A stretch of DNA of 63,765 nt, filler included, from Reclinomonas americana ATCC 50394 (Eukaryota), in the NCBI GenBank assembly GCA_048213135.1. It is 9 parts of 9 records of this genome, joined end to end, with 100 filler letters (N's around TTAATTAATTAA, not from the genome) between each part and the next. Parts side by side here need not be neighbours in the genome. Positions count along the whole stretch, not along the records: positions 25,478 to 35,322 come from AFZH01022803.1; 8 more parts are not named here. One strand, given 5' to 3'. The translations under genes were made by a program, and so were the position numbers. The notes beneath the pieces are model-generated. The model was not told the origin of the DNA. It was given only the letters and a program-made list of their open reading frames with translations, and searched no databases. Shown here piece after piece: positions 1 through 63,765 of the stretch; position 1 is the first letter of the stretch, and each line of letters begins with the position of its first letter.

Positions 1-473
1 GCGAAGGGGGGAAGCGAAGGGGGAAGCGAAGGGGGAAGCGAAGGGGGAAGCGAAGGGGAAGCGAAGGGGGAAGCAAAGGGAGGAAGCAAAGGGAGGAAGC
101 GAAGGGGGAAGGGAACGGGGAAAAGCGAAGGGGAGAAGCGAGAAGGGGAAGCGAGAAGGGGGAAGCGAGAAGGGGAAGCGATGGGGGAAGACGGAAAGGG
201 GAAGTGATGAGGAAGTGATGGGGGAAGACGGAAGGGGGAAGACGGAAGGGGGAGCAAAGGGAAGACAAATGGGGGGGAAGCAAAGGGGGGAAGCGAAGGA
301 GGGAAGCGAAGGAGGGAAGCGAAGGAGGGAAGTGAAGGGGGGAAGCGAAGGGGGAAGCGATGGGGGAAGCGATGGGGAGCGAAGGCGGGAAGCAAAGGGG
401 GAAAGGGTGAGAGGGGGGAAAGGGGGAAGGGAAAGGGAAGAGAAGCGAAGGGGGGAAGCGAAGGGGGAAGCGA
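1..473. repeat. Degenerate ~12-13 nt tandem repeat (GGGGGAAGCGAA)n, probably intronic in the minus-strand gene
   Basis: Dozens of near-copies of G5-6AAGCGAA are visible; C/T-rich on the minus (sense) strand. Confidence 0.85.
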
Positions 474-557
474 TCACGTGAGAGAGAGAGAGAAGGAGGA
501 GGAAGAGGAGGAGGAGGATAGAGACAAGGAACAGTCCCACAGCAGCCTGCAGGTAAC

Positions 558-3010
558 TCTTGTGTAAAACTTCCAAAGATTGAACACGCGACGGAGATTA
601 TATCGCGGCCGCGACATCTCATCCACCACAGAGAGCACAAACACCGCGCGAGCCATAATGTCGACCACATCAGTGTGACCTGTTGGAGAGTGAGCAAGAG
701 AGACAGACAGACAGAGACTGAGAAAGAGAGAGATGACTCAACGAGCAGTGAAACCGCATTGCGACTTTTCAGTGACACGTCGCCATCGAAGCCACATGCG
801 ACGTAGCCGCGACTGCCCAATAAGCTGAACATTTCCGCGTTCGCCTTGGCGTTGCCTGCGACACAAAAAGAAAGAAATGAGCAGAGGACACTTCACAGGA
901 CAGCTCACAAAAGACGCAACAATCGCTTCTGCTTGGCCGCAGCGCATCCGCTCCGGAAGCCCACGAATGCACGCTTGAGTGACTCGTTGTTAACCTGGCG
1001 ATGCGCAAGTGAGACGATGATGAACGTCGAACAATGGATGAAACGTCGACGAAACAGCTCGTGTGGCCTGAATGACGAGTGCGGCGCCTCGCCAGCGTTG
1101 CAGAGCGTGTCGTAGGAGCCACTGATCGTGCATGCGGAAGACCTGTGCGCGGTACTCGATCATCTCGGTGGTGTTGCGCAAGGCGCGCTTCCAGCGCGTG
1201 AGGATCCGACGTTTGTAGACCAGTGGACCCATGGCCTCCGCCTGTTGCCAACGACAGTGAGTGTGCGTTTAAAAGCTACTCTGTGTGTGTGTGTGTGTGC
1301 GGAATCACGGACCTTGCGACACCGCGAGCGCCACCACAGCAAGTGATTCTGAATGCGCATCCAGTCGGGAAACGCCGGCGAATACCAGAGTGGATACGGT
1401 TCGCCCGAGCGGCGACATATTCTGGCCAGCACCCATCGTCGCCACATGTGGAAGGTGTTGAGGCGGGCGCGGCGCATGAAGGCCTCGAGGGTGCGCTGGG
1501 CGACCTCGCGACGGTTGCGTCGGTCCAGGGCGTTGAACATGATGCGTTTGAGGCCGCGGATCATGAGGCGTTTCTGGGAGAGGGAGATAATGGGAAAGGG
1601 AAGGAAAGGGATGTGAATTAGATGGGACGAAGGAAGGGAGAGAGAGAGATGTACAGGGCAGTGGGTAGGCAGAGCAAGCGATGAACGAAGAAAGAAACGT
1701 GAGCATGAAAACTGTCTCCGAACAAAATGATGAGCAACGAAACAGAAGCGAGCGGCAGAGAGATTCCGAGATGCAGACTTCGAAGGTCCACAGAGAACAC
1801 AGCGGATGGTGAGAGAGAGAGAGAGAGGCACAGCAAGATAGGACCTCAGCAACTTCCCTTGCCTCTCTCCTTACGCACTCTCTCCACCCTGCCCCCTCAC
1901 CCCCTTCCCCTTTTTTACCTTGCTGTGCCTGGATGCGAGGTGATTCGTGTACCAGTTGTGGAAGAACGACTTCTTGCACCGACGATGCGTCTTGCGGAGG
2001 AGGCGGTAGAAACGGGTGAAACGCACTCGAGCCTCCAAACCAATCCACCACTCCTCGATCACGGCCACGGCCTGCACGCGCTGCTCAAAGCTGGCGCCCA
2101 CCGGCGGCACCTCCAGCTCGATCCACCGCCGATGCAACTCCTCGCTCCACGACTGCGCGCGAGTGACCAGTGCCTCGCACATGCTGAACAGCGCCTGCAG
2201 GTGACCGCGCGCCTGGATCACGTCGATCAGCGCCAGCGGACCGAATTCGGTGTCCAGCGGGGCTGCAGCTCGTCGGTGAGCTAATGGGAAGGGAAAGCCA
2301 GGTGGTGTGTGCACGTGCGCAACTTCTCTCCGTGACCCTGTCGACAAGCACATCGCCATTCACACTCCGCAAGCTGCGCTTCGGCACGGCGGCCTGCAGA
2401 AAAATGTAGAGATCGAGCAGGACGCGCTCGTCGGCCTTGATCAGCTGATGCGCCTGCTTCAGGTCGCGCAGGAGAGTGGCCTCGATCTCCAGAATGGCCA
2501 AGTCGTCGCGCGACGTCACCAATGTGGTCGACGGAGCCGTGGGATTGAGATCCAACACGAGATTCTCGCCATCGACTTTCGGTCCCATGGTCTCCACGCG
2601 ACCATCCTTCAGAATCACAGGCTTGCGTGACGACTGTGTCGCCGCGAGTGAGTTATGCTGGAGGACCGCTCGTGCCGCTGCAGACTCGCGCTGCTTCCGC
2701 TCGCTCTCCACCGAATTCACGAGCCGATTGGCCGATGTGAGCAGAAGTGGCACTCGCTGGCATGGACGTGGGAGAGATGAGGGGAGAGTGAAGGTGGTGA
2801 GAGCAGTGTGTGCGTGCGCAACGAGGAAGCTCTCAAGGCCCTGGTACAGTCGACTGCCCGGATTCTTCTCGGCCACCACCAGACACTCGAGTCGAGATTG
2901 ATGCCTTGCACGCGCGACAATGAGCACACATACACATCACACACACAGACAGAGACACACACATACCCTGCTTGCTGGAAGGACAGCAGCAGCGGGCGAA
3001 GATCGCCCAT
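558..3010 (-). CDS. Multi-exon hypothetical protein with Sfi1-like (centrin-binding-like) W-R repeats; 3' end runs off the window
   Basis: Exons join in frame via GT-AG from MGDLRPLLLSFQQAG (ATG 3010). Periodic motifs RLNTFHMWRRW, LLRHALQRWR, LRRMWLRWRR, LRRVFNLWKFY resemble Sfi1 repeats. Family call is tentative. Confidence 0.45.
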
Positions 3011-3094
3011 TCCCGTTTCTCTACAGAAACTGACACCGCACTCGGTCGACCGGAGCAGACAGGTGGAAACCCTTGTGACAACTCACGCAGCAAG

Positions 3095-3988
3095 ATGGCG
3101 TCTTCGCTTTACGGTAAGCACACACTTGTGCAAGAGAGGCATGCATGCAAGCGCGCGCGCGTCCTCATTTTTGTTGTTTGTTTTGTTTGTGTATTCTCAA
3201 AAAGATGCCATGTCGGAGGCGGGCGTGGAGCTTGTGCGCGACGGGCAATGTGCGCGTGTGTACCTCGACAATGGATGCATTGCGTGGATTGTGTTGGATC
3301 GACAGGACCGCACGGCGAATGTGATGGACGAGGCCTTTACGCGCGACATGACAGAGGCATGACAAACACACACACGCACCTGCACACGCGCAAGAGAGAA
3401 GAGTGTGTCTGTGTGAGAGAGAGAGAGAGAGAGAGCGTGTGTGCATGTGTGACTGATTGATTTGCATTTCTCTGTCTTGTCTCTCAGGTGCTCGGAGTTG
3501 TGGAGGAGTTGACCAACAAGAAACAGGCGCTGGCGGTGGCTCTGATCAGCGCCAAGTCGAGCTTTGTGGTGGGCGCTGATGTGACGATGGTTTGTGTGTG
3601 TGGTGCATCAGCTGGCGTTGCATCAGTGGTGGTGCTGAATGGTGTTTGGTTTAGATCTATCCGATTGCGGATAGCAGCCAGGCGGCGTTGGCGGCGCGGA
3701 CGGGACATGCGTTGCTGGTGAGGGGACGGTGGAAGTGGTTGGGGAAAGGGTGGAACGTCGCGTGGGTGGTGGCTGATGTTGTGTGATTGCAGAATAAGGT
3801 CGCTAACAGCAAGATTCCGGTGTGCGCGTGCATCAATGTTGCGGATGGGGGAAGGGAAAGGGGGAGGGCAAAGGGGGAATGAGAGGGAGGGAGGGAGAGG
3901 GAAGGGGATGGAAAGGCAAAGGGGGAATGGGAACGGGAGAGAAGGCAAAAGAAGGAGAGGAAGGGATGGAAAGGGAAAGAAGGCAGAG

Positions 3989-4046
<58 letters not shown>

Positions 4047-7000
4047 TAGTAGTACGTACGACGACGAGACGAGAGGAAGGAAGGAAGAAGTAGAGAGAGA
4101 AGTAGTACGTACGTACGTAACGTACGTACGTAGGTAGGNNNNNNNNNNNNNNNNNNNNNNNNNNNNNNNNNNNNNNNNNNNNTTAATTAATTAANNNNNN
4201 NNNNNNNNNNNNNNNNNNNNNNNNNNNNNNNNNNNNNNGAGAGAGAGAGAGGGTGAAAGTAATGTACTGCACATGCAGAGGGAGAAGAGGAATGCAGAAT
4301 GGAATGCTGAAACCTGCTTGGAAGAGGAAGGAAGAGAATGAAAGTTAGGGAAGGCGTGAGAGAGACGGGAGAGAGGGTGATGCACGGAGGGGAATGCAGT
4401 GCACAACACATGACAAGAGGGAGAAGAACCATGCAGAATGGCACGTAAGACTGCTTGCAATAGGAAGGAAGAGAAAGAAATGAGGAAGAGATGGAGAGAG
4501 TGAGAAGCAGTGCGCAGAACAACGAAGAGGGAGAAGAAGCATACAGAATGGCTCGGAAACCTGTTTGCAAGCGCAAGGAAGAGAAAGAAATGAGGGAGAG
4601 ATGGAGGGAGGGAGAGAGAGGGTGATGCAGCGAGGAGAAATCAGTGCGCAGCACAATAAGATGGAGAAGAGGCGTGCATCGGCTGGGGCAAGAAGAGGGA
4701 GTGCAGCAACAAGAGACTGGGGGCAGAATCGAAACATTGGGAGTGCCATAATTCATCCTTCCCATTCCGCGCTCTGCTCACTATTTCTGTCTCACAGGGC
4801 ACTTGCCTCGGTGGCGGCCTGGAAATCGCACTGGCGTGCCACTTCCGTGTGAGCACCGACGAGAGGAAGACGACGATTGGATTGCCGGAGGTCAAGCTCG
4901 GTCTGCTGCCTGGTGCTGGCGGTGTTGCGTCTTTCTCCTTGCTGAACGCGCAGCTTGAATGAGTAGTGCTGATAATGTGTGTGCACACAGACGGTGCGTC
5001 TGCCCAGGTTGATTGGAGTGCAAAAGGCACTGCAGATCATCTTGGCAGGAGGTGCGTGTGGTCATGAGTTGCTCCACGATCTTGATGTGTTGTTCATGTT
5101 GGAGCCGCAGGCACGGTAAACCCGGCTAAGGCCAAGGCCATTGGACTGGTCGATGCCGTGGTCGGTGGCAAGGATCGCTACAAGGGCGAGGGGCGGTGAG
5201 TTCAAGGGGAAGGGAAGGGGACAGGGAGGAGAAGGGGAGAGAGAGAGAGAAACAGAGGGCAAAGGAGAGGGAGAGAAGCTAAGGGAAAGGAGAGAGAGAT
5301 AAACATAGGAAAAAGGAAAGGGAGAGAGAAGCAGAGTGAGAGGGGAGAGAGTGAGAGGGGAGAGAGAGATGAGTTATTGTGGGCGCGTAATAGCAGGAGC
5401 ACAACGCTAAGCGGTCGTGGTGTCAACGAGTGCAGTGTAGTTGGCAAGAGAAGTGAGCGAGGCGGAGACCGTTTCTCAGTGCACCAGAGATTGCAGAACC
5501 GAGGTCGATGTGATGCATGTCGTGGTCGTAAAGTGCAGCATGGTAGCTAGAGAGAAACAGTGGAGAGTTTGCAAAACTGAGAGAAGCGTGTTTCCTTTTA
5601 CGTTCGTGTGGTTGCATGTGTGCCTTGAGAGTGTGAGTTCGTGTTTTGCGTTTGCAGAACTGAGGCAGCCCGTGTGTTTCCTTTTACGTTCGTGTGTGCC
5701 TTGGGAGAGTACGTACGTGTTTCGCGGAGTTTTTAAAAGCATAGGAGTGTGTGGATGTTCCGCGCAAAGCAAAGAATACAAGTGATGCAAAAGAGAGGTG
5801 TGACCGAGAATAGAAATACATGTTCCATTTGAAGCCGCTGTATTCAGGACACCGTCTTTTGTCGTGCGTCTCACTCTCTCTTCCCTTCCACCCCTTCCCC
5901 TTTTAACCTCTCAGATTTTTCAAGGAATGCCGCGTGTTCGTGGCCAAGCTGCTCGACAAGCCACCTGTCCGCAAGCCACGCGCCAAGCCGCTGTTTGACA
6001 GGCTGTTGGAGGACAACTCGCTGGGCCTGCATTTCATTGAGAAGCAGTCGGTGCAGATGCTGGACAAGGTTAGAGCGTATGTCAGTCGTTTTTTGACAGA
6101 GTTGGAAATCCAACCTATGCCACACACAGATGTCCAAGGGAAGGTACCCAGCTTCCTACCTGGCACTCAGCTCGGTGCTGCATGCAGCTCGCCAGCCGAA
6201 CATTCAAAAGGTAGCACGAACACTGTGAGCAGTAGAAGAATTTGTTCAAGGCGCTGACGTCGTGCTTGGCAGGCGTTCGAGTACGAGGCGCGCCTCTTTG
6301 GCCTCCTGGCGGCCACACCCGAGTCGAAGAACCTCATTTCCATTTACTTCCTCACCGAGGTGAGGGCGATGCATTCATTTCCGCGAATGGTGCCTGTCCT
6401 CACACCACTCTGCAGGACGCCAAGCGGCGTGCCAAGCTCACCGACAACGCCCCAGTGCACCCGGTGCGCAAAATTGGTGTCATTGGCGCGGGTGTGATGG
6501 GCAGTGCCATTGCGCAGCTGTTTGCGCAAAAGGGATTCAAGGTTTACATGAAGGTTTGTCGCAGGGGGAATGTGGGGAGAAAGAAAGAGCAAAGGGGGTG
6601 AAGGGGGAAGAGAGAGAGAGTTAGGAAGCGTTGGAAGTTTTTCCCCATACTTGCCTCAACACTCTCTTCGCTCCACCAGGACATCAAGCAAGAGTTCATC
6701 GACAACGGCATGAAGAACATTCGTTCCCTCTTCGAAGGCCTCGTCAAGCGCAACCGGTCAGTTTCCCACCTTCAATCCTCCCTCTCCATTCGCCTCTCAT
6801 CCCCCTTCCCCGTTAACAAAGCATGTCCGAGGAGGAGGGCAAGGCGGCGCTCGCCCGCGTCTCCGCCGGCGTGTCGTACGAGGGCTTTGCCGACGCCGAT
6901 GTGGTGGTGGAGGCAGCCGTGGAGGTGATGAGCCTGAAGAAGCGCATTCTGCAAGAGTGCCAGCAATCGATGCCGCAGCACTGCTTGTTTGCCACCAACA

Positions 7001-8678
7001 CGTCGTCGCTGTCGGTGACCGACTTGGCCACGGCCGCCACTCGCCCGGAGAACGTGCTCGGCATGCACTTTTTCAATCCGGTGAGCCGGATGCCGTTGGT
7101 GGAGGTCATTCGCGGTGTCAAGTCGTCCATGTCGGGTGAGGAAGGGAAGGGGAAGGGGAAGGGGAGGGTGAGGGGGAAGGGGACGGAGAAGGGAAAGGGA
7201 GGGAGGAGGAAGAACGGATAGAATGGATGAGTTTGTGAGGGAGCGATAATGCGAGAGACAGACAGACAGAGAGAGAGAGAGAGAGAGACAGCAATGGAGA
7301 TATTATGTGTATCTGTGTGTGCACGTGAGAGAGACGAAGAGAGTGTGTGGAATAGCGATAAAGCGATGCAGAATAAGAGAGAGAGAGAGAGAGAGAGAAA
7401 CAAAGACAGAGGTGCAAGGAGCGAAGAAGGACTCTCTCATATGCACATTACCCATCTCTCTGTCTTGTGCACCCGCTGTCACCCGCTCCCCTGTTTCTCA
7501 TCCTCTTCCCTTCCCACCCTCCGTCCTCTCCGTCCCCCTTTCCTTTCTCATCACCCTTCCCCCTTCGCCAGGCGTTGCCACCATCTATCAACTCACCCTG
7601 GACATTGGCAAGACGCCGGTCATTTGCGGCGACGCCCCCGGTTTCGTGGTGAACCGCATTCTGGGNNNNNNNNNNNNNNNNNNNNNNNNNNNNNNNNNNN
7701 NNNNNNNNNTTAATTAATTAANNNNNNNNNNNNNNNNNNNNNNNNNNNNNNNNNNNNNNNNNNNNGAGAGAGAGAGAGGGAGCGACGTCGCTATAGATGG
7801 TGGCTTCTTGTCATGTGCATATCGGTGTGCAGAAGGAGGGAGAGAAGGGACAAGAAATGAGTAATAATAGAAAGGGTTGCACAACACATTGCTTTCCGCA
7901 CTGAAAAGTGAGAGGAATGACGCTGTTGTTTTGGGAAGCCATGTATGTAAGAGAGTGTCTGTGCCGGAATTGTTTCCTGCTGTACCCTCGCCTTTGCCTT
8001 TCCTTCTCTCTCTTCGATCTCTGCTTTCCTCTCTTCTGTGTTTCTCTCATCCTTCAGTTAACCGTTGCCCCTCATTGCTTCTCTTCCATTGCCCCTCGTT
8101 TCTTCACTCTCTTCTTGTGTCGGTTCTTCTCTCTCCTCTCTTCTCTCGTCTCCACTCTTCCCTCTTCTCTTTTTCTATTCTCCTCTCCTTGCCCCCCATT
8201 GCCGCACTCTCTTCTTGTCTCGCAGTTCTTCTCTCTCTTCAAACCTCTCATATCTACTCTCTTCTATCCCATGGTATCTTCACTCTCTTCATGCTCCTGT
8301 CATTTCTTGTCTCTCATGTCTTCTCTCTTCTCTTGTCTTCCCCGTCACCCATCCCTTTCCCTTTCCCTCCCCCCGTCAGATCATGGGCACCGGTTTCGCT
8401 CCCTTCCGCGGCGGCCTTCTCAGCTACGCCGACTACCTCGGCGTCGCAAACGTGGTGAGAAGACTCGGCGATCTGGCCAAGTCGGTCGGAGCGCGCTTTG
8501 CTGCCTCGCAAAAGCTGGTGCGCATGGCCACCAACAACGAAAAGTTGCGCCTCCCCTCCTCTTCTCGTAATTGATTATGCCCCTTACTCACTCTCTCCCT
8601 GCAGATTCTTCCCGAAGCGCGTGACGGTGCCCGGCGAGCCAGGCTCCTCACTGCCGCTGCTGCGCGCCAAGCTGTGAG
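3095..8678 (+). CDS. Fatty-acid beta-oxidation multifunctional enzyme (enoyl-CoA hydratase + 3-hydroxyacyl-CoA dehydrogenase), FadJ/FadB/TFE-alpha type, with C-terminal PTS1 -AKL; spans two assembly gaps
   Basis: At least 16 exons. Motifs [53 protein letters not shown] (NAD binding), [33 protein letters not shown]. Ends LLRAKL-TGA at 8676-8678. Confidence 0.93.
4139..4238. other. Assembly gap with six-frame-stop linker TTAATTAATTAA (same at 7666-7765, 25378-25477, 35323-35422, 41194-41293, 45684-45783, 53668-53767, 59342-59441)
   Basis: Each gap is exactly 100 nt: N-run, TTAATTAATTAA, N-run. Confidence 0.98.
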
Positions 8679-8783
8679 CGCCGCCTCCATGGGGAGAGAG
8701 AGAAGAAAATGACGCAAACAACTGCTGCTCTCGATAATCGAGTAAACGAACAAAGTCCAAAAAACAAAATGCGTCGCTATTAC

Positions 8784-9661
8784 TCAGAGATGACTGAGCC
8801 GCTCCTCTAGCTCGCCCAGCTGCTGAATCTCCCGCCGCAGTTCCTCAATGTGCCGTCGCGATGCATCCGCCGACCACGACTCGCCATTTGGCTGCACGCA
8901 CAGGCAAAGTTAATGGCAATGAAGGCAAAGCTCGAGGCGAAGGAGATAAAGCAGGAAATAAAACAAGAGGTCAAAGGAGACAGAGCAGGCGGAAACACAG
9001 GAGACGAAGCAGAAGGCGAGCTCATGATTCCCTTCGCTCTCCTCTCTCTCTCTCTCTCTCTCTGCTTCTTTTGTCACCCTGTCACCTGTCCTGCTTCACT
9101 GCTCTCTCGTCTTCTTCTCTATCTCCCTCTCTCGTTCTCCAATCATCTCTCAGCCACCTCTCTTCTCCCTCTTTCACTCACACGCGCCCCAAATCCCCCT
9201 CCATATTCACACTCATCGCTCTCCGCCTCGACTCCCCACTGAGCCACGACACGAGAGAGATCAGGAGGCACAGTAGGAGGCAGAGGTGACGACACATGCC
9301 AGCCACTTGCTGACTCAGGAGCCTCGTTTCTCTCTGTCTCTCTGTCTCTCCCCTCCATTCTCCAGCACAACTTCACACTCGTCGCACACAACCTCGACTC
9401 CCCATTCAGCCCCGACATGAGAGAGATCAAGAGACAATGCAGGAGAAGCAGAAGAGACATGTTACTCACTCACTGAATAAGGAGCCTTCTCCCTCTCTTC
9501 TCCAGCACAACTTCACACGCGTCGCACTCCGCCTCGATTCCCCATTGAGCCACGACACGATCATGCAGAGCAGGAGGCGAAGCACAGGACGAATGTCACT
9601 CACTCAGACTCTGGAGCCCCGCCTGTCTTCCCCTCTTCCCCTCTTCCCCTCTTCCCCTCTT

Positions 9662-9698
<37 letters not shown>

Positions 9699-9905
9699 CT
9701 CTTCCCTCCCTTCCCCTTCTCTTCCCCTTTCCCTGCCCACCTTTGCACTCGTCGCACTCCGCCTCGACTCGCCATCCAACCACGACGACCGAATCGACGC
9801 AGTTGTCTCCACCCCATGCCCTCCTCCTCCTCCATTGCTCTCCTGCCCACTCCCAAGCGCCGCCAGCGCATCCTGTCTCCACGAGGCAGCCTGCTGCTGA
9901 TGCTG

Positions 9906-9950
<45 letters not shown>

Positions 9951-10865
9951 ATGTTGAGCAGCCACCTTCTGCTGATGATGATGATGCGGAGGAGCCAGAG
10001 GAGGCCGCGGAGACAGCCGCATCGTCAGCGCAGATCGCGTCAAACCCAGTTGCTGCAACTGCGCTCATTGCAGAGGTGAGAAAAACGAGAGAAAGACGGG
10101 GGAGGGAAAACACAGCACACGAAACGCAGAAATCAACGAGTTCTCGCTCCGAAGACAATGCCGACTGCGCAATGGCCAGTTCCGTGCGTAACCTGTGATT
10201 CTCGTGCTCCAAACGCACCTGGAATACAGCGAAATAAGTCGCTCATCATGAAGAGACAGTGTGCCTCTCTCTCTCAGTCTCTCTTCTCTCTCTGTATGTC
10301 TGCCTGTCTCTCTCTTCTCTCTGCCTGTCTGTCTGTCTGCATCCCTTCCACTGTCTGGCAGTCTCTGTCCTCTCTTTGTCTCTCTCAGTCTCTCTCTCCA
10401 CTCTCTCCTCTCTCTCGCCCTCCTCGTCTCTCTCTCTCTCTCTCTCTCTCACACTCTCTGTCTCTCTCTCTCTCTCTCTCGCCCCCTTCGTCTCTCTCTC
10501 TCTCTCTCCACTCTATCTCCGTCTGTCTCTCTCTGCTCTCTCCTCCCTTCCCCCCTCCCTTCTCCTTTCCCTCCCTCCCTCCCTTCTCCTTTCCCTCCCT
10601 CCCTCCCCCCACCCACCTGCTCTCTGACTGCATCCTGCACAAGTCCCTCCGCCGCATCCAACGCCATCTTTGCATGCTCCCGCTCCTCCCGCCGAATGCT
10701 GCGCTCGAGTGCCTCCAGCGACACCGCGCCCACCACGGCATCGCCTGCATGCGAGGCCGACAGCGGAGACAGCGTCGAGTGCGACGAGTGTGTGCCCGGA
10801 GAGAGCGAGGTGGAGAGACCTCGGCGATTGAGCTGCGGGAGAGCGAGCGGAGGAGACGAGTCCAT
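8784..10865 (-). CDS. Hypothetical coiled-coil protein with poly-Q tract
   Basis: ATG 10865 MDSSPPLALPQ...LEALERSIRREEREHAKMALDAAE; exon VRLEHENHRLRTELAIAQSALSSERE; (CAG)n exon at ~9890-9950; last exon ...RRHIEELRREIQQLGELEERLSHL-TGA at 8786-8784. Confidence 0.65.
9205..9795 (-). repeat. Three degenerate intronic copies of the preceding exon end (SWLDGESRRSATSAK-coding segment)
   Basis: Plus-strand core GTCGCACTCCGCCTCGACTC-CCA at ~9751 (exon) recurs at ~9521, ~9381 and ~9215. Confidence 0.8.
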
Positions 10866-10878
10866 TCTCTGTCGGTGT

Positions 10879-16060
<5,182 letters not shown>

Positions 16061-16869
16061 TCACCCACTTGCTCAGACTCAAAAGCTTGCGTGTGTCAAA
16101 CTGAATCGCACAAAGACAGCTCCCCCAAATGCAGTCGCGCAATGTAATGCAGAGGTGAAGGGGAAAGGGGAGGTGAGGCGCACGCTCAAGCGGGTTTGCG
16201 CGCTCTCCTGGATCCAAATCGATGTCAAAATGACAAGTGTGCAGGACACAGCGAGTAATACGCGTTGGCGGTGAGAGCAGCGCGCACGGAAGGGGGCTAC
16301 ACATGCATGCCACTATATTTGCTCACTGGCCTCTGCCAAACACGCTGGAATGCGACGTCAAAGTGAAAGAATGCGCAGGATTAATATTGACACTCTGCTG
16401 CACGGAGAGCAGCACGCTCGTTCGCGGTGAGGTCGGCGCGTAGGGAACGGGACTACGCATGCATCGCACCTCTATCCGCTCGCTGGCGCAAAAAACGCCG
16501 AGATCTGGAATGCGACGACGTCGTGCAAATGCAGTGCACGTGATAGTTACTGTTTTTTCTGGAAGAGAAGAACGGAGCAGTCACTGAAATTGGACATTGT
16601 GCTGAATACTTTTCACTCTCCCGACCTCCACCACAGAACACGACGTCAATGAGAAGTCTTCGTAGACAGCTCTGCCTCCACGACTCCCAGTTCCACAGCC
16701 GTAGACTGCCTTCGAATTCACGCAGAACGACTGCAGTGAACTCTGGCCATTATCCAAGAACCGCACATCAGTTGCAACTCTCTGCGAGCCTGCTGCGAGC
16801 TGCGATTCAGTCTGTGACACAACTGGTCATGGCGCCAATGCTGTGCTCGGCAGCAGAGAACATGCACAG

Positions 16870-19072
16870 CTAGCTAAATCGCTGTCGCGCAGCTATCTCG
16901 CACGCGTCCGAGTAACGACCACAACTGTGCACATAAGCAATTCTCTGTTGGTGACATGCGCACAAGATCGAAGAACCACGGTGCTCTGCACGCAACGGCC
17001 AAGATTTGTTGTCCGCCTGCAGTTGCAGACAACGGAAACAGAACTCTCGGCGACACTGCGCGTACATGGAAGCACGTCGCTGAATGAGAGATCAACTAAA
17101 ACAGCTGCCGCAGCGTACACACGTACCTGTGAGCAGGCAACGTGCTTGCAATGCGACGTGTGCTCTGAGCAGATTCGACAGTGAACGATCAGAGTCAACA
17201 CTCAAACAACCTCGCCCTGAAACGACTGTGCTCCGCTCACCGACAAGACATCGGCAGCGCGGGCAGGCGCGGATCAAGGGAACTTGCCCAGGCAGATTCT
17301 CAATCTGCTTCGTCCCGCACCCTTGCAGGGCCTGATTGAGCTCGTCTGCTACATCGAAACACTTGCCGCATTTGAGTGTACCGGCCGGGCATTGACGACC
17401 GCACCGAGTACACAGCCTGCATATCACGATGACGACAAGACAGTGATTGGAATGCAAAAAACCGCGTGTGACAAGCTCACAGACGTACCGCGCTCTGCAC
17501 ACCGCGCAATCGATACAAACTCCGTCACGTTCGGCAACCTCCAGTTGAGTTCGACACTGCGACCATGATGAGTAAGACTCAATCGACTTGCAGCATCGGC
17601 CTCGAGAGTACACGAGGCACACACCTGGGGACATTCGACGCTGCTCTGCGACACAAACTGCCTGTTCAAGAAGTCTTGGTATTGATCTGCCAGCGGCGCC
17701 AAGTCACGTTCAGCCGCAGCCGCTGCGACAATCTCGACAGCAATTTCTGAGGGCCTCGCAGCGGGTCAGCGACCAGAGGATAAATAGAGGTGTAATCACA
17801 ACGTGTGCGTTACACACTCACACTCACACTCACATACACACACTCTCTCTCTCACACACACACCTTGACGACAGTGACAGAGCACTCTGCGGCCTGCTGC
17901 GACGGCCGACCGCAGATCATCCATCAAGCACTCGGCATGGATTCCGTGGCCACAAGAAAAGGCATACACAGGAGCGGTCTCCTCGGTGCTCATGCACAAC
18001 TGGCAGAGCACCGACGAGTCGCGCACTCGCCGAACAAAAACAAGAGTTGCGGCAGGTACCGGCTGAGGAGCAGCATTTGGCTGTGCAGCACGTAGGCTTC
18101 ATGATCATGATCAGAGTTCGAAAGCGATCAATCCGAGCATCACTGCCGACACGCAACTCGCCCTGAGGCAACTGCTGCTGCTGCTGGCGCTGGTACTGCA
18201 GTCGCTGCCACATTATTGTCCACCGGCCGCGGTGTCACAGCGCGCCCCTCGTTCGCCAACAAGTCCAAACATCGCTGCTCCCATTCTGCAAAACTTGAGC
18301 TTCGCTGTAACCCGTACGGGGCCTGCGGAGCTGCAGGTCGCGGAACAAACACACCCACATTCACGCCACCGTCGCCATTCTGATCGTCTGCTGGTGCGGG
18401 AGCTACGCGGACACGCGAAGGAGGAGGCCTCGAATCCTGTACAGGCGTGAGTGAGGAACGTAGGAGCATTTTGTGTCACGCACGCACCCCTGCTCCGGAT
18501 CCGCGGCCAGCTGCGACAGAAAAATATTGTCGCTGCGGAGGTTGCTCAACGCGCTTGCGATTCGCTGCTTCATCTCGTCGTTGCTGTTCTACCGCAGCTT
18601 TTTCTCGTCGCACCTGTAGCGAAACAGCTGGTTCGGCTCTTGCTTGCCGTTGCTGCACTTCCCATGGTCTCTCAGCTTGTCGCCTTGCTCTTTCAGACTC
18701 CTCGCGATAGTCAATCCATCGCCTGCGCTTCTTGACACCAGTGTAGAAAACAACGCAGGGCAGACAGCCAATGGCTGCGCGCGCGATCCGTCACGTGAGA
18801 AGAAGCGCCAAGTGAGAAGCGGTGGATGGGCGACGCACAGAGAAGACAAGCTCCCATGTACAGCATACACGACGGTTCGCGATTCTCCGCTTGGACACCT
18901 GCCAAATCACAACAAGCATAGCATACAGCTGACAGCGGCTGCAGAAGGACACCGTTGGTGAGATCTCAACTCAAGAACAGGAAACACTTCAACGAAGCAA
19001 CGCAACCAAGCTCGTCACCACCACGCAAGTCTCGCAGCATCTCCCACAGTTTCCAGGGCGATCAAATGGCAT
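16870..19072 (-). CDS. RBR (RING-IBR-RING) E3 ubiquitin ligase-like protein; 5' end uncertain
   Basis: RING1 CQLCMS..FSCGHGIHAECL..CHC; IBR-like ECPQCRT..CIDCAVC..CTRC; RING2 IRACPRCRCLV..HCKHVACSQCRREFCFRCL; stop at 16870. Confidence 0.75.
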
Positions 19073-20179
19073 CGGCCCATACGGCCAATCTGATCATGAC
19101 AAAACGCTTTTAAACAGAGGCAATCTGCGTGAAAGGAAGCAACAAAGACACGAACTTGCAACGTTCATCCCGAGTTGACACGGTATGCTGTGAGAGCGGA
19201 TGAGTGATCGGAAAAATCGTACACACATTTTAAACAGCGGACACAGATGCACCATGCAAACGAGCAGACACACATGGCTGTGGGGATGGTAATCAGTGAA
19301 TGCGAGGGTGCACGAAGAGTGGACAGATCGCGTGACACGCACTGCACGTCTGGAAGGCATCAGTCAGATTGCATCTCATTGCTAGATTCACGCGCGCGGC
19401 GTGTATGCTTGTGTGAAAGTTTGTGTGTGTGTGTGTGTGTGTGCGTGTGTGTGTGTGTGTGTGCGTCTGTTGTCGGGCGGACAGCACGTGACGGACAAAC
19501 GACCTCCTTCGCCTTACGCGCGCTGTGTGTGTGTGCGTGTGTGTGTGCGTTTTGCGCAAGAGAGGGGGGAGTGCTACGCAAGGCTATCCACTCGGATGAG
19601 TCACTGCAGGGAGGAAAGAGAGAGAGAGAGAGAGCAATCGTTGAGGGAGCAGCGCGTGGGGAAGGGACTGCCCGTGTACTACACATCTACTCACTCACTG
19701 GCCTCCGCGAAACACACTGAGAGTACGACGTTCACAGTTGATGCAACACACGAACAAAAACACACCAGAAGCGTGCACAACAAACGCACAGATACATGCA
19801 TGCATACCACACGCGCGCGCACTCTCGCACACACTGACACACAGAAAAGCATGCACAAAGCAGACACGCAGCGAGTCACACAAGTCACGCACTCATAGCA
19901 AACTCACTCACTCCTCTCTCTCCACTCACTCTCTCCTCCCTCTCTACTCACTCATGCACTCTCTCCCTCACTCACTAACCAGCAGCACTTGGTATTCCAC
20001 AAGTCAGGTTGGTGTTGCATTGAGACCCAGATATCGACGCGCTTATTGACACTCTCTCAGTGTGTGCGTGTGTGTATGTCTCTGTAGCATGAAGAACCTT
20101 GCCCACGAGCTTGATCTTTCGATAGCGCTCCATGATCTACAGCGGTTGTGCACACTGCTTCTCCTTCTCTGTGATCATG

Positions 20180-21260
20180 AGTGACAGTGTGTGCCTGTGT
20201 ACGCGACGAACTCTGCGCTTCCTTGCATGCATGTGACGTCGTCGACTCGGAATGGCCTCACCCACTGCGTCAGCCGTTCAGTGTTCCGAGTGTCGTTGAG
20301 AAGCAAGGCGAAGCAGGGCGCGCGTCGATATCTGCAGCTGGGCGACGAAAATGGATAACATTTTGTGCGAGTCGTTCGCCTCACTCGCGCGTCGTGATGT
20401 GCCTGACAAGGATGCGACTGGATTCAATGGTAGCTGCGAGAGTCGTCATGCGATGAGAGTCAAGGCGACGCGTGGCCTTGCGTTCGAATTCCGACGAAAA
20501 TGGACACTTGCTGACGTCGTCAACCCGGAACGGCCTCACACACAGCATCAGCACCTCGTTGTAGCAAGAGGCAATGCCGGCCACGAGTGCCGTCACATGC
20601 ATGCAGAGAGGCAAGGCCATTAATGGGTTCGATATCTCATCTCGGCGACGAAAATGGGTAACATTTGCGAGTCGTTCGCCTCACTCGTCAGTGCGGCACG
20701 CTCGGCGAGGGCGTGTGAGGGAATCAGAGCTGGCCACAATGCAGTGGCAAGGCGGTGCATGGTCATGGGTTCGAAATCCGACGAAAATGGACATCGCGTT
20801 GCTGGCGTCGTCGACCTGGCACGGCCTCACACACAGCGTCAGCACCTCGGTGTAGAGAGAGTCAATGCCGGCCACAAGAGCCATCGTTTGTGTGTAGAGA
20901 GGCAAGGCGATGCAGAGCTTCGATATACATCTTGCCCGACGAAAATGGATTACATGGCCGAATGTGGAGAGGCGAGCCGCCCGCCTCAGTTGACACTCAC
21001 GGTGTGCCTTGTGACGGGATGGGAGAGACGCAGTGTGGGTCACGAGAGTCGTCACGTGAGCGCTGCGCAGACTGTTCGATATCTCCGTGGCTGCGTGTGG
21101 AGCGGCGAGTCGTCCGACTCTATCGTCAGTCGCGGTCTGCGTGGCGAGGTGATGCGATTGAGGCAAAGCTGGTCACGAGAGCCGTCATCAGAGGCTGCGA
21201 TGAGCGGCTGCACAGGGCTTAGATATCCCACACGCCGAAAATGGATAGCGACGCCCGATT
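20180..21260. repeat. Complex tandem array, ~135-160 bp units alternating A/B, core CGACGAAAATGG
   Basis: Core at ~20343, 20492, 20646, 20779, 20937 and a variant at ~21233. Shared flanks GCGAGTCGTTCGCCTCACTCG, CGGCCTCACACACAGC-TCAGCACCTCG, GGCAAGGC. Confidence 0.85.
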
Positions 21261-21920
21261 TGGTTGCGACTCGTCTCTCGCTTTGACGAGGATGCAAGCG
21301 ACTCAATCGTTGCAGATCGTCGATGCCACTGAGATCACCCTCCGTGCGTGCAGTGCATGTCCGTGTGTGCATAGAGGGAGTGAGTATGTGTGAGGAAGAA
21401 GAGAGACATGCAGGGACATGTTCGCACACACACGCACACACACACACACACACTCGCTCACTCACAATGCGTGTGTGAGCATCATGCATGCTTGCAGTCT
21501 ATGTGAAACGAGTGCACTCACTGCCGCGGCATCGTTCATGGCGCATGCATACGCAAGTGGCGCCGGCGTGCATTGTAGGTCCCCCCGTTTCGATATTCTC
21601 CGGCATCGGTACCAGCTTCGTGTATCATAGCAATGCGTGCTCAACGAATCACTGGTCGCCAGGGTGGTGTGGCTGCCTATCACAAAGTGTGACGCGCCGT
21701 GGGCACAGCCACGTGCAGGAAACGAATCTTGCATTCATTCGTGGCCACGCGAGATCTGGACACACATACCAAATTCGTGCTGTTCTGCAAAACAATTGCG
21801 TCTGCTAGAAGGCCCAAAATGGTATGGCGAGTTTTTCCGATGGACAATAAAAAAAGAGGACAAAAATTCCGCGCCTTGTCTCTGCATTTTTTCTTTCTCT
21901 GTGAGCCAAGACAACTTTCC

Positions 21921-23580
21921 ATGTCGTTCACCAAGTCTATCGTGCTGTGCGCACTGGTGGCCATTGTCTGCCTGGCCTCTGTGGCCCAGGCCGGAGGTAT
22001 GTACTAACACCACCACGCAACGCTGCATTTCGTGCTGTCCGCCTCATGTTCCTCTTCTCTTGCAGGTGGCAGCTGCGCCGCCAACGTGGGTGCTTGCAAC
22101 CCCAACGGAACCTGCAGCAGCGGAACCTGCTCGTGCTACAACAACTGCTACACCGCCTCCAACGGCGTCAATGTGTGCGCCGTCTGGGCCGGTCCTTTCT
22201 GCACCTGGTAAGTCTCGTCAAAATACGGGCTTTCGCTTCGTTCGCTCTACTCTAAATCTTCTCTATCGCTGCCTCAGCCACCCCTACAAGACCTGCTCCA
22301 ACCACGGCTCGTGCAACGCCGCTGGCGCGTGCGTGTGCGACGCTGGCTACACGGGCTCCGACTGCAGCCAGACGGCGCCGCCGCCGCCACCGGCCTGCTC
22401 CGACGAGACCACCTGCAAGGGCCGCGGTCGCTGCAACGCCGCCGGCACGTGCGTGTGCGCCAAGGGCTGGACCGGTGCCGACTGCAGCACCGTCTTCGAC
22501 CCGTCGCCAGTGGCCTGCGTGGCCGACAACAACGGCAACGATACGCGCTGCGGTGCGCATGGCAACTGCCAGAACGGCGCGTGCGTGTGCCACTTCAACT
22601 GCAACGTGCTCAGCAACAACCTGTGCGGCACGTGGAAGAACCGCTTTGGTGACGCCTGCAGCGTGTCGCCGTACCCGCTCGCCACCAAGTTCGCGCTGAG
22701 CAAGGACACGTACGACGCGTACCAGGGCCTGGTCGCCAGCGACGACTTCTCCATTCTGTACACCGCCACCAGCACCTACGTCGACGCCGCCGCCACCAAC
22801 TTGCTGCTCAAGTCGACCAACTACGGTGTGTCGTGGACGGCTCTGACCGCTGCCGGCACTCACGCGTGGGAGTGGCTGGCGACCTCGGCCGACGGCAAGG
22901 TGCTGGTCGCCGCCGACGACCAGTACATCTACGTGTCGAAGGACGCAGGAGCCACCTTCAGCGCCAAGGCCACCGATGCTGTGCGCGTGTACTCGGCTAT
23001 CGCGGTCGACGCCAAGGGCAACACTATCATGGCCACCATTGCCAGCACGCCGGCGCCGGCCCTGCTGGTCTCGTACAACGGCGGCGACACTTTTGTGGAG
23101 CGCGGTGCCGGAGTTTTCTCGTCGCCGTACGCTCCCGCCATCTCGGCCGACGGCACCAAGATGGTGGTGGCCGACAAGGACGGCTACGTGTACACCTCGT
23201 TCGACGCGGGCGCCACCTGGACGAAGCGCACCACCACTGGTGTCTCCACCAAGTACTACGACGCGGCCACCAGCGACGATGGCACGCGCGTGCTGGTGTC
23301 GTCGCTCACCGGCAAGCTGTTCACCTCGGACGACTCGGGCATCACCTTCACCGCCCGCGAGACTGTGCGCAACTGGCGCACCGTGGCCGTCAGCGCCAGC
23401 GGCCTCGAGATGTACGCCTCCACCAACGAGGGCCTCGTGTTTGTGTCGCAGGATGGCGGCGTCTCATGGCAGCAGCGCCTCGACGCCCAGCAGTCGATCA
23501 ACGGTACTGCCACCAGCGCCGATGGTATCCGCGTGGCGATTGCCGGTGGTCCGGGGTCGATCTTCACGGCGTCCTTCTGA
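21921..23580 (+). CDS. Secreted protein: signal peptide, about four EGF-like repeats, C-terminal BNR/Asp-box beta-propeller
   Basis: Signal MSFTKSIVLCALVAIVCLASVAQA; two short GT-AG introns; EGF CSNHGSCNAAGACVCDAGYTGSDC; Asp-box repeats STNYGVSW, SKDAGATF, SYNGGDTF, SFDAGATW, SDDSGITF, SQDGGVSW. Confidence 0.88.
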
Positions 23581-25477
23581 ATGGTAGAAGGAGGAGGAGG
23601 TGGAGGAGGTTAAGAATGAATACATCTGCAATGCGGAAAGGAGGGGAAGGGGGACGGGAAGGGGAGGGCAAAGGCAAAGGGGGAGGGGAGGGAGAAGGAG
23701 AAGGAGAAAGCAGGGAGAGGGAGCAGCTGAAGGAGAAGGAGGAGTAAGTGAAAGAGGCGAAGAAGGCGACGAGGAAGGGAAAGGAGGAGGAGAAGAAGAA
23801 GAGGACGGGAAAGGAGGAGGAGAAGAAGAAGAGGACGGAGAAGGAGAACGAGGAGGAAGAAGAGGAGGAGGAGAAGAAGAACGAGGAGGAAGAAGAAAGA
23901 GAAAGACAAGAACAGATGAAGGATCCGGAACAGAAGGAACAAGAACAACAACAACAAGAAGAGGACACAGAGAAGAAGAATAAGAACGAGGAAGCAAAGG
24001 AGAAGGAGGAGGGCAGCTGACTTGTCTTCAGCGGACAGACGCGACACGGACAGTGGCTCGCTGCTCATTTGTCACCGTTTCACACTCAATCACTCACTCA
24101 CTCACGCGCGCGCGTTTGTGTGTGCGTGTTTTGCGCATCAGAGAGTGAGAGAGGGGGGTTTGGGAGGTGCTGGCGTATGAGAAGCGAGTGTTGAGTGAGA
24201 GACTGAGAGAAAACAAAAAAGAAGACAGATATGATTGTTGCGCGAGGAGCGACTGTGGCTGCGTGTGTGCCCATGGGCGCGCCTGGAGCGTTGCGTACTC
24301 TACTTATATATTGAGTGTGTGTCCACGCGTCTTTTGTGTGACACATACCCCCCCGCCAATTATTCTCGCTGTGTCAGTTGCACCTTGACGCAAAACGCAC
24401 GAACAATGACACACGCGCACACGCACGCTCTCTCTCGCACTCTCTCACACACTGACACACAGTTACACGCGCAGAAGCGAATCACACAAGCTCACACACT
24501 CATTGCGCACTCTCTTCTCCACTCACTCGCACACTCTCTCCCCCACTCTCTCTCACTCACACACACATTCTCTTTCTCTGTCACTCTTGTTGTGTGACAG
24601 TGTGTCACTCATTCAGTCTGTCTCTCAGGCAGTTTCTCTCTCTCTCTCAAACGCACGCGCGCGCACTCTCACTCTCTCGCTCTCTATGTGCTTGAGAGGG
24701 AGACAGTGTGCGTGTGTGTATGTGTGTGTGGGAGAGTGCACGAAAGAGTGATAAACAGCCACACACACATTCTCACACACGCTCAAGCACACACACACAC
24801 ACACACACACACGCACGCACTCTCATTCTTTCACTCTCTGTGTGCTTGAAAGGGAGACAGTGTGTATACGTGTCGTGTGTGCGAGAGTGTGTGTATAAAC
24901 AGACGTGCACTCACACAGTACACACACTTTCTCACTCTCTCTCACTCTGTCTCACTCACACACTGTCTCTCACACACTCTCTCGTATTGTGTCAGTGTCA
25001 CTCATTCACTCTGTCACACACAGACAGTTTCTCTCTCACACACGCACTCTTTCTCTCTCTCTATCACACACTCTCTCTGTGCTTGAGAGCGAGAGACAGT
25101 GTGCGTGTGTGTGTGCGAGAGTGTGTGAAAGTGAGAAACATGTGAGAGGAGCGACAGCAACAGCACACGTTCACTCACGCACTCACTCGCCCACACACTC
25201 TCACTCACACTCTCATTCTCTCTCTTTCGCACACACTCGCTCTCTCTTTCTCTCTCTCTCTCTCTCTCAGACACACGCTCTCTCTCTCTCTCACAGACGC
25301 ACACACACGCACCTCGTCTCATTCTCTCTCTCTTAAGCGCACTCTCGCACTCTCTCATTCTCTTGCTCACACGCACANNNNNNNNNNNNNNNNNNNNNNN
25401 NNNNNNNNNNNNNNNNNNNNNTTAATTAATTAANNNNNNNNNNNNNNNNNNNNNNNNNNNNNNNNNNNNNNNNNNNN

Positions 25478-27445
25478 GTGGACGCGGCGCCACCACCACC
25501 ACCACCATTATCGTCGGTGGTGGAGCCCATGGACGACGACAAGGACCAGGTGCAGGAGAGATTGGCGCGGAAGCGGCCGTGTGAGGAGATTGCCACGCAG
25601 ACCACGGCGCCGTCGTGCACCGACTCGGCGACCGATGCGCCACCCGACTGGACCTACGAGCCGCTCTCATTACATGCGCCGACGGCGGCGACCACCGCAG
25701 CAGCAGCCGCCGCAGCCCCACGACCACCTCCACTAAAACGCGCACGACATGGAGGCGTGCACGCCGACGCCCCACCTGCCGAGCAATGCGAGCGCATGCA
25801 AGGCGTCCTCGGCAAGAAGCTCAAGCGGTTGTTGACATTGCGCAAATCGTCGACCGCCAGGTGACCTTGCGCCCTCGGGTAGAGGGGAAAGAGAGTTTTA
25901 AAGTTATATAGTTGTTTGGTGAGGAAAAAGGGGGTGCTGGCGTGAGTGAATCGAAGAAATGGGAAGGGAGGGGGAAGAAAAGGGGAAGGGAGGGGAAGGG
26001 AAAGGGGAAGGGAAAGGGAGAGGGAAGATCAAGAGAAGGAAGGGACGTGAGAGAAGAAAGTAGGGAAGCGACGATGACGAGGAGGAATTTGTACGAAGAC
26101 AAGAAAAGAAGGGAGTGAGGAGGCAAGGGGGGCAGTGCAAGGCGGAATAAGAAGTGGTGCACAGAAAAGGTGTTGACAGGCGCTGGATAGGAAGAGGAAT
26201 TGCTGGCGAATAAGGAGGGCTGGATGAGAAAGAGGGAAGTGGTGCAGGTTAGGAGAAACCAGAGAGCAGGAATTCGAACTGCAAATACGTGTTGTCGGGA
26301 CTGCAGCTGCCATCAACCACATGCCATGGCCAGTGTGGTTCAAACTGCGCGTGCGCTCGCGATCGCCGAGCTCGAGAAGACTTCGAAGCATTGCTGCGAC
26401 GATCATCCACCGCAAAAGATCACCGTCTTGGTGTCGGTGAAAGTGAAGGCGGAGCTTCCTGTTGCCCATCATGTCGGAACTGCAGCTGCAAGGTGCCATC
26501 ATCCGCGTGCAAAAAGGGGCTCGCCGGCGCCGAGAATTCGAAGACTTCGAAGCATTGCTGCGACGATCATCCACCGCAAGGGATCACCGTACGCGTCTTG
26601 GCGCCTGTGAAAGTGAAGTCGGAGCTAGCGCTTCCTGTTGCCCACCATGTCGGGACTGCACCTGCAAGGTGCAAGCGAATTCATGATCAAGTTGCGCTCG
26701 AGCTCGTTCGTAAAGGCTTTCTGCGACGATCTTTCAACGCAAGAGATCACCGTCGTGATGCCAGGGAAAGTAAAGGCGGCGCTTCCTGTTGCCCACCACG
26801 CTGGACGATGGGAGGAAAGTAAAAAAAAAGCGCAAAGTTTACACAAGAGACAAAGTTTGCGCGCGAAAAACACGTCACACACACTTCCTCCTGCTTGCTT
26901 GTGTGCGTGAGACGAGACAACAACATGGCTGGCCGTCGCAAGATTGTTGACATGTTGCGTGAGTGAGTGAGCGCGCATGCGTGCGAGTGAGTGTGTGCTC
27001 ACTTGTCTTGCACACGCACAGGATCATTCAGAACTATGAGTCCAAGAAGGTCTCTCGTGCCATGCTGGACCGGATGGTGCGTGATGTGTTTGACTCGGTG
27101 GGCACGTTGGTGAGCAAGGCTGCCACGGAGGAGGAATGTTGCGTGCAAGTGGGAGGGAGGGAGGGAGGGAGGGAGAGAGAGAGAAGGGGGAGTGTGTGTG
27201 TGTGTGAGAGAGAGAGAGAGGAGGAAGAGAGAGAGAGAGAGAGGAGGAGAGAGGAGGAGAGAGAGAGAGAGAGAGCGAGTGAGTGCAGTGCGAGAGGGAG
27301 AGAGAAGGGAGAAGCGAGGGAGAGACAGAGAGATTGAGTGAGTGTGTGAGAGAGAGGGAGTGTGTGTGTGTGTGTGTGTGAGTGAGTGAGTGAGTGAGTG
27401 TGTGTGAGTGAGACAGAGAGAGATTGAGTGAGTGTGTGAGAGAGG

Positions 27446-27488
<43 letters not shown>

Positions 27489-28990
27489 GTTGTTTGAGTG
27501 AGATTGGCATTTTTTGACTGTGTTTGTGACTCTCTTGTGCAGCTCGTCTGTTGGTGCCGGGCTTTGGTACGTTCCAGAAGACGTGGGTGCAGGCGCGTAA
27601 GATTCGCACGATCAAGACCAAGGAGATCAAGGATGTGCGTGCAAGGGAAAAGAGGGAAGGGGAGGTTGGGAGGGAAGGGAGAGGGAGAAGAGAAAGAGAG
27701 AGGGAGAGAGAGAGAGGGAGAGGGAGAGAGAGAGAGAGAGAGAGAGGAGGGAGGAGGAGAGAGAGAGAGGAGAGGAGGAGACGAAGAAGAGCAAGAGAAG
27801 GGGAAGGGAGGGGGAGAGAGAGATCGCTGAGCAAGAGGGAGGGGAGGAGAGCGCACGAGAGAGTGGGGACCAAGCACGTGTGCGAGACAGCCGCTCACTC
27901 GGGGATAGAGTGCGGATGCGAGGCAGTGAAGAGAGGGGAGAGAGAGCGATTGACGGAGAGGTAGAAGACGACACAGCGCGAGGATGTGGGAGAGAGTGCA
28001 AGGGAAAAGAGAAGGGAGAGAGAGAATAGAGGCGGGAGACAACCGAAGAAAAGAGAACTGAGGAGGGAGAGCGCGCGTTAAGTAAATTTAGTGGGAGGAG
28101 GGCGAAGTTGGAGGGAGAGAGAGTGAGGGGAAGAGGGTAGAGAGAAGCGTAGTCGTGGATTCTTGCATCCGTGTTGTCTCTGAAATGCTGATTTTCGCAC
28201 CTTTTGTGCTCCTCTGTCTCTTTGCTGCCTTGTGGATCGAAGAGAGTGGCGAGGTATAGTTCAAGCAAGATAGTCAGGACGAAGGGCAGCTTTAGGCAGG
28301 TTTGAGAGGCTGTGTGTCGGCTTAGTGCAGGCGAAGAGTGACTCTTTCTGTTGTGTTGTCGTCATCCACTTGCAAGCTGGAGTACTTGACTGCATCCATT
28401 CCTTGTGATTTCTTGTCTCCCGAAACACGGACGCTTTCTTTGTTTTCGCTTTCTCTTGTTCTTGTCGCCATTCACTTGTGAACTGAGTGCATCTGTGGCG
28501 TATTTCCTGAGCTTCTTGTTGCCCTTCTCATTAAGCACGGAGTCTTTCTTGTTTGAGCTTGGCATCGCACCCTCTTGTTCTTTCCTTAGTCCACCATGAA
28601 CTGAATCTGCATGGTTGTTTCTATCCCTTGTCACAGTGAGTGCCTCACTTTTGGATCCTTATCTTGAATCGTCTTGTTGTCGTCTCTCGTCGTCCTAGTC
28701 TTCAGTTGCGTGTGAGCTGAGAGCGTCGTGTTGCATCCCCGCTCGCGACTCTGGCTGCGCTGCTCGACCCTTTGCATTCTTGTTTTTTGGCATCCATTCC
28801 CTGTTGCACAAACCAGTCATTGCTTCCCTGCAATCGCCTTCTCCCCTCACCCTCCCTTCTCCTGCATCCACAGATCCCCGCCCACACCAAGATGAGCTTC
28901 CGCGCCGCCCGCGAGCTCAAGAGCACCGTCTCCGAGAGCTCCACTGCGCCAAAGGGCAGCGGCAGTGGTTCCAGCGGATCCAGCGCGTAA
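25478..28990 (+). CDS. HU/IHF-like (bacterial histone-like DNA-binding) domain protein with low-complexity N-terminal extension; 5' end lost in gap
   Basis: Exons 25478-25860, 27022-27137, 27543-27634 and 28874-28990 join in frame to ...RKSSTARIIQNYESKKVSRAMLDRMVRDVFDSVGTLVSKAATEEESRLLVPGFGTFQKTWVQARKIRTIKTKEIKDIPAHTKMSFRAARELKSTV..., matching the HU signature GFGTF...ARxGRNPxTGExIxIPAxxxxxFKAGKxLKxxV. Confidence 0.85.
26280..26810. repeat. Three ~165-175 bp degenerate tandem units in the first visible intron of the HU-like gene
   Basis: GAAGACTTCGAAGCATTGCTGCGACGATCATCCACCGCAA at ~26376 and ~26540, variant ~26715; GCTTCCTGTTGCCCA at ~26454, 26630 and 26781. Confidence 0.85.
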
Positions 28991-29104
28991 CTGAACAGCG
29001 CAGACAACAGCGACGACGAAAGAGACAAAGAGTGCCCTGAATGAACGTCGTCACTGGTCCCATGGGACGCTTCTCATTCACTCACACCCGTGGTTGCGCC
29101 AACG

Positions 29105-41293: not shown

Positions 41294-42604
41294 ATGGGCC
41301 CACTGCCTCCACCGCGCGCACTGTAACCGGTTGGCGCTGGCGGCGGCGGCGTGGCGGTCAGCAAAGCTCTCTTGTTCTCGGCGCCTTGCCGACGAATGGT
41401 GTCGCGCATCTCGTCCACCGTGCGCCTATACTCCTCGTTCTCCTTGCGCAGGAGCGCTAGTTGGCGCGTCATGATGCGCGACTCGTCACGCGCCGTCTCG
41501 AACTTCAGTCTCAAATCCTGGTTCTCCTCCTTGTAGCGCTCGGTCAGCTCGCTCAGACGCACCGCCTTGTCGTACAGCGAGTTGCGCTCGTCCAGAATCT
41601 TCTGCTTCTCCGCCTCCCACTCGCCCTGCACCGAGACACGCGCGCGCACGAGTCAGGCACAGGGAGAATTCTGATCATGGTGGTGTGCGCAATCAATCAC
41701 CTGTCCCATTTCCTTCTTCTCGCGCTCCGTGACGAGCTCCTTCTCGATCTGCGCCAGGTCCGACTTGTAGCGGCGCTTGAGCTCGGCCTTTTGCCGCGAC
41801 AGCTTGGAGTTGGTGCGCGACTGCAGATACGTAATCTGCGACACAATCTGCTCGTTCAACTCGTGCAGGCCCTTCATATGCGAGTCGTCGGTGGCCTTGG
41901 AGTAGTTGAGCTGATCCAACGTCTGCTCCAGCTCGCTAATCTTGCGCTTGAGTCCCTCAATCTGCTCATCGTGATACTCGGTGCGCTTCTTCATGGCCGC
42001 CTGCAGCTTCTGCGTGTCACTGAGCAGCCGCTCGTTCTCCGCCTGCGTCTCCCGCAATCGCCGCTCCGTCTCTCGCAGCTGCTGCGCCAGCGCCTTGCCC
42101 ATATCCCGTGCCGATGCACCGCGGAACTTGCCTCCACCGGCACCTCCACTCGCACCACCACTCGCACCAGAAGCTCCGCCAGTGCCACCCGCCGCAGAAG
42201 CCGCAGCCGCAGATGCAGCGTCCTGAAAGAGAGAGACAAGAGGGTGAGGAAGACGCGCAACACACGCACACACACACGCACACACTCACCGGCTTCTTCG
42301 CAGCCTCACGAGCGCGCTTCTCTTCCTCCAATCTGTGTGTGTGATGCGCTGTGAGCATGTGCTCGCCTTAGTGCATCAGTGGAGCACACGCGCAACTCCT
42401 TCTGCAGCTCCTCTGTGCGCTTCATCATCATCACAGTGCCAGTGTCGACCTCTTCTGCAGCCGCCGCAGCCGCAGCAGCCGCCACTGCTGCAGTCGCCAG
42501 GTCTTTCTGCTCACACATACACACATAGTCAGCAACAAGAGAGAAACACGCACAGACAGAGAGAGAGAGAGAGCGCGCACATCAGTCGTTCTCCGTCGGC
42601 TCAT
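41294..42604 (-). CDS. Long coiled-coil hypothetical protein; 3' end lost in gap
   Basis: ATG 42604 MSRRRTTD; heptad-rich exons LAQQLRETERRLRETQAENERLL and YKEENQDLRLKFETARDESRIMTRQLALLRKENEEY. Confidence 0.75.
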
Positions 42605-42675
42605 TGAACAACTGCTAGCGTATGTATCGGTGAGTCACACACGCGATCTGTCCACACGGCATTCTTCTCTCTTGC

Positions 42676-42944
42676 ATGCGAGGCAAGTGGCCGCACTGGA
42701 GAAAGACGCTGCTTGGTACCGATCGGTGAGCCACACACACACGCACAACACACCAAACGCGTGTGTCTCTGTGAGAGAGTGATGGTGGCAGACATCTCGC
42801 TCACACTCACACGCACTCAGTCCATTGTATCCTTGGGAGTACTACATCCCTGCGTACTGGATCGCCTCTGCCGCCTCGTTCGCCTACCTCGGATATCGCT
42901 ACTTTTATCCCTCGTCATCGTCGGAGGACAGTGACAAGAAGTAG
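42676..42944 (+). CDS. Putative 57-aa single-transmembrane microprotein (two exons)
   Basis: Exons 42676-42725 and 42821-42944 (GTGAG...CAG intron) give MRGKWPHWRKTLLGTDRPLYPWEYYIPAYWIASAASFAYLGYRYFYPSSSSEDSDKK-TAG; absent from the ORF track. Confidence 0.55.
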
Positions 42945-42949
42945 GGAGG

Positions 42950-45327
42950 ATGAAGCATGTGTTTGTGACTCAAGGCGGTGCCGGCATTCCGCTCTACGCC
43001 ATGCACCCGAACGGACAGATGGTGTGCTTGCCGTTCTGTGCGCTGCAGGACATGCTCGAGGAGAATCACAATGAGGTGGCGCAGTCGATGCGCTGCGGCG
43101 ATGTTGTCTATGTCTTTGACAGAGTTGCGCACTTTGCTTGTCCCATACACAGACACCACCGTGCTCGTGTCTCATTGCGCGGTGTGTGCGTGTGTGTAGC
43201 TTGATCAACGATACTTTCTCATGGTGACCGACTCGCGCGAGAGCATTCCGTTCCTGCGGCAGCAGTTGTTCCTGTTGCGCGATCTGATGCTCTTTCGATG
43301 GGGACCGCTGGCGCCGCGAGATCAGGTGCTTCGGGAGCAGCAGCGGCAGTTGCGGCCGTATGTGGATATGGTGACGTCGCTGGGTCGCAATCGCCAGTCG
43401 TTTCTCGTGCAGGCCGTGGACAAGTTGCAGGTGAATGAGTTTACGCGGGCGGCGTGCATCTCGGCGCTGGAGGGTGCGATTCGGTCGGCGCCGTGGACGT
43501 CGCATGGTATGCTCTTTGTGGGATCGCGGCTCGTGGCCACCTTCTCCAAGCAGTCGGCCAATGAGCTGTCGATGCATGATGTGTATCTGCTGGCCATTCA
43601 TGCCGAGGTTTGTGTCTGCAATGGCAACCCTTTTTCTCTTTTGTGGTGTCTCATGCGTGTGCGGGGGCAGGCCACGTTCAATTGGGACGGCCGGCCAATG
43701 GAGGAGGAGGGCGACTATCATGTCATGGAGCGGCTAATGGACGACGAGGAGCATTTGTTTGGTGCGCTGGAGGATTTGGATGTGGATCGGGATGGTGGTC
43801 GGGGTGGTGGCATGGGCGAGGGCGATGGTGCCGGTGCCGCGTTGCAGCAATTAGGCGACGCGGGCATCGGCAGTGGTGGTGGCGGTGGTGATGCAGGCGG
43901 TGCTTCTGCAGTTGCTGGCAGTGGTGGTGGTGGTGGTGGAGAGAAGAGGTGCGATGCGATGCGAAAACGGTGATTTCTCCCACCCTCCCATTCTTTTTGC
44001 CCTCATCGCTGTGCGGCTGTCATGCAGTGCCACGGACTCGGTATCCGATCAGCCGGCTGGTGACCTGTCGAGCGGTCGGTTGGAGACGTCCGAGTCGTCG
44101 CAGCCGGACGACGACGACGACGACGATGCGACGGATGACGAAGGCCGACCCATGGCCGACGACGACGTGGACGGCAAGCGACGCGACGGGCCACACGGTG
44201 GAGAGGGCAGTGCGGCGGCCGCCGATGCAGCCGCGGCTGCTGCCGTGGAGGAGGATCCGTCCAAGGGCATGTTCTACGAGCACTTGTTCTTGTACGCTCC
44301 CAATGTGCGACGATGTGGTGTGGTGACGTGCCAGATTGATGGTGCGGCTCGACTGCTGCTGGTGACGGAACCAAACGTTGCGCGCAAGCGATACAGTCAT
44401 TCTCCTCGTCCCTCTGTCTCCATCTCGCCCACCATCGCCGTTTTTGCAGTTCTCATTTGACGACCACATGGACAAGGTGCATGGCGTGCTCGATCTGGTG
44501 CGCGCACGTCTCGGTCCGGTGATTGATTTCCTGCTGGTGAAGGAGAAGTTGAGTGTGGCGGTGTGGCTGGCAGGCGTGGATGTGTGAGTGTTCTTGTCAC
44601 TCACTTTTGCACCACAGTGACATGACCATGATCCCGTACCTGCACGCGTGCCCCGGTCTCGTGCACTTCATCTACATCAATCGCAGCGTTAACGAGGTGG
44701 TGGCGCCCAACTTTTGCGCCTTGCACGGCCAAGAGATCATCACCGACGAGGGCAGCGAGAAAATGTCGGCCGCGTTTATTCGTCGCAAGGTGAGGCACAA
44801 GAAGGAGGAGAGCGGGAAAGGGGGAAAGGGAGACTTGCCTGACTTGGGTTTTCGTGCAGATGTGGAATGCGTTCCATCGCCTGCAGGATCACGTGTTTGA
44901 CGGATGCACCGCCGTGCTGCTGAAAGCCGGCAACTTTCAATACGTCTATCGCATGTGGTTCGAGGACGAGTTTGGTGCGTGCAAGGGGCGATGCACACAC
45001 ACAAGACGCACCACGCTCCCTTCGTCCTCACATTCCTTCGACAGGTCACGAGGTGCGACCAAACCGTGCCATCAAAACCAGTCTGCTGTACCACTGCGGC
45101 GCGCACGCCAATGTCACGCGCCAACTGTTCCCCGGTCGCAAGGTCCGCTGCTTCGAGCTGTACACGCTCTACGTCGGTCTCATCTCCTACGAGTACATTC
45201 AACAACAGAATATCAAGGTACGCTCAATTCGAAAGCTGCAACGAAAAAATGTTGCCTGTATAACTGAGACACAAACGTGCATGCATAGTTGGTCGAGTTG
45301 TTACGCTCAGACGACTCGGGGTTGTAA
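42950..45327 (+). CDS. HPS1: Hermansky-Pudlak syndrome 1-like protein (BLOC-3 longin-domain subunit)
   Basis: QSFLVQAVDKLQVN..CISAL..HGMLFVGSRLVATFS..ELSMHDVYLL; PGLVHFIYINRS..VVAP; C-terminal FELYTLYVGLIS; acidic central insert. Confidence 0.78.
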
Positions 45328-45542
45328 TAAAGAGCACTGTTGATTGTCCTCTTCGAGGCCTTGTCGGAGTCGTCGGAATCGGTGTCGCGTGTCATCGCGA
45401 GCTCGCTTCAAGCTGGTTTCCTCGTTTTTGACTGTGCGACTTGCTCGACTCGAGTGTGCGTACCACAAAGGCAAACAGAAAAAAGACGGAGTTAAACAAC
45501 TCACACTCTCTCTCACACACATGTGCAGTTGGAGTGCGTTCC

Positions 45543-45895
45543 ATGCTAGGCTCGATTCGCAACTTCTTCCGCTGGGCGCCCACCTCTGAGGACGCACTGG
45601 AGGCTGCTGAGCAGCAGCTGTGGGCCAGTGCGTTGTCACCTCTCAATCTCACACTTGCACACACTCTCTCACACACTCACACTNNNNNNNNNNNNNNNNN
45701 NNNNNNNNNNNNNNNNNNNNNNNNNNNTTAATTAATTAANNNNNNNNNNNNNNNNNNNNNNNNNNNNNNNNNNNNNNNNNNNNGCAGGACCCAAGTTGAT
45801 CAACGCCTATGTGACTCGTCGCTTCAACGGCACTGCGCCAGAGGGCTTCTCGCCGTACATTTACAACACTGTGGTTGCGTGCTGTGTGCCATGCC

Positions 45896-45937
<42 letters not shown>

Positions 45938-46774
45938 TTCTCTCTCCCTCTCTCTGTTGCTCATCACCTGCACAGGCACACCCGCTGGGCGTCCGATCGT
46001 CGGCACGTGCCACCAAGTGGGTGCTCGGCAAAGGTTTGTGACTGTCGCATCACGATTGATGGGGAGAACAGTCCGCTCACACCTTTCCTTCTCCTTCACT
46101 CAGGCGCCTACGCCCTCAGCCCACTCCTCGACCGCATGGATGTGCGTAAAAGTGTCGCCCGACTCATGTGCACTCTTTGTTGACTGCCACCTCACGTGTG
46201 TCCACACACGCACAGGAGCTGCAACCGCCGGTGTCGGTGGTGTACGGAGACCACGACTGGATGGACGCCAAGGCCGGCAAGGCACTGTGCGAGCGAATTC
46301 AAGCAAATTAGTTCGTTGCTGTCGCCACTCGTCCCTCCGTCTTGCTTGTCTTGACTTCTCACACGCACACACGCACACGTACACAGCGTGCAGCGCAAGG
46401 AGGCGGCTGGCGAGGAGGTGCCCGAGGGTTACCTGCACGCGCACCACGAAGTGCTGATTGCCTCGGGTCATCATGTGCGTCATTCTCTCTTTTATCTTCT
46501 CTCTCCTGCTCTCGCCAACACTCGTGCCTGCTCGTCACAGTTGTACTTGGACAACCCGGATGGTGTGGGGTGCCTTTTTTTGTCTGCCGTGCTTCACCAT
46601 CTCACCGACCTTGTGTCCACAGGATTCAATGCCTACGTGTTGCGTCGTACGGCGCGCATCCTCGGCGTGGGTGTCCCCTCTCCGCCGCCGTCACCGCGTG
46701 TGGAGGCGCGCCGCCACGTGCCGGAGACCACCGAGGAGATTGTCGAGGAGGAGGTCATCCCCAACGCACCGTAA
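45543..46774 (+). CDS. ABHD4/ABHD5 (CGI-58)-like alpha/beta hydrolase or acyltransferase; middle lost in gap
   Basis: RWAPTSEDALEAAEQQL N-terminus; GPKLINAYVTRRF; VVYGDHDWMD; GHHLYLDNPDGFN (HX4D motif). Confidence 0.85.
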
Positions 46775-46840
46775 AATCCCGCCGCCGCTCTCTATCGAGT
46801 GTTGTAAACAGCAATACAATGTTTTGAGTGTTTTTTTGTG

Positions 46841-49800
46841 TCACATGAACATGTCGCCGGCTTCGCCACCGTTCCCGGCGGTGCTGTCACCATTGGCAAA
46901 CAGCATCGAGTCGTCGTCGTCACGTTCGACTGCAATCAATCACACGACGGAGGTGAGATCGCAATTGCTTTCTAGCTTCGAGAACATGCGGTGGTGCCAC
47001 GCAACTTGCAAACATGCCGTGCATGGGTGCCGCCGCTCCGTACGGCTGCGGGAATCCTCGGGTCGCTGCCGGCGAGGGCGCCGGTTGCGGTGGCGACGGT
47101 GGCCGCTCCATCTTGACTCGGCTCCTGCACACGCGGGTATGAATGGACGACGGCAATCAAGCACGTGTGAGGAGCGAGTTGCAACGAAACGGTGCGCGCG
47201 GACGCAGTGGCATCGAGTATTGCAGGCGGATACTGTCAATGGCCGTCAGAATCGCCGGATGAATGGCTACGTGAACAGCCGAAACAATAATGAGCACAAC
47301 AATGTCACGACAGAGAGACGGCAGAACTGTCACGCAACGATGGCTGTGGCTAATGTGCTCCTCCAGCTTGTCCATGAACTGTACCTTCTCCTCGGGCAAC
47401 AAGAAATGCAAATATCCTCCTTGCCTGCAACGAGCACATGAGCGCCACGCGATCCACGCACAAGCCAGCCAACAACAGAGCACTTACATGGCGTCAAAAG
47501 TGATGCGCACGGTGAACGAGGCGATGCTGTTCGACCGCAGTGGATCGGGACGCGGCAAGTGGTCGTGCAGTGACGCAATCTGCGTGAGAATGACTTTTTC
47601 CTTGACTTCGCGGAGCAGCGGTCGCACAATGATGATGCCGAAAATCTTGCACAGGTACGAGAATGTCGGCGCATGTCGTGCAATAGCAGGCAACTGGCCC
47701 TCACTGGCCGACAGTGAAATATGCTCCAGGCGAGCCTGCAGGTGCCCAGAAGAGATGAGCACACCACGGAGATCGCCCGCTGACCACAAGAGGCGAGACA
47801 AACCACTTCGTTCAGCTGAGGCAAGCGCAGCGAGCCGACAGCACGATCGTAGGCATACTCGATGCGGCACGACGGTGCACAGATCATAATGTGCGACATG
47901 ACCGTCACCAGCACCTTAGTGCGGTTGACCTGCCGCTCGACATTTTCCCGATCGCGCAGCTTGTTGAACCACGACATGGGTGGTTGTCGCAGCTTCGGCT
48001 CAGCAAACACCGATACCAATTCGAACAGCTCGGATTCGGTCTGCAACACGCACATGGACACAACTGAGCAACCCAAAAAAAAAACCCTCGCACCGACAAC
48101 GCCACCGTCGGCGAGCAGACGAACCAGGCCGTCGGCAAACTTGTCCCACTCGTGCAGCGCAGCACCACAAGAAATGAAGACTGGCGGGCCAAAGAATTCC
48201 GGCGCACTGGCCAACAGCAGTGACAGTGCCTCCGTCGCCACCGTGTACGAGTACCCGCAGCATTCGGATATTGTCATGCACGAGTCGATGAGATGATCCT
48301 GCGGTGCATGCGGTCATTCAACCACGAGATGCTGGGCGCTTCGCCAAGACGCGAGAGAAACGAACCGTGATCTCTTGCGGTGACATGTCCAGCAGGAACA
48401 GCTCGATCAGTGCGTACACAAACTGCGCTTCGTGCTGCGATTTGAACTCCTCAAAAATGTGCCCGCTCTGTGCCGCCACCAGCGGCGCACAAGAATGCTT
48501 GTACGGGGAGTCTGGCGGGCACACCAGTGCAGAGGGGGGGAAAAATGCAGTCAAGGCAACATGGAACATGCAACTGAAATGCAGGTCACAAAGAGACGGG
48601 ATGACAAAAAGGATATCCATCGATGCTCGTGTGACCAGGCGAGTGAAGCACTCCAATGCCGGCCTCGCCCCAGTCACCACATGGTCGCCCGTGAAGCACG
48701 ACGAGCCTGCACGCAAGGTCATGAGTGGAGCGACGCACCTGCATGCCAAGCAGGCAGACAACCGCACCGACGAGAGGCACGCAATTCAGGCGCACTTCCA
48801 ACGGCAGATACGACACGCGGAAGAACACCAAAAAGTCGCGCACAACACGAGCCACACACGGATGGAAGTGCCACAGGTTGACGTAGTCGCCGTTGTGCAG
48901 CAGCAGCGTGCAGAGATCAAACTGTTTCGACGCGCACAGCTTGTAGAGCACATACTCGAGCACACCCAGCACCCGCAAACACAAGTTGGAGAAGCGTGGT
49001 ACATCACTGTGCGTGTCACACAATGAGTCGCACTGCAATCGCCACCTGTTCCACCATCGAGTCGGGACGCAACACGGAGACGGCAGCGCGCGCAGGATCC
49101 TGCGTCTCGTTCCAATGTTGTGGTCGCACGCCAGACTTGCGGAAGCTGTTGCACTCGTGATGGAAGCGCGAGGTCACCGACAGCAACTCACGCAAGATGT
49201 GGTGCGCCGGACTGCCACACATAGTGATGAGATGGTACTGACACGCGTAGAGCACAGGTGTCACACACACACACACACACGCAACTCGACATCCGCAAGA
49301 GCCACCATTAGTGTCTCCAGCGGCAAAATCTCAAAGTCGATGCACAAGACCTCCAGATGACGCGCAACCTGTGTTGCGGCAAGTTACTCAACAGGAGTAC
49401 TTCCACAACATCATGATGACATGATACACTAACCTCGCCCCACAGCGCGCCGCCGACCGTCGTCATGTACCGTTGCAGGAACGATGCGAAATGATACACA
49501 TTGTTGTCTTGTTCCTGCGTGAAAACATCGCGTCAGCGAACTCATCGCACACAGCAGCACCCAAAAATGTGACTGTCTCGTACCTGCGGTGTTGCGCCAA
49601 ACTTGAACAGGGTCTGGATGCTATGCTTGGTGCGGTGCAGGAAAGTCAGGTCGTCGCGCTGGTAGAATGTGAGCTTCCACACAACGGCCATGGCCAGCGA
49701 AAGCCGAGCCGGAATCTCCTTGCATCTGTACACAGAGACATACATGCATAATCAGCCAGCGAATTGTCGTCGCGTGCCCGCACCACGTCGTGTGGACTGT

Positions 49801-52800
49801 CCACGCACCGTTTGGTGACTTGCGTAATGGTCATGTCTTCCGTGTTTTGGCGGCTGAATGAAGAACTATCGACGATCCGTGACATGGGCACGCGGGAGAG
49901 GAATGCAGCATCAAATGCGCGATCGCCGTACACCAAGCGCACGAATGGCTCCTCGCAGCACACAACATCGACCTGCGAGCCACGGCATACTTCGTTCAAC
50001 AAATGCACACATGAGCGTCGTCGACAAGCACGCAACAGCCTCCAGAATGCTGGTCAGTTGCGGAGATGGCGCATACTCCACCGAGCGTCGCAAGTCGTCG
50101 TAGTACAAGAAATTGAAAAAGAAGTGCGGCACCACCAACGGCCGCTCCGTGACCTGCACGAGGAACGCTGAGCACGAGGGAAAGAAACGGGGAAGCGGTT
50201 TGATTCTCCGCACCTCCCGCCCCACACTCGCCACCACCGGTCGGGCGCTCTCATCATATGCACCACCGACAAGTGTCGTGAGCATCTCGGTGACCTTGGC
50301 CTCTTGCACCGCATCATTGAGTCCACTACAGTAGCAGTGGAAGACGGAGCAGTGAGATCATGCGTGCCACAACGACAACGCCGAATGTATGATGCGCACG
50401 CAACTTGACGACCCACATCTTGATGAGCCCAAACGTCAACATGCGCCTCGGTGTCTCACTGAGAAGATGGAAGCGAATGGGAGTGGGGCCGCCGGCAGCG
50501 GCGGCGGCGGCAGCAGCAGCAGCAGCAGAGGCACCCGGTGCCACGCAGTTCAACACCGAAGCATCGGTCGGTGGCCCGAGCAGCGACGACGAGAGTCGAC
50601 ACACTGCACGAACACAAGTCAGCGAAGAAGGAGGACGAAGTTTGTGAACTTAAAGAGACCGGCGCGCACCCAGTTGCAAGGCCGACTGGTAGATCACACT
50701 GTCGGTCGCCTGCGTCATCATCATCGGCAGCACGTGTGCGTACAGCAAATCGTCACCAGCGTCCGCATGCCTGCAGGTGTGCCAGAGTGAGATACGTGGC
50801 TCACGTAACGGCTCGTGGCTAGAGAGGTACTGCACCAGAACAAGCGCAAAATGCGATAGGAGATCAAGTCGAGCACGGACAGCAGTTTCGGCGACCGACT
50901 GGCCAAGCATGACATGATGGCATGCGGCACACCACTGCACAACGCACGCATGAGAGTGAGACGAGCTGCATCGGCTTACACGAGGCCATGTGAAAGCTTA
51001 CTTTGTGGAAAATGTAATGTACAGGAGGCGTGCCAGAAGCTCCAGGTGCAACGTGGTGCACTGTTGCAGCAGGCGTTCAATCAACTTCTCGACCAGCCTG
51101 CTCGAATCAAATGAGACGTGCACACGCACGGACACACGAGGTGCAGAGAGGAGAATGGACGCACCGATTGCAAATGGCTGGACCGAGGATCATCAGCAAC
51201 TCGGTGGGTGGTAATATTTGCTGCGCAACAGTCGGTGAGTCGTCGCGACAAGAGCCCTCATGAACAACTCGGACGCAAACAGACCGCACTGTCAACGCTG
51301 CGTATCACCAGGTCCAGAATTTGTGTCGGATGGCTGTTTGCCAGCAGCGACAGCATCGATCGCTTCTCATCCGACTCGAACAGCGTCTTGAAGTTGGAGT
51401 TCATGTGTGCCTCTGCAGAGCGAGGATCTGAGCGTCACGGCACGAGACGGCAAGAATAACACTGCAGGATACGCACCAATCCACTTGTCGGCGCGGCGCA
51501 ACGATTCCTGGCCTACCCGTTCATACGTGCTGGGGACATCGAAGAACGCCTGTCCAGCGTGCGGCGAGACGCGGCGCACAATCTGCCGAGAACGGAGTAC
51601 GTCAACAAAAGAACTGATACGTCACGCAGGCCTAAGAAAGGAAGCGCAACCAGATACTCCAACGCCTTGTCGCGAATGGCAAGCGGGTGACCAGGCGCAT
51701 GCATGGAGCCGCCAACCATTGACATGGCAGCTGCCGACGACGACGATCCCATGCCCGTATCGCTGCCGCTGAATGCCAACTCAAACAGATCGGCAATCCT
51801 CGTGAACAGCAACATCTTGTTTTCGCGAGCACCACGCTCCCGTGCCTCGCTCGGCTCGCACACCATGCCCAGCAGCTGCAGGATGAACCAGTACAGAGTG
51901 CTGCGATTCCTCAGTCCGCGGACTCTGTGACATCGCGCAAGTGAGTGGGTATGAAGAACGTGACGACGAATGCATGGCGGCGACGAAACACGGGCGAGTC
52001 GAGAATGTCAAACAGCAAGTCGTACATGTTGACCATGCTGAGACGGAGGCATGTGAGTCAAGGGAGGCATCAACGGGATCAGTGGTGAGACAACAACAAT
52101 AGCAACAAACCGCGACGCCAGCGCGTGGTACACCTGCTCACACAGTACGAGCCAGCCAGACCAGGGTGAAATGGTGAGGGCGCGAATGTTGAGAACGGTG
52201 GTTTTCTTTTCCAGGTCCGCCACCGCCGAATCTGGATCGACGCATTGATGAGCATACATACACGTAGTCCGCGAATTAACAGCACGAGGGTGGGTGGGGA
52301 GACCTTCGGTCTTGATGAGTTCATGAATGCGGGTGACAACAGCAGCACGGAACGCAGGCGGATCCATCTGCAACCAGTAAGGGCATGCACTTGACTGCAA
52401 AACACAAGCGACAAGAGCGAGTTAGAACTGACGGAGTTGGGATGGGGTGGGCGTGTGCGCACCATTTCCTTGCACCCGGAATCATCGTGTTGAACAAATC
52501 GCACAAAGTGCTGGGAGGCGGCCCGCAGGCGCAACCCGTGCAATAGCGACTGCACACCCGATTCGGCCACACTGTTGTTGCGCTGAATGAAGAAGAAGAA
52601 CTCGTCCGAGGTGCCGAGCAGCTGTGCACGGCAACGGAAGAAACCACATTGGTCTCATGCGCCAAAGAAAACGAGCAAGTGACGGCCAACCGACCTCTGA
52701 CATCAACTTGTTCGTGCAGCTCATAAACGCCTGCAAATGTCCCTGCACCTTGACCGAGATGCGTGACGTGGCCGGGAACAGACCGCTGGTGATTCCTGTA

Positions 52801-53531
52801 CATGATCTGGAAGTGAGCGCGAGTGCACAGTGGCCAATAAAGTATGTGTTGCGTACCGCGGTAGCCGAGAAAGCTGCGAAAGCGAGCCATGCGCTGCTCA
52901 TACTGGCCGTGACTGGTGTGGAAGCTGCCGACCACCTGCGAACTCCCCAGTGTCAGACAGGAAGAGAAGAACAGAAAGAAAAGGAAGAATGACCTTGGTG
53001 ACCGCGTGGAAGAAGGGGAATCGTTCCAGCACTTCATGCAGCAGATTCTCCTCCAGCCAGTACGTGTGACCACCGTGTGGCTCCAAACACTGCGGCACCA
53101 GTCAGCAGTCGCACATTCTCCGACTGTTGTCATCACCAACACACCTGCACTGAAGGATCGTGAAGGGAAACGCGATCGTCCGACATGTGGCTCTGCAGGC
53201 TCGGTTCGAACGGAGCACCACCCGTCATGCGGTGGCTGGCCAGGTAGGCATCGGTCATGTCGGAGAGCGGATTGCGACGAATAGCACCCACTTGTGTGAA
53301 CAGCGACCACCAGCTCAGTCGACACCTGCATCCACGCACATGCATCAACAAACGGATTCACGCCGGTGGCAAGGAGATGCGCGACAAACAGCACCTGCTG
53401 TTGCTGGTGCCCGAGTCAACGAGAATGTCAAAGACCTCCTTCACGTCGAGCGAACCGTCCAACACCTGTCGGAGGATCTTGTGCACCAACACGTATGCGC
53501 TATAGCTCCCCAGAAAGACCTGTGCACGCGC

Positions 53532-53583
<52 letters not shown>

Positions 53584-53667
53584 CGGGTGAGATGCGAGGC
53601 GTATTCGTCCGCCCGTGCACTGCATGCAACTCCACCCGATCAAGCACCGGCACCACCGCAGTAATGT
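46841..53667 (-). CDS. MED23: Mediator complex subunit 23-like; many short exons, 5' end interrupted by gap
   Basis: RFSNLCLRVLGVLEYVLYKL, GHIFEEFKSQHEAQFVYALIELFLLDMSPQEI and TESELFELVSVFAEPKLR resemble conserved MED23 blocks (YFGNVCLRFLP, WRFNEFPNPAAHAL, TESQLLY) in the same order. Confidence 0.7.
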
Positions 53668-53767
53668 NNNNNNNNNNNNNNNNNNNNNNNNNNNNNNNNN
53701 NNNNNNNNNNNTTAATTAATTAANNNNNNNNNNNNNNNNNNNNNNNNNNNNNNNNNNNNNNNNNNNN

Positions 53768-54037
53768 TGGAAGAGGAGGTGGTGGTGGAGAGGAAGGTGA
53801 GTCACCGTGGAGGCGGCGGCGTCGTGCGGTGGCGAGCATGTGTTGGAGATGGTCGGGCGAGACGCGCCTCTTGTGACGGAATCGCCGGTGGAGAGAGTGT
53901 TTGGCGAGAGAGGCCGCGTGCGAGGTGAGGAGGTGGCGCAGCGATGATGAAGAAGAGGAATGGGAGGAAGAGGAGATGGAGAAGGAGGGATTCCCGCCAG
54001 AGCGATCTGGTGGCGCACCCGCGTTGGAAAACGACAT
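53768..54037 (-). CDS. 5' exon of a minus-strand gene running into the gap (possibly the MED23 N-terminus)
   Basis: AAAATG context at 54037; MSFSNAGAPPDRSGG...LRHLLTSHAASLAKHSLHRRF stays open up to the gap. Confidence 0.4.
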
Positions 54038-54265
54038 TTTCGTCGACGAGGAGAGAGACACAGAGGAGAAGAGACAGATAGAAGAAGGCACAGAGGACGA
54101 GCGCGGCTGTGCACTTGCCGGCAACTCGATTTCGAACGACGGAAGTTGCCTGTAGGACAACTCGGCGATGAAACGCAAACAAAACTTTCATAAAGGAAAA
54201 ACACAAGCTCTTCTTCTCCCCCCACGTGGGGACTCTCCTATCGTGTCCACTTGCGGTGGATTTCT

Positions 54266-57200
54266 TTAGTGCTTCGAGCTCGTTGACTCGACGTCGGAGT
54301 GCAGGGTGCCGTACTCGGCGCGCGTCTCTCTCGTCAGTTCGCCCTTGCCCTTGCGCACAATCAGCAAGAAGCAGCAGAGGGCGGCTGATTTTCAAGCGTT
54401 AGTGGCAGGAAATAGAAGAGGGAGGAGAAAGAGCGAAGGCGACGCAACAAATGATGGAGGCACCGGCACCGAGCAGCAGTCCGGCGTACACCTTGTTGAA
54501 CTTGGTGACCAGTGGGCCTTGTACGAGGGCCATCAGGAACTCCGGCAGCACGACAAAGATATTCAGTGTGCCTGCGCGCCAACTGTGTGTCAGCCAGCTG
54601 CAGTGCACAGACACACCCAGAACGGGAACAAGAAGGAGAGCAAAAAGTGTGAAGGACAGGAGCGGAATGCAAAATGTAACAAAGGTGAGTGAGGAGTGAG
54701 AATAAGAGTGCAAGAGACAACCGGAAACGGAGGGGATGTGGGACAAAGATGAGAGGAAAGAGGCAAAGGGATGGAGCGAGAGAGGAAAACCAGAGAGGCG
54801 TGAGTTCTCCCCTCTCACTCACTCCCTCTCTCTTCTCACAACGCACACAATCCCCGACTGCTGTACACGAACCCATGAACAGTCCGCGGTCTTGCAGCGG
54901 AGACACGCTGGCTGTCATGGCGTACGGGATGATCATGGTGACCGCCCACGGAATGCCAAAGACCGTGATCACGATGCAGGCAGCTGCACGCCAAGCATGA
55001 GTACATGCAAAGCGTCGCGAGATGCACATAGAGCACAGGAGAAAAAGTAACATGCGATGGAGTTGACCAGCGGCGTGACGCCGAGGGCCACAGCCATGCA
55101 AATCTGACCAAAGAACCACACGGCACGCTCGCCAAACTTCTTCGATGCTTTGGCGATGAGTGGCGACACGGCGAGCGAAAGGCCGGCGTAGCCAGCTAGG
55201 CCGTACTGCGCCATGCGTACACCTTCCTCGTACTTTTCCCTGGCGCTCGTGCCGGGATCGGCTTGCGGGTTGCCGCCGTTGACGTCTTGGCCCACCCAAT
55301 CCGTGATGGAGATGAGGAAGGCGAACCAGCCAATCCTTTGCGGAGAGGAGTGAGCGACGACGCGGAAGGGGAGAGAAGGAAGGGGACAGGTGCGAGAGAG
55401 ATACACACCACGAGAAGAACTGGACGAGGCAGATGCGAATCATGGCCGACGGCATGTGTCGAATGGACCGGAAAATGTCGATAAACACCTTGGCGGTGCT
55501 GCGGCAGCAGTGCGGCTTGGGGCCCGGCAACTTCTTCAGCGGCTTCTCCGATGTGGTCCACGCGGTGATGAATACGGTCACCGACAGGAAGATCACGGAA
55601 AGACCTGCGCGAGAGTCAGGAAAGAGGAAGAGAGAAGGGGAGGGAAGAAAAGGTTGACGAAACTGAATGCAAAGCGTGCACTGCCGCAGGCAGAGAGGCA
55701 CGCCGATGTGTTGAGCCACGGCATCATGGTGGACCACTTGACGGTGCCGGCCAGGTAGCCAGCCACGTTGCCGATGCCTGGGGGAGGAGGAAATGAGGGA
55801 AGGGAGAGGGAGTGCTTGAGAGGTGGTGAGTCGGCGGCACGCACCGAGGGCGACGGAGAAGAATGCGTTGCCGATCTCTTGCTGTTCTGGATGTGCCACG
55901 TCCACCAAAAGTGCACGGCACGGTCCCTGTAGCATGTTGTTGCTGCAGTCCAAGAGAGCGAAGCCGATGACCTGGATGAGGGGGAAGGGGGATGAGGGGG
56001 ATGAGGGGGGAAGGGGAAAGGGGGAAAGGGGGAAAGGGAAGGAAAGGGGGAAGGTGGGAAGAGGGAAAGAGAGAGGGAGAGGTCAAGAGGGAGGAAGAGG
56101 AGAAGATGAGAGATGAGAAGAAATCCGAAGGGAAGGAAAAGAAGGAGGAGAAGAGGGAGGAGAAGAGAGGAGAAGAGGAGAGAAGGGATAGAAGAGGAGA
56201 GAAGCGGAGAGGAAAGAGACAAGAGAATGGAGAGAAGAGAATAAATGGGGGGAGAGGAGAAGAGAGGAAAAGAGATGAGAGGAGCCGAGAAGGGATGAGA
56301 AGGAGAACAAGAAATGGGAGGAGAAGGAAAGAGAGAGGAGAGGAAAAGGGAGAAGAGGTGAGAGAAGAGAAGAGGTGCGAAGTGTACAAAAGAGAAGAAA
56401 AGATGGAGAGAGACAAGTACACAGGATTAGGTGGAGGAGTGCCAACCGACAGCGTGTGAGAGAGGATCATTGGCAACAGTGCATTGCGCTTAACAAGTAC
56501 AGGAGAGGAGGGAGAGTGGCGGTGCATCAAAGCGAAAGGCATCGGGATGATTCTTGTCATCACGAAACTGCAAGTGCCACGGCGGCTGGGTTGTTACCCT
56601 CGCCTGGCTTGTCGCCCCACGCGCGTCCAATGTCCGGAGAGTTGGGGATCAACAGCAGGGCCATGGCTGCGCAACAGTGAACAACCACGCCAGCAGCAAA
56701 CAGCGTGTTTCTCTTTCACTCCGAGCGACGCACCGACGCACATGGCTCCGACGACAATAAAAGGCCGCCGCCGACCAAACTTGCTCGTGCAGCTGTGCGG
56801 GAGATAGAGTGAGCTGGTGGTGATTGTGCGCGACAAGGCAGTTGTTCAAATCGCAACTTATCGGAGAGCACGCCGACAGTCGGTTGCACAATGAGACCTG
56901 GTGGAGTGAGGCGAGTGAGAGGGGTGAAGGGGGAGGGAGGGTACAGAGAGGACGAGAATGTCTTGACAGTGGGATCAAACGAGCAAAGGGCGGTGGAAGG
57001 ATGCAGAATGAGAGGAGCACGAAGAACTCCAGAGCAGTGACGGGTGGGAGAGGGAGGGCAGTGTGGAGAGTAACCAAGAGAGATAAGGGGAAGCGCAGAA
57101 GAGAGGAAGAGAGAGAGAGAAGCGGAGCAGTGAACAGAGTTATGAGCGTTGCCAACGAATTGTGAAGATAGCGTGGGAGACAAAGAAAACAAAGGGGAAG

Positions 57201-58227
57201 AGCAGAAGAGAGGAAGAGAGAGAAGGTGAGGAGTAAGAGAAGCAGTGACTCCAGCGAGTGCGGAAGGAGTGAGTGAGGCAGTGAACACGGTGACGAGTGT
57301 TGCCTGTGAGAAGTGAAGGAGCGAGGGAGACAGAGTGTGGAGATACCAAGAGAAGTACTCTGGGTGAACAAGGGAAAGAGCTGAGTAAGGAGTGAGAGAA
57401 GCAGTGACTCAACGCATGAAGGAAGCCAAGCGAGTACTGAAGGGGTGAGAAAGGAAGTGTGCAGAGTCCCCAAGAGCAAAGGAGCAGGGCGCAGAGATGC
57501 CAGCGATTGCTGATGATAAACGCAGAGATCACAGTGAAGGAAGCCACTGAGGAATGAGACAGAGAACAGAGTGGAGAGTGCCTGCAAGCTGCTGAGTGCT
57601 CCGAGAGTGCAGCACTGAGAAGGAGGGAGGCAGTGAAACGCATGAGTCTCTCACCTGACAGCGGTCCGACAAGCCACACCAATGTCGACATGGCCTTTGG
57701 CAGCTTGATGTCTTCTTGCAAGAAGGGCGTCATTTGACCAATCTGAAGCGCCTGTACACACAAACACAGAGAGAGAAAGAGAGAGTGAGAATGAGAAAGA
57801 GAATGAGGGAGATGCGGAGTTTTCCCACTCAATCATGAATCACATCACGAATGCACATGCGTGTCTGTGTGTGTGTGTGTGTGTCTCTGTCTGTTTGCTC
57901 TCACCCATCCAAACTGGACTCCGGCAAAGCAAATGGTGGTGAGGAAGAGTCGCCAGTTACTGACCCACTTGGGTGCCTCGTGCTCCTCCAACTCCGTGCG
58001 CCCTCCGCCACCACCACCAGTGTTGGTGCGCACTGGCTTCTCGTCGTCGGTGGTCACAGAGCCGGCCGAGAGATGGCCTGTGCACGCGCGAGAGAAGGAA
58101 GAGAGTGAGATGTCGCGACATGTGCGTTCGTTTGTTTGTTTGTGTGCGTGGAGGAGAGTGGAGACGTGCCGTCGTTGTGTGCGCCGCCGATGAGCGTGAT
58201 GCGCTCGTCGTAGTCGCCGCGGCTCAT
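54266..58227 (-). CDS. GPH-family sucrose/H+ symporter (SUT/SUC, SLC45-like), MFS
   Basis: [90 protein letters not shown]. Confidence 0.93.
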
Positions 58228-58659
58228 GTGTGCAAGAGGTGGAGGTGTGTGTGTGTGAGTCACGAGCACCCAATTTGGCAGTGTGTCGAGGGTCGTGGAA
58301 TCGCGTCGACGTCGGTGGTACATGTGACGGACGCACCCTTGCAGACGGCAGTCGAAAGTGGAGATGTCGCTGTCGGTGAACGAGGGGCAGCGTGTCTCCG
58401 AGATCTGCAGCGTCATGATCACAATTGCAAGCTGACATGCTTGTTTCACGACGCATGCGCATGCAGAGAGAGCCTTGGTGTTTGGCATGCGCCGTCGGTC
58501 CACGATGATCAGGTGCTGCACATGCTTCTGCAGAAGCGACAATGCTTGTGTTCGAATTTCAAATCGATCCGAACACTGAGAGCGCGACAACTCTCGTCCC
58601 ACAATCGAGGCCGAACACTCGCCGCGGTGCACATATGAGGGGCTCCGTACCTCAATGAC

Positions 58660-60335
58660 TTTCCTCCGAGAGAGGCATAGGTAAGCGCCTTCATCGATTC
58701 TACTCTGAAAGTATTGTCTCCGGACGGCACATTCTGAACCCCCTGGCGCTGCCGCACTCCTCTCTTTTGCTGCTTTTTTTTTTGGAACGCTGCGATGAAG
58801 ATTGCATAGTGTCACCTCGTGGTCATGGAAGCCACGACGTCTTCAGAGGCCACAGAGGTTTGTGGTGCTAATTCCGAATTCGAAACATCGGCTTCGATTG
58901 CATATGCATGCCGTCGAATTCACAATCGACTTTGCGAACATTCCCGAGTCCCGCAACCACGCACAAGCACTCTGCACTCTGCGCACATGACGTATGCAGC
59001 GTCGACTATATTACACCGAGAGAGGCATTGGTAATCGCTTTCTTCGACTCTGGTAACGTGCATGGGTGCCACTTCCTAGGAGGAGGCGCTCTGACATTTG
59101 GCGATGCCGCACTCCTCTCTTTTGCTCTTTTCCCACCATAACTCTTGGTCATTATTGGCAAGGGATTTGTGAATGTGGTGAATGAAGTTTTTTGTAGTGT
59201 GGTTTCGTACGATATCGCGAGTATTTCCTTTTTCGTCATTCGAATTCGAATTCGATTGCTTTTGCAAGTCCCACAACCAGAAAACAAGCAAGCAGCATTG
59301 CACGCAGTTAACTACACCATGCAGCACAGTAATAGGTCTGANNNNNNNNNNNNNNNNNNNNNNNNNNNNNNNNNNNNNNNNNNNNTTAATTAATTAANNN
59401 NNNNNNNNNNNNNNNNNNNNNNNNNNNNNNNNNNNNNNNNNCCGCACTCCTCTCTTTTTTCTTCTTTTGTGGTGTGGAGAGTTATAAACCTGAAATGACT
59501 CAGTTTTGCAATCGATCCTTCAACTTCAAAGCTTCGGGGCTTCGAATTCGAATTCGATTCGGTGTTTCCTTTGGGTCCCACAACTGCAGTCAAGCACCCT
59601 ACGCCGGGCACATTTTACCATCATCATACCCACTACTTTAGTTCGAGAGAGGCATTGGCAATCGCCTTCATTGAATACTGCTGTGCGTACGAGCGCCTCT
59701 TCCGGATTCTCGGATTCGGAGAGGTGCTTGTTCATCCAATGGCGCTGCCGCACTCCTCTCTTTCTTTTTGCTGCTTTTTAGGTCAAGTTTGTTGTAAACC
59801 GGACGGGTCGAGGAGACCAGCTGCAGAAAATATCGAACCCGTTTTTGCAATGACGCGATCGAATTCGAATTCGATTGGGAGTTTCTTTTGGGTCCCACAA
59901 CCGCAGTCAAGCACCCTGCACCTGGCACACTTTATCTTCATCGCACCCACTGCTTCAGTTCGAGGGAGGCATTGGCAATCGCCTTCATTGAAACACTGCA
60001 ACGCGAACACCTAATCCGATATCCTTGGATTCGGAAGGGTGCTTGGTCATCCAACGGCGCTGCCGCACTCCTCTCTCTTTTTTTTAATGCGTGTACATAT
60101 ATCTCTTTCACTCTCTCTTTGCAGCCGCAACAATTATTCACTGCCGATGAATATTTGTCCGTCCCACAATCCAACTCGAACACCCGCCGATGCGCACATT
60201 TGAGGTGCGCTGTGAACCCAGCGCTCTGCTTCGAGAAAGGCACTGGTAAGCGCTTTCATTGATTCCACAACATGACTGCAGCAACCTCGGTTGCCGCGAT
60301 CTGACCCTAGCGCTGCCGCTCTCCTTTCTTTTGCT
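58660..60335. repeat. Complex tandem array, ~250-355 bp units, at least six copies, spanning a gap
   Basis: GCTGCCGCACTCCTCTCTTT at ~58748, 59105, 59442, 59744, 60059 and variant 60312; GAGAGGCATTGG-AATCGCCTTCATTGA and TTCGAATTCGAATTCGATT recur. Confidence 0.88.
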
Positions 60336-60741
60336 TTTTTTTCTTTCGTGGTTGAACTTGGTCATCAAGGCGGCTGTTGCTTGTTTGTTGGTGAATGAAT
60401 TTGTTGTTGGCACCCGGCGAGATCCCTACGTGACGGAGTTCGCGCCTGGCAGTCGAGGCACGCTTTTCAACCACGATCAGCAAAGCTTTATACGCCGCTG
60501 CAGGTTGTGGATTCTGAGAGTTCATGATCCACCACTTGGAGATCGCGCTGCCACTTTCCCGGCAGCCCAGTACGCGATCCATGTACTTCTCATCCGTGGC
60601 AAGCGCATCCTGTATTGTGGACAAGTGCTCGCGCACCGTCGGTTTTTCAAGCGTCTTTCGAGCAAACACAACCCGATCTCTCTCCACCTCGCAACAACAC
60701 CAACACCCCGCCTCTCTCTCTCTCTCCCGTCATCTTGAATC

Positions 60742-62684
60742 ATGCGAGCCACTGTTCGTCTGTGCGGTGGTGGCGCCTCATTCAGCCGCAAGAAGACCGA
60801 GAGCAAGATCAAGGTTCATGTCACACTCCGCCGGCACGCGTCGTGCACTCTTTGCACTCACAATTCACACTGCATGTATGCACAGACACCATCGGTCTCG
60901 CTGCGGCGCTGGCTGGAGGCGCACCCTCCGATCTACGGATCACCGCACCAGCACGCGGCCGAGCTGTGTGAGCGCCTGCGACGATGTGCGCTCGGTGTGC
61001 CGGAGAGCGACACCATCTCGTGCACGTCGCCACCCGATGCCGCACCCAACACACAGGGCGTCATCAATGCGCTGAGTGAGCTCGATTGGGCGTGCCGGTG
61101 CGTGTGCACTCATCGCCTTTGCCTCTCTTTCTCTCTCTCTCTCTCTCTCTTTCTTACATACCCACGTGCAGAACACACTCGGAGGCCGCATGGACGCAAC
61201 CCATTCACCTGCTGTATCCTCTGTGTCGGGCACTGGTGGACAGCGCGGGCAAGCTGGATCCGCGATTGCAGCGGGCGATCGCCAGAATGATTCGCAAGTT
61301 GGTGCACGTGCACTGTGCGTGTGCCGAGGCGACTGAGGTGCGATCTCTGTCGGTCTCCTCCTCTCGTCTGTGTCTCTCTCTCACACACACACTCTCTCTC
61401 TTTGATAGGAGGAGAGTGGCGGTCTTCGTGATCTGCTGGACGAGGTGGCGTCGGTGTTGCCGCCTGCCGACGAGACGGTGTTCTCCACGGCCGTGCGACT
61501 GGAGATTGAGTGCGCACGAGTGGCCATGGATGCGTCGCTGTTTGCCGCGTCGCAGAAGCAGCTGGTGCAGGTGGCGCGCTGGCTGAGCACGGAGGGACCG
61601 CGGGTCGGGCCAGGGTTTGACAGCCGAGCCGTGCAGCGGGAGCTGGAGGAGGTGTGGGCCATGGTTCGCGAACGGCAAGGCGACACGTGGTACGAGGAGG
61701 TGCTGCAAGTAGAACTGCTGTCGTCGCTCGTGCTGTCGGCCACTGTGGAGGGCGAGGTCTGTGTGTGTGTGTGTGACTACTCTTTGTTTTGTCGTTGTTG
61801 TCGTTGCTTACGAATCTTCTCCCGAAAACAAGGCCGCCGAGGCGCTGACATTCTTGCAAGAGCGCGCCGGCGAGCACAACTTTGACTGGCGCGGACGCAC
61901 TGTTATCGTGCAGAACCTCCTCAAGATCATCTACCTCACTGAGTTCAAGTCAGTGGCTCTGCAGGCGTGGTCGGGACTGCACGAGGTACACATTGACCTG
62001 TTTTTCCGATATCTGCCGGATTTGGTCACTCATCACGCTCTCTCTTTCTCTCTGTCTGCACAGATGACCCATCCGGGACTGGAGCAGCTTCTGCGCATGC
62101 AGCGCGGTATTGATTCGTGGCGCACACGAGTGTGTGCCGTGGAAGCCTGCGTGATGCTGTCGTCGAGTTGCGCAACTTTTTCGCAAGATATAATCCTCTC
62201 GATCGGTTTCTCACCCGTCCTTCACAGAGAACTCGATCAAGCTCAACGTTGGCGCCGGCGTGCAAGCCGTGACCATTGGTACTCCGATCATGGAGATCCG
62301 CGAAGCGGCGGCGGCTGCACTGGAGCAGCGCGAGACTCGTGAGGAGAATCCACGAGTGCGAGCTGCGCTCGCCAGCCCACACGATTTCCTCGCCGAGTGT
62401 GCCCTCGATTGGTGGGTCGACTGGCAGCGCATTCGTCGCTCCGACGACGTACCAGCCTACTTGCAACCGTACTCGGTGCGTCCTTCTCGCTGTCGACACA
62501 CTCCTTTCCTTTCAAATCGCTGACACTCGTGCCGTTGCAGAAGCACTCGGGCGTCAAGTCCATCGCCGGCAGCATGTCGAGCGCCGGCATGCACGTGCAC
62601 GCGATCTCCGACATGGACGGCATTGCAGACAGCGCCGAGAAGACACCACCGCACGTGGACTCGGACGGTGGCATGATGGTGTAA
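60742..62684 (+). CDS. Multi-exon hypothetical alpha-helical (ARM/HEAT-like) protein; start uncertain
   Basis: In-frame exons IHLLYPLCRALVDS, VRLEIECARVAM, TWYEEVLQVELL, FDWRGRTVIVQNLLKII, SWRTRVCAVEACVML, IREAAAAALEQRETREENPRVRAAL; stop at 62684. Confidence 0.6.
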
Positions 62685-62862
62685 TCGAGACAGGAGAAAG
62701 AGAAAGAGCGAGCGAGTAAGCGTGTTAAGCAAGAGAGAGAGAGAGGGAGAAAAAGAAAGAGAGTGGAAACGCATTGTACTTTTTGAGAGAGACACGGAGA
62801 GAATGAAGTGGAAGGAGCTGTCCTGCGTCAACCAACCAATCCGTCAGACTTTGGGCGTGGCG

Positions 62863-63573
62863 ATGAGCGATCGCCGCGACTTTACACTCGACCGCTTCAG
62901 CGATGACGACGACGACGACGATGGCAGCTCACTGAGCGATCACTCTGCTCCACCACTCTCTCCACTCTTCACCTCCCAAAGCGGTAATCACCATCGATCG
63001 CGATGCTCACACTCTGCGTCTCTCTGACACCCTCTCTCTCTCTCTCACACAGGCGGTGTGCGCAACAGTCCCACACAACGCAGTCCTCTGTTGCACATGA
63101 CGCGACACACGCAACACGCGCGACACGATTCCGCGTCCTCCGCCAGCAGCGCGCTCTCCAGTCAGTTCCGCTTCGTGCACGACAGCCTCCGCTCGGCGCC
63201 CTCGTTCACCCCCGACGACATTGCGCCCACCGACACCTTTCGTCCATACGTGGCGTGTGTGGCGACTCCGCCTGCATTCTCCTCCTCCTCATCATCATCG
63301 CCGTTTGTGGTGCGCGTGCGACGACCCGACACGATCGCTGTCACGGAGACCGCAACGGGAGCTGTGCAAGAGTTTCGCGTGGCCGAGGTGTTTGCGGCTG
63401 AGGAGGGCGATGAGGGGTACCAGGTGAGTTGGGGGCAGGAGCGATGGTGACCGATGAAGGTTTGTTGATGTGAATGGGTGCGACAGACCAATGTGTATCG
63501 CTCGGTGGTCAAACCGCTGCTGCTGCAACTCTTTCGTGGACGCAACACGGCACTGGTGGTGGTCGGTGGTGAG
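62863..63573 (+). CDS. 5' part of a divergent kinesin-motor-like protein; continues beyond the window
   Basis: EFRVAEVFAAEEGDEGYQTNVYRSVVKPLLLQLFRGRNTALVVVGGE parallels kinesin FxFDxVF...QxxVY..V.PL...F.G.N.TI.AYGQ; a CCAAT motif lies ~25 nt upstream of the ATG. Confidence 0.55.
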
Positions 63574-63765
63574 GTTTGTGGTTTGGTCGCACGGACCCGC
63601 GCCTGTGATCTGTTGTGGCCCTCCATTTTCAACCATTGCGCCTGTTATCTGTGTTGTTTGTGTGCCCCCTCGCCCCTCTTCATTCGCTGCCCCATGCCGT
63701 TGCGATTGCCGTGCCCACCATTGCCCGCATTATTCATGCCTGCCCCGTGTGGTTAATTGTCTGGC

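What the first reader, a model, noticed from the sequence alone, without database searches (positions are those of the whole stretch)
25478..28990. Intron-containing eukaryotic gene for a bacterial-type HU/IHF histone-like protein with an NLS-like extension
Seen: four exons separated by repeat-filled GT-AG introns splice into a complete HU fold (helical region, GFGTF, beta-arm, IPA, FRAARELK). It is invisible in the ORF track because it is split. Upstream lie at least 120 aa of low-complexity sequence with basic motifs LARKRP and PPLKRARH. The arm tip reads RTIKT where HU/IHF have RNPxT, so the DNA-intercalating proline is replaced. Known: eukaryotic HU-like proteins occur mainly in plastid/apicoplast nucleoids, and HU-like HLPs in dinoflagellate nuclei. 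Inference: a domesticated bacterial or viral nucleoid protein serving either as nuclear chromatin protein or as organellar nucleoid protein, possibly with altered DNA bending. The true N-terminus is in a gap, so targeting is unresolved.
Basis: partly seen in the sequence, partly recalled or inferred. Interest (0 to 1): 0.78.

Follow-up and report, generated by a model that had tools for sequence, protein, structure and literature searches.

The report
Intron-split HU-like gene in a eukaryote
A small gene broken up by three introns on a eukaryotic nuclear contig encodes a divergent relative of the bacterial DNA-packaging protein HU. Such genes are already known in algae, malaria-type parasites and dinoflagellates, and where this one acts in the cell is still open.

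Summary
The HU-like gene is real. Three small + strand exons (27022-27137, 27543-27634, 28874-28990) have host-like codon usage and GT-AG borders. Joined, they align as one uninterrupted HU/IHF domain: 31.4 bits against my own 97-sequence HU profile, against at most 8.5 for 1000 shuffles and 14.1 for the exons in the wrong order. Exon 3 alone hits Pfam PF00216, but below its cut-off.

The exon 2 donor must be GT at 27138, not the GT at 27143. A 38-nt start exon (ATG 26925, 59-nt intron) gives a complete 120-aa, pI 10.3 protein with no N-terminal extension. The upstream low-complexity ORF (25478-25861) is also phase-compatible, but it ends in a TGA on the donor itself and may belong to another gene. 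The "gap" is a contig-joining linker.

The arm keeps two arginines but has Ile where HU has the intercalating Pro. The spliced protein could not be sent to Pfam, fold or the large searches. My verdict is a new, divergent member of a known kind, with the compartment (nucleus or organelle) unresolved and a slight lean to non-organellar.

The parts
25378..25477 (.). Contig-joining linker (N44 + TTAATTAATTAA + N44). The HU contig runs 25478-35322.
   Evidence: One search finds eight identical linkers in the window. One search shows that the 3' exons of the inositol-3-phosphate synthase gene are absent from the next contig.
25478..25864 (+). Upstream low-complexity ORF, open at the contig start. 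It ends ...STAR and then TGA at 25862-25864, which overlaps a possible donor AG|GTGACC at 25861. It is either the last exon of another gene or an alternative 5' exon of the HU gene (phase 2, compatible with exon 2).
   Evidence: Translation. Stops found. Synonymous-codon index -0.117, above the 95th percentile of 334 ORFs but below the HU exons. No Pfam, NCBIfam or PHROG family. The only phmmer hit is an adapter and low-complexity artefact.
26355..26805 (.). Tandem repeat of about 164 nt, three copies, between the upstream ORF and the start exon.
   Evidence: copies spaced 164 and 163 nt, 69-81% identity.
26925..26962 (+). Proposed start exon: ATG plus 12 codons plus 2 nt, supplying the start of helix 1. 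This is the first ATG after the in-frame stop at 26820.
   Evidence: The donor is GTGAGT. One HU (L109) aligns from residue 4 of the joined product. It adds only 0.8 bit to the profile score, so it is inferred, not shown.
26963..27021 (+). Intron 1 of the preferred model, 59 nt, GTGAGT...CACAG.
   Evidence: The neighbouring gene has a 61-nt first intron.
27022..27137 (+). Exon 2: end of helix 1, helix 2 and the loop (HU positions about 7-40, with a 5-residue insertion).
   Evidence: Codon log-odds 0.91 bit per codon, GC3 0.76.
27138..27542 (+). Intron 2, 405 nt, GTTGCG...GTGCAG, made of (GA)n and (GT)n microsatellites.
   Evidence: It has the only acceptor in range and the first in-phase GT donor.
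27543..27634 (+). Exon 3: GFGTF signature and the whole beta-arm (tip R-T-I-K-T).
   Evidence: PF00216 at E 0.0066. hhalign P 0.00053 on HU 44-66. Atlas top three clusters are PF00216, a lead only. 1.13 bit per codon.
27635..28873 (+). Intron 3, 1239 nt, GTGCGT...CCACAG, with a GA-rich repeat at its 5' end.
28874..28990 (+). Exon 4: last beta-strand, C-terminal helix (FRAARELK), a Ser/Gly-rich tail and the TAA stop.
   Evidence: 0.95 bit per codon, GC3 0.87.

Best explanation
SHOWN
- An intact, long-resident nuclear gene is split by three spliceosomal introns and encodes a small protein of the bacterial HU/IHF fold family. The preferred model gives 120 aa and pI 10.3.

INFERRED FROM WHAT IS ESTABLISHED FOR HU
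- It forms a dimer whose two beta-ribbon arms lie in the DNA minor groove. It binds DNA without sequence preference, as an architectural or compacting protein.
- The hydrophobic core is kept (G-F-G-T-F and the Phe at HupA position 79). So are two arm arginines (HupA positions 58 and 61) and the C-terminal Leu-Lys.
- The G-R-N-P tip is replaced by I-R-T-I, and the Arg at position 55 is Val. The sharp proline-intercalation kink of HU/IHF is therefore probably weakened, or taken over by an Ile wedge. That would favour coating or bridging over tight bending.

COMPARTMENT (inferred, weakest step)
- The preferred model starts directly with helix 1 and has no room for a transit peptide or presequence.
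- The only alternative 5' exon is acidic, Pro/Ala-rich and carries NLS-like basic motifs, not transit-like sequence.
- I therefore lean to a non-organellar location, in the nucleus or cytosol, over an organellar nucleoid.
For: - Joined exons score 31.4 bits on a 97-sequence HU/IHF profile as one domain over positions 7-89. The maximum of 1000 shuffles is 8.5, the wrong exon order gives 14.1, and each exon adds score.
- hhalign probability is 92.7%.
- BLASTP hits 95 of 97 HU sequences. The best is 32% identity over 90 aa, 39.3 bits.
- Exon 3 alone hits PF00216 at E 0.0066.
- Per-exon hhalign placements are colinear.
- The blind chain search picks this locus.
- Coding signal: 0.91, 1.13 and 0.95 bit per codon in frame and negative out of frame. 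Synonymous-codon indices of 0.10, 0.33 and 0.31 all lie above the 99th percentile (0.039) of 334 ORFs.
- Splice sites are canonical and match the homology-anchored introns of the neighbouring gene: GTAAAG, GTGAGT, GTGAGT donors, AG acceptors, and a 1132-nt repeat-rich intron.
- Start exon: first ATG after an in-frame stop, GTGAGT donor, 59-nt intron like the neighbour's 61-nt one.
- Arm residues can be read directly.
Against: - No transcript evidence. No sequencing run could be listed, so every junction and the 5' end are predictions.
- The spliced product could not be sent to Pfam. The only Pfam hit (17.1 bits) is below the 22.4 cut-off, and my profile is home-made and rich in Gammaproteobacteria.
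- Single exons found nothing in the PDB (0 of 3), NCBIfam or PHROGs.
- The start exon adds only 0.8 bit, and the upstream ORF is equally phase-compatible.
- By recall, most nuclear HU-like genes of eukaryotes are plastid-targeted, so the prior favours an organellar role. A targeting exon could lie beyond the contig start.
- Alternative in-frame junctions exist: GC donors at 27102, 27114 and 27141, GT donors at 27192 and 27198, and acceptors at 28816 and 28891.
- Dimerisation and DNA binding are untested.
Confidence: 0.5

Rival explanations
1. It is an ordinary organellar nucleoid protein, plastid or mitochondrial, like the nuclear-encoded HU of algae and apicomplexans. On this view the targeting peptide lies in a 5' exon that I mis-assigned (the upstream ORF) or that lies beyond the contig start.
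For: - Nuclear Bac_DNA_binding genes occur once per genome in haptophytes, a diatom, Nannochloropsis and Chlamydomonas (PMC4827209, passages).
- HU organises plastid and apicoplast nucleoids (PMC13108849, passages).
- The upstream ORF is open to the contig edge and phase-compatible with exon 2.
- Its second half is Ala/Thr/Pro/Arg-rich.
- The profile does not discriminate between the 5' models.
Against: - The visible part of the upstream ORF is rich in Asp and Glu and carries KRARH- and RKRP-type motifs, unlike a transit peptide.
- It ends in a TGA on its own donor.
- A complete start exon exists.
- No plastid-type gene turned up among the 196 ORFs scanned. That is weak evidence.
- The best match of the neighbouring housekeeping gene is a non-photosynthetic heterolobosean at only 70%.
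- The protein is far more divergent than the bacterial HUs sampled: 31 bits, against 83-127 bits for 20 of the 25 Pfam matches in five genomes. The two scores come from different profiles.
Confidence: 0.35
2. It is a decaying or unexpressed relic of an old gene transfer. The open frame has not yet been lost and the protein has no present function.
For: - The canonical arm motif is lost: Gly60, Asn62, Pro63 and Gly66 are all replaced.
- No homologue shares 5-residue words with exon 2 or exon 3 in 5.8 billion proteins.
- No expression data.
Against: - The frame is intact over 120 codons across three introns.
- Synonymous-codon bias is above the 99th percentile of the window's ORFs in all three core exons.
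- Splice sites are canonical.
- Core and DNA-contact residues are kept.
Confidence: 0.08
3. It is a chance resemblance: unrelated ORF fragments stitched together by choosing splice sites that happen to look like HU.
For: - Each exon alone is weak: 3.8, 11.1 and 5.0 bits.
- The blind chain score (13.5) exceeds the best of 20 block shuffles (9.8) only moderately.
- I chose the splice sites with the HU alignment in mind.
Against: - The joined score of 31.4 bits compares with 8.5 at most in 1000 shuffles.
- The codon signal falls exactly on the three exons and in the right frame, and that is independent evidence.
- There is only one acceptor in range for intron 2, and the exons are colinear with no arm gap.
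- Pfam and the Atlas both point to PF00216 from exon 3 alone.
Confidence: 0.03

Closest known systems
Bacterial HU (E. coli HupA/HupB, Bacillales HU)
   Same: - Same length class for the domain, about 90 aa.
- It aligns end to end, at 26-43% local identity.
- The GFGTF turn, Phe79, Arg58, Arg61 and Leu85-Lys86 are kept, and the arm has the same length with no indel.
   Different: - The gene has spliceosomal introns and eukaryotic codon usage.
- The arm tip G-R-N-P is replaced by I-R-T-I, Arg55 by Val, and Gly66 by Lys.
- There is a 5-residue insertion after helix 2 and a 19-residue Ser/Gly-rich C-terminal tail.
Nuclear-encoded plastid or apicoplast HU (Chlamydomonas HLP, Toxoplasma and Plasmodium HU, single Bac_DNA_binding genes of haptophytes and diatoms)
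   Same: It is a eukaryotic nuclear gene for an HU-family protein (PMC4827209 and PMC13108849, passages read).
   Different: - No transit or bipartite targeting peptide in the preferred model.
- The host is not known to have a plastid.
- I could not compare sequences directly, because no eukaryotic HU sequence could be fetched with the searches I had left.
[quoted passage not shown]
   Same: They are small basic nuclear proteins with only limited similarity to bacterial HU, acquired by transfer (PMC6723414, passages read). This is the model for a nuclear role.
   Different: - All donors seen on this contig are GT: 3 homology-anchored and 5 predicted. By recall, dinoflagellate genomes have frequent GC and GA donors.
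- The neighbouring housekeeping gene has no dinoflagellate-like best hit.
- No sequence comparison was possible.
Proline-less HU paralogues of bacteria (for example the Chitinophagales copy in locus L094, arm ...G-R-I-I-K-K...)
   Same: They have Ile at the arm-tip position. Two of 17 HU-family sequences found in five genomes without any motif pre-selection lack the proline.
   Different: There is no particular similarity. L094 is not among the 95 of 97 sequences that BLASTP hit at E below 100.
Viral HU-like proteins (phage HUs, ASFV pA104R)
   Same: Same fold family.
   Different: - 79 of 80 viral-contig HUs hit at no more than 37.0 bits, no better than the bacterial ones.
- Motif scans of viral contigs found only one phage family, and it has the normal proline.
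- ASFV pA104R was not compared.

Membership tests
HU/IHF family (Pfam PF00216 Bac_DNA_binding) | Profile match over the whole ~90-aa domain above the family cut-off | tested here: inconclusive
   Pfam could only be given single exons. Exon 3 scored 17.1 bits against a cut-off of 22.4. My own 97-sequence HU/IHF profile gives 31.4 bits over positions 7-89 for the joined product, and hhalign gives 92.7%.
HU/IHF family (Pfam PF00216 Bac_DNA_binding) | G-F-G-x-F turn and conserved aromatic core (HupA F47, F50, F79) | tested here: met
   All are present. These columns are 96-97 of 97 conserved in my alignment, except F50 (92 of 97, the rest Trp or Tyr).
HU/IHF family (Pfam PF00216 Bac_DNA_binding) | Beta-arm with basic DNA-contact residues (Arg55, Arg58, Arg61) | tested here: met
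   Arg58 and Arg61 are kept and Arg55 is Val. The arm has the same length and is Lys/Arg-rich.
HU/IHF family (Pfam PF00216 Bac_DNA_binding) | Intercalating proline at the arm tip (R-N-P-x-T) | tested here: not met
   The tip reads R-T-I-K-T, with Ile at the Pro63 column. Pro is present in 95 of 97 sequences overall and in 15 of 17 chosen without a motif filter. This feature is typical but not universal, so it marks an atypical member and does not exclude membership.
HU/IHF family (Pfam PF00216 Bac_DNA_binding) | Intertwined dimer of the alpha-alpha-beta-beta-beta-alpha fold, and DNA binding | not testable with these tools
Nuclear-encoded plastid/apicoplast HU | N-terminal transit or bipartite targeting peptide | tested here: inconclusive
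   It is absent from the preferred model, where helix 1 starts at about residue 5. The alternative 5' ORF is acidic and NLS-like. The 5' end is not verified by transcripts.
Nuclear-encoded plastid/apicoplast HU | Placement among cyanobacterial or plastid HU in a tree | not tested
   No cyanobacterial, plastid or algal HU sequences could be fetched.
Dinoflagellate HLP-I/II | Dinoflagellate host and sequence grouping with HCc-type proteins | not tested
   The host is unidentified and no HLP sequence was available. The splice-site pattern (all GT) does not suggest a dinoflagellate. That comparison rests on recall.

The most novel reading that the evidence does not exclude
An HU-fold protein without any organelle-targeting sequence acts on nuclear chromatin, or otherwise as the mitochondrial nucleoid protein, in a poorly sampled and possibly plastid-free protist lineage outside the dinoflagellates. 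This would be an independent domestication of a bacterial nucleoid protein, with a remodelled, proline-less DNA-binding arm.
Probability: 0.25. Interest if true: 0.75.

Novelty: new member of a known kind. Interest (0 to 1): 0.45.

Why it matters
Eukaryotes almost always package nuclear DNA with histones and use HU only inside plastids. The dinoflagellate histone-like proteins are the textbook exception. A second lineage with a presequence-less, highly diverged HU-like protein would be a natural experiment in how a bacterial DNA bender is refitted for eukaryotic chromatin or for a mitochondrial nucleoid. The Pro-to-Ile arm would also be a ready-made test of what the intercalating proline contributes. 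If the protein turns out to be a plastid HU of an unsampled alga, it is routine. On the practical side, the gene is invisible to ORF-based annotation, because its exons are only 38-117 nt long. It is also probably unannotated: neither core exon searched (exons 2 and 3) shares words with any protein of 71 residues or more (exon 2) or 80 or more (exon 3) in a 5.8-billion-protein collection.

Tried and rejected
EXPRESSION AND GENOME
- Sequencing runs for 25478-30500: none was listed, RNA or DNA, so no reads could be laid.
- No whole genome is held for this window.

HOMOLOGUE SEARCHES WITH SINGLE EXONS
- Exon 2, and exon 3 with its in-frame flanks, in 'longer' mode: 2 and 7 word-sharing candidates, none scoring. 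Shorter proteins were not searched.
- PDB phmmer: 0 of 3 exons matched.
- Phage tblastn with exon 3: no match.
- NCBIfam and PHROGs: nothing for the exons.

MOTIF SCANS
- Back-translated GFGTFQKTW: 0 viral loci. The 1 metagenome locus was a chance match outside any ORF.
- GFGTFQK in viral contigs: 44 loci, made up of one phage HU family with the normal proline plus chance hits.

OTHER CHECKS
- Upstream ORF against 1.84 billion representatives: 1 hit, a tandem artefact that appears to contain translated sequencing-adapter sequence.
- Earlier-findings look-ups: nothing relevant.
- Rfam and tRNA scans of the contig: nothing.
- The Atlas on the inositol-3-phosphate synthase exon gave no taxon.
- PMC161454 (Wong et al. 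2003 on HCc) is not held.

REJECTED IDEAS
- Bacterial contamination: the gene has introns and eukaryotic neighbours on the same contig.
- Donor at 27143: it breaks the frame.
- Trusting neighbours across the linkers.

NOT ATTEMPTED
- A labelled phylogeny.
Full report
WHAT THE WINDOW IS
The window is not one contiguous piece of genome. It contains eight identical 100-nt linkers (44 N, TTAATTAATTAA, 44 N) that join nine contigs.

Order across linkers cannot be trusted. An inositol-3-phosphate synthase gene has its first exons at about 32674-32799, 33094-33191 and 34324-34758. The rest of that gene is absent from the following contig.

The contig is eukaryotic nuclear DNA. The homology-anchored introns of that gene have GTAAAG and GTGAGT donors and AG acceptors. 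They are about 294 and 1132 nt long and full of simple repeats. No whole genome is held, and no sequencing run could be listed.

CHECKING THE OBSERVATION
The three HU-bearing exons exist as described and share one reading frame.

Evidence from single exons:
- Exon 3 hits Pfam PF00216 at E 0.0066 and 17.1 bits, below the 22.4 cut-off. Exon 2, exon 4 and the upstream ORF gave nothing (1 of 4 peptides).
- hhalign against an E. coli HupA/HupB/IhfA/IhfB profile places exon 2 on HU columns 18-29 (P 0.093), exon 3 on 44-66 (P 0.00053) and exon 4 on 76-89 (P 0.017). That is colinear and in gene order (MAFFT tiling).

I therefore joined the exons inside scripts and scored the product against HU profiles that I built here:
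- The first profile used 82 sequences: 4 from E. coli and 78 of the 80 genome loci. Two loci were dropped by the script's length and stop filters. Score: 26.7 bits, against 10.0 for the best of 500 shuffles.
- The second profile added HU-family sequences that Pfam found in five further genomes, giving 97 distinct sequences. Score: 31.4 bits as a single domain over profile positions 7-89, with no gap in the arm.
- Against the second profile, the single exons score 3.8, 11.1 and 5.0 bits, exons 2+3 score 16.8, and exons 3+4 score 24.5.
- Controls against the second profile: exons in reverse order 14.1 bits, exon 3 skipped 8.9 bits, and the best of 1000 shuffles 8.5 bits (953 of the 1000 received any score).
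- hhalign gives 92.7% probability.
- BLASTP hits 95 of the 97 HU sequences, the best at 32% identity over 90 residues and 39.3 bits.

A blind control did not use splice sites at all. It chained colinear profile hits among all stop-free fragments of the window on both strands. The best chain fell exactly on these three exons at 13.5 bits. The reversed window gave 6.7, and 20 block-shuffled windows gave at most 9.8.

Codon usage is independent evidence:
- In-frame codon log-odds, trained on two other genes of the window, are 0.91, 1.13 and 0.95 bit per codon in the three exons. They are negative in the other frames and in the introns.
- A synonymous-codon index puts all three exons above the 99th percentile of the window's 334 ORFs of 100 codons or more.

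CORRECTIONS TO THE GENE MODEL
First, the obvious GT after exon 2 (27143) breaks the frame. The only acceptor in range is the AG ending at 27542, and the first in-phase GT donor is GTTGCG at 27138. That gives a Ser codon across the junction. Other in-frame options are GC donors at 27102, 27114 and 27141 and microsatellite GTs at 27192 and 27198. They change a few residues but not the HU core. The neighbouring gene uses a similar GTTGAG donor.

Second, the 5' end has two candidates.

- It is phase-compatible with exon 2.
- It reads ...STAR and then TGA at 25862-25864, on its own putative donor. It could equally be the last exon of another gene cut by the contig end.
- Its codon index is intermediate: -0.117, above the 95th but below the 99th percentile. 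The first half scores 0.106 and the second half -0.34.
- It has no family match.
- Its only hit among 1.84 billion representative proteins is a tandem artefact.

The alternative start exon (26925-26962):
- It begins with the first ATG after an in-frame stop at 26820.
- It encodes 12 residues plus a split codon.
- It has a consensus GTGAGT donor and a 59-nt intron. The neighbouring ATP synthase d-like gene has a 61-nt first intron.
- It supplies an amphipathic beginning for helix 1. One HU sequence (L109) aligns from residue 4 of this model.

The profile barely discriminates: 31.4 bits with the start exon, 30.6 with no 5' exon, and 28.5 with the upstream ORF. My estimate is about 55% for the short model, 25% for the upstream ORF, and 20% for something else, including an exon beyond the contig start.

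Between the two candidates lie a GA-rich microsatellite and three tandem copies of a 164-nt unit.

WHAT THE PROTEIN LOOKS LIKE
The short model is 120 residues, 13.2 kDa and pI 10.3. Compared with E. coli HupA numbering, it keeps:
- Gly46-Phe47-Gly48, Phe50 and Phe79;
- Arg58 and Arg61;
- Leu85-Lys86.

It differs as follows:
- Arg55 is Val, Gly60 is Ile, Asn62 is Thr, Pro63 is Ile and Gly66 is Lys.
- The arm has no indel.
- There is a 5-residue insertion after helix 2 and a 19-residue Ser/Gly-rich tail.

The tip lies inside exon 3, so the missing proline is not a splicing artefact.

The proline is typical of HU but not universal. Of 17 HU-family sequences recovered from five genomes without any motif filter, 15 have it. 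One, a Chitinophagales paralogue, even has Ile there. That paralogue is not especially similar to the window's protein.

HOW IT MOST LIKELY WORKS
What follows for this protein is inferred from established knowledge of HU and IHF, which I recall and did not test. In HU and IHF, intertwined dimers insert two beta-ribbon arms into the minor groove, and the tip prolines kink the DNA.

The protein should be a dimeric, sequence-independent DNA-binding protein. Its basic arms still embrace DNA, but its bending is altered. It is either weaker or driven by an Ile wedge, so coating or bridging may dominate.

Three introns in a 363-nt coding sequence and fully host-like codon usage show long residence in the nucleus. 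This is not contamination or a recent transfer.

WHERE IT ACTS
This is the open question.
- Points for a non-organellar location: the preferred model leaves no room for a targeting peptide, and the alternative 5' ORF is acidic with NLS-like basic motifs.
- Points for an organellar location: by recall, most nuclear HU genes of eukaryotes are plastid-targeted, and single nuclear Bac_DNA_binding genes are reported for several algae (PMC4827209, passages). HU organises plastid and apicoplast nucleoids (PMC13108849, passages). A targeting exon could also lie off the contig.
- Dinoflagellate HLP-I and HLP-II show that HU-like proteins can serve in the nucleus (PMC6723414, passages).

I lean slightly to a non-organellar location (about 0.5) over an organellar nucleoid role (about 0.35).

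RELATIVES AND HOST
- No protein shares enough 5-residue words with exon 2 (among proteins of 71 residues or more) or with exon 3 (among those of 80 or more) to score, in a 5.8-billion-protein collection that includes EukProt and NCBI eukaryotes.
- Motif scans found no relative in viral or metagenome contigs.
- 79 of 80 typical viral-contig HUs match no better (at most 37.0 bits) than bacterial ones.
- The protein therefore looks roughly equidistant from all the HUs sampled. Short exon queries make this a weak negative.
- The host is unidentified. The conserved exon of its inositol-3-phosphate synthase is at most 70% identical to anything in the collection. The top hit is a Pharyngomonas kirbyi transcript. 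The organism's own proteins are not in the collection.
- Pfam scans of 196 ORFs across the window found only general eukaryotic genes.

VERDICT
The HU-like gene is real, and its structure is now better defined. It is a divergent new member of a known kind, namely eukaryotic nuclear genes for HU-family proteins. The NLS-bearing extension and any statement about compartment or origin remain unproven.

Noticed in passing
window 4139-4238, 7666-7765, 25378-25477, 35323-35422, 41194-41293, 45684-45783, 53668-53767, 59342-59441: Eight identical 100-nt linkers (N44 + TTAATTAATTAA + N44) show that the window is a chain of nine short contigs (about 3.4-17.6 kb). Gene neighbourhood across them is unreliable.
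   Followed up: yes
window 29105-30153 (+): A gene starts only 114 nt after the HU stop codon. It has a presequence-like N-terminus, a 61-nt first intron (GTTGAG...CAG, 29211-29271), and a last exon that weakly matches mitochondrial ATP synthase subunit d (PF05873, E 0.00026, below cut-off).
   Followed up: partly
window 32674-34758 (+): This is the 5' part of an inositol-3-phosphate synthase gene: three exons and introns of about 294 and 1132 nt, cut off by the contig end. The best database identity is only 70% (a Pharyngomonas kirbyi transcript), so the host is a poorly sampled lineage.
   Followed up: partly
window 26355-26805: There are three tandem copies of a 164-nt unit (69-81% identity) just upstream of the proposed HU start exon. 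Their function is unknown and they have no Pfam hit in any frame tested.
   Followed up: partly
window 21631-23580 (+): A long open exon carries EGF/teneurin-type EGF repeats and the start of a Sortilin/VPS10 domain with BNR repeats. It lies on the preceding contig, and the remainder of the domain was not found.
   Followed up: no
window 36955-38088 (-): Two adjacent minus-strand ORFs in different frames both match the same segment (positions about 59-92) of the SprT-like metalloprotease profile. This could be tandem copies or a frameshifted duplicate.
   Followed up: no
window 6236-7218 (+) and 14151-14918 (-): Exons of a 3-hydroxyacyl-CoA dehydrogenase (PF02737, E 2e-34) and of a DMAP1-type SANT domain protein (PF16282, E 2e-20).
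   Followed up: no
protein P0125 (representative library): The only hit of the upstream ORF is a 1088-aa 'protein' made of a tandemly repeated unit. It looks like a translated sequencing-adapter and low-complexity artefact, that is, a database contaminant and not a homologue.
   Followed up: partly
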